Source: an uncultured Methanosarcinaceae archaeon
GTDB lineage: Archaea; Halobacteriota; Methanosarcinia; Methanosarcinales; Methanosarcinaceae
Direction: 5' to 3'
DNA: 64,000 bases
Assembly (NCBI GenBank): GCA_963727895.1
Contig: CAVSHT010000012.1
Coordinates: 1-64,000, forward strand
Program-made: the position numbers and the translations under genes
Shown: one piece after another, positions 1-64,000 of the stretch
How the letters are laid out: each line of letters begins with the position of its first letter
Numbering within the stretch: the first letter of the stretch is position 1
The notes under the pieces: generated by a model
What the model was told of the DNA's origin: nothing
The model's input: only the letters and a program-made list of their open reading frames with translations
The model's database searches: none

Positions 1-47
1 CCATCATCATTGGTAACAAGAATTTTTGGAACCATGAGTTTTCCCAT
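1..47 (-). CDS. surE: 5'/3'-nucleotidase SurE, N-terminus only (runs off window)
   Basis: Hand translation MGKLMVPKILVTNDDG; ILVTNDDG is the SurE signature. Confidence 0.85.
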   Translation of the reverse strand, partial: MGKLMVPKILVTNDD

Positions 48-485
48 AGTTGTAGGATAATTTAAAATTAATGGAAAGAACAGGATTTTCGTACCTAAAG
101 CTCTTCATAACCAACTATATTGACCTCATCACGAATTTCATCTCTCTATACCTGGAAGATTACCAGTAATATATAAGGAAAGAAAGCTGCTCCACTCTGA
201 ATAAAGACTAAAGAACTAAATGGACACTTGAAAGAAAAATGGATCGTGGGAATTGTACTATCTGATCTGATTTAATCAGTACAATTTAAACCAGATCAGG
301 TAAGTATATTCTGTTTGTTTCGGCAAGTAGAAATGTGATTTTAGTTGTAATTTCAGCAACTAATTCCCATCGAGAATTCCACTGAAGAGATCAGTGGTTT
401 TTATTGATTAATGTGCATTTTTCATTTTAATGTATATTATATCAGTATATATTAATCTGCATAACTTTTTTGTGTCAATATTTAA

Positions 486-974
486 TTACTCTCCAGCACC
501 AAAGGCAGCTTTAAGTTTGCTTTCTTCTTCTTTGGATAGGGAAGTGCGCACGACCTTTGGATGGAATTTGCCCAGTTCATCAAGAACTTTGTCTTCAGTC
601 CACTTTGAAATCAACAAGAAGAGAGCAGATCCTTCTGGCTCGATCGTTTGAGAAACTTCATGAATGAAGTCATCGTCTATCCCATAATCAGATAATTTCC
701 CTGTAATTGCACCTGTGATGGCGCCGATTGCCATTCCAAGCCAGGGCATCCAGAAAAGCAGTCCTATAAGCATACCCCAGAATGCTCCACCTACAGTACC
801 TGTACCTACAAGGTTTACCGCTTGCTTCACTTTGACCTTGCCGTCAAGGTTTCGAACGACAACTGCAGCATCATCAAGGGTAATTAGTTCCTCTTTTTTA
901 AGCCGATGAATGGCTTCATCCATTTCAGATGCACCTTTCTCATCCGGAAATGCAAAAACTATTAGCTCACTCAT
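486..974 (-). CDS. DUF1269-like membrane protein
   Basis: 162 aa; DAAVVVR, then Gly-rich hydrophobic hairpin, then DYGIDDDFI pattern. Confidence 0.75.
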   Translation of the reverse strand: MSELIVFAFPDEKGASEMDEAIHRLKKEELITLDDAAVVVRNLDGKVKVKQAVNLVGTGTVGGAFWGMLIGLLFWMPWLGMAIGAITGAITGKLSDYGIDDDFIHEVSQTIEPEGSALFLLISKWTEDKVLDELGKFHPKVVRTSLSKEEESKLKAAFGAGE

Positions 975-1382
975 AATTCGAGAATCTCCTTTAAATTTTT
1001 AATATATATAAAATATGAGCTCGATAGCCTTAGTTTAAGAGTAACAGATTACCATTTTTCAGATCCAACAGAAAAAAACTTCACCGAGGGAAAAACTAAT
1101 CTCTCTATGAAATTTTGAATCCAATAATGATAACAGAAACTCAGAGCTAAGGACTTTGTCATTTCTACTTACAATTCTGGATAACCTTCGGTTCATTAGC
1201 CCATATCCCGCTTTCTGAAAGAACAGGTTTCCCCTTTTTGATTATCTCAGAAGTTACAGTATAACAATTCCATAATATTATATACATCTTGCGTACTTAA
1301 TAAATTATTTCAAAAAAGATTAAAAATAAGATAATTAAAAGATAATTAAAATAAAAAAATATAGTGAAGATGATTTAAGACA

Positions 1383-1586
1383 TCAAGCTCCGAACACAGT
1401 TTTTATAGTGTACACATATAGGTGGTGAATACTTATGGCAAAGATCAGAAGTTTGACAACCAAAAATTCCAGATTATGGAGCCAGTGAGTCATCTCTATA
1501 AGCTTTTCTGAATGAAAAATTCTTTTTTCCGTTACGGATTTTACTATTCTTTTTAAGTTCTTTGATAACATTTTGTTAAACCCCAC
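1383..1586 (-). CDS. small hypothetical membrane protein
   Basis: 67-aa ORF, basic N-terminus, hydrophobic C-terminal segment. Confidence 0.4.
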   Translation of the reverse strand: MGFNKMLSKNLKRIVKSVTEKRIFHSEKLIEMTHWLHNLEFLVVKLLIFAISIHHLYVYTIKTVFGA

Positions 1587-1659
1587 TCATAATGTATCTA
1601 TTTTGTATTGTCTCAAAGCATTCCCTTTTAGAAAACGCTCTGAATACGTACCCTATAAA

Positions 1660-1760
1660 ATCCAACGAGATCTCAAACAGGCATTTTATGTTCGAAAGTG
1701 CCTTGCATAGCATACACTATCCAACGTGATATCAAAGAGGCATCTTCATATCGAAAATGC
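1660..1760. repeat. two diverged ~42-bp direct repeats, 59-bp period
   Basis: ATCCAACGAGATCTCAAACAGGCATTTTATGTTCGAAAGTGC vs ATCCAACGTGATATCAAAGAGGCATCTTCATATCGAAAATGC. Confidence 0.7.
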
Positions 1761-2103
1761 ATTATTTACCCCACCGACTCTAGCTTTAGAAACTTGTTAT
1801 ATTAAAACTTGTTGACCTTGTATGAAAGATTTTTATAAAAATACTGAAATAATATATAGACACCATGATTAACGTGTTAGTTAATGGATAGGAGGAAAAT
1901 GAAGAGCATTGAGAATGAAAAGTTATAATAAAGAAGTTCAAACTAGAGGATATATATCAGAGATCGAAAAAATAGGGCAATAAGAATTATTATTCAGTTA
2001 ATTTCCTGTGCCCTGTAAAACAAAGAAGCGCGCAATAATCCCGATAAAGAGAAAATGAACTCAAATGTACCTTTTCAAAACTAAAGCAGATTTCAACCGG
2101 TTT

Positions 2104-2541
2104 TTACAACTTTAGTTTTATTTTTCTGTGGAGGGGATTCGAAAATCGGAGTCAACTTTATTAACGATTCGCCTGAAAACCTCGTCGATGAGCTTCCAGT
2201 ACTCTTCGATCTGTCGATAGATTTCTTCCGCTATTTCTTCGTGATAAGTATGAAGATGTAAGATTTCTATTATTCACTATCTCAAGGACTTTGACAGTTT
2301 CCTCTTCCAAAAGAAGTCCTACTTTAAATGCTTCCTTAAAACAGGACTTGGGAGAATTACAGACTATTCCTTCCTGAACATCAAGGTAACCCTTAACAAC
2401 TTTCCAGAAAGCCTCAGAAGTATACTCAAATCTCTGGATAGCAGCATCCCTAACTATTACTGAATAAGGTTCTTCCGTGATTGCCTTTTAAGTTTTGAGT
2501 GCTTTTTCAGTAGTTTCGATCCTGAGCTTTAATGTTTCCAC
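2104..2541 (-). pseudogene. HEPN (HepT/HI0074-like) toxin, disrupted
   Basis: Hand translation includes RDAAIQRFEYTSEAFWK, SPKSCFKEAF and RNLTS/HTYHEE; in-frame TAA at 2488-2490 and a frameshift inside the R-X4-H motif. Confidence 0.8.
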
Positions 2542-2840
2542 ACAATCCCTTCTCGTAACGCTTTTTCTTTAAAAACTTTCGAAACCCTGGAAAGGTCTAC
2601 AATATCAACCGTATAAGGAATATTCAGGTTTTCAATTCTTTCTTTTAAGAAAACTAATTTTCTCCAATTAAAATTTATCCCGGGAAGAATTCTTATATCT
2701 ATATCCGAAACTCGACTAAAATCCCCTCTCGCCCTGGAACCAAAGAGTATAACAGTGACATTTTCTTCATTTAAAGTTTCAAAAACCAGAGACTTCAGAT
2801 CCTGAATGCTTTTCTGAGATATTGGAGAAAGGTTGCTCAT
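2529..2840 (-). CDS. minimal nucleotidyltransferase (MntA-type antitoxin)
   Basis: LFGSRARGD...SDID (GS-X10-DXD) motif; overlaps the HEPN gene start. Confidence 0.85.
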   Translation of the reverse strand: MSNLSPISQKSIQDLKSLVFETLNEENVTVILFGSRARGDFSRVSDIDIRILPGINFNWRKLVFLKERIENLNIPYTVDIVDLSRVSKVFKEKALREGIVWKH

Positions 2841-3073
2841 TTACTATTCATTTAAGAGTTTTCAATACTTGAATGTAATGTTGCCTTCAGACTCTTAGCT
2901 AGAGTTCAAAACACAGTATAAAGTAGATTATAGAGATTGTGAACAAATTCTTCAACTGCCTCAGAGCAGTGCAAATTTAATATAATGATTCCCTTTATCC
3001 ATCTAATATTTCAGACAACTCAAAAATTTACGTTTATCTGAGATTCCTATCAATTTCACGAGGATTTTACAAC

Positions 3074-4897
3074 ATGGATAAGTACGAAAAAGTATTCGAG
3101 CTGGCTAAACGCAGGGGGTTTTTGTGGAACTCCTTTGAGCTATATGGCGGAAGCCGCGGATTTTATGATTATGGGCCTCTTGGGAGCACGCTGAAGAGAC
3201 GAATTGAACAGACCTGGAGAGAGTTTTACGTTATCCAGGAAGGGTTTATGGAAATTGAATGCCCGACAATTGGAATTGAAGACGTTTTTGTCGCATCTGG
3301 GCACGTAGGAGGTTTTTCTGACCCCCTGTGTGAATGTATGAACTGTAAAGAAGCTTTCCGGGCGGATCATCTTGTACAAAACGTAATGGAAGCCGCAGGG
3401 ACCCTGAGCGCAGAAGCTCTCACTAAAGTTATAAAGGAAAATAATATCCGATGCCCGGAATGTGGAGGAGAATTCGGCGATGCCTATGAATTTAACCTGA
3501 TGTTCAAAACCACAATTGGACCAGGCACTGGAAGGCAGGGGTATCTCAGACCAGAAACCGCACAGGGTATGTTTGTAGATTTCCAGAGGCTGTCCCGCTT
3601 CTACAGGGACAAACTGCCTTTTGGAGCTGTGCAAATCGGGAAATCTTACAGAAATGAAATCGCACCCAGACAAGGTGTAATCAGACTCAGGGAATTTACA
3701 CAGGCAGAATGTGAGATTTTTGTTGACCCGCGGAACAAAAAACACCCCAACTTCGAGCGCTTTGCAGACAAAGAACTTGTACTCTATTCTCAGAAAGCAC
3801 AAGAGACAGGAAAACCCTTTAAAATGACTGTGAGAGAAGCTGTGAAGACTGGAGTAATTGCACATGAAGTTCTGGGTTACAACATTGCACTAACCAACGA
3901 GTTCCTCACAAAAGTTGGAATTGATCCTGCAAAACTCAGGTTCAGGCAGCACTTAAAAGACGAGATGGCGCATTACGCAATCGACTGCTGGGATGCTGAG
4001 ATCGAAACCGACAGGTTCGGCTGGGTCGAGATAGTAGGAATTGCAGATCGGACGGACTACGACCTTAAAGCCCATGCAAAAGTCAGCAAGACCGAGCTTT
4101 ACGTCTATGTTGAATATGATGAGCCAAAAATGGTAACCCGCTTTGTTGTAAAACCAAATATGGGCAAACTCGGTCCTATCTTTAAGGGAAAAGCAAAAGC
4201 TGTCGCAGATGCCTTAAAACAGCTTTCCGAAGAAGAACTCTCAAAAAACGAAATCAAAGTTACAGTTGATGGAGAAGAGTTAACAGTCAGTTCAGATGCA
4301 GTTGATTTTGCAGAAGAAACTGTTAAAGTCAGCGGAGAGAACGTCATCCCTCACGTAATTGAACCTTCCTACGGAATCGACAGGATCTTCTATGGGGTCA
4401 TGGAACACGCCTATGAAGAAGAAGACGTGGCTCAGAAGGCTGCCGAATCAGAGCTTAAAGGCACAGAAGAAACTGAAAAGAAATCTGAAGTAGGAAAGGG
4501 AGAAGGTGAAGCTGAGGGAGAAGAGAAAGCCCGTCTTGTCATGCACTTTACAAGCGCAGTTGCTCCAGTACAGGTTGCAGTCCTCCCTCTTTTGACCCGC
4601 AAAGAGCTTGCAGATCCTGCAAAAGATATTATTGCAAAACTCAGGGAAAAGGCTCTGCTTGTCAATTATGACGATTCCGGAACAATCGGACGCCGCTACA
4701 GGAGAAACGATGAAATAGGAACGCCTTACTGCGTTACTGTAGATTACGACACTCTCGAAGACGGAACTGTAACTATAAGAGACAGAGATTCAATGCGCCA
4801 GATTCGAGCTCCGGTTGAAGGAATCGAAAACGTGCTCTACGAGCTGATTTACAGAGGTAGAGCTTTCGAATCTGCAGGCAAAGCTTTTAATTTCTGA
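3074..4897 (+). CDS. glyS: glycine--tRNA ligase (alpha2 type)
   Basis: LRPETAQG, RNEIAPRQG..RLREF, IEPSYGIDR, IGRRYRRNDEIG. Confidence 0.97.
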   Translation: MDKYEKVFELAKRRGFLWNSFELYGGSRGFYDYGPLGSTLKRRIEQTWREFYVIQEGFMEIECPTIGIEDVFVASGHVGGFSDPLCECMNCKEAFRADHLVQNVMEAAGTLSAEALTKVIKENNIRCPECGGEFGDAYEFNLMFKTTIGPGTGRQGYLRPETAQGMFVDFQRLSRFYRDKLPFGAVQIGKSYRNEIAPRQGVIRLREFTQAECEIFVDPRNKKHPNFERFADKELVLYSQKAQETGKPFKMTVREAVKTGVIAHEVLGYNIALTNEFLTKVGIDPAKLRFRQHLKDEMAHYAIDCWDAEIETDRFGWVEIVGIADRTDYDLKAHAKVSKTELYVYVEYDEPKMVTRFVVKPNMGKLGPIFKGKAKAVADALKQLSEEELSKNEIKVTVDGEELTVSSDAVDFAEETVKVSGENVIPHVIEPSYGIDRIFYGVMEHAYEEEDVAQKAAESELKGTEETEKKSEVGKGEGEAEGEEKARLVMHFTSAVAPVQVAVLPLLTRKELADPAKDIIAKLREKALLVNYDDSGTIGRRYRRNDEIGTPYCVTVDYDTLEDGTVTIRDRDSMRQIRAPVEGIENVLYELIYRGRAFESAGKAFNF

Positions 4898-5055
4898 AAT
4901 TAAGATACGGATAAATTACTGAGCTGTGGGCTGAAACGTCTGCAGCAAATTTTTAATTTTTATAATTTTGATATACTATATTGAATTAAGACTCTAAAAC
5001 AAAATAACCTTGAATAAAGTCTAAAACAAAGAGCCTATAAAAATCCTGAAGCAAA

Positions 5056-7575
5056 ATGAACGAGAATTTATTTCCCAATAACCCGGGATTCATGAAGCAC
5101 CCGCTGATAAAACCCGATACAGTTGAGCAGAGGCTCTATCAATTGAATCTTGCAGGAAAAGCCCTTGAAGGATCAAGCCTTGTTGTGCTTCCTACAGGAC
5201 TTGGAAAAACCATTATAGCTCTTTTTGTGATTGCTTCCAGGCTTCAACGTTTTGGGGGAAAAGCTCTGATCCTTTCCCCAACAAAACCGCTTGTTGAGCA
5301 GCATGCAGCTTTTTTTAAAAGGGTAATGACCCTTTCCGAAGACGAAGTTCTTACTTTTACAGGCAGCATTGCCCCTGAAGAGCGAGAAAAGCTCTGGGCA
5401 CAGGGAAAATTGATAGTTTCTACTCCTCAGGTGATTGAAAATGACCTTCTTACAAAGAGGATTAGCCTTGAGGATGTAAGTCATATAACCTTTGATGAAG
5501 CCCATAGAGCAGTTGGAAATTACGCTTATACTTTTATTGCGGAAAAATACTTTGAAAGTGCAAAAAACCCTCATGTACTTGGAATTACTGCAAGCCCGGG
5601 AAGTTCTGATGAGAAAATCTCTGAGGTCTGCCAGGCTTTACATGTTGAAAATGTCTCCGTAAAAACCGAAAAAGACAGAGATGTCCGTCCTTATGTGCAG
5701 GAAAAAGAGATCAAATGGGTGCAGGTCCAGCTTCCTCCCAAAATGGCCGAAATCCGAGGTTATCTTGAGAAAATCTTTGATGATCGGTTTGGAATTATAA
5801 AAGGCATGGGTTTTTCGGCAGGCAACGGTAAATACGTCTCTAAAAAAGACCTTTTACTTCTCCAGAAAAAGCTTCAGAGTGAAATTCGAGTAGGAGGAGA
5901 CCCTGCGATTTTTACTGCTATGTCTATACTTGCCGAAATAATGAAGGTGAACCACGCTATAGAAATGATTGAGACCCAGGGACTTGAAACCCTCAGGAAG
6001 TGTCTGGAGAAACTGGATGCAGAAGCTTCTTCAAAAAGTTCAACCAAAGCTGCAAAAAGACTAATGGACGACCTTTACATGAGAAAAGCCCTTCACATGG
6101 CAAAGGAATGCGAGATTGAACATCCCAAACTTGATTTAACGCGAAAAATTGTATCCGAACAGTTAAAAGGGAGTCCTGATTCCAGAGTAATTGTTTTTAC
6201 GAATTATAGGGACACGGCAGAGATAGTAGTAAATGCCCTTTCAACTGTTTCAGGAGTTGTACCGATTCGTTTTGTAGGACAGGCTTCGCACCGTAAGGAC
6301 AAAGGGCTTACGCAAAAACAGCAGGTAGAAATTCTTGAGAAATTCAGAGAAGGAGAATACAATGTACTTGTAGCTACTTCAGTTGCTGAAGAAGGACTTG
6401 ACATACCTGCAACAGACCTGGTATTATTTTACGAACCAATTCCCTCGGAAATTAGGAGCATCCAGCGTAAAGGTAGAACAGGCAGGCAGCATAAAGGCAG
6501 AGTCATTGTGATGGTAACGAAAGGTACACGCGACGAAGCTTATTACTGGAGCAGTAAGAATAAGGAAAAAAAGATGCTAAACAGCATGAGAGGGCTTGAA
6601 GCTCTTATAAGCCCCAGTGATTCAAAACAAGAGTTAAAACTTTCAAATTTTGGATCTAAACCTCTTATTTTAGATTACATGGGAAATGGAACTAAAAAAG
6701 AGAATAAAACAGAGAATAAATTTGAAAATCAGGATTTAATGCAGGAAAATCAAGAGTTGATATCAGAAATCCGGAATTTAACTTTAAGTAGCAGGAAAAA
6801 TTTAAAAGAAAAACAAAAAACCCTTGTCGATTTTGGAACGCTTTCTGGAAAGAAATCTGAGTCTAATCTTGAACCAGCCGCAGAAATGTCAGGGATAAAG
6901 ACATCAGAGATAGAGACAAAACCTGAGTCTCTGAAAATAGTGGTTGACTACAGGGAAACAAAGAGTGGAGTTGCAAATATTCTTGAGAAGCTTGGAATGG
7001 CAATCTTTTTTGCTACTCTTGAAATTGGAGACTATGTTGTAAGCGACCGCCTTGCTGTAGAGAGAAAACGTACGGACGATTTTGTAAATTCTCTTATAGA
7101 CGGGAAACGTAATCTGTTTGCTCAATTATCAGATCTTACAAGAGTATATGAAAAACCTGTTCTTATCATTGAAGGAACAGAACTCTTCACTTCCAGACAA
7201 ATAAATCCAAATGCCATCTACGGTTCCTTAATCTCTATTGCAATTGATTTTGGAGTATCTATATTATATTCAAGAGATGAAGAAGAAACCGCTGCAATAC
7301 TGAAAATGCTTGCAAAACGTGAACAAATGGAAAATAAACGTGAGGTTAATCCTCATGGGAAAAAGTCAACCAATACCCTTACCGAGCAACAGGAATACCT
7401 GATCTCCTCTATTGCAGATATAGGACCAAAAGCTGCAAGAAATCTTCTTTTGCATTTTGGCTCAGCAGAGGCTGTTATGAAGGCTGATGTAAATGAACTA
7501 AAGAAGGTAAAATTAATAGGGCCAAAGAGAGCAACAAAAATAAGGGAGATCCTTGAGGCTCCTTATAAAGCATGA
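5056..7575 (+). CDS. hef: Hef helicase/ERCC4 nuclease
   Basis: PTGLGKT, DEAH, QRKGRTGR, then VDYRE/ERKR nuclease domain and HhH. Confidence 0.93.
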   Translation: MNENLFPNNPGFMKHPLIKPDTVEQRLYQLNLAGKALEGSSLVVLPTGLGKTIIALFVIASRLQRFGGKALILSPTKPLVEQHAAFFKRVMTLSEDEVLTFTGSIAPEEREKLWAQGKLIVSTPQVIENDLLTKRISLEDVSHITFDEAHRAVGNYAYTFIAEKYFESAKNPHVLGITASPGSSDEKISEVCQALHVENVSVKTEKDRDVRPYVQEKEIKWVQVQLPPKMAEIRGYLEKIFDDRFGIIKGMGFSAGNGKYVSKKDLLLLQKKLQSEIRVGGDPAIFTAMSILAEIMKVNHAIEMIETQGLETLRKCLEKLDAEASSKSSTKAAKRLMDDLYMRKALHMAKECEIEHPKLDLTRKIVSEQLKGSPDSRVIVFTNYRDTAEIVVNALSTVSGVVPIRFVGQASHRKDKGLTQKQQVEILEKFREGEYNVLVATSVAEEGLDIPATDLVLFYEPIPSEIRSIQRKGRTGRQHKGRVIVMVTKGTRDEAYYWSSKNKEKKMLNSMRGLEALISPSDSKQELKLSNFGSKPLILDYMGNGTKKENKTENKFENQDLMQENQELISEIRNLTLSSRKNLKEKQKTLVDFGTLSGKKSESNLEPAAEMSGIKTSEIETKPESLKIVVDYRETKSGVANILEKLGMAIFFATLEIGDYVVSDRLAVERKRTDDFVNSLIDGKRNLFAQLSDLTRVYEKPVLIIEGTELFTSRQINPNAIYGSLISIAIDFGVSILYSRDEEETAAILKMLAKREQMENKREVNPHGKKSTNTLTEQQEYLISSIADIGPKAARNLLLHFGSAEAVMKADVNELKKVKLIGPKRATKIREILEAPYKA

Positions 7576-7704
7576 GTAAATAAGATTCAAGTTTTTTTAC
7601 TTTTAACTTATTTGTACTTTTTTTATTTTTCTTCCTTATTTTTCTATTCTATATCTTTTGTCTTTCCGTCTTCTGCCTCTATTTTACCTTCTTTTTTCTT
7701 ACCT

Positions 7705-8376
7705 TTATAATTGTCTCAAGCGCTCTATAATCCCAATTCCTTTCTCAATTAGTTCTAAGTCCTCAGCAATACTGCGCGGATCTGTTTCATCCTGTAGGAA
7801 ATCTGCAATATTGACCATTTTATTAAATAGAAGGTTTTCTAGCATTTTCCGATCTTCATGCGCTCCAGAAACATGACTTCTAGATACCTTTGGTAAAGCG
7901 GCTGGTTTTTGTGATCTTCTTAGAGATGCGACCTGGATTTTAGAAGCTGCAGATATCTCAAGAGCTTCAGGGACTGAAACTTTTGCCTCTTTTTTTGGGG
8001 AAAATAATGGTGAAATTTCCTCTTCTAATGGCTCAACAGCTTTTTCCTCTTCTACAGTAGTTTTTTCCTCTTCAACAACAGCTTCAGAGCTTCTAAACCC
8101 GAACCTTGGTTTTTGCCTGTGTACCTGAACTCTTTTTTTAGTTTCAAAAGAAGACCTATCTTTTTCTGTAGACGGCGTGGGCTCAGGTACCTCGATTGCT
8201 ACGGCTTGTTCTGGAGCTTCTCCCTCCTCCCGGACATCACATATAGGGCAGATTACTGTACCTTGATAACGAAATTTTGGGGCTCCGCAGACATTACAAT
8301 GTTCAGCAAGCATCGTGCCTCCGAGTTCAAGGAAACGTGCTATTCTTTTTACTTTTTGATCTTTTTCAGAATCCAT
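7705..8376 (-). CDS. UPF0148/SSSCA1-like Zn-ribbon protein
   Basis: GGTMLAEHCNVCGAPKF...CPIC. Confidence 0.8.
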   Translation of the reverse strand: MDSEKDQKVKRIARFLELGGTMLAEHCNVCGAPKFRYQGTVICPICDVREEGEAPEQAVAIEVPEPTPSTEKDRSSFETKKRVQVHRQKPRFGFRSSEAVVEEEKTTVEEEKAVEPLEEEISPLFSPKKEAKVSVPEALEISAASKIQVASLRRSQKPAALPKVSRSHVSGAHEDRKMLENLLFNKMVNIADFLQDETDPRSIAEDLELIEKGIGIIERLRQL

Positions 8377-8635
8377 ATCTCTAACCTTCTTTTATTCGCA
8401 GCTTCTCATGCATTTGCTTCTCATTTATTTTATAAAACATCTCCTGTAGCTCACCGTATGTGAGAGAATTTACCCTGTAAAAATAGGAAAAAATAGTAAA
8501 TTCAGAATCGTAAGGAGTAGACATTAAAACAGGCAACTTTAAAAATCACCGATACTATTTTATATAACTTGCCTGTCTTAGACTAATCTATTAGCTCTAA
8601 TTTTTACATCGTAATTGACTGCGAAGGTGATTTGA

Positions 8636-8908
8636 GTGGCATCAAATGAATCAGCAGAAGTTATAAAACAATGTCTTCAGGTTTTAGAAAGTATAACTAG
8701 TGACTCTTCAGTTCCAAGAAATATCAGACGTTCCGTGAATGAAATTATGGACATACTTAACAACAACTCTGAACCTCTTTTTCTCAGAGCAGCTTCAAGC
8801 ATTTCCATTCTCGAAGATATAAGCAACGATCCTAATCTTCCTCTGCACACAAGAACTTTGATATGGAACCTTTCAAGCCAGCTCGAGACTATTCCTGTAG
8901 ACGAGTAA
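8636..8908 (+). CDS. UPF0147 family protein
   Basis: [10 protein letters not shown]...[13 protein letters not shown]. Confidence 0.85.
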
Positions 8909-9360
8909 CACAGAAATAAATACTAACTACATAAAAATGGAATTTACGTGGGAACGTAAACTGGAAACAGACAAACTCCAGAAATAAGCAAGCTCAGGTA
9001 TATCTCTGGATATAATCTGTAAAAAATCCCGAACTCCGACTAATTCTAAAAAATAGCCGAAAGGAAGCAATTTTACTATTCTATTAGCTACTTCTAGCTG
9101 GTTTTGGAATTATTTCCTGAAGTTAGAGGATATCGACAAGGAAAAGACTTTTTCCTTCTTTTTTATACCCTTTTTCGGGAACTGGATTAAATATCGGGTT
9201 TTAAAATAAGAGTACAAATAGACCTGTCAATGTAAAATGGTCAAAGCTGAAACTCTGAAGTTCTTAAAAATACATAAATAGTTATAAGTATTTTAGATTT
9301 TAAGCAGAGAAGATTAATTGTTCAAAAAACTAAGAAGCATAAAGGGGGTATGAATAAATA

Positions 9361-9981
9361 GTGCTTGAGGAAATTTCGTCCAAAATCAGGAAAAATTTTG
9401 AGGCGAAAGAAAGCATAAGGGAAGATGGATTAAAGATTTCCAGAGAAGTTGTAAGGGAATGCAGGACAGCCTCATTTGCTCTTCACGGGCAGGACTTTGA
9501 GAAAGCAGATAAATGTATAAAAACCGCGGGAAAAGCACTCGAGAAACTTGAAGTTCTTTTCGAAGGACATGCTGACATTTATCATGCAGGTTTTGTGGAA
9601 CATGCCCAACAGGAGTATTCAGAGGTTTCAGTACTCGAAAGCCTCCTGAACGAAGAAAAAATTCCTTCTCCTGAAGAGTTAAGAGTCGAATATGCAGCTT
9701 ACCTTAACGGGCTTGGGGATGTTGTAGGAGAGCTTAGAAGACATGTTCTGGACCTTATCAGGAAAGAATCCTTTGAGAAAGCCGAAGTGTTTTTAGGTAC
9801 TATGGAAAATATCCATGCAATACTTATGAATTTTGATTATCCTGATGCCATAACCGGAGGACTGAGGCGAAAAACCGATGTATCCCGTTCCTTAATAGAA
9901 AAAACGCGCGGCGATGTTGTCAATGCAATTGGGCAAAAAAAGCTTGAAATTACGATGCGAAATCTGGAATCCAGACTTTAA
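9361..9981 (+). CDS. translin/TRAX-like protein
   Basis: QQEYSE and YLNGLGDVVGELRR motifs. Confidence 0.8.
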   Translation: MLEEISSKIRKNFEAKESIREDGLKISREVVRECRTASFALHGQDFEKADKCIKTAGKALEKLEVLFEGHADIYHAGFVEHAQQEYSEVSVLESLLNEEKIPSPEELRVEYAAYLNGLGDVVGELRRHVLDLIRKESFEKAEVFLGTMENIHAILMNFDYPDAITGGLRRKTDVSRSLIEKTRGDVVNAIGQKKLEITMRNLESRL

Positions 9982-10256
9982 AATGTGTAATTTTTAGATA
10001 GGAGAATGGCTAAACATTGAGCAAATTAGCGTTTTTGAACCAAATTTTTGGAATTAATCGTGAAACTGCGACTTACTAATTTATAACCATAAAGTTTACA
10101 CAATAACAATTAAACTGTTTATTGTTTTAACTATTATTTAGTCGTTTGACAGCACAACTGTACAAAATATTAGAATCCAGAATTTCCAAGTTGATTTGTT
10201 TAGTATTCCAGTATTACATATTTAAAATTCCAATAATTTATCACAAGAGGATATGT

Positions 10257-11877
10257 ATGAAATTTGATCCGGAAAAAATAAAAAAGGATGCAAGAGAGAA
10301 CTTTGACTTTACCTGGAACGAGGGTAAAAAGCTGGTTAAGATACCTACTCTGAATGAGCGTTATCCCAGAACCACTCTGAGATATGGAAAAGCACATCCT
10401 GTTTACGACACTATCCAGAAACTCAGAGAAGCCTATTTAAGGATGGGTTTTGAAGAGATGATGAACCCTCTAATAGTAGACGATAAAGAAGTTCACAAAC
10501 AGTTTGGAAGTGAAGCACTTGCAGTTCTAGATCGTTGTTTTTATCTTGCAGGTCTTCCAAGACCGAACGTTGGAATTTCCGATGAGCGCATCACACAGGT
10601 AAAAGAGATCTTAGGAAAAATCGGCGACGATGGAGTAGATAAAATCAGACAGGTTCTCCATTCGTATAAAAAAGGAAAGATTGAAGGAGACGATCTTGTT
10701 CCTGAGATTTCAGCATTGCTTGGAGTTTCTGACGCTCTTGTCGCCGATATGCTTGAAAAAGTTTTTCCGGAATTTAAAGAGCTTGTACCACAGGCAAGCA
10801 CAAAGACACTTCGCAGCCACATGACAAGCGGCTGGTTCATTTCATTAAGTGCTCTCCTTGAGAGACAAGAACCTCCTTTCCACTTTTTCTCCAGTAGACC
10901 GCTGCTTCAGGCGAGAACAACAGGAAGATGCCTCAAGACTCATGACCTACTATTCGGCTTCCTGTGTAATTATGGATGAAGATGTGACTGTTGACCACGG
11001 AAAAGCCGTTGCAGAAGGTTTGCTATCTCAGTTTGGCTTTGAAAAATTCCTTTTCAGACCCGATGAGAAACGCAGTAAATACTATATTCCTGATACTCAG
11101 ACTGAAGTATTTGCTTTCCATCCAAAACTTATTGGCTCTAACTCAAAATATTCAGATGGCTGGATAGAGGTTGCAACTTTTGGAATTTATTCTCCAACAG
11201 CGCTGGCACAATATGATATCCCCTACCCTGTAATGAACCTCGGACTCGGAGTGGAAAGACTGGCAATGATCCTTCATGACGCTCCAGATGTCCGTTCCCT
11301 TACTTATCCGCAGATTCCTCAGTATACTGAATGGGAAATGTCAGATCGCGAACTCGCAAAACAGGTTTTTGTGGATAAAGTCCCTGAAACTCCTGAAGGG
11401 CTCGCAATTGCAGATGCAATTGTTTCTCAATGCGAACTGCATGGGGAAGAACCAAGCCCCTGTGAATTTCCTGCGTGGGAAGGAGAAATTTGCGGTAGAA
11501 AAGTAAAAGTTTCAGTAATCGAGCCTGAAGAAAACACCAAACTCTGTGGCCCGGCAGCTTTCAATGAAGTTATAGCTTATCAGGGAGATATAATGGGACT
11601 TCCAAATATCAAGAAATGGCAAAAAGCTTTTGAAAACCATTCAGCAAAAGCAGGAATTCGTTTTATAGAAGCATTTGCAGCTCAGGCTGCCAGAGAAATA
11701 GAAGAAGCTGCAATGTCAGGAGCAACCGAACATATAGTAAGGGTAAGAATTGCCAAGGTTCCTTCGGAAGTTAACCTGAAAATAGGTCCTATTGCCCAGC
11801 GTTATATCACAGGCAAAAAGAAAAAAATAGATATGAGAGGCCCGGTTTTCACTTCTGTAAAAGCGGAATTCGTGTGA
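10257..11877 (+). CDS. sepS: O-phosphoseryl-tRNA(Cys) synthetase; one apparent +1 frameshift near 10890
   Basis: LRSHMTSGWF in ORF 1; DRCFRREQ, YYIPDTQTEV, NLGLGVERLAM in ORF 2. Confidence 0.93.
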
Positions 11878-11902
11878 AATCCAAGAAAACAGGAGCAACT
11901 GC

Positions 11903-12635
11903 ATGCAAACCAAGAAAAACCCTTCTTCAAAGTATTCGGAGCTCAGTCAGTTGATGGAAACTGGTGAACCTGTGTGTATAACCTTCGAAACAGGGAACAA
12001 AACCGAGCATGAAGTTGAATCTGAAATTGAAAAAAGTATAGAATGGAAGGCTGAGGAGAAAGCAGTCGACACAGGAAATGAAAAATTTCCTGAAAAAGTC
12101 TGCTTTCTTTTTTGTGAACTTGTGCAAAAAGCTCGTATGGGAAAAGAGTTTCTGGTCTCAGGGCAGAGCTGTTCTCCAGGAGATTATGTTCTGGGCCTTT
12201 CTGAAAAAAGCCCCGCTTCATACTACCTGAAATCTGGGAGATATGAAGACTCGCAGACTGCGGAGAATGCAGCTTTATCTCTCCCAAGATTGAAAAAAAA
12301 GTTTTGCTTTATAAGAATCGAACCTTTATCCCTGAACAAAGGCGTTTTTGACGTGTTGATTCTTTTCCTGAAACCTGAAAAAGCTATGCGCATTGTTCAA
12401 GCAAGTGCCTACTCGGAAGGAAAAAGATCAATAATTGATACAATGGGTGCAGCTTCAATCTGTGGAGACTGTACCGTACTTGCATACAGGCAAGGTATAG
12501 GAACTATCTTTTGGATGTAAAGGGTCGAGAAAACACAGCGGATATGAAGATTTTGAAGTTCCGCTAGGGCTTTCTTTTGAGAAAGCATCAGAAATAGAAG
12601 AAGCTCTTTCAAAACTTCCGGAAACAAGAGAATAA
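11903..12635 (+). CDS. DUF169-like protein; apparent +1 frameshift near 12502
   Basis: Shifted frame continues LSFGCKGSRKHSGYEDFEVPLG to TAA at 12633-12635. Confidence 0.65.
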
Positions 12636-13047
12636 AAAATGAGTAAAAGATTAATAGAAAACGTGTTATCTTTTTAAGAAATTCAAGAAAGATTCTAAGA
12701 AGAATTGTACTTTTATAGGCCCAGTAACTTTATGAAATTAGAAAGATGCCGTTTTCTAGAATTGGGAAGTAATCCAATTTATATAATATATATAATTTTA
12801 TATAATTCGCATTAAAATGTAGGATATATAAGAAAGGTTTTTTTGAAATAATAAGGATGATAATTTAAGAGGATTTTACAATGCCAGGATCAGCTATTTC
12901 AGAGATTTTACAAGCCGAAAATCCAATAAGAAAAAACCCTATTATCTAAAGTCATCAATGAGATGAGTTTATATAGAAGTACAAACATGTAAAATGCGAT
13001 TTTAATTCTAGAGCTATTCCAAAATCACACTAATGGAGGATTAAATC

Positions 13048-14685
13048 ATGGCAGGACAGCCAATATTCATTTTAAAAGAAGGAAGTAAGCGAACTAGAGG
13101 CAGGGATGCCCAGAGTAACAATATCATGGCTGCAAAAGCAGTAGCAGAAGCAGTCAGAACAACCCTTGGTCCCAAGGGCATGGACAAAATGCTTGTAGAT
13201 TCTATGGGCGATGTAGTTATTACAAACGACGGAGCAACCATTCTCAAAGAGATGGACATCGAACACCCTGCAGCAAAAATGGTAGTAGAAGTAGCCAAGA
13301 CCCAGGATGAAGAAGTCGGAGACGGCACTACCAGTGCAGCTGTGGTCGCAGGTGAACTCTTAAAGAAAGCAGAGGACTTAATCGAGCAGGAGATCCACCC
13401 GACAATTATCGCATCAGGGTACAGGCTTGCAGCCGAAAAAGCTGTAGAAGTCCTGAACTCCCTTGCAATGACAGTAGAACTGTCTAACCGTGACCTGCTT
13501 GTCAGCATTGCTGAAACTGCAATGACTGGAAAAGGTGCAGAATCCTCCAAAAAACTCCTCTCAGGAATTACCGTAGATGCTGTAACAAGCATTGTAGACA
13601 CAAATGGAAAGAACAGTGTTGACAGAGATAATATCAACGTTGTTAAGAAAGTCGGCGGCAAGGTAGAGGATTCCGAGCTTATCCGGGGCATGATAATTGA
13701 TAAAGAAAGAATCCACCCCAATATGCCTGAAAAAATAAAGGATGCAAAAATCCTTCTCCTCAACAGCGCAATTGAACTCAAGGACACCGAAGTAGATGCG
13801 GAAATCTCTATAACCTCTCCTGACCAGCTCCAGTCCTTCCTTGACCAGGAAGAACAGATGCTAAAGAGGATCGTCCAGAAGGTTATCGGTAGTGGAGCAA
13901 ATGTTGTTTTCTGCCAGAAGGGGATTGAAGATCTTGCCCAGCACTACCTTGCAAAAGCAGGTATCTTTGCTGTCCGCAGAGTTAAGAAGAGCGACATGGA
14001 AAAGCTCGCAAGAGCAACAGGCGGCAAACTCATTACCAACATGGACGAAATCGCTCCCGAAGACCTCGGATACGCAGGACTCGTGGAAGAGAAAAAGGTT
14101 GGTGGAGACAGTATGACCTTTGTCACAGGCTGCAACAACCCGAAGGCTGTAACAATCCTACTGCGCGGCGGTACAGAACATGTAGTTGACAGTATCACCA
14201 GCGCTCTTGAGGACGCACTTCGTGTGGTTGGAGTTGCAATCGAGGACGGTAAGCTTGTTGCAGGTGGCGGTTCCCCTGAAGTTGAAGTTGCACTCAGGCT
14301 CCAGGAATACGCAGCAACCCTTGAAGGCAGAGAACAGCTTGCAGTCAAGGCCTATGCCGAAGCTCTCGAAGTTATTCCAAGAACTCTCGCAGAAAATGCA
14401 GGACTTGACCCAATCGACATGCTCATGGAGCTGCGCTCACAGCACGAGAAAGGAATGAAAACCGCAGGACTTAATGTTTTCGAAGGCAAGGTTGTTGACA
14501 TGTGGAAAGACTTTGTAGTAGAACCTCTCAGAGTCAAGACTCAGGTTATCAATGCAGCCACCGAATCTGCAGTTATGATCCTTAGAATCGACGATATTAT
14601 AGCTTCTACCCGTGCAGCCCCAGGTCCAGAGGAAATGGGCGGAATGCCGGGCGGAATGGGTGGAATGCCCCCAGGAATGATGTAA
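13048..14685 (+). CDS. thermosome (group II chaperonin) subunit
   Basis: [19 protein letters not shown]-repeat tail. Confidence 0.97.
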
Positions 14686-14715
14686 TCCGAATCGCAAAAA
14701 TATTATTAGTAAATA

Positions 14716-14752
14716 GGGAAAGGTACAGTTTTTTAGCTGTACCATCCTTTTA
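14716..14752 (+). terminator. hairpin after thermosome gene
   Basis: GGTACAG/CTGTACC stem followed by T-run. Confidence 0.5.
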
Positions 14753-14878
14753 GTCCCTAAAATAAAGTCTGAAGAAAATTGGTTTCGGTCTCTCACCGGA
14801 AGTCTATGTGAATCTCCATGTTAAATCCTTTTTTCAGGCTTTTTTATTTTCTGAAATAGAGGTTTTCAAATATTACAC

Positions 14879-16000
14879 TTACTTCTTTTCAAGGCAATTA
14901 AGGATGTCCTCTGCTCTGAATTTAGTTTTTATAATTCTAGTCCTGCCTCTTTGACCCTTTCCAGTAAAATTTGCATCTATATAGTTAAGCACCTGGAGCC
15001 TGTTGACAATACCGTAAAAACGAGTGTATCCAAGCTGTGTTAATTCATGAAAAGACTTGTAAAGTTCTCCTGCCTGAATTTCTCCTTTTCTTGCTATTAA
15101 CTCAAGCAAATGTTTTTCAGAACCGGACAGGAAACTGATACCCCTGCAGAGATGAAGCAATTTGGACGCTTCATAAGCTTTTTCCACATCTTCAGAAGAG
15201 ATTGTACGACTTCCTCTGCGTTCGGCATTAAAACCGGAACGCTTAAGAAGATCGATTCCTACTCTCAGATCCCCTGTCCTTTCTATATAAAATACCACCA
15301 CTTCAAGTACCTTGTCAGAAATTACTTTCGGATAAAAACCATATTTTACTCGATCTTTGAGAATATCAAGAATTTCAGAGCTTCCGTACTGCGGAAAATG
15401 GATATCTTCAGGCAAAAAAACAGAATTTACCCTTGAATCCATGCAATAAAGGTCTGAAGCATCATTTACTATCCCGATTATCCCTATCTTTGCTCCAGGA
15501 TATTGTTCATGAGCTCTTAGGAGCGAATACATCACTTCATTGGCATGCCCTTCGTAGCAAAGATAATTGAGGTCATCCAGGGCGACAAACAGAACTTTTT
15601 CAGACGAAACAAGAAAATTAACGACAGTTTCAAAGATCTTTCTAAACGCAATTCCCGAATTAGGTGGAGAGATCCCAAAAAGCTTCCTGTAAATTCTGGA
15701 TATTACTGCAAAACGAGTGGAATCAATCTGGCAGTTGACTTTGACGGTAACAACATTAGGTGAATGTGCTTCAACTTCTTCGAACACTTTCATAACTGCA
15801 CTGGTCTTTCCTGTTCCTGGAGGACCTACTAGCAAACAATTCAAAGGACGCATTCCACGAAGTGATGGCCGGAATGCAAATCTAAGTCCATTCAATTGTG
15901 ATTCTCTATGAGGAAAATATTCAGGAAGGTAGTCAGGCTCAAGTACCGATGGGTCCTTAAATAGGGTCTCATCCCAGAGTAGTATGTCATTACCTGTCAA
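14879..16000 (-). CDS. cdc6: Orc1/Cdc6 replication initiator family
   Basis: GPPGTGKT Walker A, GDLRVGIDLL sensor II, winged-helix GQRGRTR. Confidence 0.92.
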   Translation of the reverse strand: MTGNDILLWDETLFKDPSVLEPDYLPEYFPHRESQLNGLRFAFRPSLRGMRPLNCLLVGPPGTGKTSAVMKVFEEVEAHSPNVVTVKVNCQIDSTRFAVISRIYRKLFGISPPNSGIAFRKIFETVVNFLVSSEKVLFVALDDLNYLCYEGHANEVMYSLLRAHEQYPGAKIGIIGIVNDASDLYCMDSRVNSVFLPEDIHFPQYGSSEILDILKDRVKYGFYPKVISDKVLEVVVFYIERTGDLRVGIDLLKRSGFNAERRGSRTISSEDVEKAYEASKLLHLCRGISFLSGSEKHLLELIARKGEIQAGELYKSFHELTQLGYTRFYGIVNRLQVLNYIDANFTGKGQRGRTRIIKTKFRAEDILNCLEKK

Positions 16001-16765
16001 AGGGAGTTACTCCATAAGTCATTAATATGTTATCATAAATAATTGAAAATTAAATAATATTGAAAGCTAGGGGCTATGAAAGTTTTTTTGGTTGAAATGA
16101 AGTTTAATAGATCAAAAAGCAGGAAATAAGATAATTCCCCACTTGAATTGAGTCTTTTCTATTAATCTTAAGTTTAATAATCTCTAAGTAAACCTCTAAG
16201 TAAGCAGAGTTTCTAAACAGTTAATCTCAGCTCAATATATAGATAAACTCTATTTAATCCAACTACTTCAAACTAATTAGGAAAGAGCTTGTCATTTATA
16301 TGCGTAAATTTGATAAATATGTGACCATTTTTAAATTTTTAATAGATATGCTTTACTGCATTTAGCTTTTTTGAATTGTCATTAATTATGGCGATTCAGC
16401 CGGAAAATAGTTAGAGAGATACTCCGAAAATCAATTTTGTTTCCAAATCTATAAAGTTTCAGAACTGTTTTTTATGATTAGAAAATCAATATGTCATCCA
16501 AAACGAGATTTGGATAACAAATTTTTATTTTACGACTCAACTTTATTATAACCTTCAAAGCTGTCAAGCATCTTGAAAATCATAGTGGTTTCTTCAGAGT
16601 GAGATTATTATTCCCAGAGTAAATATTTCCTTTAGAGAGTAAGAGCGATATTTGGGATAATAACATTTAGTGTTATGAAATTAAAGAAAAATATTAAATA
16701 TAAGTTTGTCGTACATACCTATGTCAAGACGAACAGACATAAAAAAGACCTCCTAAATATGGAGT

Positions 16766-16833
16766 CGAATTTGCAATTCCTGAATTTTTCATGTGTGAGT
16801 GCAGGCATATGAAGAATTCGGGAGTGCACTTCG
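16766..16833 (+). ncRNA. candidate structured sRNA hairpin
   Basis: 20 contiguous pairs (16777-16796/16805-16824) including 5 G-U pairs that form only on the + strand. Confidence 0.45.
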
Positions 16834-16923
16834 TGTCTCCTGAAATTAACAAATCCCTATTTTTACTTATCACTTTAATGGTTTTAAACACTCATCCAAG
16901 ACGAAGATTCTTAAAAATAAAAT

Positions 16924-17358
16924 TCAAACTTGTTTAGTTGGTATTAGAGTTGTGAGTTTTGAAAATTTGACTCCTTTGAGAGCTATTATATATTCAGCAA
17001 GCTCTGCAATTTCTTCACCCTGCCCGTTCAGAATAATTATTTCAAAACAATTTCCATAATCAAGGTAAAAATACACTGAAGAATTTATAAGATGAGAGTA
17101 ATGATGCTGAATATCTGTTAAAGCATTTGAAAGACCTTTTTTCGTGCTGTCATATAGAATTGTTATTGTACCTATACGATAGCCTTTGACATCATTTATC
17201 CATTCGTAATGAGAAATATAACTCCTTATGGCATCTCTTATGCCTTCCGAGCGAGAAGAATAACCCTGCTTTTCAATAATTTCATCAAATTTACTCAGAA
17301 GTGTATCCGGAAGAGAAACCCCTATCCTCATAAGTTCCGTTTCTATTATATCACCCAC
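16924..17358 (-). CDS. nikR: NikR-family regulator with atypical metal site
   Basis: RIGVSL...[14 protein letters not shown] ribbon-helix-helix plus ACT-like domain. Confidence 0.85.
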
Positions 17359-17895
17359 CTATGTAGTTTAAAGTTATCCAAAACATATTACATTAAATAA
17401 AATAAGTATTACTATATATACGTTTATTACTTTATCCTTAATACATAAAAGTGAGATAATAAATAAAAATATCTTATTTTAAATTACTTAACTTATTTAA
17501 TCAACAAGCTTATTGATTGTAGTCCAAAGATTCTGTAAAAAAATCACGATAGAAAAATTTCTTTAATAGGAAAGCCAAAGTTTTCCTACAGAACAATGAA
17601 ATTTTATTATGGCAATTGGAAGGAAAAATTACAGTTTTGAAAAAAAATAAAAACCATTGAACTATGGAATTTTGTCTTATGGGGAACAGAATAAAACTAA
17701 CTTAAAAATAATAAACCTTGATTAATTATAACAGATAAAAAGAATAATGGTAGATTTAGTTATAAAGACTGAGAAATAATCATTATAGGAAAAGAGCACA
17801 AAGTAGTGGAGTGGAGAGAACAGAGCACTTCAAATTTATAGATTTATTGAAAAAGCTCCGTCCTCCCGAGAAGGGAATCGGGTGAGAGAAAAACT

Positions 17896-18804
17896 ATGGA
17901 GATAGAATCTAAATTTCTGGTAATGAATGAAGCGGATTTTCAAGCTCTAGAAAACCTTTCCAGACTTGATTCATACGCACTCTCAGAGGCGAAAATCCAG
18001 TTAAATGAAGATATTTTCTTTGATACTTCAAACCAAAATATTATGGCTTCAGGTTACTACCTGCGGGTCAGAAAAACTTATGGAGAAGACGGAAGCTGGA
18101 TAACTATTAAAAGTCTGGGAGGTTTTGAAGATGGCACTCACAGGAGAGAGGAGTTTGTAAGTTTTCTTCCTGAGGAAAATTCCGTATTTGAATGCCCGAA
18201 CTTTCGGATCAGAGATATGATACTGGAACTTACGGCAGGATTTGATCTTTTTCCATTGCTGTCCTTAAAACAAAAAAGGGTTATTCGCCAGGTAAAAATG
18301 GGAAGAAAACTTATAGCTGAGATTTACCTGGATCGAGTCAACCTGAAAAGCGAAGGCAAAGAAAAGCATTATAATGAGTTTGAAGTTGAACTTAAAAGCG
18401 AAGGAAGCTCTGAAGATCTGGAAACTATCCGGAACTTCCTGCTCAAGCATTACAATCTGGTAGAAAACCCTTTTTCCAAGTTCGAAAGAGCTTTTTTGTT
18501 CAAAGAGAACCTTCCTGAGAAAACATTCCTTAACCTGAGAGAAATAGCTTTCTGCTCACAGCTTGCAGACCAGAAAAACGTATATGGAAAGCAGGCTCAG
18601 ATTTTGATAGGACTTGGAAGAGGACAGAGCTGTGAAGAACTCAGCAAGATTCTGAAAATTCCTCAAACCGAGATAGAAGCTCTGAGAGCAGAATTTAAAG
18701 AGAAAAGGCTTTCTATTTTTCCTGTTACAAAGTATAAAGAAAAAAACTCTGAATTCCATTTCCATTTCGAAAAAAATTGTGTTTTGAAAAAAGAAAAAAA
18801 TTGA
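17896..18804 (+). CDS. CYTH domain protein
   Basis: N-terminal EIESKF, YLRVR, EFEVELK, SKFER. Confidence 0.8.
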   Translation: MEIESKFLVMNEADFQALENLSRLDSYALSEAKIQLNEDIFFDTSNQNIMASGYYLRVRKTYGEDGSWITIKSLGGFEDGTHRREEFVSFLPEENSVFECPNFRIRDMILELTAGFDLFPLLSLKQKRVIRQVKMGRKLIAEIYLDRVNLKSEGKEKHYNEFEVELKSEGSSEDLETIRNFLLKHYNLVENPFSKFERAFLFKENLPEKTFLNLREIAFCSQLADQKNVYGKQAQILIGLGRGQSCEELSKILKIPQTEIEALRAEFKEKRLSIFPVTKYKEKNSEFHFHFEKNCVLKKEKN

Positions 18805-18879
18805 ACTTAAACCGGAGGACCCAGATATTTTCTTAAAAGATTTTTTTAGGTAGAACTTTATTTTAATTAAACTGTTAGT

Positions 18880-20535
18880 TTAGCTCTTTGAAAACATTTC
18901 AACCCTTGGAAGTTCCTCAAGCTCAGCCTCTTCTTCAAAGACCAAGGGACTCCCAGTCTGATTTATAATAACTTTAGATTGCAGATTGTATCCGAACATT
19001 TTCTGGAAGTACTTTTTCTGTTTCTCGACCTCCCATAGTTCAAGCTGACACTCCTGCTGAGCGTGCATTTCAAGCACCAGACTGTCAGTAGAAGCTATGT
19101 AAAATCTAACATTGGAAATAACTCCATTGTGAGAGCGATCCAGACCTTCGGCAATACGGAGAAGGGCACTCAGAACCCTGATACTTTTTACTGTATCCTT
19201 ATTAAGACCAACAAGATTTGGGTGCTTCTTTTTAGGAGTATTTTTCCTATGGAAATAAGCAAGATTCGCTATGATTTCGACTTCTTCAGGATAGAAACCC
19301 GGAAGATTGCTCTCCCTTATGAGGTGATAGGCGTGAGCCTGATGAGTATCATATGATAGAAACGTCCCTATATCATGCAGTGTGGAACCGTACTCAAGAA
19401 GTTCCCGTTCTCCGGTCCTGAAATTGTAAATTCCAAGTGCCTGAATACTATCAAAGAGCTCAAGAGCAAGCCTGGTAATAGTATGAGCATGTTCTTCATC
19501 GAAATTGCAGGTGAGTCCAAGCTGCATAATGCTGCGTTTTCTTACTGACATCTGCGTAATCATGTAGGAGAATTCACTCTTAGAGATATAATCGACAAGA
19601 AGTCCTTCTCGAAGCCCGCGTTTACTTATCCTGATATTGGAAAGTCCCAGTTCTTCCATAAAGGTCTCGATAATTGCAGCCCCTGAGATGATAATATCTG
19701 CTCTTTGCGCGTTGATTCCAGGGAATTTGCGCCGCTCTTCCAGAGGTATGGCACACATTGCCTGAACTATTTTCTTCAGGTCTTCATATTCAAGTTTCTC
19801 AAAGCTTTCACTGGTTGTTTTGCGAAGATAGACAAAAGCTATTCTCGCAAGGTTTTCAATTGTTCCCGAGCTTCCAATTGAACAACTTATATTGTATTCA
19901 GAAAGGTTTTTAATTATATCTGTAATCTTGTCCCGAATATAAGCTTTAATCTGTTCATATTGTTCCTCGGAAACAGGCCCTTTTTCATCTGGTAAAAACA
20001 TATTTGTTAGTCTGATCGCTCCAAGATTAAGGGAATGAAGAAAATAACACTGAGCCTGATCCCCAACTGAAACTTCTGTGCTTCCACCTCCTATATCTAT
20101 AAACAGAGCTTTTGAATTCCCAAGCCTAAGCCCGCTTGAAACTCCGAGGTAAATGAGGCGAGCTTCTTCAGCTCCGGAAATTGTACAGACTTCCAGGTTT
20201 GCCTCCCTTTTCAGCATTTCTAGAAACTGAACTTTATTGCTCGCATCTCGCGTTGCCGATGTAGCTACAGCTATAACCTCTTCTGCCCTGTAAGCTCTGG
20301 CAAGTTCCATGAATTTTTTGCAGACAACAACTGCGCGTTCTATCGCCTTAGGCTGCAGAATCCGGTCTATAAATTCCTGATCTCCAAGCCGAACTGTTTC
20401 TTTCTGCTTGGTCAGGGGCCGGTAAGATCCATTGGGATTAATACGGACCAGAAGAAGTCGGATCGAGTTAGTACCTATATCGATAAACGCAACAACTCTG
20501 CCTTCGGAAATTTTCTCGGGTTCCATTATTACCAC
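18880..20535 (-). CDS. ppx: Ppx/GppA exopolyphosphatase with HD domain
   Basis: IDIGTNSIRL, ATSATRDA, DIGGGSTE, GLREG, LHDIG. Confidence 0.92.
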   Translation of the reverse strand: MVIMEPEKISEGRVVAFIDIGTNSIRLLLVRINPNGSYRPLTKQKETVRLGDQEFIDRILQPKAIERAVVVCKKFMELARAYRAEEVIAVATSATRDASNKVQFLEMLKREANLEVCTISGAEEARLIYLGVSSGLRLGNSKALFIDIGGGSTEVSVGDQAQCYFLHSLNLGAIRLTNMFLPDEKGPVSEEQYEQIKAYIRDKITDIIKNLSEYNISCSIGSSGTIENLARIAFVYLRKTTSESFEKLEYEDLKKIVQAMCAIPLEERRKFPGINAQRADIIISGAAIIETFMEELGLSNIRISKRGLREGLLVDYISKSEFSYMITQMSVRKRSIMQLGLTCNFDEEHAHTITRLALELFDSIQALGIYNFRTGERELLEYGSTLHDIGTFLSYDTHQAHAYHLIRESNLPGFYPEEVEIIANLAYFHRKNTPKKKHPNLVGLNKDTVKSIRVLSALLRIAEGLDRSHNGVISNVRFYIASTDSLVLEMHAQQECQLELWEVEKQKKYFQKMFGYNLQSKVIINQTGSPLVFEEEAELEELPRVEMFSKS

Positions 20536-20887
20536 CTGAAAGCCCTGTCTTTCGTTTTCCTCGAAGGAGTCGAGAAACTCAAAATAAGCTTCACATTACT
20601 AGTTCATATTTTTATTCTATTTGAGATTATGTGGTAGTTTCCGAAAGTTTGTAATCGTTATTATTTCTGCATATATTAATTATATAGATTGGAGACGTTG
20701 CATATATATGCACTCTATAAAGAAAGGAGTATTAAGAAAGATATTTTTTCAGATTTTTTCAGGTTTTTTCAGGATGTGTATCACTGACAAAATTAAGTTG
20801 TTTGTTATGAAAAAATATGTATTTAGGTGAATTTAAAATGTTTTTTGTATTTCATGTTCTCTATTGACAGAAGGAAAAAGTATATTC

Positions 20888-21439
20888 GGCTTTGATACTT
20901 AAACATAGTTATATACTATTAGAAAGTATATTTCTTCATGAACTGCCCCAGATGCAATAGTTCCAGTCACAGATGGATAAATAAATTTGGTCCGGAGTTA
21001 GAGAACCTAAAAAGCGAAAATGAGATATCTATTGTTGAAATGGATGAAATGCACACGTACATCGGCAACAAAAAAAAATATTGCTGGATCTGGATTGCTG
21101 TTGATAGAGTTGGGAAAAAGTTCATCAACTGCTCTTTTGGCAGCAGAGGAACGGAAACTGGAAAACTACTCTGGGAAAAATTGAAGAAAAAAGAGATTGG
21201 AGAAGTGATGACAGATCACTGGAGAGCATATGCAGAGTTTATTCCAGAAAAGAGTCATACTCAATCCAAAGCAGAAACGTATACTGTTGAAGGATATAAC
21301 AGCATATTGAGGCATTTTCTAGCAAGGTTGAGAAGAAAGACAGAGTGTTATACGAAGAGTATTGAAATGCTAAAGTACTCGGTTCTTCTATTGATGAAAT
21401 ACAGAAATAAAGAACTAGATATATTTAAGTAACAATACC
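20888..21439 (+). mobile_element. IS1-family element with internal deletion (552 bp)
   Basis: Ends GGCTTTGATA...TAACAATACC; InsA part deleted, InsB DDE part intact; no target duplication seen. Confidence 0.88.
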
Positions 21440-21508
21440 TGAATCCCTGAATCTTAAATATCTTTTTGTCTTTCTTTAAATGTCTTGAAAAACACTTTAA
21501 ATAGATAT

Positions 21509-21892
21509 TCAAGCGTAGCGTGGAAGAATATATTTTGTTTCTTTGATTCTCTCTTCTCTTTCTTCATCAGGCAGCTTTTTACTTTTCAGAGCTTCAGCCT
21601 GTGCAACTTTGGGATGCTGTTTCAGGAATTCAATTGAATATTCAGTAGTTTCCTTTGCTGCTGATTGAAAAGTTTTATCAATTTCTTCTTTACTAAATTG
21701 TCCATGATAAAGGAGAAGCTGAGTTACTTTTTCTCTGGTAGTTTGAGGTTCATTCTCATAATCCAGGGAGTAATACAGCTTGCTTACGATAACCCTTAAG
21801 CTCCAGATTCGACTTCTTTTTTTGTCCTTTATTTCAAAAGGGCTTTTATCCTTTATTTTTTGTATAATCTCGTTCAGATCGTACTGGCTCAT
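21509..21892 (-). CDS. hypothetical protein
   Basis: Open frame; ATG at 21892 preferred as start. Confidence 0.55.
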   Translation of the reverse strand: MSQYDLNEIIQKIKDKSPFEIKDKKRSRIWSLRVIVSKLYYSLDYENEPQTTREKVTQLLLYHGQFSKEEIDKTFQSAAKETTEYSIEFLKQHPKVAQAEALKSKKLPDEEREERIKETKYILPRYA

Positions 21893-22082
21893 TTTTAGCA
21901 CCACTATAGAATTCGACTTGTAGATAAATAAAAGCTCTTTAAATCTATTTGAAATCACGTTATCAGTAAATAAAGTAAAGTAGAAAGCAGTACTTATAAA
22001 ATAAAATATGTCAGAGCTAAGGTGTTAGAATATAATATGAAGTTACTGAAAAATAAGGTTTATAAGAAAATAGGTAAAAATC

Positions 22083-22145
22083 GCGGCATCAGGAAATTAT
22101 TTTCATCATCTTTTGCTCAGTTGGGGTAACTTTCATCATCGCCGC
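22083..22145 (-). ncRNA. C/D-box sRNA
   Basis: GCGGC-G-AUGAUGA-AAGUUACCCCAA-CUGA-GCAAAAG-AUGAUGA-AAAUAAUUUC-CUGA-U-GCCGC: boxes C, D', C', D and terminal stem. Confidence 0.82.
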
Positions 22146-22282
22146 AAGATCCAGTATATCGGTGGTCTTATTTATGGTTACTGCCTTTACTGCTGCAAAT
22201 TATTGATTTACTGGATTGTTCATTTATCTAATATAACAAATTCAGTTGCTTTATTGATTTTAAAGGTTTTTGAGGAAAACAC

Positions 22283-23047
22283 TTGAAATTTGAAGCCATA
22301 GCCGTTGAGAATATTCCCCTTATACATGCTGGGGACGACCTGCCATCGATTATTTGTGAGAACATCGAACTTCAGGACAGGGATATTGTTATTATTGCCT
22401 CGACCGTTGTTGCTAAAGCTGAAGGTGAGATTTTCAGGCTTGATGACATTACTCCAGGAAAGATGGCACTTGAGATTGCGTCTAGTAATGGAAAAGACGT
22501 AAGGTTTATCCAGGCTGTACTTTCTCGGAGCAAGGAAGTGCTTGTGGAAAAGCCTTTTATGCTTGTGACAACTCTCGCAGGGCATACATGTGTAAATGCG
22601 GGGATTGATGAGTCAAATATTGAAAATGGATTTTTAATTTACTCTCCGGAAAACCCGAATGCTAGTGCCTTAAGGCTTGGGCAGGAACTCGAAAAGCTTA
22701 GCGGAAAAAAGGTAAGTGTTATTGTCACAGACACAAACGGGAGAGCGTTCAAAATCGGGCAAACTGGTGTGGCCATAGGGGTTTACAGGATAAAGCCTAT
22801 AAAGCGCTGGATCGGGGAAAAAGATCTTTTTGGAAAAATCCTTGAGATTACAGAGGAAGCAGTTGTTGATGAGCTTGCAGGTGCCGCAAACCTTTTGATG
22901 GGCGAAGGTGGTGGTGGTACTCCTGTAATTGTAATTCGCGGCCTTGATCATTATTGTGAAGAGAATACCATTATAAATGAAATTTACCGTTCAGAAGAAC
23001 AGGATCTCATTAAAAAAGGGCTTCGTTGCCTGCAAAAACAGAATTAA
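22283..23047 (+). CDS. cofE: coenzyme F420-0:L-glutamate ligase
   Basis: NAGIDESN, VTDTNGRAFK, AANLLMGEG. Confidence 0.92.
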   Translation: MKFEAIAVENIPLIHAGDDLPSIICENIELQDRDIVIIASTVVAKAEGEIFRLDDITPGKMALEIASSNGKDVRFIQAVLSRSKEVLVEKPFMLVTTLAGHTCVNAGIDESNIENGFLIYSPENPNASALRLGQELEKLSGKKVSVIVTDTNGRAFKIGQTGVAIGVYRIKPIKRWIGEKDLFGKILEITEEAVVDELAGAANLLMGEGGGGTPVIVIRGLDHYCEENTIINEIYRSEEQDLIKKGLRCLQKQN

Positions 23048-23162
23048 ATCTAAGACTAAATGGCTTCAAAGCTTAGACTTTGAATCGCAGAATATTCATA
23101 ACTTCTATTTTAGAAATCTTTATTTCTCTGCGAATCCCTGAAGATACTGAATTCATATAAGT

Positions 23163-23642
23163 TCAGTTTTCATCTGAAGTTTCATGTTTCAGTTCAAAAG
23201 GTATATATTCTGCTTCTACACCTGCCTCCTTAAAGAACTGAAGCGAATCGTTGTCAGGATAAATAGTTGAATATACGACTCTTTTGATATTTGAGTTGAT
23301 AATCATTTTTGCACAAAGAATACAGGGCAGGTGTGTACAATAGAGAGTTGCTCCCGCTATGCTTACCCCGTGAATTGCCGCCTGGATTATTGCGTTTTGT
23401 TCTGCATGGACTGCCCTGCATTTTTCTTGTCTTGTACCAGATGGGATTTTTTCCATGTTCCGGATACAACCTATTTCAAGACAGTGTTCCATGCCGCTGG
23501 GTGCCCCATTATATCCAGTCGAGAGAATTCGCTTGTCTCTAACAATTACAGCTCCGACATTGTTTCGGAGGCATGTAGCTCTTTTGCCTACAACGAAGGC
23601 AATTTCGAGGAAGTATTCATCAAGGGAAGGTCTTTCTTTCAT
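23163..23642 (-). CDS. dCMP deaminase
   Basis: TGYNG, HAEQNA, PCILC; start at [11 protein letters not shown]. Confidence 0.9.
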
Positions 23643-24015
23643 AATTTTTAATGAACAGTAACTGGTATATATAGCTGTGACGTTAGAGCTTGTACCATTT
23701 TCAAGAGTTAATTTTAAGTGCAATGAATTAGCGGTGTATAGAGTAATTGTTAGAGGAAGAATTAATATAATCTGTGTGAATACAGAGTTAAAACAAATTA
23801 ACTTCTTTATAAATTATCTTATCTATATAATCAAAACATTTAGAACATTATCCCCATGCTGAACCCGAGTAACAAAGTAATTTTCAAGATTCCTAAACAA
23901 TCTGATTATAAATCTCGTGTTCTGAATTACACATCAGGATTATATATCTGGATGTTATGAGCTGTTCGGATAAGTTCAATAAAATAATATATTCACGCAT
24001 CCGGAGTATTTAATT

Positions 24016-24921
24016 ATGGCAAAAGGTTTGGCCGAAATTTTAGATAATTTCGTGAAAAGTCACAATGATCGCCAATTGCTGGCACTCCCCCTTGCGATAC
24101 TTGCAGTTGCTTTAATAATACTGCTAGTTTCCTTTGTGAGAACCGGATCGCCGGTAAGCCTGGGAATGGATTTCCAGGGTGGTACCCAGATTTCGATAGA
24201 AACGACTGATTCTCCTGCTGTACTTGAGAATATGTATTCTTCTTACCCTCTCTCCGATGTCCGGCAAACTGGAAGCAGGGTAATCATGCAGTTCGGAGTT
24301 ATGGATAGTAATCAGCAAGATAAACTTGAAAAGGATATTTCAAGTCACTATTCCAATGTGCAAATTCAGCAGGTTGGACCCACTTACGGTAAGACTTTGC
24401 AAGTTCAGGCTTTACAGGCTCTTGTTATTTCCTTTATAGGGATGGCAATTGTGGTATTTCTGCTCTTCAGGACTTTTGTCCCTTCCTTTGCAGTGATACT
24501 CTCTGCCTTTTCAGACATTGTAATTGCAGCCGCTTTTATGAAGGTTGCAGGGATCGAACTTTCCCTGGGGACACTTGCAGCTCTACTTATGCTTATCGGT
24601 TATTCTGTAGATAGTGATATTCTACTCACAAATAGAGTACTTAAACGTCGGGGCATGGTAGATGAGAAAGTTTCGAAGGCTATGCATACGGGAATTACCA
24701 TGACCTCTACAACCCTTGCAGCGCTCGCGTCAATGTATGTAGTCTCAAATTTCTCATATCTGGTTATGTCTTCATACACGCAGATTACTCTGCTTTCACA
24801 GATTTCAATCGTGTTGATTGCGGGACTTTTTGCAGATATGATGAATACCTGGCTTTTGAATACGGGAATCTTAAGGTGGTATGCTCTGAAACCCGAATTC
24901 AAAGGGAGGTATAACAGATGA
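24016..24921 (+). CDS. secF: protein translocase subunit SecF
   Basis: LGMDFQGGT, IGYSVDSDILL. Confidence 0.93.
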   Translation: MAKGLAEILDNFVKSHNDRQLLALPLAILAVALIILLVSFVRTGSPVSLGMDFQGGTQISIETTDSPAVLENMYSSYPLSDVRQTGSRVIMQFGVMDSNQQDKLEKDISSHYSNVQIQQVGPTYGKTLQVQALQALVISFIGMAIVVFLLFRTFVPSFAVILSAFSDIVIAAAFMKVAGIELSLGTLAALLMLIGYSVDSDILLTNRVLKRRGMVDEKVSKAMHTGITMTSTTLAALASMYVVSNFSYLVMSSYTQITLLSQISIVLIAGLFADMMNTWLLNTGILRWYALKPEFKGRYNR

Positions 24922-26618
24922 GCGATAAAAAAAGCCTTCTTAAGAATCCAAGAGTCATTATTTTCATTGTCCTTCTTCTTGGGTCTATAGTTGCTATCCA
25001 TCCAGGATATACTCCTGGAAAGGGGGTAACTACTAATCTTAATTTTGGACTTGAACTGGAAGGAGGTTCCTGGCTACAAATAAAACTTGTTGGGACACTT
25101 GCTCAGATTGATGTAGACTCTGGAAAATTAGTCAGTGGAATTGTTGAACCTATAATTGGAGCCCCTATCCAGATTACATCAAATAGTCTTGATGTAGGTG
25201 GAGCTACCAATCAATCGGTTACCTTTACGACATCTGGTACGGTCAATTCCTCCCAACTTAATTATTTGGGCACTATAAACGTAGATAAATTGAGTGGGAG
25301 TACAACTCAGGTAACTATCTCTGATATCAGTAAGCAGTCTCTCATTGTGTCTTATCTCTCAAAAGCTCTTGATGCAGAAGTGGTTCCCACAAGCACTCAA
25401 GACGGAGTTACCTACGAAATAAGGACTTCAGTCACTGAACAAAAGCTTGAATCTTTGCTGGAAAAGGTTGGAGGTTCAATCCACAAGAATGAAGACGGAA
25501 CTTCAACCTATAAAGACGGAGTTACCACTGCGACCAGAGACCTTACAAAGCAAATCCTTAGTGATAAGCTGAACTCTCTAGGTCTCAAAGATATTCCTGT
25601 CAGGACTGTAGGGGATCAATACATCCAAGTCGATTTTGCAGGCATTGATCTGGCAACTGCTAAGGAAATCGCTGAAAAACCCGGTAAATTTGAAATCAGG
25701 ATTCAAACTACTGGAAATAATACAGAACATGTCCTTTACGGTGAATCCATTGCTAGTGTAGGAGTTCCATCTTATCATGACGAACAATGGCACACTCCCT
25801 TCACTCTGAGTGATGAAGGAGCCCGTACACTCCAGAAAGTTGCACTTGAAACCGGGGCAATTGACAATCCAGATTCCCATTACCTGATAATGTATCTTGA
25901 TGGTGTTAAGATCTATGGAGCACCTCTAAGCTCATCCGCCGCAGAAAAATTGCGAGAAAGTCCTATATATTCCTGGGAAGCTTCTACAGGCTCTGATGAC
26001 GCTGCTAAAGCTGAAGCTACGGCACTTCAGGTTCATCTTCGAGCAGGAGCTCTTCCTGTTAATGTAGAGCTTGTAGGTTCAGGACATGTGGACGCAGGTC
26101 TTGGATCGCAGTTCAAAACTGCAGCCCTGATTACAGGTTTTATTTCTCTGATTGGAGTAGCAGCTGTAGTTTACTTCAAGTACAGAAGGCCTGAAATCCT
26201 AATACCTATGGTTGGAACTTCTACCAGTGAAGTTATAATGCTTCTTGGAGTTGCAGCAGTGATCGGCTGGCAGCTTGACCTTGCATCAATTGCAGCTATT
26301 ATTGCTACTATTGGTACAGGAATTGACCACCTTGTGATCATCACGGATGAAGTGCTTCAAGAAGGTAAACTTCCTCCATCGAAGGTATTCAAGTCAAGAA
26401 TCGGAAAAGCTTTTGCAATTGTTTTAGGGGCAGCCTCCACAAATGTAATTGCTCTGGCTCCACTGGTTGTAATGGGCTTTGGTACTTTGAAAGGTTTTGC
26501 AATTACAACTATCATTGGTGTCTTTATAGGTGTGATTTTTGCAAGGCCAGTTTACGCTGTAGTAATCAAGGAAATGCTACATGTAGATGAAAATGGAAGC
26601 TCAAGTATAACTGAGTAA
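24918..26618 (+). CDS. secD: protein translocase subunit SecD
   Basis: GLELEGGS, LRAGALP, GTGIDHLVII; ATGA overlap with secF. Confidence 0.93.
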   Translation: MSDKKSLLKNPRVIIFIVLLLGSIVAIHPGYTPGKGVTTNLNFGLELEGGSWLQIKLVGTLAQIDVDSGKLVSGIVEPIIGAPIQITSNSLDVGGATNQSVTFTTSGTVNSSQLNYLGTINVDKLSGSTTQVTISDISKQSLIVSYLSKALDAEVVPTSTQDGVTYEIRTSVTEQKLESLLEKVGGSIHKNEDGTSTYKDGVTTATRDLTKQILSDKLNSLGLKDIPVRTVGDQYIQVDFAGIDLATAKEIAEKPGKFEIRIQTTGNNTEHVLYGESIASVGVPSYHDEQWHTPFTLSDEGARTLQKVALETGAIDNPDSHYLIMYLDGVKIYGAPLSSSAAEKLRESPIYSWEASTGSDDAAKAEATALQVHLRAGALPVNVELVGSGHVDAGLGSQFKTAALITGFISLIGVAAVVYFKYRRPEILIPMVGTSTSEVIMLLGVAAVIGWQLDLASIAAIIATIGTGIDHLVIITDEVLQEGKLPPSKVFKSRIGKAFAIVLGAASTNVIALAPLVVMGFGTLKGFAITTIIGVFIGVIFARPVYAVVIKEMLHVDENGSSSITE

Positions 26619-26669
26619 GAAAAAATAAAATTCTTTGAGGTTGACTGGTATCCAAAAGCAAAAAACAAG

Positions 26670-27704
26670 GTGGAATGTATGCAGGATCTCTGGACTTTGA
26701 AATATAGGGCAAGTACTCTAAAAGAAATGCTTGGAAACGAACACGCTGTAGCCACGCTTTCTGAGCTTGCCAAGTCCGGAACCTTGCCTCACCTCGTTTT
26801 ATACGGTCCTGAAAATTCCGGAAAAACGACAGCTTCTCTTGCTCTTGCAAAGCAGCTCTATGGCAATACATGGAAAAACAACTTTTCGTACTTTAATGCC
26901 TCGGATTTTTTTGACCAGGGAAAGCGTTATCTTGTTCGTGATAAGCGTTTTGTACGTTTTCTGGGTACCGACGATCCAAAGAAAATTTATAAAAGTGTAA
27001 TCGATATCTTTAAGTCAGTCATCAACGAGTATGCAGGAATGGCTTCAATTGACGCCGATTACAAGCTAATCTATATTGATAATGCTGAGTCTCTGAATTC
27101 AGACTCACAGCATGCTCTTAGGCGGATTATGGAAAAATATAGTGAAACATGCAGGTTTATACTTTCAACAACTAAACCTTCTAAACTTATTCCTCCACTC
27201 CGCTCAAGAGGTCTTCAAATTTTTTTCACATATATTCCTAATAATGTTCTGAAAACTTATCTTGAGAAAATTGTCTGTTCTGAAAACTTGAAATTATCTG
27301 AAGGAGCACTTGATGCTATCCTTTATTCTGCAAAAGGAAATGTTGCAAGAGCCGTTCAGACGCTGCAACTTGTTTCCTTACTTGCACGTGGTGCAATCAT
27401 TACTGAAGAAATGGTATATCAGGCTGCTGTGAGAGGCAGGGATGAAGCTATAGATGAACTTCTTTATGCAGCTCTTGCAGGTGATTTCTCTAAAGGACGG
27501 AAACTTATTGATGAGATGATAATTGAGAAAGGGTTATTAGGGGTTGAGATTCTGGAAGGCCTTTCCGAGGCTCTGGCAGACTCAGGGGAAACAGATTCGG
27601 ATATTGCTCGCCTTGTTGTGAAGATTTCTGAAACTGATGCTCGCCTTAAAGATGCTGCGAATGATAGAATCCAGCTCGAAAAATTAATTTCTACTTTCTC
27701 TTAA
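26670..27704 (+). CDS. replication factor C small subunit, divergent RFCS2-type paralogue
   Basis: WTLKYR, GPENSGKT, NASD, QHALRRIME; Walker B reads DNAE and the SRC motif reads SRG. Confidence 0.85.
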   Translation: MECMQDLWTLKYRASTLKEMLGNEHAVATLSELAKSGTLPHLVLYGPENSGKTTASLALAKQLYGNTWKNNFSYFNASDFFDQGKRYLVRDKRFVRFLGTDDPKKIYKSVIDIFKSVINEYAGMASIDADYKLIYIDNAESLNSDSQHALRRIMEKYSETCRFILSTTKPSKLIPPLRSRGLQIFFTYIPNNVLKTYLEKIVCSENLKLSEGALDAILYSAKGNVARAVQTLQLVSLLARGAIITEEMVYQAAVRGRDEAIDELLYAALAGDFSKGRKLIDEMIIEKGLLGVEILEGLSEALADSGETDSDIARLVVKISETDARLKDAANDRIQLEKLISTFS

Positions 27705-27715
27705 TTTATATTTTT

Positions 27716-28455
27716 GGTATTGTTAACTAAACATAGTTAACTCTTTATTTCTGTATTTCATCAATAGAATAACCGAGTACTTTAGCATTTCAAGACTCTT
27801 CGTATAACACTTTGTCTTTCTTCTCAATCTTGCCAGGAAATGCCTCAATATGCTGTTATATCCCTCAACTGTAAATGTTTCTGCTTTTGATTGAGTATGA
27901 CTCTTTTCTGGAAGAAACTCTGCATATGCTCTCCAGTGATCTGTCATCACTTCTCCAATCTCTTTTTTCTTCAATTTTTCCCAGAGTAGTTTTCCAGTTT
28001 CCGTTCCTCTGCTACCAAAAGAGCAGTTGATGAACTTTTTCCCAACTCTATCAACAGCAATTCAGATCCAGCAATATTTTTTTTGTTACCGATGTAAGTG
28101 TGCATCTCATCCATTTCAACAATAGATATCTCACTTTCACTTTTTAGGTTCTCTCACTCTTGACCAAATTTCTTGATCCATTTTTGGGCAGAAACATGAT
28201 TCACCCCTAAAACTCTTCCTATTGAGCGAAAGCCCAATCCTTCAAGGTAAAGTTGTAAAGCCTGTTTTTTAACAGAGGCGGAAAAAGCAGTTGATTTTAG
28301 CTCTACTGTATAGTTATAGCCACAATCAGAGCATTTATACCGTTGACGCCCGCCAACTATACCATTCTTTTTGTAATTAGAACTATTGCATTTTGGGCAG
28401 TTCATGAAGAAATATATGTTATAAGCACATATATCTATTTTTGTTTACCAATGCC
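27716..28455 (-). mobile_element. IS1-family element, copy 1 of tandem pair (740 bp)
   Basis: Terminal IRs; flanked by ATATTTTT at 27708-27715 and 28456-28463. Confidence 0.93.
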
Positions 28456-28463
28456 ATATTTTT

Positions 28464-29203
28464 GGTATTGTTAACTAAACATAGTTAACTCTTTATTTCT
28501 GTATTTCATCAATAGAATAACCGAGTACTTTAGCATTTCAAGACTCTTCGTATAACACTTTGTCTTTCTTCTCAATCTTGCCAGGAAATGCCTCAATATG
28601 CTGTTATATCCCTCAACTGTAAATGTTTCTGCTTTTGATTGAGTATGACTCTTTTCTGGAAGAAACTCTGCATATGCTCTCCAGTGATCTGTCATCACTT
28701 CTCCAATCTCTTTTTTCTTCAATTTTTCCCAGAGTAGTTTTCCAGTTTCCGTTCCTCTGCTACCAAAAGAGCAGTTGATGAACTTTTTCCCAACTCTATC
28801 AACAGCAATTCAGATCCAGCAATATTTTTTTTGTTACCGATGTAAGTGTGCATCTCATCCATTTCAACAATAGATATCTCACTTTCACTTTTTAGGTTCT
28901 CTCACTCTTGACCAAATTTCTTGATCCATTTTTGGGCAGAAACATGATTCACCCCTAAAACTCTTCCTATTGAGCGAAAGCCCAATCCTTCAAGGTAAAG
29001 TTGTAAAGCCTGTTTTTTAACAGAGGCGGAAAAAGCAGTTGATTTTAGCTCTACTGTATAGTTATAGCCACAATCAGAGCATTTATACCGTTGACGCCCG
29101 CCAACTATACCATTCTTTTTGTAATTAGAACTATTGCATTTTGGGCAGTTCATGAAGAAATATATGTTATAAGCACATATATCTATTTTTGTTTACCAAT
29201 GCC
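28464..29203 (-). mobile_element. IS1-family element, copy 2 of tandem pair (740 bp)
   Basis: Apparently identical to copy 1; followed by ATATTTTT at 29204-29211. Confidence 0.9.
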
Positions 29204-29218
29204 ATATTTTTTAGTATC

Positions 29219-29288
29219 TTTTAGAATATGATTCTAAAGAATTTTGTGAAAAATTTTAGAATATGATTCTAAGGAATTTTGTGAAAAA
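29219..29288. repeat. 2 x 35-bp tandem repeat with internal palindrome
   Basis: TTTTAGAATATGATTCTAARGAATTTTGTGAAAAA twice, one mismatch. Confidence 0.8.
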
Positions 29289-29511
29289 AAGATATTTTAC
29301 CTGAATTTTTAAAAATGTCTATTACCTTTTTCCTTCAGGTAGTTACTCTATCTCAGTAGTCACTTTATTAAGTTTTTTTAATTTTATAGTACTTATAGAA
29401 CTTTATTGAGTAGCAGGAACATCACAAAAAACACATAATTCTTAAAAGAAATAATTCTCAAAGTAAGATATAAAGTCCTGAAGCTAAATTCCTAAAAAAT
29501 TAATCAGCGAG

Positions 29512-29525
29512 TATCTCGCTGACTT
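29512..29525 (-). terminator. hairpin downstream of mtmB
   Basis: TCAGCGAG-TAT-CTCGCTGA inverted repeat spanning about 29504-29522. Confidence 0.45.
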
Positions 29526-29563
29526 GGCTATATTAAAATCAACTTCAGGTTCAGGCTTTCAAC

Positions 29564-30940
29564 TTAGAATGCTAGTCCAAGTTCTTCGAGCTTCTTTCTT
29601 GCTCCGTCGTATACCTGCATGTACTCATCTGTTGGAGTTACAGTCTTTACGTCGTAGCATTCCTGGAACGTCTTTCCTGCTGGAGCGCTTGCATAATTCT
29701 TCTCATATAGAGCTACAAGCTTGTCAAGGATAACATTCACTTCTGCAATGTCTACTCCTGCCGTTGCCCTTGCAACTTCTCCCATCATTCTAGCTTCCAT
29801 ACCTGTGGTCTTATCAGTCACAACACCCTTTGCCGAAGCCACACCTGAAAGGATTTCTCTTCCAGACGCTGTATCAGTTATTGACTGAGCTGACGCCTCA
29901 AGCAGACACATCTCAGTACATGGTCCTGCACATGGATAATACTGGTTTCCTGAGAGAATATCTGTAAATTCAGAAATAGTTGCACATGCCCATCCTGCAA
30001 TCATCAAAGTTTCCCTTGTGTTTGTTGACCCCCAGCGTATGTGAACAGGTCCATCAAGATGCCAGTTTGCGTTACTCATAACAACTGAATTGATATGAGT
30101 TGCAATGTCAACAATTGTTGTCTCCTCAATGCCGCCCGCATATCCTCCGAAAATCGGCATCTGTTCATCCATAATTATGTCGCTGTTTGCAGTATAGTGA
30201 GCAATAACTGAAATTGCATCCAGGTCGATCTTAAGTTCACAGAGTTGTGAGACCTCATGGCTGTCCGTACAGGTCATTCCGCCAGCACAATCAGCGGAAA
30301 TGTTTCCCTGAGCGGACAGGGAGGTCTCTGGGCCCTAAACAGCCATGCCAGGCTTACCAGCCATGGCGCAAGCATTCTTAATAAGCCTTGTTTCGGTCTT
30401 TGCAGCAAGAACTTCATACGGGCTCTTTGGAATAGGAGCTTTCCCTCTCACTGTGGTCATAACACCATTAACGATAGTGTCTACTTCCTTTTCCAGAGCA
30501 TAGCTCAGGTGAACAGGCATAAACACCTCTTCTGAAATTGGAGATCCAGTAGGGCCACCCTGCACAATTGGCTTTCTCTTGTCAGCAACATTTCTTTTCT
30601 TAACGTTTACTGCTTCTCTGCCTGTACCGAGCACAAATTCCTTCTGGACATTGTTGATTGCATCCCAGATTTCATCTTCTGTGTACTTTACTATCCTGTG
30701 TGTATCAGTGCAGTAAATTCCGCAGTCAAGGAGCATCTCAAAGCCTGCATTGAAGAGTTTTTCCATCATGTCCTTATCTGTTGGGACAAACTTTCCCTTG
30801 AAATCAATTCCATACTTCTGCTTGAGCTCCATAGCCTTCATCGGAATCTTCATAAGATCCCAATCGTCCAGACTACACTTTTCTCCTACTTTTGCCCTGT
30901 CATAGAAATCATAGCAATCAAAGGACTTTCTAAATGTCAT
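29564..30940 (-). CDS. mtmB: monomethylamine:corrinoid methyltransferase, 458 aa, pyrrolysine at codon 202
   Basis: In-frame TAG at 30335-30337 (GKPGMAV-O-GPETSLSAQG) joins the two ORFs with no frame change. Confidence 0.97.
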
Positions 30941-30956
30941 TTTTTTGCCTCCAGAA

Positions 30957-31610
30957 TTATTTCATTACCCCAAGTGCTACTTTTGCAGCCTCTGCAGCGT
31001 TTTCTGCTGTCGCATCCGCTCCGATTTCTGCAATCCATTTGTCAGACACAGGAGCCCCTCCGAACATGCACTTTACACTGTCTCTGAGGTTTTCTTCCCT
31101 GATCCTGTCCATTAAATCTTTCTGGCCGAGCATCGAGGTTGTCATAAGGGCTGAGCCTACTAAGAGAACTTTTTCTCCCTTGTGCTTTGTAGCTTCTTCT
31201 ATAACGGTTTCATTCAGCACATCTACTCCCAGATCAACGATCTGGAACCCGTTTGCTCCTAGCATTGTGGTAACAAGTCTGTGGCCAATATCGTGAATAT
31301 CTCCTTCTGCCACAAAAGTGATAGCAAGTCCTGCTTCGTCTCCTTCTTTCTTGTTCTTTTCAAGTTCAGGAGTAAGAACTTCCATTGCACTGCTCATCGC
31401 TTTTCCAGACATCATGATTTGAGGCAAAAAAATCTCGGCTGCTTCGAACCTGTCACCTACAATTTTCATTCCAACGGAAAGGCCTTTTGTAATAATGTCA
31501 AGTGCAGGAATTCCTGCATCAAGAGCTTCCTTACAGAGCTCGGCAGTACCTGCGATGTTTTGATTTACAACTGCATCGCGTAACTTATCAAAAATCTCTT
31601 GGTTTGCCAT
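30957..31610 (-). CDS. mtmC: monomethylamine corrinoid protein
   Basis: MANQEIFDKL start; EGDIHDIGH B12-binding motif; adjacent to mtmB. Confidence 0.95.
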   Translation of the reverse strand: MANQEIFDKLRDAVVNQNIAGTAELCKEALDAGIPALDIITKGLSVGMKIVGDRFEAAEIFLPQIMMSGKAMSSAMEVLTPELEKNKKEGDEAGLAITFVAEGDIHDIGHRLVTTMLGANGFQIVDLGVDVLNETVIEEATKHKGEKVLLVGSALMTTSMLGQKDLMDRIREENLRDSVKCMFGGAPVSDKWIAEIGADATAENAAEAAKVALGVMK

Positions 31611-31874
31611 TTTTGTAAACCTCCACTGAGATTTGCAGTTCTGTACAGTGTCGTTGGGTAGTACAATGTCTTCTGAGAAATTTTCTTGCAAAGGCTTTTG
31701 GGTTAAACACAGACCTAAGCTCCGCTAGCTAGAAAAAGAGCATTCGCATGGGGTTCTCTTTTAAGTTCAGATCCCTGCTGCCTTATATTTTTCAGCCATT
31801 AGGCGCGAGGAAGTGCTTTTATGAATTATCTTATTGTTTGTAATCAAGTTATTTATGTTGTCATTTGCCATTTT

Positions 31875-31892
31875 ACCCAAATATATTTGGGT
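31875..31892. promoter_or_regulatory. perfect 18-bp palindrome upstream of mtmC
   Basis: ACCCAAATATATTTGGGT. Confidence 0.45.
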
Positions 31893-32399
31893 TTTTTATG
31901 AATAATTTCCTTTCTCATGGACATTGTTACCGGGAATTTTCTTGCTAGAAACTGCAAATTTGTTTCCCAGTCGAATTAGCTTTATATCCCAAATTTCTCA
32001 ACAGTATGCCTGTTGGAACTGCCTGAGATTGTCCTGAACATTCAAGGCTCAATCTCTAAATTAAGATTAAAATAATACTATATAAAAGATTACTATAGTT
32101 ATTTATAATCAGTTTCATTGAACTAAAATTTTAAATCAAAGATATTTGAAAGTTTCAACTCCATACTTTTTAAGGTTTTTTTAGTATTTTCGTTTAAAAT
32201 TAAGGCTGAAGCATAAAGTAAAAAGTATAAACAAACATTTTAGTTTTAAGTACTGAAATCTTCTTTTTAAAAGAGAGACCTTAATCAATAATTATGATAT
32301 GAACAGGTAAAATAGAATACCCAATATTTCTTGAACAATGCAGGCAGAAAAACGAGAACAGACCTATTCAAAATAACCTTTTAAAAATATTTTTAAAAT

Positions 32400-32430
32400 A
32401 TAGCCGGCTTTAAGGCCGGCTATCTGTTTT
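32400..32430 (-). terminator. GC hairpin downstream of mtbA
   Basis: ATAGCCGGC-TTTAAG-GCCGGCTAT. Confidence 0.6.
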
Positions 32431-32488
32431 TTAAAGCGTCACACTTCAGTATCGATACTCTAAGTCCTTAGATTATTAAGCAATATTG

Positions 32489-33508
32489 TCAGTACTTGTG
32501 ACTTTTTGCGCAGCTAATCATTTTCTGAAGGTTAACTGTAGGAGTCATACTGACAATACCACAGCCAACGGTAAGTAATCCAACGCCTGCATCAAGTACC
32601 TTCTTTGATACTTCTTCAATACTCTCAGGAGTTCCATTCCAAAGTACGGCTACAGGGTCAAGATTTCCTACAAGAATGGCATTTTTCACATTAGCGCTTC
32701 CGGTCTTGATGTCTACTCTCTGGTCTACACTGATCCCGTTTACACCGGTCTTATCCATAATTCCAAGACCGTTAGTTGTGTTTCCACAAATGTGAAGAAC
32801 TGTCGCCACATCGAGTTCTTTCATTGCATCGGCAATCTTTTTCTGGTAAGGAAGAGCGTACTTTTCGTAGAATTCTCCGCCTATCAGTTCATAGCTTGCT
32901 GTTGGGTCAATTATAGCTATGGTGTCTGCTCCGTTCTCAACCATTGCTTTTGCATATGCTACGTTGAAGTCCGAGCAGAAATCCAGAAGTGCAGGTACAA
33001 CTTCTTCTCCTGTGAATATATTTCCAAACCAGGCGTCTCCGTTGATGTGTTGGGCAAGAGAGAAGGGGCCAATCATGGATCCTATTATGGGGAGTTCTTT
33101 TCCGTATTTTTCGGAAAGGATCTTGACGGCTTCAAGGACTACTGCAATTCTGCCTTCTTTCAGGCTGTAGTTCCTGAATTTGTCCAGGTCTTCCATGCTC
33201 TTAACACTGGGTTTGATCACTGATGGCTGCTGCTTCAGGTCTCCATCCTTAATTCCGCAGCCAAAAAATTCGGCTTCAGCAGTGATGTCAAAAGGAATTC
33301 TTACAGCTTCAAAACCTACTACAGTATGTGCTGCTTCTGCAAGAGTTGCCATTTTCTCTGCGTCGGCATGGGCATCTGGCCAGTAGGCTCCACAAGCTTC
33401 CATCTGTTCTACAGTTGCAGTCTGAGTGAAACAGACAGCTGGCATCCTGTCCACCTGCTGTTTCCTTAATGCACGATACAATCTTTCTTTTGGGGTATAT
33501 TCTGCCAT
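32489..33508 (-). CDS. mtbA: methylamine-specific methylcobamide:CoM methyltransferase
   Basis: 339 aa, [10 protein letters not shown], Zn motif LHICG...GCG; next to mtmCB. Confidence 0.93.
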
Positions 33509-33550
33509 TTATAATCCCTCTCTTATTTTTATAGGTGCATAAGATTATGA

Positions 33551-33581
33551 AAAATACATAATATTAAAAAATATGTATTTT
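33551..33581. promoter_or_regulatory. 10-bp inverted repeat between the mtbA TATA-like box and start codon
   Basis: AAAATACATA-N11-TATGTATTTT. Confidence 0.45.
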
Positions 33582-34459
33582 ATCCTTTTATTAAAAATTA
33601 TGTTATAAAAACTTATCAATTGAACCGTCGGAATTGGCTGAAAAATTCTCTAAAACAAGTAAATTTGTTTTATTAAACTCCAGCGGAAATAATATATTAA
33701 ATCTTCTGTAACTTGCTTCTTTAATCAAATTTTATATCCATTAACATACTTCGAGTTTTAATAACTGGAATGAATACAGGGAAATTTACACTCATTTTCG
33801 GGGAACCACGTAATGGTTCTATCAATAGAATTTAAAAAATTATCGTATATCTTGTAAAAATAGGTTGAAAATCAGAAAAACATTCAATTTTAAGTATTTC
33901 TCTTTTATTTGTTTGATCTTTACTTAAAATCAACATATTTTTATTATAATGGGTAAATGGGAAACAAAATAAAAATTTGCTGATATTTCTTGTCCTAATG
34001 AAGCTTGTAAACTATATGGGTTTTCTGGAATATAATCATCATAGGTAATGGCACTTATCAAATCAAGAACAAGAACATTCAAAAATAGATCTGCCGTGAA
34101 TGCGGCAGAGTTAACAATGATCTTCTGTGCAATAACTATTTTTATCCTGAGCATTACTACGCGCAATTAAAAACAAAAGACCGAGTAAAACAAAGACTAT
34201 CACCACGGCGCAGAAAAAGTACAAAAAAGCCATATCTGGAGGTATTTTAGCTCCATAATCCATAGTTGCCAGACCCATATATATCTATATGGCAAACAAA
34301 GATAATAAGATTTGCAGAAATCCTCTGACTAACGAATTATCAATAGCTTTAATCTGGACTATCTGATTATTATCCGCTCGAATACCATCAGGCAAGGCAG
34401 CCTCTTGAGCAGTTTTGTGAGATACCGGATTCTATAAGAAGAGTTTTTGGAAAAACTCT

Positions 34460-34963
34460 TTATTTTTCCTTGTTTTGTTCAATATATCGATCTTTAGATT
34501 CCTTAAGTATACTAATTGCTGTGTCAAGATCTTTCCAGCCAATAACTTTTACTCTTTTGTTTTCTAGACTTTTGTAATTTTGGAAAAAATGAGTGATTTC
34601 TTTGAATAGATGCGGTGGAAGCTGATCGACTGTCTCAATATAATTCCACATAGGATCGTTCTTTGGAACACAGAGAATTTTTTGATCTCTTCCTTTATCG
34701 TCCTCCATGTCAAACAATGCTATAAGATATACATCTATCATACAACCTGGAAAGGTAGGTTCCCAGGTTAAGACCATGGCATCTAAAGGGTCACCATCAA
34801 GTGCCAGGGTTTCGGGGAAAAAACCATAATCAGAGGGGTATACCATTGAAGAAGAAAGCATTCTGTCGTACTTAATCACTTTCTTTTCTTTATCATACTC
34901 GAATTTGTTTCGGTTTCCTTTTGGAATCTCAATAAGTACACTTTCAACCTGTCTTTCAGTCAT
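34460..34963 (-). CDS. ppa: inorganic pyrophosphatase (family I)
   Basis: IEIPKG..NKFEYD, DGDPLD. Confidence 0.93.
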   Translation of the reverse strand: MTERQVESVLIEIPKGNRNKFEYDKEKKVIKYDRMLSSSMVYPSDYGFFPETLALDGDPLDAMVLTWEPTFPGCMIDVYLIALFDMEDDKGRDQKILCVPKNDPMWNYIETVDQLPPHLFKEITHFFQNYKSLENKRVKVIGWKDLDTAISILKESKDRYIEQNKEK

Positions 34964-34977
34964 ATCAATACTTCCTA

Positions 34978-35238
34978 TTATTTCTTGTTTTCAACTACAT
35001 TATAACAACCACACCAATGAAATAAAAAAGGCATGATTCTGATACGAAAAAGTTCCTTTAATTGTTTCCACATTAGCTTTTTATCGATATTTACCTCTGT
35101 ACGAAAAGTCAAAATGATTTTCCCAAAAGTGGCAATAATTAACTCAATAATGGCAACTGATAAGCCTAGCTTTTGCGGGACAATGCTTGTTAATAATATC
35201 AAAGAATCTTTAATAAGTAGAATAGCATCCGCTTGCAT
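34978..35238 (-). pseudogene. possible cation:proton antiporter N-terminal remnant
   Basis: Hydrophobic KLGLSVAIIELI segment, then degenerates; 86 aa. Confidence 0.35.
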
Positions 35239-35481
35239 GAACTACCTCTATATGTGGTAGGAGTCATTAGCTGTACAAGCGGTTCAAGGCAGACTCCATT
35301 GCCTATTCAATATCATTTATTACTGCATATATACTTAAAATTTGTTATATAAATACATTAAATAATAAAAGTAAAATATATATTGTCAATTAACTTATCA
35401 ATTTTATAAATTCTCTTAAACTTCATAGTGCATATATGAGAGCTGTTAATAGTGAGTTGTTAATATCTGATAGCTACTTAT

Positions 35482-36220
35482 GGCTTTGATAATTAACTAT
35501 AGTTATATACTATTAGAAAGTATATTTCTTCATGGACTGCCCCAGATGCAATAGTTCTAATCACAAAAAGAATGGTATAGTTGGCGGGCGTCAACGGTAC
35601 AAATGCTCTGATTGTGGCTATAACTATACAGTAGAGTTAAAATCAACTGCTTTTTCTGCTTCTGTAAAAAGACAGGCTTTACAACTCTATCTTGAAGGAT
35701 TGGGCTTTCGCTCAATAGGACGATTTTTAGGGGTAAGTCATGTTTCTGTCCAAAAATGGATAAAGAAATTTGGTCAAGAGTGAGAGAACCTAAAAAGTGA
35801 AAGTGAGATATCTATTGTTGAAATGGATGAGATGCACACTTACATCGGTAACAAAAAAATATTGCTGGATCTGGATTGCTGTTGATATAGCTGGGAAAAA
35901 GTTCATCAACTGCTCTTTTGGTAACAGAGGAACAGAAACTGGAAAACTACTCTGGGAAAAATTGAAGAAAAAAGAGATTGGAGAAGTGATGACAGATCAC
36001 TGGAGGGCATATGCAGAGTTTCTTCCAGAAAAGAGTCATACTCAATCCAAAGCAGAAACATTTACAGTTGAGGGATATAACAGCATATTGAGGCATTTTC
36101 TAGCAAGATTGAGACGAAAGACAAAGTGTTATAAAAAAGTCTTGAAATGCTAAAGTACTCGGTTATTATATTGATGAAATACAGAAATAAAGAGCTAGAC
36201 TATGTTTAGTTAACAATGCC
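35482..36220 (+). mobile_element. IS1-family element
   Basis: Terminal IRs; 8-bp target duplication CTACTTAT (35474-35481, 36221-36228). Confidence 0.93.
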
Positions 36221-36430
36221 CTACTTATTAATACTTCTAGCCAGCTACTAGTAATATTTTATAATTCATAAATTTTAAAATTATTATATTCTCTTTCCTA
36301 TTACTGTCGAATTAGAAATATACTAAAATATAATGTCATACTTAAGCACAATTCATATCCCACCCTTTTATGTGGTAGTCTCTACTGCCGGACACCTCAA
36401 AACATTATATGTTCTTGGAGGACCTGAAAA

Positions 36431-38058
36431 ATGTATGGAATAGCACTTGATCTGGGTACCAGCGGTTTTAGAGCCCAGCTTATCGATCTTAACACGAAAG
36501 AAACCTTAAAGACAGTCATAACAATGGGTCATCCCCTTCCTGGGGGAAATGTTATGGACCACCTGGATTTTGCAATCACAACAGGTGAGGATGTGGCTCA
36601 TGCGGTAATTATCGAAACCATCAGGAGGATGTTCCTGCGGTTCGATGTTGACCTTTCCAAAGTGGAACGGCTGGCAGTCTGTGGAAACCCTATTCAGCTT
36701 TCCCTTTTCCAGAATATCGAAATAAGGGATCTGGCTTATGCAGGAGAAAACAAGCAAAAGAAGCTTGGAGTCCAGAATGTAAAAAGAGATGCCCGTGTAT
36801 TTCCTGCTTCCGAGATTTTCGGGGAAAAAGACTTACCAAACTGTGAAGTTATTGTGCCCTCCTGCAATCAAACACGAGATTGGAGCTGACGCTCTGGCTA
36901 TGATGCTTGAAACTGATTTCCTTATCCAGTCCGAACCTTCACTTGTCACGGATTACGGGACAAATGCCGAAATGGCTCTTAAAGTCGGGGATAGGATTAT
37001 CACCGCAAGCGCGGCTGCAGGACCTGCAATTGAAGGACAGGGTATAAGCTCAGGCATGCTCGCAAGCCCGGGTGCGATCTGTGACGTAAAACCTGAAGGA
37101 CAGTACTGGAGAATTATGGTTCTTGACAGGGAAATGGAAAAACAGAATGCTTACCTTATCCATCCGGTTACAGGGGAGATAAAGAGAGTCCTACGGGTAC
37201 GAGGCAGTTGGAATCACCGGCACAGGAGTTATCTCGGCCTTTGCTCTTGCACTCAAAAGCGGGCTGATTGAAAAATCTCCTAAACTTCCGAACGGAAAGC
37301 TGATCCTGGGCCCTGGAATTGAGATCACTGAGAAAGGATGTGGAAGAAGCCGGAAAAGCTATCGGGGCAATCCGGGCTGCTCATATGACTCTGATCGTTG
37401 AATCCGGGATTAAGTACGAAGATCTGGAGTACGCATATATGTCAGGAGCCTCCGGAGCCTATGTGGACGCTGAAGATTCCCGCAGGCTCGGAGCCGCACC
37501 GGGTTATGCAAAAAAAATTGTCCAGTTCGGAAATACCTCGCTTGCGCTTGCTCGGGAACTTGTGCTTGATAAATCCAGGCTGGATGACGTAGTAACGATT
37601 GCAAAGAAAATTACTGCCGACCACCTGATGATGGCAACCAGCGATGACTTTCAACAATTTCTACCTCTGCGAACTTTCCTACTGGACCCAGGGCATGCCT
37701 CTTGAGATGTACGACCAGATGCTTGAACTCTATGGCCTGCCTCCTCCTCCCCAAAACTCTTGAACACGTAAGCATCGAAAAACGAGTCAGCAAAGACATA
37801 GAACAGGTAGGACCAGGTGGGCTTGCCATTCTCAAAGAAATAGGCATAATTCTGGAAGTCCCAGTGGAAAAGTGTATCTACTGCAAAAAATGCGTAAAAG
37901 AATGTCCTGAGTCTGCTCTTGAAATCGTAGAAATAGACGGCAAACGAATCGCAAAATACGACAGCCAGAAATGTCTCGGCACAAGCTGTCACCGCTGTGT
38001 TTCTATCTGCCCTGAAAGTGCCATCGATATAACAAAACTGAAAATTACAGCAAAATAA
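36431..38058 (+). CDS. ramA: methylamine corrinoid protein reductive activase; about five apparent +1 frameshifts
   Basis: ALDLGTSGFR, TDYGTNAE, C-terminal ferredoxin-type CIYCKKC...CP; breaks near 36860, 37182, 37333, 37647, 37745. Confidence 0.9.
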
Positions 38059-38440
38059 TTTTATGGTGGATTAAACTTCCACTCATTTTTTTAAGTTTCG
38101 TTTTTCTTAATTCACGGAGTTCATCTCTAACTTAGCTAATATTTTTCTAACTTTTAAAATTGATTTAATTCTCTCGAAGAAATTAAGATTAAAAACAAGA
38201 TCAAAGTATAATTTTAAAAATCAATACAAGTTTAATTACATAATAAATTTCTATGTATAAAGAGAATTAAAGTCCTGAAACTGGAAAAGTAGGTTTATTT
38301 CTGGAAACATCTTCGCATAGTTTGCCGGGGCAAAGTGGGAGCTCTATAAACGATATAAAATTTAATATCTCAGATTAATGTAAAAAATAAATCAAATCAG
38401 AGTTCAAAAGTTTTCAAAAAGGGTTTTCAGAACTCAAGTT

Positions 38441-39220
38441 TTAGAGTACAGAATACAGCATTGACGCTGTTCCTATTCCCAGGGGTTCAGCTATAAGTTG
38501 CACATCATATTTTTTTCGCAGATCTTCAGAAATTGCGTAAGGAATTCCAGGGGTGGAAAGTACACAATTCTCCGAAAGTACAGCTTCAGGAATCGTATTT
38601 GCACATGGGGTTGCCTCGAAAATGGTGGAAAACTTTTTTGGAATTGCAGGGTCGAAAGGAATCATTTCAAGCTTTGAGGTAGTCTTCTTCAGAAGTTTTT
38701 CATCGGCATCATATCCATAAACCTTGAAACTTTTGTTCACAAGATGGGCTGCTCCGGGAAAACCTACCTTTCCGAGTCCAATAACAAGTACATCCTTTGA
38801 TTCGGCTATCAGGTTCCTGGAAGCAATCTCAGCATAGATTATACCTGTGCATGGCTGATTGTTGGCGATTTTTCCGTTTTTGATGTTATGTGCAAGAAAG
38901 GTGTGGTCATCAGCCATAAGGATAATTTCGGCTTCATTCTGTACAGCTTCGTAATAGCCGCTAACATCCGGCGTATCTGTAATAAAGCTGTCAAATCCAA
39001 AATACTGTGTAATTGCATTCAGAGATGCCGAAAAATTACCTATTATCCCGTTTCCTGAAGTTATAGGCACTATACCTACTTTTTCAAAACACGACAAGGT
39101 ACCGTAGAGATTTTCGCAGATTTGTTTTATATCAGATCCTGTTGCTTTCTTTACAGCAGAATCAGCTTTTTGAAGCTGTTTATTTATATTTGCCAAATCA
39201 TCGGGGGTTAAGAGTGCCAT
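38441..39220 (-). CDS. pylD: pyrrolysine synthase
   Basis: MALLTPDDL, MADD, GLGKVG, EPLGIGT; 259 aa. Confidence 0.96.
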   Translation of the reverse strand: MALLTPDDLANINKQLQKADSAVKKATGSDIKQICENLYGTLSCFEKVGIVPITSGNGIIGNFSASLNAITQYFGFDSFITDTPDVSGYYEAVQNEAEIILMADDHTFLAHNIKNGKIANNQPCTGIIYAEIASRNLIAESKDVLVIGLGKVGFPGAAHLVNKSFKVYGYDADEKLLKKTTSKLEMIPFDPAIPKKFSTIFEATPCANTIPEAVLSENCVLSTPGIPYAISEDLRKKYDVQLIAEPLGIGTASMLYSVL

Positions 39221-39299
39221 TTTATTCCTATTTCCTGTTTTTAGAAATTTTTAGTTTTTTAACCTTTTTTAATTCGTTTTCCAGCGCCTCTATTCATTC

Positions 39300-39656
39300 T
39301 TAAGACACAACTCCTAAACGATTTTTCAGAATCGAGATCCCTTTACATTTTTTTTCCTCGGCTTCTTCCTTATCTTTGCCCCAGAAAATCAGGGTAAATA
39401 CCTGTTTTTCTCCTTTGCGAAGCAATATCTCAATGCCAGGTTCTTCATAGAATTTTTCGTAGTCATCATCCTTGGAAAAAGCCAGGTTTCCCACAGGAAC
39501 AAGACCTCCATTTTTTTCGAGTATTAGGTGTTCGTAAATACAGTATTTTTCGCAGATTCCTTCTATATCAAGCCCTTTTACTTTTTCAACGGGAGAATAA
39601 GATTTTTGAAGCTGCTCATTTATATTTGCCAAATCATCTGGAGTTGAGGGTGTCAT
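39300..39656 (-). CDS. chimeric ORF: PylD residues 1-36 fused to PylC C-terminal ~82 aa
   Basis: Direct alignment to neighbouring pylD and pylC; own GGAG RBS; uninterrupted 118 codons. Confidence 0.8.
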   Translation of the reverse strand: MTPSTPDDLANINEQLQKSYSPVEKVKGLDIEGICEKYCIYEHLILEKNGGLVPVGNLAFSKDDDYEKFYEEPGIEILLRKGEKQVFTLIFWGKDKEEAEEKKCKGISILKNRLGVVS

Positions 39657-39729
39657 ATTATCTCCATTTTCTGCTTTTGGGCATTTTTAATTTCTTTAAT
39701 CTTTTTTAATTCGCTTTTCAGGCTTTATT

Positions 39730-40827
39730 TCATCCTTCATATAGCGCTTCGAAACGATTTTTCAGAATTGAAATTCCTTTGCTTTTATTTTTCTCGGCTT
39801 CTTCTTTATCCTTGCCCCAGAAAATCAAGGTAAATACCGGATTTTCTCCTTTGCAAAGAAAAATCTCAGTGCCGGGCTCTTCATAGAATTTCCCATAATC
39901 GTTTCCCATAGAAAGTACCTGTTCTCCTACGGGAACAAGAATTCCGTTTTCTCCGAGCATTAAGTGTTCATAAATACAATATTTATTTTCAGGAAGAGCA
40001 CTTATTTCCTCAATACCATCAGTAAAAGCGCGGAAAAGGAGTTCTATCAGGTTAATCCCTGATGAATAATAAACGGTTGTTGGGGTCTGGCTTGGAAAAC
40101 GAGCATCGATTTCGATTACTCTAAGCCCTTTTGGGCCGGATATTGCTTCTACATCCATAATTCCTTTCAAGGATAAATTTGCTGCAAGAGTATAGGATAT
40201 CTGCCTGAAGTGAGGTTCAGAAGGAAGAGGGGTAACCGTGTGGCAGTCATAGGTTTCGTCTATATGGATCAGTGTTTCTTTTACCACAGCAAAATGGTTT
40301 CCATCTCCTATAACTTCGAGAGATACCACTTCTCCTTCTACATATTCCTCGACCATCATTCCAGGTTCAAGGTCTCCAAGTTCCTTGTCATCATAGATTA
40401 TTCTGGCTCCAATACTGCTGCTTTCACAGGGAGGTTTTACAAAATAAGGTGGTTCTGAAGGTTTGTCCTGAGGAGTAGGAACTCCTATGGACTTAAAATA
40501 ATCTTTTGAACGTTTTTTGTCCCTGCTTATCCAGTAAGCTTCAAAATCAAAGAGTACCGGGCAGAAGAACTTTTCTTTTATTGAACTTAGAAATTCGATG
40601 CAGACCAGGTTTTCGTTCACAGGAAGTAACGCATCTACGCTTTTTGAGAGTTCAAGAAGTTTTTCAGGTTCTTTTATCACATCAAAACAATGAAATTCAT
40701 CCACATAATTCCGGATAAGGGCTTGCGGATTTTTATCTACCAGAACTACTCTCATTCCTGCTTTTTTAGACAGATATGCAGCTTCGAAGCCCTGGAGTTT
40801 CCCGCCTACAAGACAGATCGTCTTCAA
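39730..40827 (-). CDS. pylC: 3-methylornithine--L-lysine ligase
   Basis: TTG start, KTICLVGGKLQGFEA, ATP-grasp EIDARFPSQTP. Confidence 0.95.
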   Translation of the reverse strand: MKTICLVGGKLQGFEAAYLSKKAGMRVVLVDKNPQALIRNYVDEFHCFDVIKEPEKLLELSKSVDALLPVNENLVCIEFLSSIKEKFFCPVLFDFEAYWISRDKKRSKDYFKSIGVPTPQDKPSEPPYFVKPPCESSSIGARIIYDDKELGDLEPGMMVEEYVEGEVVSLEVIGDGNHFAVVKETLIHIDETYDCHTVTPLPSEPHFRQISYTLAANLSLKGIMDVEAISGPKGLRVIEIDARFPSQTPTTVYYSSGINLIELLFRAFTDGIEEISALPENKYCIYEHLMLGENGILVPVGEQVLSMGNDYGKFYEEPGTEIFLCKGENPVFTLIFWGKDKEEAEKNKSKGISILKNRFEALYEG

Positions 40828-40828
40828 G

Positions 40829-41880
40829 CTAGCACCCCAAAACTGCCTCAAAGTCAGCCTGCCTGGCAGGCTCCATACCCATAGTCTCAAGCCTTTGGAT
40901 CACACTTTTTATATCCCTGTCTCGTTCTTCAAGGTCGCGGTCATAGTTTGCAACACCTTCCAGTTGAGAATCGGGGGAAGAATCGAAGTAACAATATTTG
41001 CCCCTGCATTTAGGCGATGAACCATTCCATCAATGCCTTCAAGGTCAAGGGATGCAGGTATAAGGCGTTTAGGGAACATTAACCTGAGAACCGAGATAAT
41101 TTTCAGTTCCGAGAGATTTGATTTCTCTCTGAAATTCTCAAGAGGGGTTCCTTCCTGGGGTAAAAAGGTCATAACTCTGACCATATCTGGGTCATTTGAT
41201 TTCATACCTCTCAAGGACAGAATGGTAGACTCGATATCGTTTCCAACACCTGTAAGAATCCCATCTTCTACACAATATCCCTGTTTTTTAGCAAAAAGGC
41301 GTGCATTGACACGTCCATCGAATGACTGTCCAACTCTTAGTTTCCTGTAGAGGTCAGTGTCATAAGTTTCTTGATAAAGAGCCAGGAAATTTGCTCCTTT
41401 TTCTTTAGCTTTAATAAGAGTAGCATTATCCATTACGCCTGGAGAAATCATTATGGGAAGCCCAAGTTCTTCTTTTACTATCTGGACAAGTTCAACGAAC
41501 CTGTTTGGATCTTCATAATAATAGGGATCTTCTCCCATGGTCAGATCAACCATATGAAAACCTGCTCCTTTCAAGGTTTTGCAGGTTTCTTTTATTTCTT
41601 CTGTGGTTAGACGATAGCGATTGATTTCGTTTCCACAGTTATAATAACAAAAAGAACATTGATTTTTACAGTAAGTGGAGAAATAGATGAAACAATTGAG
41701 AAATACTCTGTTTCCAAAATAGTGATCTCTTACTTTTCGCGCTGCAGAGTAAAGTTTTTTCAGATATTCTTCGGATTCAAGGGAGAGAAGCATCCTCAGG
41801 TCGTCGTCAGATAGTTGATAACCTTGAATTATTCTTTCCCCTAACATGTCAAACTCTTCAAGTGCCATTTTTTGAACCAA
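40829..41880 (-). CDS. pylB: 3-methylornithine synthase (radical SAM); apparent 1-nt deletion near 40975; TAG stop
   Basis: CKNQCSFC motif; restoring one base gives 350 aa ending DFEAVLGC-TAG. Confidence 0.93.
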
Positions 41881-42188
41881 AATTTCACCCTCTCATATGT
41901 TTTTCTAAACTTTACGGCTCAATTGGGGCCGAATTGCCATTTTAATCATTTTTTTAGCTTATTTTGCCATATTGAATTTTATCATCCCGTTTTTTCTATT
42001 TAATTTTCCAATTTTATTTTGCCATTTAGTTTTTCTATTTAATTTTGTCATTATATATTTTTTTGAACGATTGCCTTTCGATTTTACCATTTATATTGCC
42101 ATTTTCTCTTTTGCCATTCAATTATAATGTTCTAATTCTCTTTTATCCGTTTTTAGCTGCTCCAGATTCTTTAAACAAATTTTTTAGC

Positions 42189-43521
<1,333 letters not shown>

Positions 43522-43697
43522 CTACTTACTGAATATAAGCACGGAATCAACAGTTTGCTGACCACTACCCGGAAAATAAAAGTGATCCCATACAGTAGAA
43601 CCAATTTATAAGTTCTGAAAGGTTCTATAATTATTCTGAAAAAAATTTCCAGATTAATAATTGGGGTATTGTGTTGCCATTCCGGGATTCAGAAATA

Positions 43698-43769
43698 TGG
43701 CGGAAACCCCGGGAATCTAACCCGGCTGAACGGATTTAGAGTCCATTCGATCTACATGATCAGGTTCCC
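43698..43769 (-). tRNA. pylT: tRNA-Pyl (CUA)
   Basis: GGGAACCTGATCATGTAGATCGAATGGACTCTAAATCCGTTCAGCCGGGTTAGATTCCCGGGGTTTCCGCCA, 72 nt with encoded CCA. Confidence 0.98.
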
Positions 43770-43908
43770 TCCTAGATAAAATAGATTTAACAAAGCGTTT
43801 TGCTTCCTGTATGGTGATCTTATATTTCATTATAAAATAATAGTGTTTAGTATATATCTTTATTGGTAAAAATCCCTACAAAAAGTTGAACTCTTACTTA
43901 TATTTTTT

Positions 43909-43973
43909 GCAAGCCTTTTTAAAAAAGGCTTGAGCGAAAAACTCCTCAAGAATAGCATGATATCATGGCGCAA
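43909..43973. repeat. REP-like palindromic repeat, copy A
   Basis: GCAAGCCTTTTTAAAAAAGGCTTGAGCGAAAA; inverted relative to the copies at 51887-51987. Confidence 0.75.
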
Positions 43974-43986
43974 TTCAACCCTTTTT

Positions 43987-44742
43987 TCAAAAGGTTTTCT
44001 TTGTTATCCTCCATTCATTAGCAAAGGCGAGCATGGATTCTTTTCTTAGCTGACCTATGAGGCAGACGCTTGTGTTTTTTGCGGCTTCAACGCCTGAGTC
44101 GAAGGGCATTGATTTAGTAGCGATAAGAGGAATTCCTGCTCTTGCAGCTTTTGTGATCATATAGGCAGGCTGCCTGCCTGTGGAGAGTAAGTAATGTTGT
44201 GACAGGTCAAGACCTTTTAGAAAAGCGGCTCCAACGGCTTTATCTACTGCGTTATGCCTCCCAACATCAACAATTTGCATATTCAGTTTTCCGGTTTTAT
44301 CTATCAGGGCTGCAAGATGCGTTCCTCTGGTTAGTTTATATGTGTCGGATTCAAGGTATTCTGTACCTGCAAAGATGACTTGCGGTTCAAAAACCGAGTC
44401 TGAATCTACAAAGATTTCTTTGCTGACTGTTTCTTCGTTTTCGTTTTTTCCGGCGGTTTCGGTATTGAGAGGTTGTTTTTCTTTTTGGGTCTGAATGTGA
44501 ATGTTGTTACCTTCGATCTCAACATTTTTAATTTCACTGAAGCTAATAGCGCCTTCTGTTATAAGGTGTCCGACTGCAAGCTCTTTGAGTTCGAATGGGG
44601 AGACAAAAAGCGTCGTAAAGAGTTTTCCATCAAGAAAAAGTTTAACAGGGAATTCCCTTGCTAGCAGCACGTTAACATTTTCGGTTCTGCCGTTTGAATT
44701 GATTCTTTTTGCAGGGTAAGGAGTGGTATATCTTTCAGGCAT
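43987..44742 (-). CDS. fdhD: FdhD-family sulfurtransferase
   Basis: ELAVGHLITEG, TRGTHLAA, DVGRHNAVDKAVG, STGR. Confidence 0.85.
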   Translation of the reverse strand: MPERYTTPYPAKRINSNGRTENVNVLLAREFPVKLFLDGKLFTTLFVSPFELKELAVGHLITEGAISFSEIKNVEIEGNNIHIQTQKEKQPLNTETAGKNENEETVSKEIFVDSDSVFEPQVIFAGTEYLESDTYKLTRGTHLAALIDKTGKLNMQIVDVGRHNAVDKAVGAAFLKGLDLSQHYLLSTGRQPAYMITKAARAGIPLIATKSMPFDSGVEAAKNTSVCLIGQLRKESMLAFANEWRITKKTF

Positions 44743-44809
44743 ATGGATCTATTTTCTCGCTTTTTTCTTGTTAGTGAACATATATATCCATATGCCTTTT
44801 TCTTTTCCG

Positions 44810-46312
44810 TTAGCTCAGGTAGATTGCAATATAGTCGATATGTAAAGTACCTTGTTGATTATTTTTTGTAATAACTTTCAAGTTAAATATAAGGTCTGAA
44901 GATGAAGCTGGTGATGTTTTAAACGTTTTAGTATCATAAAGAACTCTCCAGCCTGTTGGGAAGTTGGTTATTGAATCAAATTGTACTCCTGGAAGTGACA
45001 TTTCCATTGTTGGTTCCTTAGAGGATTCTTTATCGTACTTATAAATGATCATAACTGTTGCTTTAGAAGGAGTAGATTTAAACTCCATATAATTATTGAA
45101 TTTTAGTGTTAAGTTAATATTTTCGTTTTCTCCTATGTGTTTTGAAAACTCATTTTTAGGGTTATAGGAAATTAGTTCTGTATTTGTAGAGCTTTCTGGA
45201 AGTATTGATGGGTTCACATAGTTACTGTCCTCAAGGTTTGCAGGATCAGGGGACGGAGATAATGCTATATCATTATATGTTCCAGTAAATGTATCAAAAC
45301 AATACCATTGTTTCAGCTTCATTGCACTTCTAATCAAACTATAATCAAAATTACTTTCTGTTCCAAGACCAGCACCTATTATGGTTTTACTTACATAGAG
45401 CCTTTCAAGTGTCTTATCGCCGCTAGGGAGAAAAGAGAAACGTACGTGACCAGAGCCTTGAAGATATTGAACAGTATAATCTTTCCCGTATTTGAGTCCT
45501 TTATCTTGTGCAATTTCATTGAAGTATTCAATCCAGGCATCCGGGTATTTTGTAGCAATTGTCAGGCTAAAAGTGTTGATATTTGACCCCGTGCTATCAT
45601 ATACAGGCTCTGTTTTATATCCTGCCAGTTGAAGTGGAATTATAGTATTTGAGGAAATAGAATAGTGCTTGCCTGAAATTTGGACTGCCTTAATTATGAC
45701 TGTGCACTTGCTTTTGTCAGTTTCATCTTCTTCTATAGTGATTGCAGGCGACTGTCTCATCACAGAGCTTTCATCGTTTGCAAGAATTAAGGCTCCATTT
45801 TCATACCTGAAGATCTGGTTTGGATACTGCTTGTTTTCAGGACAGGTGATTCCCCCACAATCAATAGTAAAGTTATCAGGTTCTATTTTTTGGGAGGAGC
45901 TGCGTGGTATTACTGTCATTGCATACCTCTCGGTATTCACATCAAGTTTTCCATTACATTTTGAAGGTTCTAAAAAAGGAATGTCACACCCTCCCATATT
46001 AACTGGACCAGATATCGAAATACTACGACTCAAATAATTATTTGATTCCATTAGTTTGGAAAATATATCAACACTTGTTTTCACTCCCACCATATCGTTC
46101 CATGTATCGTGCATATGATTCATTTCGGCATCATTTTTCCACTCTGGAACATATTCAAGCTTGACTACTGAAATTATTGTAAATACGAGAGCTAGGAGCA
46201 ATACTGCTGCGATAGCCGTTGCAGCAGCAGATTCCGAATTGAAAAAACAGGATAAGCTTTTTTCTTTCCTGCTTTTTGTCTCTCTCCTTGTTGTAATAGT
46301 TTTCGGGAACAT
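44810..46312 (-). CDS. large pilin-like protein with probable class III signal peptide
   Basis: NSESAAATAIAAVLLLALV..YVPEW; YENGALI; paralogue of the adjacent gene. Confidence 0.65.
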   Translation of the reverse strand: MFPKTITTRRETKSRKEKSLSCFFNSESAAATAIAAVLLLALVFTIISVVKLEYVPEWKNDAEMNHMHDTWNDMVGVKTSVDIFSKLMESNNYLSRSISISGPVNMGGCDIPFLEPSKCNGKLDVNTERYAMTVIPRSSSQKIEPDNFTIDCGGITCPENKQYPNQIFRYENGALILANDESSVMRQSPAITIEEDETDKSKCTVIIKAVQISGKHYSISSNTIIPLQLAGYKTEPVYDSTGSNINTFSLTIATKYPDAWIEYFNEIAQDKGLKYGKDYTVQYLQGSGHVRFSFLPSGDKTLERLYVSKTIIGAGLGTESNFDYSLIRSAMKLKQWYCFDTFTGTYNDIALSPSPDPANLEDSNYVNPSILPESSTNTELISYNPKNEFSKHIGENENINLTLKFNNYMEFKSTPSKATVMIIYKYDKESSKEPTMEMSLPGVQFDSITNFPTGWRVLYDTKTFKTSPASSSDLIFNLKVITKNNQQGTLHIDYIAIYLS

Positions 46313-46380
46313 TTTCCAAACCTTTGAGTGTGAGTTTTATTATTCCTTAAGTTTTTACCTAATTCCACATTCAATTCAGT

Positions 46381-47431
46381 TCAGATTAAGCCGATTCCAG
46401 GTTCAGCCTTGATTACAGTCTCACTTATATACAGCCTTTTGATGATATCAGAATTGGTATTACTCCCGCTATTTCCTTTGCTTGTATCGGGTGCTGCAGT
46501 GAAGGTAAAACGCACATTGTTGCCAGTAAGCCTTTCAATGTTGTATTTTTCTGAGCTTATTTTTGCATCTTCCATTGCTTTATTTAGATACTGAATCCAG
46601 GCTTCTGGATAATTTGAAGTAATTATCATTATAAATTTGTCTACACTCATTGGCTGACTTTTCTTACTTTCATCGCCCGAATTATCTGTCTCACTATCAT
46701 AATGGGAGACGTAATTAATTCCTGTAAGACGGAGGGAGCATTCGCTATTTGATGAAATTATTTCAGGGAGAACATGAGGGTTCTGACAGACACTTATCGT
46801 ATTTATTGAAATATTACTCATTATGCCCATTGTTTGCTGTCGTGGAGAAACGGAGCGAAGGATAGAGCATCATGACTGCTTGGTCATCTTGGTCCAGTAT
46901 TAAGGCTCCGTTTTCATAACTGAAAACCTGATCTACATAGTGGCCATTCTGAGAAGTGTAAGTAACGGTACCGCAATCGATAGAGTTGACTTTTGGAGTG
47001 GTATCAGGGTTTACTATTATGCTTATTACGCACTTACCTTTGTTTACAGCAAGAGTTCCACTTGACTTCATTGAGACTATGAATGGAATGTCTCCGCCTC
47101 CCATATGAATAGGTACACTTGTTACTAAACCAGAGGCTGTACAATTTGAATACAAGGAATTAATTGGGGTACAATTAGAGCTTGAAGCTAGGACAATTGA
47201 CATCACATCTGCTCTTAACTTAAGTTCTGTCATGTCTTTCCATACATCATCCATATGAGCGTATTCGGCATCGTTTTTCCACTCAGGGACGCAGTCTACC
47301 CATGCAATGGTGAGTACTGAAAATATGATTCCCAATAGCAATACTGCCCCAATGACAGTTGCTGTTCCAGATTCAGAATTGAAAAAAAGCTCTTTTTCTG
47401 ATCTGGCTCTCTTTTCTTTGTTTTTTTTCAT
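46381..47431 (-). CDS. pilin-like protein, frameshift near 46815
   Basis: NSESGTATVIGAVLLLGI..VPEW; the two ORFs together align with 44810-46312 (YENGALI, YPEAW, RLYISET). Confidence 0.65.
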
Positions 47432-47472
47432 TTATTTTCAAACCCCCTGCCTCCAACTCCTTATTCGAGTCA

Positions 47473-48561
47473 TCACTCCGCATGGATCGCGATAAAGTCA
47501 ACCCAACCAATTTTATTGTCACTGTTTGCAATACCATATGCTGAAAACCTTACTGTAAGATTTCTGAGTTCTTCAGTTGTATCTACCCAAGTTTTCAAAT
47601 CAATGAGAGCCAAACTATTATTGCAAGTAGTCGTGTCTTTATATAGAGGCATACCAGGCCCAGTAACAGTTATCCATTTGTCAGGGTTTTTATCGTTAAT
47701 TTCAAGCGTCAAGTCTTTCTGACTGCTGTCATGTGCTGTATATATTATTTTTAAAAGAACTTCTTTTAATGGATTTTGAAGATCCAGTCCATATTGATCT
47801 ATCCCAAAGGTAAAATTTTCACTAGACCATTTGCCCTGATACATCTGGCAATCAGTCTGAAGGTTATCACCAATTCCGTCAGTTAGTTCGGTGTGTAGCC
47901 ATTCATTTGTAGAGTTATCATATACACTTCCATAGGGATGAGGAGTAATCCAGTAAGGAAAATTACTTTCCCTGTTACCCTTTTGAAGCACTACTTTCTG
48001 GATCACCTGCTCGGATGGAGTGTCCACGAAAAACATATCTATGTCATCAGTAGTTTTGAGGTCGAGCATCTTCGTTGGGTCTTTTGGGTATGCTGGATCT
48101 CTCGTGCTATTAGTGTTAATTATGATACAATCCCCTAGCCTGAATACATTGTCACTGAAATAAGTCCCATCTGAATTTTTGGATTTGAAAGTGCCATCCG
48201 AGTTTTTGACTCTAAGAGTGCCATCCGCGTCTTTGACTTGAAAATTAGACCTGTCATATGGAGGAACAACCTGCAATCCATTGACGTAAAGTATTATTTT
48301 GATGGCGGACAGGTCAATAGTTTCTCCCCCACTGTGGACGATTTGTATCTCATTAGTATCTGCGTTAATATTTTCACGCAGATCGGTATTCGGAGTATGT
48401 TCCGGCTTCACAGCTCCAGGATCTGAAAATACTGCCAGGCCGATCATAGAAAAGGCTATTACAACTATACTTATCATGAGCAGTTGCCCATATACTTCTG
48501 AAACTGCCCGACAGTCCTGGCAAAGTAACCTGCGCTTCTGACCCTCCAGGATAAAAGCCAC
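47473..48561 (-). CDS. type IV pilin (minor/large)
   Basis: RA/VSEVYGQLLMISIVV class III signal; HSGGE motif. Confidence 0.75.
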   Translation of the reverse strand: MAFILEGQKRRLLCQDCRAVSEVYGQLLMISIVVIAFSMIGLAVFSDPGAVKPEHTPNTDLRENINADTNEIQIVHSGGETIDLSAIKIILYVNGLQVVPPYDRSNFQVKDADGTLRVKNSDGTFKSKNSDGTYFSDNVFRLGDCIIINTNSTRDPAYPKDPTKMLDLKTTDDIDMFFVDTPSEQVIQKVVLQKGNRESNFPYWITPHPYGSVYDNSTNEWLHTELTDGIGDNLQTDCQMYQGKWSSENFTFGIDQYGLDLQNPLKEVLLKIIYTAHDSSQKDLTLEINDKNPDKWITVTGPGMPLYKDTTTCNNSLALIDLKTWVDTTEELRNLTVRFSAYGIANSDNKIGWVDFIAIHAE

Positions 48562-48847
48562 CTTCTAAAAGATTTAATTACCAACTTAGTAATATGTTTT
48601 TAATTTAATATTGACTTGACTGTATGAGAAAATTTATTAAAGTAGAACTGCGAATATGTATCTTGCTGAAATAATTTTGTATGTGATCACAAACTGTCCT
48701 TCCCAACATTCAACAAAATTTTAAATACGTATAAAAGATAGGAGGGTATAATCTAAAAAATTAAACAATGTTATTTGTGTATTTTAAAGTTAAAAGTTTC
48801 TGGCAGGCTTTTCTGTCCGAATACATTTAACCAGGAGGGAGAAACAT

Positions 48848-49318
48848 ATGGATTTCAAGAAATTATTTAGAAAAGATGATAAAGCAGTTTCTCCGGTCAT
48901 CGGTGTCATCCTGATGGTTGCAATAACCGTCATCCTTGCCGCCGCAATCGGATCTTCTGTTTTCAGTCATGGAACTGCCCAATCTGCACCGCAGGCGAAC
49001 TTCGATATTAAAGCAGTGAGTCCTAGTGTTACTACGGGCACAGTTGCAGATGCAGTTATAAAAATTGAGCACCTTGGTGGGGACACAATTCATTTTAAAG
49101 ACAAAGCAAAACTTACGGCTACAGGGTCTGATGGAAAATCTGTTGAGATCGATGCTACAGGTCTTGGTGATTTCAGTGCTGGTGATGTCCAGACCCTATC
49201 GTTGACAGCCGTAACTGGTAGTACCAGTCCAATCGTTAACTCGGGGAATACTATAAACATCAAAATTATCGATAAAGAAACCAATCAGCTAATTTGTGAC
49301 AAGAATGTAAGGTTCTAA
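48848..49318 (+). CDS. archaeal type IV major pilin (DUF1628-like)
   Basis: KA/VSPVIGVILMVAITVILAA conserved H-domain; strong RBS; hairpin at 49329-49349. Confidence 0.9.
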   Translation: MDFKKLFRKDDKAVSPVIGVILMVAITVILAAAIGSSVFSHGTAQSAPQANFDIKAVSPSVTTGTVADAVIKIEHLGGDTIHFKDKAKLTATGSDGKSVEIDATGLGDFSAGDVQTLSLTAVTGSTSPIVNSGNTINIKIIDKETNQLICDKNVRF

Positions 49319-49830
49319 AAACAGGTTTAAGCACCTCAAACAGGTGCTTTATCTTCTTTTATTCAGCTAGTTTTTTCGAAATTTTCTTGTTATATTTCAG
49401 CGTGGACTTTTACAGAATTGCTTTTACTCTTAATTTTACCACACATAGGATCACTTTTCCAGATGATCTGTGTTCACTCACATTTTACCTTTTCATTGTA
49501 ACTATTCAGCTTATGTAATATCAGTCTATTGAGGTTTATTTCAACGTAAGTGATATTGTAAATTACCTGCGATAACTAAAAAAGTAATCACAGTAATTGA
49601 AGAAAATATACTTGGAGAATTTATCTATTTAATTTACTAAAAATGACAATTGATATTGTGTTGCCGGCTGAAAAGTTACAGCTTTCTAAATAACTTTTCC
49701 AATATTTTGCGTTTTTGATACAAACTTGAGTTCTAAGAAGAGATCTTGGGCTATTGCCTTATCTAGTTAGGTGAAAAAAGGGTAAAATTGAGGGTTTTCC
49801 TAGATAAACCCTCAAACTTCTCTATAAAAT

Positions 49831-51809
49831 TCAAACAAACATGGTGAAAACCACGTAAGCTAAAATTACCATGCTTACACTGTACTTCAGGCCCAGATAT
49901 GCAGACCCCTGTCCCATCTTTCCGGCAACAAGTCCTGAGGTAAAACCCTGCACAAGGGCTGAGTGGAACATAAGCATGGTGTACTCTGCGACATTAAAAT
50001 ATCCGCCGATTCCAGCCATTCCCTGCGAGGAAGTTGCAAACTTAGCTGTTTGCGGGAAGAAGTTTGTAGCCAGGATATAGACTATGAACAGGAAGACAAA
50101 AAAGGATACATAGATTGTGACAACGTAGACCACCATTGCTGATGAACGCTCTGCTCTCATGTCCTCGTCATTTCTGACCTGTTTGGCGGTAATAGAAAGT
50201 ACGCTTTTAAGGTCACTTGTAGACTCATTTGCTTTTACTAAAATATGGAGAATGCGGCTTGAAGAAGGTGTTCTTATGCTTCTCTCAAGGTTCATAAGGG
50301 CTCTTGATGTGGAAGTGCCCCAGGAAATGTCTTCCGTTACCTTTTTTAGTTCTTTACTGAGAATTCCCATTTTAGATTCGGCTATTATTTTTAACGAGTT
50401 TGCAAGCATAATTCCTGACTCATTCATGCTGGAAAGGCTTTTCAAAAAGTCAGGCATCTTCTCGTCAATTTTACGCATTCTCCAGCCTTTGATCTCATAA
50501 AATATTATAAAGGGAATCAGGGAAATGACAATAAAAATAACAACATAATCATCAACAGCAGTAACAAACTTTATAGCACTGTCAGTTACATGGGCAAAAT
50601 TTATACTTAGATGATGTAAGTTAGAATAGCATGCTGTGTTTAAGACTTCTTGGAAGTTGGGTAGATAATAAAGCCCAAGCGGAATTCCAATGAAAAACGT
50701 GTATCTCGGCTCTTCTCTGATAGTCCTGTAAGGATTAAGAATCATGTCTTTGAGATTATTAAGTCCTCTGTACAGCTTGTACATTTTTCTCCTTTTCTGC
50801 TCCCTCTCTTCAGTGAGCCCTGAGTCTATTTCCGGAATATCGGCAAGATTTATCATAAAACTACGAATGTCACCTTTTTTAGGATCAATGGAAAGTTCTC
50901 CCACGGTACCGAGAAGCACTAAATAAAGCAGAGTTGCAAGAGGAAGTATCACATAAACAAGCATGTAAAGGATCTGGGCTGAAGCTGGCTGGAAAAACTG
51001 CCTCACAACAATAGTTACATTACAAAAAGCGGGCCTGCAACCAGTGCAGTCACGTAAATCTCGGCAAGCACATCAAGTCTCTGTAACAGGTTTTTGTTCG
51101 CCAGCGCAGCCATGCCCTGATATTGTTCGGACTTGTTTTTAATGTACTCAGTTATGGCTCCACTGCTTGAAACAATGATTAGCTCATCAACAAAATCTTT
51201 AAAAACTTTGGAAGGGGTTCGGTCCTTCGCAATTTTAAGGGCACTTATGAAGTCTTTTCCCAGGTAATCCATATCTCTTACAACATAGGATACTTCTTCT
51301 GCAGTTGCTCCAAATATGTATGTATACCTGCTCAAAGAGCGGAAAACATCATAAATTGACATTCCTCCTTTCGTCAGAGCATACATGTAAGTTATTGCCG
51401 GAAGCATGGATTTATCAATAGAAGCTTGCCGGTTATTTGCCTGGAAATAAGGATATATATACAATAAGAAACACGATAAAAAACTTACAAGAAATAATAC
51501 AAAACCTGCTAAAACCGCTAGAGGATACACATATTTGCCTGCAATGTCAGCACGTACAGGATCCACAAAAAGGTTAAGTCTGGACACCGAGTTCCCAAAG
51601 ATTTTCAGTCCCAGCCATAACCCAAAAGCTCCTCCAGCAATCCCCACAATTACCGAATACATAAAAGCAGAAGCCAGATATTGATCCACTGACATGGAAA
51701 TATGGGAATATCTTATCTTGACCTTTAAATCTTCAAAATGTACTTTATTTCTATAAAAAAAATCCCCGTAAAATCTGTATGCCAGTTCATCCACAATAGT
51801 ATAAGTCAT
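49831..51809 (-). CDS. pilus assembly platform protein (PilC/TadC/FlaJ-like), frameshift near 51017
   Basis: Two T2SS-F-like halves; GPLFVM continues as VTIVV in a shifted frame. Confidence 0.8.
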
Positions 51810-51886
51810 ACTCCCCCTCTTAAGAAACCATATTCCTGTTTCATACCGCTACTATTGAAAAGTCTTGTGACCACGCCTACAATGAT

Positions 51887-51987
51887 GTTTCGCTCAAGCC
51901 TTTTTGAAAAGGCTTGCAGAAACCGTTGCGCCGGTTTATCACGCCACTACTAAGGTTTTCGCTCAAGCCTTTTTTGAAAAGGCTTGC
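51887..51987. repeat. REP-like palindromic repeat, tandem copies B and C
   Basis: GTTT(T)CGCTCAAGCCTTTTT(T)GAAAAGGCTTGC twice, ~70-bp period. Confidence 0.8.
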
Positions 51988-51988
51988 T

Positions 51989-53696
51989 TTACGAAGCCAT
52001 ACCCTCTATCATATCCTGAAGGGTATCATTGTCCACAGCTTCCATAACCATCTTCGGATAAGTCTTGGTATGCCTGAACTACGATGGACACCTGAATATA
52101 GTTCCTTATACCATTTTGATACATATAATCCAAAATTTTTCTCCTATTATCCATCTCATTTCTTAATTGGCTGGAATCCCATACTCTTACATCCATAATC
52201 TCCTGTAAGATATGAGAATCCCCAACTTTCGTGAAGCAGTCCTCTAAAGGTTCCCAGTTGAAAAGCTCATTTATGCCAAGATCTCCTGTTTCAGGGTCGA
52301 CATTCAAGACTTCCACAAGACTTCGAGTTCTTCGAACTCTTTTTCCTTCTATGTACACCTGCTCTTGAATACAGAGCACATTCAGAGACTGCAACATAAC
52401 GTGAGGTACGTTTATTGGCTCGTGAGTGAGCCTGTTTACAACAGTCTGTACATCTCCTGCGTGCATTGTTGAGCTTGTTGCATGTCCTGTTGACATTGCC
52501 TGGAAAAGAGTAAGGGCTTCACTGCCTCTGACTTCACCCACAATGATGTAGTCTGGACGCTGTCTGAGAGCAGCTCTCAAAAGATCGTACATGGTAATTT
52601 CTCCAGAAGAATCAGCTGCAAAACCCTCTCTTGCAACCCCGGAAATCCAGTTATTGTGGTAAAGTAAAAGTTCCCTTGTATCTTCAATCGAGACTATTTT
52701 CGTTGTCGAAGGCATGAAAAGGGAAGTAGCATTCAGTATAGACGTTTTTCCTGAAGCTGTACCCCCTGCAAAAAGCATGTTATATCCATTTTCTATAGCC
52801 ATCCAGAAAAATACAAGCATGTCAAGATCGCATGTCTTATAGCCAAGCAAGTCTATAGGAGTCATTGGATCTTTCCTGAACTTACGGATAGTAAAAGAAC
52901 TGCCTCTGGGAGTAATCTCTCTCCCTAAAACCGCCTGAAGTCTTGAGCCGTCCTGGATTGTCGCATCAACTATTGGCTGGCTTACAGAAACGTGTTTATT
53001 ATTCAACTGGCACATCTTAATTACAAGTGCATCAAGTTCCTCTTCTTCAAAAGTAATAATTACTTTCAATATTGAGATATCTGTTATGATAAAAATATAG
53101 AGGTACTCCAACTCCATCGCAGGAAATATCTTCTATATAAGGATCATAAAGGAGAGGATTGATTTTCTCGTATCCCAGCAGGTTTCTTCTAAGGTAGTAC
53201 ATAATTTTTAGAAGCGCTGCTTTTGAAATTTCAGCCTTATAACGTTCGAGAAGAAAGAGAGCTCTATCAACCAGGAATTCATCTTTTTCTGACTTCGAAT
53301 GTGTAGACCTCAAAATAAGGATATCCTGAAAATCTTTATATATTCTTTTTAAGGGTTCTTTCTCAAATTTTGTGAGTGAAGGTTCAATAAGCCTGTAATA
53401 TGTTGTTCTGCTGTCTTCCATAACTGAGACAAAAGTATAAGGTTCCTGAAGCCAGTATCTTTCGATTTCTTTTAGTCCATCAGGCACTACAAATTGTACA
53501 AGAGGTCCTTCTTTTTCTGGATCATACTCTGGCAGAGTCCTTAATGGCCTATCAAAATAGTTTCTAGCTTTTTTATGGTCTCTGCAATAGAGTTATGATC
53601 GCTTTTTTTCCCCAATAACCCTGAAATAAAATTATTCTTCGCTAGCATTTCTTTTAAGTCATTCAAACTCTCGCCTTCAGGTTGTTCTTAGGTCAT
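51989..53696 (-). pseudogene. pilus assembly ATPase (PilB/FlaI-like), disrupted
   Basis: GGTASGKT, SIEDTREL, LRQRPD..VGEVRG; TAA at codon 3 after ATG 53696 and frameshifts near 53573, 53050, 52062. Confidence 0.75.
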
Positions 53697-53865
53697 ATAA
53701 GTCCAACGTTTTATAAAAATATTGCATGTTCCGGCTGCACTATGTTAAACTATAATGTATTCAAATTAAAATTCCCAAAACAGAATGATGTTTTTCTTAA
53801 CCTAAACTATTTTCACGAGGAATAATTCTTGTTTATTTTAAAAAAGTTCAATACATTGATTTACA

Positions 53866-54081
<216 letters not shown>

Positions 54082-54274
54082 CTCTAAGATATGATTCTCT
54101 AAAATTAAAAATTGACTCTGAAAATAGAAAATGGTTCCAAAGAACTCTAGCGGTGATCAAAAAATAACTGGTCACTGTGAGTTTAAAGGAATCACTAATG
54201 TTCAGAATTACTGTTCAATAATTTAGGGACACAATCCAATCATGTAAGCACTCAATAAGTAGAAGACTGCAGAT

Positions 54275-55084
54275 TCATTGTTTTTTAGCAGTTAAATAGA
54301 TTCTTTCAAACTTTAAGTTAACCATTCCTGAACTATCTGCCTGTTCTTTAAGAGCTTCTTTAACTAATTCACGAAATGTATTGATATAATCGTCTGTCAA
54401 AGTTACTGTGTAATAAAACTGGTTTAAGTAACCGTTTTCGGCTCCGGATTGATATATTTTATATGCCTGTTCAACAGAAAAGAAATTTGATTCTTCCCTT
54501 ATTTCGCTATAAATTATATCAAATCCATTATTTCTAAAAAGCTGTTCATATTCTTCCTTACTGTCACAGAAAAACCACGGATTTTTAAAGTATTTAAATA
54601 CCTCTCGTGTATGTGGGTGAATACGGATTTTTTCTATTGCTGAAATAAAGTTCGGACAATAAGATTGAGTAGCTGGAGCCTGTATCCCTATTCTGCCTCC
54701 TTGCTTAAGCACATTAAAACAACGCATTAATACCTGTTCTGGTTTTTGAAACCACTGAAAACAAGAATTACACACAATAACATCAAATTTCGTATTTAGC
54801 TCAAGATTTTCAGCATCCATGACAGAATATTTTAAGTTGGGAAGCTCTTTGTTGGAACTTACTGCTTGTTCTATCATACCTTGAGAAACATCAATTCCCA
54901 GTACATTTCCTTTTGTAGCTTGTGCAATTTTTTTTGTGATATGACCTGGCCCACAGCCTATATCAAGTACATCTTCTTCAGGTTGAATTGACAATAAATT
55001 CAAAAGAACCTCAGAAGCTGACTTTTGAACCAATGCATTATCTGCATATGTAAAAGCCTTGGAACTAAAATTAACTTTCGACAT
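54275..55084 (-). CDS. class I SAM-dependent methyltransferase (Tam/BioC-like)
   Basis: VLDIGCGPG, FDVIVCNSCFQW, LKQGG. Confidence 0.85.
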   Translation of the reverse strand: MSKVNFSSKAFTYADNALVQKSASEVLLNLLSIQPEEDVLDIGCGPGHITKKIAQATKGNVLGIDVSQGMIEQAVSSNKELPNLKYSVMDAENLELNTKFDVIVCNSCFQWFQKPEQVLMRCFNVLKQGGRIGIQAPATQSYCPNFISAIEKIRIHPHTREVFKYFKNPWFFCDSKEEYEQLFRNNGFDIIYSEIREESNFFSVEQAYKIYQSGAENGYLNQFYYTVTLTDDYINTFRELVKEALKEQADSSGMVNLKFERIYLTAKKQ

Positions 55085-55152
55085 AGTTTTAATCACTTCT
55101 TTCAAAAAGTGTTTATATTATTTAGGACTTGCGTGGTTGAACTGAAAAATAA

Positions 55153-55881
55153 GGTATGGTTAACTAAACATATTTAACTCTTTATTTCTGTATTTCATCA
55201 ATAGAATAACCGAGTACTTTAGCATTTCAAGACTTTTTTATAACACTTTGTCTTTCTTCTCAACCTTGCCAAAAAGTGCCTCAATATGCTGTTATATCCT
55301 TCAACAGTATACGTTTCTGCTTTGGATTGAGTATGGATCTTTTCTGGAAGAAACTCTGCATATGCTCTCCAGTGATCGGTCATCACTTCTCCAATCTCTT
55401 TTTTCTTCAATTTTTCCCAGAGTAGTTTTCCAGTTTCCGTTCCTCTGATGCCAAAAGAGCAGTTGATGAACTTTTTCCCAACTCTATCAACAGCAATCCA
55501 GATCCAGCAATATTTTTTTTGTTACCGATGTACGTGTGCATTTCATCCATTTCAACAATAGATATCTCATTTTCACTTTTTAGATTCTCTCACTCTTGAC
55601 CAAATTTCTTTATCCATTTTTGGACAGAAACATGACTTACCCCTAAAACTCTTCCTATTGAACGAAAACCCAATCCTTCAAGATAGAGTTGTAAAGCCTG
55701 TCTTTTTACAGAAGCGGAAAAAGCAGTTGATTTTAGCTCTACTGTATAGTTATATCCACAATCAGAGCATTTGTACCGTTGACGCCCGCCAACTATACCA
55801 TTCTTTTTGTGATTAGAACTATTGCATTCATGAAGAAATATATGTTATAAGCATATATATCTATTTTTGTGTACCAATGCC
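55153..55881 (-). mobile_element. IS1-family element with a 10-bp deletion at the InsA start
   Basis: Terminal IRs; 8-bp target duplication AAAAATAA (55145-55152, 55882-55889). Confidence 0.92.
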
Positions 55882-56677
55882 AAAAATAAATATGAGCTTA
55901 ACCTTCAACTCTCTACAGCGCATATTTTACATAAATGTCTGTCATACCTGATTTTGCACCCCAAGCGCATACAGTTTTATTATAATTCCCAAATCAAATA
56001 TACCGGTATCCAACTACAGGCCTTGTACTTTAATTTCTGTAAATTCTAAATATGGGACTATCCCAAAACTCAAAATCTGTTTATTTATATTTCGTATTTT
56101 AAATGACTAACAGAGCTCCTAATCACAGAATTAAATTTGTACAACATAATATTATTGGTGTTATTAAATATTGATTTTAGGTTTAAGAATGATAATATGC
56201 TATCTAATGCCTTTAAGTGAAAACATTACTAAAGAGAAACTATCCTACTAAAATAGTACACGAGCAGAATAATAAAAAGTTCGCATTTTGTGAAGAATAT
56301 TCAAAATATTGATAGAAAAATAGTGGTTTTTTGGTTAAAATCCGAATGTTGTAACTCATAAAGTTCGTGTCTATAATAATCTGAAAAAGTAGATTTCTAT
56401 GAAATTATATAGTTTCATAATGATATGTCTGAATTCTGTCAAGTATACGAGATTAATTATATGTTTGAATGCATTTGGAATTAATATCTTATTTCTCGTA
56501 GACTTTCTAGAGTGATAAATAGTAAAATTTAACTATTTATAAAAAAGTTTTCTGTGTGGAGACATGCATAAAAATCTATAACCGTCTTAGTTTTTTTACG
56601 TATCTCACCAAAACAGTTTATTAAGAATTGATAAATATACAATTTCAGATATTTAAAAAACAGGGACTATTTCAAAT

Positions 56678-56853
56678 CCAGCGTAGCTGTCATCTGAGGC
56701 AAAGTAAATGACACTAAATTCTAATTAGCTCTGTACCTCTTGTTGTTACCACAAAAACAGGATTTTCTGATATCATAGTCTGTGTACTTCATTTTCCATG
56801 AAGATTTTACAGATAAAATTAACCTACTTTGCGGATGGTAACAGCTACGCTGG
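56678..56853. repeat. 176-bp segment bounded by inverted repeats
   Basis: CCAGCGTAGCTGT ... ACAGCTACGCTGG, extendable with gaps to ~28 bp. Confidence 0.6.
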
Positions 56854-56925
56854 TACTACTCCTGTTCGGGACTTTTCAGGATAATTCTGCTTATTTGATG
56901 CACTCTAAAGAAAAGAAAATAGGGT

Positions 56926-57117
56926 TTATTCAGCTTTAAGGAAAAATATATTTTTACCTGTCATGCGGTAAACATGGGCTGCAGAGATGAAAATTCCATC
57001 CACGAAAGCGAGGAAAACGAACTCGTAGCAGTTAGTTTTAACTGCTGAATTCATAATTAAAATAATCCCGATAAACCCCATAATATAAAGAAGATACCCA
57101 AGTGTTTCACGTTTCAT
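56926..57117 (-). CDS. small two-TM membrane protein
   Basis: 63 aa, two hydrophobic helices, GAGG RBS, 9 nt downstream of the preceding gene. Confidence 0.65.
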   Translation of the reverse strand: MKRETLGYLLYIMGFIGIILIMNSAVKTNCYEFVFLAFVDGIFISAAHVYRMTGKNIFFLKAE

Positions 57118-57126
57118 AGAACCTCT

Positions 57127-57650
57127 TTAGTAATAAAAGGTTATTTTATGTCCTCCTACGTAGTATGTCCAAAAGTGTGAGAGGCAACCTTTCACTAAAT
57201 CTACATAATATGCCTTGAAATCAAGAGATCCGTTACTGTTTTTATACTTATAATAGTATTCTGTTGGTAAGAATCCTGTAGCAGCTACCACTAAAGTTGC
57301 AGCCAAGCCTAAATCTGGTCGCTTTTTAATTAAGTAGGCAAATATGGCCGTCAACACATAGCTTTGTTGTGATAATATATGATTGCAGTCATTAGAACTT
57401 AAATGTACTGTAATGGCTATTGAGCCAATTGTGTAATAAGATCCGCTTGAAGTTGCTGTGGCTCCCTGTGTTAATGAATTGATAATATACACTTTATTAG
57501 GGTTCTTTGAGTAAGAAACACAATAGTATGGGTTTTTGTCAATCTTTTCTAAGTCAGACTTTGCGTTTACAGCAGTCACACAAGATATGCTCACAATTAG
57601 AATCGCCATAAACAGCGAAGCAATTCTAATCCTTTTTATTTTTTTGCCAT
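57127..57650 (-). CDS. secreted hypothetical protein
   Basis: Signal peptide ending AVNA; ATG 57650 with GGAG RBS is one A short of frame in an A-run, otherwise start at 57609. Confidence 0.65.
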
Positions 57651-58789
57651 TTATATTGCTCCTATGTATTTTACCTAGGAGGCAGAATTAAGTAGGTTTA
57701 AATTTTTTTACAAACTAACATAATATGCCTCCGGGCAGAGATTATGGAGTTCAATTGGACCTGGAAGTACTTTTGAACTCCATAAACAACCTTAGTTTAA
57801 CAATAAATAAATTTAACTGATTATATTTTCAAAATAATAATTTTCGTCTATATCTAAAGTCTATAAAAATTCATATTTTATAATTTATCGACGCTAACCG
57901 AAATCATAATATACGGTGAAATGTGTCGCAAGACATTCATGTATATTATAAAAAAGAAAAATCTAATTCTATTTGAGGATTAGTTAATTTTTCTAGGATA
58001 AGATCTTAAAAGATAAGTATTATTTTAAGATTGTTTCATACATTTAATCATTTATATACTACGTAGGTAAAATCTAGTAACAGATGATCATTTTGAAGCT
58101 CTCTTTTTATTAGTCCAGGAGACAAATTATTAAGATAATGATTAATTTTGAGTTCATTAATTTCAAATAGTCTATCATCCGTTAATATATGTTATCCCAG
58201 ATTTCGTTGCAAAAATCTCAGAATAAGCATGTAAATCTATGGATAATAAACGAAAGTCAAACTATCCAAGGGGAAGGTATTCTACTATGTGTTTCTCTAT
58301 GTTTTTTTGCGTTTAAGTGAGGTTTATCGAAAGAAACAAGCATATTCATATAGACTATGTAACAATCAAGAAAACAAACACATAGGCGATTGTGGAAAAA
58401 TCAGCCTGAAATTGGCAATTTTCATTAAAACAATAATCAGATGATGAAACAGAAATAATATTTTTTGTATTATAATTTTTAGCAAAGTTATGTAAGTTCT
58501 GCATACTTAGAGGTATTTTGTAATTTTTCAGGAATCTGCAACTTTGAATATCCATAGATTTTACCATGAAACCTATGAAAAATAGAAAGCAAATTTACAG
58601 AAGAATCAGTACACTGCCCAACTTCAAGCAACAACATATTGAATATATCAATTTCAATCATCGATCACAGGAAAGATGAACTTGAACGTTTTCCTTGTTG
58701 AATGGCTTTTGAGACTGTCCGAGAGGTTTTCATGAAGAGTAGCCATCTTGAAAATCTTGTATTGATTTAAACCATATTACTATAATTAA

Positions 58790-58896
58790 GCCCTCTTGAG
58801 CGAAGCGAAAAGGGTATCGTGCTCCCGAAGCGAAACTCGGGTAGCGAAAAGGGCACCGTCCTCCCGAGACGGGATTCGGGTAACGGAACGCGGGAA
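58790..58896. repeat. GC-rich tandem hairpin repeat
   Basis: AGCGAAAAGGGTATCGTGCTCCCGAAGCGAAACTCGGGT then AGCGAAAAGGGCACCGTCCTCCCGAGACGGGATTCGGGT. Confidence 0.65.
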
Positions 58897-58897
58897 T

Positions 58898-60079
58898 TTA
58901 AGAGATTAGTGCCTTGAGTCCTTCAACTGCATTTACCAGTGTATCCACTTCTTCTTCTGTATTATATAGTGCAAAAGAAGCTCTTACTGTACTGTCCACT
59001 TTCAGGAAGTGAATAACTGGAATTGCGCAGTGATGTCCGCTTCTAACACAGATTTTTCTTGTTTGATCTAGAATCAGAGCCACATCATGAGAATGAAGTC
59101 CTTTTACATTAAAAGGCACTACTCCTGCTCTATCTTTGGGTCCGTAGACTTCTACGTGTTCGAGTTCAGAAAGCCTTTTTGCAGCTTCTCTGGACAATTT
59201 TATCTCATGCGATTCAATTTCCGAAACCCCGATTTTTTCTACATATTCAACTGCTTTCCCTAACCCTATGACTCCGGGAATATTTGGGGTGCCAGCTTCA
59301 AAACAGGCAGGAGAAGGTTCCAGTACGTAATTATATCCTTCAACGTCCGAAACTGTTCCTCCTCCAACTGAAACACTGTCAAGTACTTCTGGGTCTTTGA
59401 TATAAAGTACTCCAGTGCCCTGTGGCCCAAGAAGTCCTTTATGTCCGGCAGTTGCAAAGAAATCACAGTTCAGGTCTTTAACGCTGACCGGTATATGTCC
59501 TGCAGACTGGGCTCCATCCACCAGGACTTTTATACCGTTTCTATGAGCAAGTTTCGTTATATTTTTTACATCCTGAACAGAGCCGAAAACATTTGAAATC
59601 TGAGTTATGGCAACAAGTTTGGTTTTCTCAGTAAACGCATTCTCTATTGAAGAGATATCAATTCTACCTTCATGGTCTGGACTTACAACTGTGACGTTTA
59701 CTCCTTTTTTTTGAAGGCGCAGCCAGGGTAGGAGATTTGAATGATGTTCAAGCAGAGTTGTAACAATATGGTCTCCAGCTTCCCAGGGATAACTGTTTGC
59801 AATTAGATTTATTCCTTCCGTGGTATTTTTTGTAAAAACAGTCTTTGAAGGTTCTACATTCAGGAAACGTGCAACAGTCTCCCTTGCATCTTCATAGCGG
59901 TTTGTAGCCTCCCTTGCAAGACGATGCGCTCCTCTTCCGTGGTTGCCAGCATACTTATAAAAATACTCAACCATAGCTTCAACTGCTGGTATTGGAGTCT
60001 GAGTCGTTGCCGTGCTGTCAAGGTACACGACTTCTTTTAAAACAGGGAAATCTTCACGAACCGCATATACATCGTACAT
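58898..60079 (-). CDS. cysteine desulfurase (SufS-like, class V PLP enzyme)
   Basis: YLDSTAT, EHHSN, DGAQ, GHKGLLGP, RSGHHCA. Confidence 0.92.
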   Translation of the reverse strand: MYDVYAVREDFPVLKEVVYLDSTATTQTPIPAVEAMVEYFYKYAGNHGRGAHRLAREATNRYEDARETVARFLNVEPSKTVFTKNTTEGINLIANSYPWEAGDHIVTTLLEHHSNLLPWLRLQKKGVNVTVVSPDHEGRIDISSIENAFTEKTKLVAITQISNVFGSVQDVKNITKLAHRNGIKVLVDGAQSAGHIPVSVKDLNCDFFATAGHKGLLGPQGTGVLYIKDPEVLDSVSVGGGTVSDVEGYNYVLEPSPACFEAGTPNIPGVIGLGKAVEYVEKIGVSEIESHEIKLSREAAKRLSELEHVEVYGPKDRAGVVPFNVKGLHSHDVALILDQTRKICVRSGHHCAIPVIHFLKVDSTVRASFALYNTEEEVDTLVNAVEGLKALIS

Positions 60080-60121
60080 GCCTATTTTTTAGTAACGATA
60101 AATAAAAAAAGGTTTTGCAGG

Positions 60122-60277
60122 TTATTTACCCTGCACACCGCCTATCATAAAGCGGTAAAGGTCTAATTCGTCTGAGTCCAGGCTGTCAGTGAAACCTTTC
60201 ACAACGGAATGGTAACTGCTTTCCTGGTGTATTTGTTGTTCTTTTCTTTTTCTGTATTCATTCTTTAGTTCGCTCAT
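60122..60277 (-). CDS. small protein, 51 aa (absent from the ORF track)
   Basis: MSELKNEYRKRKEQQIHQESSYHSVVKGFTDSLDSDELDLYRFMIGGVQGK; purine-rich upstream; T-run after stop. Confidence 0.55.
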   Translation of the reverse strand: MSELKNEYRKRKEQQIHQESSYHSVVKGFTDSLDSDELDLYRFMIGGVQGK

Positions 60278-60590
60278 AATTTTCTTCCTGTCTCTTCAAT
60301 GTTTGCGCTTGCATGTGGGTCAACAGTCCTTCTGGATACTAGAGGCCCTGTAATCTGGGTTAAAGTTCCCAGTCTTTTTAGATGCAGCATGTTGATTACA
60401 GGTTTAAAATCACGGTCCTTCAAAGGCATCTCTATCAAGTTGTTCTCTAAATCCTGAGGACAAATTCCTGCATTACGGTTAGAGCTTTCTATTCTCTAGA
60501 TCAATACCTGAACGCAGACCCGAATTTTATTTCCCTTGGGCTAAAAAAACCCCGCAACAGCGCAACAAGCGTTGTTCTTACCCACAATAT
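60278..60590 (-). ncRNA. candidate large structured RNA / 5' leader
   Basis: GC-enriched island with several nested helices; TATA-like ATATATA about 25 nt upstream. Confidence 0.55.
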
Positions 60591-60889
60591 AATATTAATT
60601 GTCAATTGTAATATATATTGTTTCCGGATTTCTTTTATATTAACTTCAAATTTTTTCAATTGAGCCAAATTTTTGAGCTAATATTTTATACCATTCCCGA
60701 ACGATAATTGTTATAATACTTATTTTGAAAGTCTCATTCCTGTTGTTTTATTCATCAATTGGCTCTCCTCTTCCTACGTTTTATTTTTTCACTCAATGGG
60801 TATACGGAATCCTATTCCCATTATATGTTATAAATAACCTTTGCTTGTCTGTAGCATATTAAATAAAGATTCAAAATAACATAAAAATT

Positions 60890-61033
60890 CATTTGTATTC
60901 GGTTAAGGAATCTGTTAACGTTATAATGACTACTGCAATAATCTATGCATCTGGATTTACATTTATAGGTTTACAGAAATGGCAACAAAGATAACACATT
61001 TTCTATAAATCGTATCTTAACCGAATACAAATG
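60890..61033. mobile_element. MITE, 144 bp
   Basis: Perfect 18-bp TIRs CATTTGTATTCGGTTAAG; 10-bp target duplication CATAAAAATT. Confidence 0.9.
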
Positions 61034-61266
61034 CATAAAAATTAGATGTTTTGATTCTAAAAATGGGCTCTATAGAAAATCTCTGAAATAATAGACTCTA
61101 TTAAAGTGAAACAAATAATCTAATAGCTTTTTATTCTTTTTTTTCAGCGCATGAAATGATTTAGATAATTCTCTCCAAAGCCAAAAAATGCTATAAAAAT
61201 TCCCTTTAAGCTTGTTTTCTACAAACTCAGTTATTATTCAAAATCTTTATATCTCAACCAAAAAGT

Positions 61267-61815
61267 TTACTTTTTATTTTCAAGGTTATTCATGAGCCCT
61301 GCAAGATGAGCTGGAATTGCTCCGATTGCAGTACAGGTTTCAAGAGAAAGTCCTTTGCAGGTAATGTCAAGATGATACCTTCCTCTCTCGAAAAGCTCTT
61401 TTGGAAGCCCTTTATGCCCGAGCCCGACAAGAAATAGAAATGAGTGATTTCGAAGGGCTTCCTCTGCAATCTTTACAGGTATAACCTGTCTTTTTGGATC
61501 AGGTTTTGAGGTCGTGATAACGACTTTCCCAAACTGAGAAGGAAACCCTTTCTTTGGAAGATCGGATACTGATAGGTTATTTTTTTCATAAAGGATTTTG
61601 AGATAACTTCCAGATTCCCCTATTGTGGTTTTTTCCATCACATAAGCCACCAGTTCTTCTGCAGTCATCTTAAAAGGAAAATCATAAAGAGCAAGATGGA
61701 ATCCAAAAGCATGGCAGATAGGTGCAGCTCTTGCAATTGCTCGATAATGAGCATCAAGGATTTTGATCTTATCATAAGTGTTTACTATTCCAAGAGTGAG
61801 CATAAGGTGTTTCAT
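61267..61815 (-). CDS. DUF531-like protein (SPOUT-like)
   Basis: NTYD..HYRAIARA; VGLGHKGLP...SLETCTAIG. Confidence 0.7.
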   Translation of the reverse strand: MKHLMLTLGIVNTYDKIKILDAHYRAIARAAPICHAFGFHLALYDFPFKMTAEELVAYVMEKTTIGESGSYLKILYEKNNLSVSDLPKKGFPSQFGKVVITTSKPDPKRQVIPVKIAEEALRNHSFLFLVGLGHKGLPKELFERGRYHLDITCKGLSLETCTAIGAIPAHLAGLMNNLENKK

Positions 61816-62722
61816 TATTCTTTTTCATAAAATAATGTTTTGTCGATTTCTAGTGACTTACTTAAGTTTCTTTTTTGATTTTTATAATTCTTTAACAATC
61901 AATTCCCATATCACACTTATAATGGCGCAGTTAAACTCGATAAAAAGTAATAAAATCGCTATTTCGGATTTGATATTCTGCTATTTAATTAATAATAAAC
62001 AAAAAACAGAAGGTAACTATTCAGCCTGGGTAATAACACATCAATAACTGTCTTTATTAAAATTCAACAAACAAAATTTCTGTAACTTTATTTTCTTTGA
62101 TTACTGGTGAATAGTTATGTTTTTTCATTATCCCTCAGTATTTATTGGATTCCTTTTTATTAGAATCATTATCATTAGACCTGTTTTTATTGGATGAATA
62201 GTTACAACAGAAGGTTTGCCAGATTAAACCTAATACATTTAAATAATTTTATTATAGTTTTGTGTTTTATATCAGGCTTCTTGTAAAAAATGTTTATAAA
62301 GCCCACAGTAGTCTTTATCTAATGTCTCTGTGCATGTGTAAGAATTGTCTTTATACCCAATACATCTCGATCTGTATTCACATTTATCATGAAACAGATT
62401 TATTTTCCCAACAGTTGTGTTAAAAAATCCCATATATTACTTAATGCAATTAACATATTTAAATTAATAAAACCGTATCAGTCTACAGAATTTGATATCA
62501 AACATTTTCACTTTTTTTAGATAGTTATTTTATGAATCCATCCTAAAACATGTTTATTTTGAATCACCATAAATTTTCAGGCTCTTTTTTTCATGATCAT
62601 ATATTCTATTAACTGTTATGAGATCCAAAAATTAAAATGATGAGGTTCGGTATAAGTTCATACCGAAGTTACCCAATTTTTTATACTTAAGTTTTGTACT
62701 TATTTTCCAATTAAGGTATTCA

Positions 62723-64000
62723 TTACTGTTTAGAGACTTTAATGTATCCAGACACTGTTTTAGTGTTACTTCCCGCAGCGTTCTTTACTGTTAAACTGAC
62801 AGTGTATTTTCCTGCTTTACTGTATGTGTGTGAAGGACTCTTAGATGTTGAATATGCTCCATCTCCAAAACTCCATTTCCATAAAGTTGGTGATCCTGTA
62901 CTTTTGTCAGTAAATTTCACTTTGAGAGGGGCTTTTCCTGAGGTTGGAGATGCCGAAAATGCAGCAACTGGAGAATAAACCAGGGTACCCATGTAAATAT
63001 CCGAGTTTCCATTGCGCATATCTGTCCACACTATCCTGTCACCGTAGATATCTGGATAGTACTGATTTGATTTATCGGTAGTGTGACTTTCTTGACCAGT
63101 AGCAAGATCATACACATAGATATCCAAGTTTCCATTGCGATCATCATCCCACACGATCCTATTTCCATAGATTGCAGGATAATATGAATCTGATGGATTG
63201 GTAGTTATCCTCTTTTCCTTTTTAGTGGAAAGATCATACATGTAAATATCCGAGTTTCCATTGCGATCATCCTGCCACACTATCCTGTTACCGTAGATTG
63301 CAGGAGACTGCTGATTGGAGTCATTGGTGGTTATCCTCTGTTCCTTTTTAGTGGAAAGATCGTACATGTAGATACCTCCATTTCCATTGCGCCAGTCTTC
63401 CCACACAATATAGTTACCATAAATATCAGGAGAATAATGATCATCTGATCCGTCGGTGGTGATCTGAGTTTCCTTTTTAGTGGAAAGGTTGTACTCATAA
63501 ATATTGTACACATCGGAGTCTGGACCGTAGGGAGAACCTGTCCAGACAATCTTGTCACCGTAAATTGCAGGAGTGTATGCTGATCCCGTTGTAGTTATCT
63601 GAGTTTGTTTTTTAGTGGAGAGATCTTGCAGATAAATATCACTACCTACATTGCGCTCATCTGCCCACACTACTCTGTTATTGTAGATATCTGGAGAATA
63701 CTGAGCTGATTTGTTGGTAGTAGAAATTTCCTTTTTAGTAGAGAGGTCATATATGTAGACATCCCAGTTTCCATTACGGAGGTCTGACCACGCAATCTTG
63801 TTATTAGAAATAACAGGGCTCCACTGATCAGCTGAATTGATTGTAATTCGGGTTTCAGTGATCTTGAGAGCGGCAGGTTGTATAGATTCTGAACCAACAT
63901 TTACTCCAGTATCGGGCAGAACCTGGTCATCTGATGGATCACCTGCTCCAGTGGTGATCCCCGGTGGGGTGGTGGTGATGTTATCATGTGTTGGTATGTA
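62723..64000 (-). CDS. cell-surface protein with beta-propeller repeats and C-terminal PKD domain (5' end beyond window)
   Basis: Frame open to window edge; repeated PAIYGNRIVWxDxRNGNSDIYMYDLST; WSFGDG PKD motif. Confidence 0.9.
   Translation of the reverse strand, partial: YIPTHDNITTTPPGITTGAGDPSDDQVLPDTGVNVGSESIQPAALKITETRITINSADQWSPVISNNKIAWSDLRNGNWDVYIYDLSTKKEISTTNKSAQYSPDIYNNRVVWADERNVGSDIYLQDLSTKKQTQITTTGSAYTPAIYGDKIVWTGSPYGPDSDVYNIYEYNLSTKKETQITTDGSDDHYSPDIYGNYIVWEDWRNGNGGIYMYDLSTKKEQRITTNDSNQQSPAIYGNRIVWQDDRNGNSDIYMYDLSTKKEKRITTNPSDSYYPAIYGNRIVWDDDRNGNLDIYVYDLATGQESHTTDKSNQYYPDIYGDRIVWTDMRNGNSDIYMGTLVYSPVAAFSASPTSGKAPLKVKFTDKSTGSPTLWKWSFGDGAYSTSKSPSHTYSKAGKYTVSLTVKNAAGSNTKTVSGYIKVSKQ

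Follow-up and report, generated by a model that had tools for sequence, protein, structure and literature searches.

A chimeric open reading frame between pylC and pylD in one clade of Methanosarcina keeps a PylC-derived part under purifying selection

The pyrrolysine operon of Methanosarcina is canonically pylTSBCD, and this gene order and five-gene cassette are described in the available portions of PMC11467909, PMC2933860, and PMC12626013. The insertions into bacterial pyl clusters reported in the accessible text of PMC2933860 are unrelated genes, namely, an mttB homologue and a RamA-like protein, while the pyl duplications covered by the accessible part of PMC3941956 are those of whole clusters (in one methanogen) or a distant extra pylC. 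According to excerpts of PMC12626013 and PMC13663744, pyrrolysine supply is tuned, pyl overexpression harms the growth of M. acetivorans on TMA, and it is not known what underlies differential tRNA-Pyl charging. The literature searched, which consisted mostly of papers outside subscription journals, contained no mention of an ORF lying between pylC and pylD, and the ORF described here has apparently gone undescribed so far.

We analyzed a 64,000-nucleotide stretch of DNA (the window) from an uncultured Methanosarcinaceae archaeon (GCA_963727895.1, the source genome). The locus has pylT, pylS, pylB, pylC, and pylD in the usual order, as in the canonical operon, but it adds a sixth, chimeric ORF between pylC and pylD, for which we use the label ORF X, or X (Table 1). 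pylB, pylS, and pylT lie upstream of X, ramA and mtmB lie downstream, and pylC, pylD, and X each occur once in the source genome. A decaying pyl locus was considered and rejected, since the contigs of close relatives lack the single-base differences that break ramA (in five places), pylB, and pylS (one relative's contig for pylB and contigs from the runs of three relatives for pylS), pylT is intact, and mtmB reads through a TAG at codon 202.

Table 1. Features of the pyl locus of the source genome, in coordinates of the window
Feature	Coordinates	Strand	Remarks
ORF X, chimeric	39300..39656	-	118 aa plus TAA stop, ATG start, no internal stop
ORF X, PylD-derived part, residues 1-36	39549..39656	-	23/36 identical to PylD
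ORF X, PylC-derived part, residues 37-118	39303..39548	-	57/82 identical to the PylC C terminus
Released segment, X residues 57-67 = PylC 301-311 (window numbering), EQVLSMGxDYG helix-loop	39456..39488	-	
Likely gene conversion tract, X residues 107-112, between X and the source genome's own pylC	39321..39338	-	
Shine-Dalgarno-like GGAGAT of X, inherited from pylD	39660..39665	-	3 nt before the ATG
Repeat copy 1: pylC 3' end, 73-nt spacer 1, start of X	39549..39984	-	
Repeat copy 2: X 3' part, 79-nt spacer 2, pylD 5' end	39113..39548	-	
pylC, intact, TTG start (inferred from sequence)	39730..40827	-	TIGR03909, 549 bits (cutoff 248)
pylD, intact	38441..39220	-	TIGR03911, 359 bits (cutoff 150)
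pylB, apparent 1-nt frameshift near 40972	40842..41880 (end approximate)	-	TIGR03910
pylS, apparent 1-nt frameshift near 42603	42189..43461	-	
pylT (tRNA-Pyl, CUA anticodon), intact	43698..43769	-	

Chimeric genes can be born at the junctions of tandem duplications. A first-pass annotation of this DNA had reported a 436-bp tandem duplication that created an in-frame ORF of 118 amino acids with its own ribosome-binding site, and this description held throughout. The two copies are identical at 343 of 438 columns of a global alignment, with 2 gap columns per copy, and repeat families at a spacing of 436 were recovered at 39293-39548 versus 39729-39984 (79%) and at 39111-39270 versus 39547-39706 (77%). 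The identities to PylD and PylC that had been counted by hand were reproduced exactly, and the GGAGAT motif pairs with the 3' end of the source genome's own 16S rRNA at -6.4 kcal/mol. X is thus a chimeric tandem duplication gene: like other such chimeras, it is joined in frame at the duplication junction, with both intact parents retained on either side.

Among the 50 genus genomes with a pyl match (59 searched), 5 have X between pylC and pylD (G000, G005, G017, G025, and G032), so that the fusion occurs with the same junction in four species-level genomes besides the source genome. The remaining pyl-matching genus genomes showed no broken X at the operon; the G052 contig ends inside pylC, and the presence of X there was not judged. 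In a family sample of 116 genomes, X was found in 0 of the 91 matching genomes of other genera, each of which matched once and over the PylC part only. X was not found outside the pyl operon in any genome searched in the genus or the family sample. A protein search gave 15 matches among 24 candidates, and 12 of these are full-length chimeras of 118 to 130 amino acids with 65 to 96% identity. All 12 chimeric protein clusters have the same CEK/xCIYEH junction, as does metagenome locus L045, where X also holds the same position. The profile search of 50%-identity representatives returned 13 matches, comprising one X cluster and otherwise PylC or fragments of PylC or of PylD, and the Atlas feature search returned only unrelated clusters, all below 0.9. 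The search for related loci was insensitive, with one locus in genome contigs (L032, which has the same X and spacers as L003 and was counted once) and two in metagenomes, one of which (L046) has an ordinary pylC-pylD pair. Most of the genus lacks X, and a cultured strain carries it: the X of L004 is letter-identical to AKB49418.1/WP_155398071.1 of M. barkeri Wiesmoor, and the adjoining PylC has the same C-terminal stretch as the crystallized PylC 4FFL. The M. barkeri X record is labeled "hypothetical protein" or "Pyrrolysine synthetase," and the latter label is a mis-transfer.

Trees were built from the best 30 of the 50 matching genomes, leaving out L006, L013, and L025, which are cut by contig ends; L032 and L046 were left out of the species tree. 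X arose once, as its C-parts from the six loci group together in a single clade, apart from every pylC C-part (bootstrap, 82). The gene had been taken to be young, and this was not borne out. Across the same six loci, the synonymous tree length is 3.4 neutral changes per codon for X versus 3.7 for the same pylC codons, and these near-equal lengths put the age of X close to that of its clade. The X-less loci L015, L014, and L012/L017/L019 are nested among X-bearing loci in the pylC-5' and pylD-3' trees (support, 87 to 100). A derived GGCG leader of pylD is present in 8/8 X-less clade loci and in spacer 2 of 5/6 X loci, versus spacer 1 of 0/6 X loci and 0/35 loci outside the clade (one locus, L066, did not parse), and only the spacer tails, not the spacer heads, distinguish spacer 1 from spacer 2. 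The simplest reading is that X was ancestral in the clade and appears to have been deleted at least three times thereafter, and it would therefore be dispensable. The pathway operates without X in eight relatives inside the clade and in most of the genus. X may instead have spread by horizontal transfer, as it prefers a different four-lineage tree from that of pylD, but the AU test gave a p value of only about 0.05.

Residues 37 to 118 of X correspond to the PylC C-terminal subdomain in both sequence and predicted fold, but unlike PylC, X has neither an N-terminal nor an ATP-grasp domain. It aligned only to residues 277 to 362 of 4FFL (E value, 1e-30). On TIGR03909, it scored 70.7 bits in the source genome and 61 bits in P0016, below the cutoff of 248.3. 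No Pfam family was found in X, whereas the ATP-grasp family PF02655 was found in pylC, and the active-site positions S177, E179, and D233 given in the available part of PMC11467909 are absent from X. PylD (TIGR03911; PDB 4J43 and 4Q39) is the source of residues 1 to 36 and of the ribosome-binding site, but X retains only 36 of the 259 PylD residues, and it matched neither TIGR03911 nor PF21455. The ATP-grasp core of PylC and almost the whole of PylD are missing, and the domain content of X therefore predicts that it cannot catalyze the step of either enzyme, in line with its first description as a noncatalytic chimera.

The AlphaFold2 model of X has a pLDDT of <50 for residues 1 to 30 and a confident beta-sheet with a long C-terminal helix for residues 38 to 114. 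The predicted fold matches PylC (4FFM/4FFL) in a Foldseek search (E value, 3e-7; rmsd, 2.4 over 81 columns) and in a second structural comparison (Z, 6.7; rmsd, 2.9; 92 aligned). The same sheet-helix arrangement stands as a separate domain elsewhere, as in the phosphoglucomutase C-terminal domain (Z, 6.6).

To compare X across its family, 28 sequences were collapsed at 90% to 12 lineage representatives. The strands and the last helix are kept across all 12, in which 25 of the 47 PylC-conserved sites and likewise 11 of the 33 PylC-variable sites are unchanged. Release from constraint affects 13 of the 47 conserved sites and is clustered. Within PylC 301-311, a window chosen beforehand from the first-pass annotation, 6/9 sites are released, versus 7/38 elsewhere (nominal p, 0.008), so that the cluster of changes seen at PylC GEQVLSMGN in the source genome holds family-wide. 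Further released sites are 324-325, 335, and 358, with shifts mostly toward polar residues, and through shifts such as M306K, F335S, C324Y, and E292K, the X C-parts are more hydrophilic than the corresponding PylC segments in 6/6 loci.

We examined selection with a codon model on six loci (L001 to L005 and L045), which represent about four independent lineages; the protein set of X is itself biased toward open frames. For residues 38 to 115, the dN/dS was 0.355 (approximate 95% range, 0.25 to 0.5; p, 1.8e-6 against 1). The estimate was 0.32 without the source genome and 0.355 with its converted stretch masked, and the first 43 codons of the C-part alone gave 0.48 (p, 0.014). The PylC-derived part of X is therefore under purifying selection, robustly to gene conversion, and X is retained under such selection over these residues only. 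This disfavors a neutral relic, one of the first-pass proposals, for the PylC-derived part. The constraint is weaker than that on parent PylC (0.355 versus 0.176; p, 0.025), and it could stem from nothing more than a requirement for a folded product and an open frame. The PylD-derived leader evolves near neutrally, with a dN/dS for residues 2 to 36 of 0.84 (p, 0.62; range, 0.5 to 1.5), or 1.35 with the source genome removed, versus 0.219 for the parent pylD codons.

X is best read as a free noncatalytic PylC C-terminal subdomain with a borrowed start rather than as a two-handed scaffold. One old tandem duplication in the ancestor of one Methanosarcina clade created X by placing this subdomain behind the ribosome-binding site and start codon of pylD. 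Selection maintains the open frame and the sheet-and-helix core while the PylD-derived leader drifts. The translated product would be a small, acidic, free-standing domain that no longer has the surface used inside PylC. In the most speculative step, X may act on PylC as an accessory or decoy subunit that damps or tunes pyrrolysine supply and hence UAG read-through. We give this action on PylC a probability of about 0.4. Truncated paralogues such as microProteins and pseudoenzyme subunits can modulate their parent enzyme. X resembles them as a single noncatalytic domain that is presumably coexpressed with its parent; it differs in that its binding to the parent or regulation of the parent is putative and in that the parent is reportedly a monomer. 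The 2012 structure paper reportedly describes PylC as monomeric, in which case a decoy would have no known PylC-PylC interface to take up. Action on PylC is also weakened by the variation in X of E301, Y310, E320, and T332, which are invariant even in distant PylC, by the X-less relatives that run the pathway, and by a constraint weaker than that on PylC. The fuller proposal, that X is a sixth pyl gene, a lineage-born regulator that binds biosynthetic enzymes and sets pyrrolysine supply posttranslationally, is less likely than not. As a selected extra gene made from PylC's own subdomain, X is nevertheless a concrete candidate for posttranslational control. If X were a true regulator, it would set how often UAG is an amino acid rather than a stop, it would have sat unremarked in the pyl operon of M. 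barkeri, the species most studied for this system, and it could be relevant to the engineering of pyrrolysine production with genes from M. barkeri.

The main rival reading is that X is a harmless passenger with no function of its own, kept open and folded until a deletion removes it, and we consider this possible but short of probable. Polarity occurs in archaeal operons. In a passenger, selection would act against stops and frameshifts, since a stretch left untranslated would exert polarity on pylD, and against destabilizing changes, since misfolded protein from a well-expressed operon carries a cost. The repeated apparent loss of X, seen in the nested X-less loci and in the GGCG leader of all the X-less clade loci, fits such a passenger, as do the neutral leader and a C-part dN/dS about twice that of the parent. 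However, the direct repeat offers an easy deletion route, and yet X has persisted in several separate lineages over a span of roughly one synonymous change per site. The conserved and variable PylC sites that are unchanged in the 12 representatives and the clustered rather than even release of sites also argue against a passenger. Even as a passenger, X would be a clean prokaryotic example of a gene born where two duplicate copies meet, with an origin that can be dated and a history of gene conversion and recurrent loss.

A role apart from PylC binding, in which X took a new partner or ligand through its changed surface (X itself as a dimer, PylB or PylS, or a pathway metabolite), is distinctly improbable. 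The shifts in X are family-wide and not mere decay, with E292K in 12/12 representatives, F335S and F358L in 10/12 each, and M306K and C324Y in 8/12 each, and many members carry a read-through C-terminal tail. In addition, an Atlas model of M. barkeri X aligns over residues 1 to 114 with PylC-family models (TM, 0.67) and hints, as a lead only, that the fold could be self-contained once the borrowed helix is included. However, several of the shifted sites could each have changed just once, early on, and been passed down to all members, the analyses indicated no partner or ligand, and X was confined to the pyl operon in the genomes searched.

The first-pass annotation had also proposed a scaffold. 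In the strongest version of this idea, the PylD-derived helices would bind PylD and the PylC-derived domain would bind PylC in a channeled assembly. Both parental pieces are present in all members, and eight leader positions are invariant in a 15-sequence alignment of X. However, a grip on PylD by the PylD-derived end was not supported, given a leader dN/dS of 0.84 (1.35 without the source genome) versus about 0.22 for the same pylD codons and a pLDDT of <50 over residues 1 to 30. Many members have P, S, or F in place of the PylD-invariant L16, and deletions occur in the leader of the M. barkeri-type members. We therefore regard the scaffold as very unlikely.

It is less likely again that X is a dead relic whose constraint was imported by gene conversion from pylC and pylD. 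Conversion is visible at both ends of X in the source genome, where it likely acted: three states near the C terminus are common only to the X and pylC of this genome, and two leader states are common only to its X and pylD. As a consequence of conversion, the hand-counted identities are slightly raised. The in-frame join had been attributed to a GAAAA microhomology, and GAAAA is indeed present at the junction and in both parents of the source genome. However, its pylD copy is unique to this genome, as pylD here alone has GAA AAT at codons 36 and 37, and 22/22 other pylD sequences shown differ and lack the motif. Together with the conversion, this means that the microhomology is probably secondary, and its role in the original junction did not stand. 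The signal of selection, in turn, holds with the source genome removed or masked. It also holds when only changes to states not found in the cognate pylC are counted (53 nonsynonymous and 40 synonymous), for which the nonsynonymous fraction was 0.57, versus 0.75 +/- 0.04 in neutral simulations, with 0/400 as low. Given the number of changes observed, about 5.4 stop hits were expected and none was seen, as in 5/400 simulations. Moreover, the X copies keep their own clade and diagnostic sites, which conversion would erase.

That X is an assembly artefact, from two merged strains or a repeated read, has a negligible probability despite several 1-nt indel errors in the adjoining genes and an assembly that is 84% complete, because the junction recurs in four other genomes (one near-closed), the same X stands in a named complete-genome record, and the junction is bridged in independent runs. 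X is a real chimeric gene and, as first argued, not an assembly duplicate. Of the 24 rows from the search of sequencing runs, 20 contained a small share and none reached half. The junction is bridged, with 5 differences and no gap, by a contig from an independent DNA run (X3 record 18, 39437-39687) that extends >100 nt on either side of it. A contig of an RNA library (X19 record 11, 39511-39975) spans the pylC end, the spacer, and the junction.

We infer that X is cotranscribed with pylBCD and translated. The sole expression hint for X is one low-depth contig of the RNA library, possibly derived from DNA. A scan for promoters and terminators gave counts near those of shuffled sequence (16 versus 14.3 and 8 versus 4.9), and Rfam gave no match inside the pyl operon. 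A weaker Shine-Dalgarno sequence at pylD than at X was considered but not supported, as the duplex energies overlap. The Shine-Dalgarno sequence of X is kept in 6/6 loci, with duplex energies of -6.4 to -7.4 kcal/mol with the genome's 16S 3' end.

The region around the chimeric 118-aa ORF (X), which lies between pylC and pylD, differs in its identity to contigs from sequencing runs X1 and X6. These contigs share about 90 to 92% identity with the window across ramA, pylD, and the 3' portion of X (window positions of about 36500 to 39570), versus 95 to 98% across pylC, pylB, and pylS (39540 to 43470). This step in identity suggests a recombination breakpoint within or close to X.

The pylD genes of the X-bearing loci L002 to L005 and L045, as well as those of loci of the same Methanosarcina clade without X, have a derived leader, ATGGCGATAAAA, just upstream, which supplies an in-frame upstream ATG (MAIK-M...). 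An upstream ATG resembling the one before pylD is also present at X in L003 to L005. Many X proteins (those of L003, L004, L005, and L045 and the proteins P0004 to P0012) carry an 11-residue acidic C-terminal tail of the EGINS...IEKD type, which originated by read-through into the former spacer. The X proteins of the window genome and of L002 end at the PylC stop position and lack this tail. The spacer between X and pylD is 154 to 216 nt long in L045, L005, and L004, having grown through short units, each about 16 nt, repeated in tandem.

A second, degenerate copy of the PylC C-terminal segment with small indels was observed distant from the pyl operon (L047:4064-4387; G042:C47). It starts near the same point as the X junction, has the 85-aa protein P0037 as a close relative, and could not be clearly assigned to either X or pylC as its source.

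Several genes of the window are interrupted by 1-nt frameshifts, in five places in ramA (36431 to 38058) and once each in pylB (40972) and pylS (42603). These frameshifts are assembly indel errors, because the contigs of close relatives do not have them, and any further gene of this genome that appears broken should be viewed with the same caution.

The only mtmB copy found by tblastn in the 84%-complete assembly was that of the window. Two well-assembled genus genomes that are over 90% complete (G021 and G043) had no pylC or pylD match, possibly reflecting either the loss of pyrrolysine biosynthesis or a gap in the assembly.

Additional features of the window
Feature	Position	Strand	Remark
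mtmB	29564-30940	-	in-frame TAG at codon 202
PYLIS_1 match	30238-30337		after the mtmB in-frame TAG
Inorganic pyrophosphatase	34460-34963		behind the fluoride riboswitch
86-aa ORF	34978-35238		behind the fluoride riboswitch
Fluoride riboswitch	35251-35312	-	immediately upstream of the 86-aa ORF and pyrophosphatase
IS1-family element	35532-36153	+	separates ramA from the mtm cluster; has InsA and InsB-like ORFs
Four ORFs	44810-48561	-	upstream of fdhD and pylT

NCBIfam scans returned no match for the 86-aa ORF or for the one ORF scanned from the group of four. The translations of three of these four ORFs have hydrophobic N-termini, which we take to be pilin-like.

Follow-up and report, generated by a model that had tools for sequence, protein, structure and literature searches.

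A long leader with conserved ends precedes a small-protein gene beside a SufS-like cysteine desulfurase gene in Methanosarcina

Methanogens rely heavily on Fe-S proteins. To our knowledge, the control of sulfur mobilisation in Methanosarcina is poorly known and few cis-regulatory RNAs have been described in archaea. The locus considered here raises the question of what is done by several hundred nucleotides that precede a small open reading frame (ORF) and, beyond it, a cysteine desulfurase gene. It lies in a window of 64,000 nucleotides from an uncultured Methanosarcinaceae archaeon (contig CAVSHT010000012.1), which is assigned to Methanosarcina by its Rfam matches and by the names on homologous proteins. 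A preliminary description, made from the letters of the window, had read the region at 60122-60620, which takes in the ORF, the ~309 nt ahead of it and a TATA box, as a ~310-nt multi-helix RNA and proposed an undescribed large non-coding RNA or riboswitch-like leader; its sequence, coordinates and listed complementary stretches all proved correct. On the minus strand the gene order is the DUF531 gene, a 989-nt spacer, the 51-codon ORF and the SufS-like gene, whose start follows the stop codon of the ORF after 42 nt (Table 1). The desulfurase matches Pfam Aminotran_5 (E 1.9e-132) and scores 438 bits against the TIGR01979 sufS model, under its 475-bit cut-off. Elsewhere in the window Rfam recognises a pyrrolysine insertion element, archaeal sRNA41 and, at 35251-35312, a fluoride riboswitch.

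Table 1. Features of the locus (window positions; all on the minus strand).
Feature	Positions	Strand	Basis or details
DUF531 gene	61267-61815	-	
Archaeal promoter	60609..60628	-	BRE-like UCCGGAAA 60621-60628; TATA box AAUAUAUAUUA 60609-60619
Non-coding 5' leader, ~309 nt	60278..60586	-	From the inferred start UGUGGG to the base ahead of AUG
Conserved 5' module	60538..60586	-	Alignment; 57/58 other genus genomes match
Parts of the 5' module		-	Box 1 UGUGGGU 60580-60586; AACAA/UUGUU hairpin; UUGCGCU 60559-60565
Further parts of the 5' module		-	G-box GCGGGGU 60549-60555; U7 run 60543-60549; AGCCC
Conserved 3' module	60284..60320	-	C-box ACCCACA 60314-60320; AGCGCAA 60303-60309
Ribosome-binding module UUGAAGAGACAGGAAG	60284-60299	-	Within the 3' module
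51-aa small-protein gene, orthologue of M. mazei sORF_156 / MM_RS18365	60122..60277	-	tblastn, profile, M. mazei Ribo-seq and MS
Terminator-like hairpin over the stop codon	60104..60135	-	GCAGG 60130-60134, loop, CCUGC 60117-60121
U7 run behind the stop-codon hairpin	60104-60110	-	Preceded by AAAACC
SufS-like cysteine desulfurase gene (class V, group II type), 393 aa	58898..60079	-	Pfam, TIGR01979

The 51-aa ORF is a genuine, conserved gene. As first described, it encodes a small charged protein ahead of the desulfurase gene; the epithet 'unannotated' is true of this record, but homologues carry a hypothetical-protein annotation in several Methanosarcina genomes. A tblastn search with the peptide, which the preliminary description had called for, found a match in each of 30 related loci, and the matches give the consensus MSEL...YH.VVKG.TD.LD.DELDLYRFMIGG.QGK; the desulfurase gene lies downstream in every one of these loci and the DUF531 gene upstream in 28. 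A profile built from 31 homologues, against which the window copy scores E 2.0e-26, has matches in 92 of the family's 93 other genomes and in none of 107 genomes from five sister families of the order. When 1.84 billion representative proteins were searched, 30 matched the small-protein family, nearly all of them 46-83 aa long. On these searches, the protein is restricted to one family, comprising Methanosarcina and its relatives. Its members follow the pattern of 46-60 aa with a C-terminal ...[ED]L[YCI].F[MLI].GG...K placed right at the stop codon, to which the C-terminus of the window protein, DELDLYRFMIGGVQGK, conforms. Residues L40, Y41, R42, G46, G47, Q49 and K51 are invariant in the 31-sequence alignment. 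The conserved C-terminal codons differ at synonymous positions between species, as expected from protein-coding constraint. Profile searches returned no relative of the small protein in Pfam, NCBIfam or PDB (PDB: 0 hits), and AlphaFold predicts a single confident helix at residues 35-44, with the rest at low confidence (mean pLDDT 65.8).

The window gene occupies the orthologous position, ahead of a ~393-aa SufS-like gene and accompanied by the UUGAAGAGACAGGAGG module and the stop-codon hairpin. Many other genera have two or three paralogues of the small protein. Among 12 second copies fetched from other genera, 11 do not lie beside a desulfurase-like ORF, their neighbours being classed by length and N-terminal sequence alone. 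The idea that the small protein is an obligate partner of the desulfurase is weakened by these second copies lying elsewhere.

The M. mazei orthologue, sORF_156 or MM_RS18365 (NC_003901.1:1809596-1809754, minus strand), is listed in the available tables of Tufail et al. (2024, Nat Commun, PMC11456600) as predicted from Ribo-seq, as curated 'yes' for translated, and as detected by top-down as well as bottom-up MS in a des-Met full-length form. At 52 aa it is close in length to the 51-aa window protein, shares with it the MSEL start and the C-terminal ...LDLYR[FY]MIGG.QGK, and is likewise flanked by a DUF531 gene on one side and, on the other, by the gene of a 393-aa cysteine desulfurase. The peptide of one of our loci (L086) is identical to it. 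The name sORF_156 has 0 occurrences in the main text of PMC11456600, where only the protein is catalogued, in the supplements, and the locus has no mention in the text or supplement of PMC12704099. Paper searches and the supplements of PMC11456600 yielded no description of the leader. The M. mazei locus differs in one respect of annotation: the tables of PMC11456600 carry its leader as a hypothetical CDS and not as an RNA element.

Does the leader start where the TATA-like box of the preliminary description would place it, and is it coding? That box exists as described, with a BRE-like CCGGAA ahead of it. We took as a promoter a purine-rich BRE directly 5' of an 8-nt A/T box about 26 nt ahead of the start; the sequence at 60609-60628 has this form, and CCGGAA with the AUAUAUAU box recurs at a fixed distance ahead of UGUGGG in 63 of the 66 loci tried for leader cutting, the three misses being L026 (a GTG start, which the pattern disallowed), L067 and L080. 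Transcription would begin near 60586, given the spacing of ~26 nt after the TATA centre. The leader is joined, as had been proposed, to a gene for a small charged protein behind an archaeal-type promoter.

In M. mazei this leader carries a RefSeq CDS, MM_RS07840, of 83 aa, and it is conceivable that the leader holds a second translated ORF. An open frame of 73 codons exists in the window leader, of 94 in L086 and of 104 in L008, and the translation efficiency of MM_RS07840 is given as 0.9 in the tables of PMC11456600, over that study's threshold of 0.5, so that ribosomes may contact or translate this species-specific frame in M. mazei. However, 17 of 20 leaders examined have 1-8 stops in that same frame, most species have 2-13 stops per frame, and the indels are of lengths that are not multiples of three; moreover, footprints of ribosomes initiating on the overlapping small ORF would presumably be counted for MM_RS07840. 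Because no leader frame is open across species, MM_RS07840 is unlikely to be a gene. We rejected a coding leader on this ground and regard a second translated ORF as scarcely credible. The alignments show the leader to be non-coding and under selection at both ends; in M. mazei it is also abundantly transcribed.

How far that selection extends depends on where in the leader one looks. A match to the leader was found in 57 of 58 other genomes of the genus, and the sole miss (G155) is a genome that is 81% complete. The full alignment of ~360 nt is found in only 26 of the 58; in the others, what is kept is confined to the promoter, ~50 nt at the 5' end and ~40 nt at the 3' end. The leaders are 116 to 632 nt long, the minimal forms of 116-141 nt being of the g2 and g13 type. 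The 5' module (first ~50 nt) and the 3' module (last ~45 nt) are strongly conserved, and the middle is kept in close relatives only, having elsewhere shrunk, been replaced or acquired tandem repeats. In a comparison of 11 species with the window, the 5' module shows an identity of 0.77-0.98 and the 3' module one of 0.80-0.88; for the middle, where gaps count as differences, the value is 0.59-0.74. The corresponding value for four-fold degenerate sites of the neighbouring sufS-like gene is 0.52-0.63 (11 species pairs). That all three parts exceed the four-fold sites bears out the view that the leader is under purifying selection, strong at the ends and weak in the middle.

These numbers also bear on the possibility that the leader is mostly a neutral spacer, in which only the promoter-proximal bases and the ribosome-binding site function and in which the closeness of the species mimics conservation. 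Loss, replacement or expansion of the middle in many lineages would be expected of such a spacer, and the fold and covariation statistics reported below are close to background. But even the middle exceeds the four-fold sites, the 5' module persists for ~50 nt past the inferred start in nearly every genome of the genus, and the G-box is retained in six genera. We give this possibility little credence.

The G-box (G[UA]GGGG) is present in the leaders of genera g13 (6 of 6 loci), g2 (2 of 2), g8 (5 of 5), g15 (2 of 2) and, at one locus in three, g14; it is absent from the loci of g4 (0 of 7), g3 (0 of 3) and g6 (0 of 2). The U run that follows it varies from U3 to U7 and is not conserved. In genera g4, g3, g14, g8 and g15 the orthologous gene is preceded by short, unrelated leaders. 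The 3' module is duplicated in two species, and one species carries 8-9 copies of a 34-nt unit in its leader. The leader modules are single copy in the window's own genome; a regulon built on further copies of the modules was considered and rejected, none occurring there besides the present locus.

Is the leader, then, a folded RNA of the kind first proposed? The minimum free energy (MFE) fold of the window does give the helices that had been listed, namely UGUGGGU/ACCCACA, AACAACGC/GCGCUGUU, GGGUU/AGCCC, the long arm and the branched domain. The fold is no more stable than expected from shuffled sequence, an outcome that the preliminary description had itself named as refuting it: window z-scores are -0.89 and -0.58, the 313-nt stretch has an MFE of -77.8 kcal/mol, where 100 dinucleotide shuffles give -73.4 +/- 4.95, and 22 of these shuffles fold as well. 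Homologous leaders, 18 in number, average a z of -1.28, and five of them fall below -2. Imposed on 30 related leaders, the window fold leaves 80.1% of cells paired, compared with 79.4% in shuffles. Helices 1, 2, 3, 4 and 12 hold across these leaders (84-99% paired) and helices 8, 10, 11 and 13 fail (57-68%). The AACAACGC/GCGCUGUU helix is broken in a clade of six species (L074, L077, L078, L081, L083 and L088), which has lost the CGC strand and kept the GCG strand; a shorter hairpin of the AACAA/UUGUU type survives there.

Covariation was assessed from changes on both sides of a pair. In the 30 leaders, 21 pairs show such changes against 13.7 +/- 2.4 in shuffles, a number reached by 3 of 500 shuffles; slid controls give 10-20 double-change pairs, so that 21 is not clearly above background. 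In 13 close relatives there are 12 double-change pairs, where shuffles yield 6.7 +/- 1.7 and slid controls 3-5, and for the same 13 the covariation term of RNAalifold is +0.18, that is, no net covariation. Rfam returned nothing in 59900-61400, at the gathering threshold or at E<=10, except PyrG_leader (E 3), which lies on the opposite strand and upstream; the stated absence of RNase P and SRP signatures is in keeping with this. Rfam searches of eight homologous loci likewise gave nothing relevant, and no riboswitch class was matched in the window region or in these eight loci.

A metabolite-sensing riboswitch or large structured RNA would have to take the end modules as its sensor and the middle as a tolerated insertion. 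Two conserved modules flanking a variable insert do recall some aptamers with variable stems. Alternative pairings are available, since there are two G-boxes for each C-box and the AACAA/UUGUU hairpin competes with a long-range CUUG/CAGG pairing; the excess of double changes in the window's own clade, and a sulfur-mobilising enzyme next door as a plausible regulated target, speak for the same reading. Against it stand the lack of an Rfam match, fold energies near those of shuffles, double changes that fall inside the slid-control range once 30 sequences are used, conserved helices without covariation, a Shine-Dalgarno region predicted to be unsequestered, and the short, unrelated leaders of other genera. 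Neither stability above shuffles nor an architecture conserved over the full length was found, as a large structured RNA would show, and neither a hidden ribosome-binding site nor a one-state terminator, as an expression platform would. A large folded RNA or riboswitch formed by the leader is not shown by these data, and we judge it very unlikely. The ~310-nt multi-helix RNA fails as a conserved unit, in view of the 26 full-length alignments, the variable length, the shuffle-like energies and the weak covariation. What stands of the proposed undescribed RNA or riboswitch-like leader is a leader that belongs to no described RNA family; the riboswitch design found no specific support.

The two ends of the leader may nevertheless pair. 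RNAalifold, applied to 30 window-like and 12 M. mazei-like leaders, joins UUGCGCU to AGCGCAA and the G-box to the C-box in both sets; for the M. mazei-like group it adds a pairing of CCUGU with ACAGG. The 5'/3' long-range helices pair in 95.8% of cells. They are near-invariant, with a double change in 1 of 16 pairs, and therefore carry no covariation. For the 5' strands of g13, the native H2 duplex scores -10.3/-13.6 against -4.8 to -9.0 for cross-genus swaps, and for those of g2 -7.7/-8.0 against -2.7 to -5.4; the comparison covers four lineages only, in which native pairs are mostly better. The whole-module duplex scores -23.5 kcal/mol for native and -22.3 kcal/mol for swapped combinations (287 of 10000 permutations), and its mean z against shuffles is -1.5, with 7 of 22 below -2. 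The better partner of the C-box differs by clade, being G-box 2 in 34 of 62 leaders and box 1 in 28, and the 3' modules of g2 keep the GCGC box without a good 5' partner. We infer a long-range 5'/3' pairing that would close off the middle. The leader is compatible with such a closing helix and with alternative pairings; statistical proof of structure it does not give.

The conservation is broader at the ribosome-binding site and at the stop codon. The 16-nt module UUGAAGAGACAGGAGG is also found 5' of the desulfurase-linked small ORF in other genera; the window copy has one mismatch, and reads GGAAG where 61 of 62 other leaders have GGAGG. The stop-codon hairpin was a match in the terminator scan; among 44 distinct sequences from 10 genera, 40-44 retain its five pairs, and one double change, from G-C to A-U, occurs. 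Other genera with short leaders (g4, g3, g14, g8 and g15) keep UUGAAGAGACAGGAGG, the stop-codon hairpin and the U-run. The 11 fetched paralogues that lie away from a desulfurase gene have neither the UUGAAGAGACAGGAGG module nor the stop-codon hairpin, so both elements belong to the locus and not to the protein family. The ACAGGAGGA stretch is predicted to be unpaired with a probability of 0.26-0.81, the window standing at 0.81, and Shine-Dalgarno accessibility in 14 leaders, compared with shuffled leaders, has a mean z of +0.62 and is not lower. Default sequestration of the Shine-Dalgarno sequence was rejected, as the site is predicted to be mostly unpaired, and an accessible region of this kind shows no default-off expression platform.

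One bolder proposal takes the leader modules, UUGAAGAGACAGGAGG and the stop-codon hairpin together as a dedicated unit of post-transcriptional control, a new archaeal sensor RNA responsive to sulfur or Fe-S status, or else as a device of nascent-peptide control. As a sensor, operated by a ligand or a factor, it would set the level of a small protein that works with the group-II cysteine desulfurase. As nascent-peptide control, the C-terminal ~22 residues, which are highly conserved, would be regulatory and the ribosome would melt the stop-codon hairpin, thereby coupling translation to read-through into the desulfurase gene. We regard this proposal as decidedly unlikely.

Expression data come from M. 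mazei, another species of the genus, and from assembled RNA contigs. In the available tables of PMC11456600, the leader 'CDS' MM_RS07840 (249 nt) has an RNA baseMean of 550 and a Ribo-seq baseMean of 933, the desulfurase gene MM_1517 (1182 nt) has 137 and 566, and the DUF531 gene MM_1518 (549 nt) has 3.7 and 45. By our own arithmetic on these values, leader RNA per base exceeds the desulfurase ~19-fold and the DUF531 gene ~330-fold. This excess fits a strong promoter of its own, combined with a drop past the small ORF through efficient termination or else quicker decay. Under nitrogen limitation the same tables give an RNA log2 fold change of -0.09, and hence no condition-dependent support for a role in cis. 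Among the RNA contigs, which are assembled and have no readable ends, those of runs X1 and X7 cross the whole locus, and one of run X18 extends from leader nt 62 to sufS, the preceding 94-nt bin being uncovered. Run X5 has short contigs in leader nt ~45-232 with a summed word depth of about 4x10^4, and a contig with the rest of the leader, the small ORF and sufS at a depth of 829; contig depth cannot rank the parts of a gene.

The abundance of the leader raises the further possibility that the leader, whole or as a piece left by processing or early termination, accumulates as a stable RNA with its own function, making a dual-function small-protein RNA, for example a platform of repeated purine-rich CCNGAAGG hairpins; such a platform would bind protein or ribosomes. 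The per-base excess in M. mazei is consistent with this, as is the translation efficiency of 0.9, which indicates nuclease protection. The deep short X5 contigs inside the leader are a weak hint from one study. The words AGGAA, CAGGA and GAAUU are each present two or more times in 12-15 of 21 leaders, an enrichment inflated by common ancestry, and the tandem 34-nt units of one species point the same way; the window's own leader, however, has no direct repeats. The available sRNA table of PMC11456600 lists no sRNA at the leader position in M. mazei, the contigs give no ends, and with the modules in single copy no target family or relatives are seen. A stable RNA of this sort is an unlikely reading, though a conceivable one.

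The reading that we favour, with moderate confidence, is that of a leader which influences, in cis, how stable a terminator-bounded small-protein mRNA is and how it is translated. We infer this cis-regulatory role, as long leaders commonly act so in the family. The locus would form one transcription unit made up of the BRE/TATA promoter, the ~309-nt leader, the 51-codon gene and the hairpin-plus-U-run terminator. The constants of a family-wide control region would be the UUGAAGAGACAGGAGG ribosome-binding module and the hairpin over the stop codon, and the leader may be a lineage-specific elaboration of that region, seen in three genera. In it, the 5' module, with its two G-rich boxes and UUGCGCU, would pair with the C-rich box and AGCGCAA of the 3' module, enclosing a fast-evolving middle prone to indels and duplications, and the ribosome-binding site would stay mostly open. 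The desulfurase gene is probably transcribed from its own promoter in the U-rich spacer, with some read-through.

The locus is a well-defined new example of a conserved long leader with a small-protein gene; it is no demonstrated new RNA class. It joins a validated small protein, apparently of one family and fixed beside a SufS-like gene, to three unusually conserved cis elements, namely the leader modules, the 16-nt ribosome-binding module and the stop-codon hairpin. Expression is high in a genetically tractable relative, M. mazei, and the cis elements make the locus a reasonable target for work on the regulation of sulfur mobilisation in methanogens. An annotation also stands to be corrected, as the 83-aa leader CDS of M. 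mazei is unconserved as a reading frame. If the leader were only a stabilising UTR, it would be an ordinary case for the family.

Several known systems invite comparison. ISD11/LYRM4 is the small LYR-motif partner of the eukaryotic cysteine desulfurase NFS1, and LYR-motif (Complex1_LYR) proteins have three helices and about 80-90 aa. The window protein is likewise small, has in a helix the tripeptide L-Y-R with F or M after it, and is encoded beside a cysteine desulfurase gene. It differs in that its motif is C-terminal and that its 51 aa are predicted to hold a single confident helix; the tripeptide, moreover, varies in other genera and in paralogues (LYH, LYQ, LYK, LCR, LIR). None of 31 members of the small-protein family matches the Pfam LYR families at E<=10, and kinship with LYR proteins or ISD11 was rejected for want of a profile match or PDB hit and in view of the length and the one confident helix.

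The leader resembles riboswitches, of which the window's fluoride riboswitch (35251-35312) is an example, as a 5' cis element that offers alternative pairings; it differs in having no family match, no aptamer clearly backed by covariation, no predicted sequestration and a core of variable length. The spRNAs and dual-function RNAs of M. mazei are likewise short, terminator-bounded, abundant transcripts with a small ORF and a long untranslated part, but the locus is absent from the spRNA/sRNA table available from PMC11456600. The closest setting is that of the generic long 5' UTRs of Methanosarcinaceae. According to the parts consulted of Li et al. (2015, PMC5378194), 24% of 5' UTRs in Methanolobus psychrophilus exceed 150 nt, with 300-500 nt common, and most M. 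mazei mRNAs have been reported to carry long 5' UTRs (citing Jager et al. 2009). Those leaders, too, place several hundred nucleotides behind a BRE/TATA promoter; in the present case the ends of the leader are conserved in three genera and the ribosome-binding module is conserved throughout the family.

The ribosome-binding module of the leader reads GGAAG in the window, at a position where 61 of the 62 other leaders have GGAGG and the remaining one, locus L025, has GGAUG. The small protein also differs, with Phe at a codon where 17 of the 31 aligned homologues have Cys. Variants of the reading frame are found in other genera of the family. The ORF is split by an in-frame TAA in L029 (genus g14) and uninterrupted in L037 and L038, and in genus g4 (L032-L034) an AUG forms the first bases of the ribosome-binding module. 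At L033 the module starting with this AUG is joined in frame to the small-protein ORF, while at L032 and L034 the same AUG opens a 5-codon upstream ORF that ends in UAA.

The leader itself has been expanded or duplicated in several relatives. At L068, in genome G146, it reaches 632 nt. A 34-nt unit originating in the central domain forms a tandem array of 8-9 copies there, and the ribosome-binding module is duplicated too. L071 and L072 each carry two copies of the entire 3' module, with its C-box, its AGCGCAA box and its ribosome-binding module. The copies lie 75-78 nt apart, and no small-protein ORF follows the upstream one. In M. mazei, RefSeq places an 83-aa CDS with a TTG start, MM_RS07840, wholly within the leader. 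Since this frame is not conserved among related species, the CDS is probably a mis-annotation.

Downstream of the small-protein gene, the U-rich spacer contains no clear Shine-Dalgarno sequence. The UUUAUUUAU motif lies about 20-27 nt upstream of the desulfurase AUG and may have a second role as a TATA box, in which case the desulfurase mRNA would be leaderless or near-leaderless.

The spacer upstream of the promoter measures 989 nt in the window versus about 455 nt in most close relatives, owing to the presence of a ~150-nt element. Fifteen more copies of at least 129 nt (81-97% identity) are spread across 8 contigs of the same genome. Because of these repeated copies and the inverted ~21-nt matches carried at both ends, the element looks MITE-like in sequence. 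Other RNA elements in the window are listed in the table.

Coordinates of the features discussed (window positions unless a locus or accession is given)
Feature	Location	Remark
Archaeal sRNA41	16723-16833	Rfam match, 51.4 bits
PYLIS_1	30238-30337	Rfam match, 103.9 bits
Fluoride riboswitch	35251-35312	Rfam match, 57 bits
U-rich spacer with UUUAUUUAU	60080-60121	after stop-codon hairpin
Phe codon	60191-60193	
Ribosome-binding module	60284-60299	
Repeat element	60882-61038	within spacer
Expanded leader	L068:181-812	
Doubled 3' module	L071:100-493; L072:135-516	
MM_RS07840	NC_003901.1:1809751-1809999	

Paralogues of the small protein (L090-L101) were found in other genera. Some, for example in g4 and g16, have a gene for ~360 aa on one side and one for 115 aa on the other, close to what looks like the gene for an acetyl-CoA decarbonylase/synthase subunit. 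The paralogues retain ...RF[ML][IV]GG...K at the extreme C-terminus, and their neighbours and flanking RNA signals differ from those of the desulfurase-linked locus.
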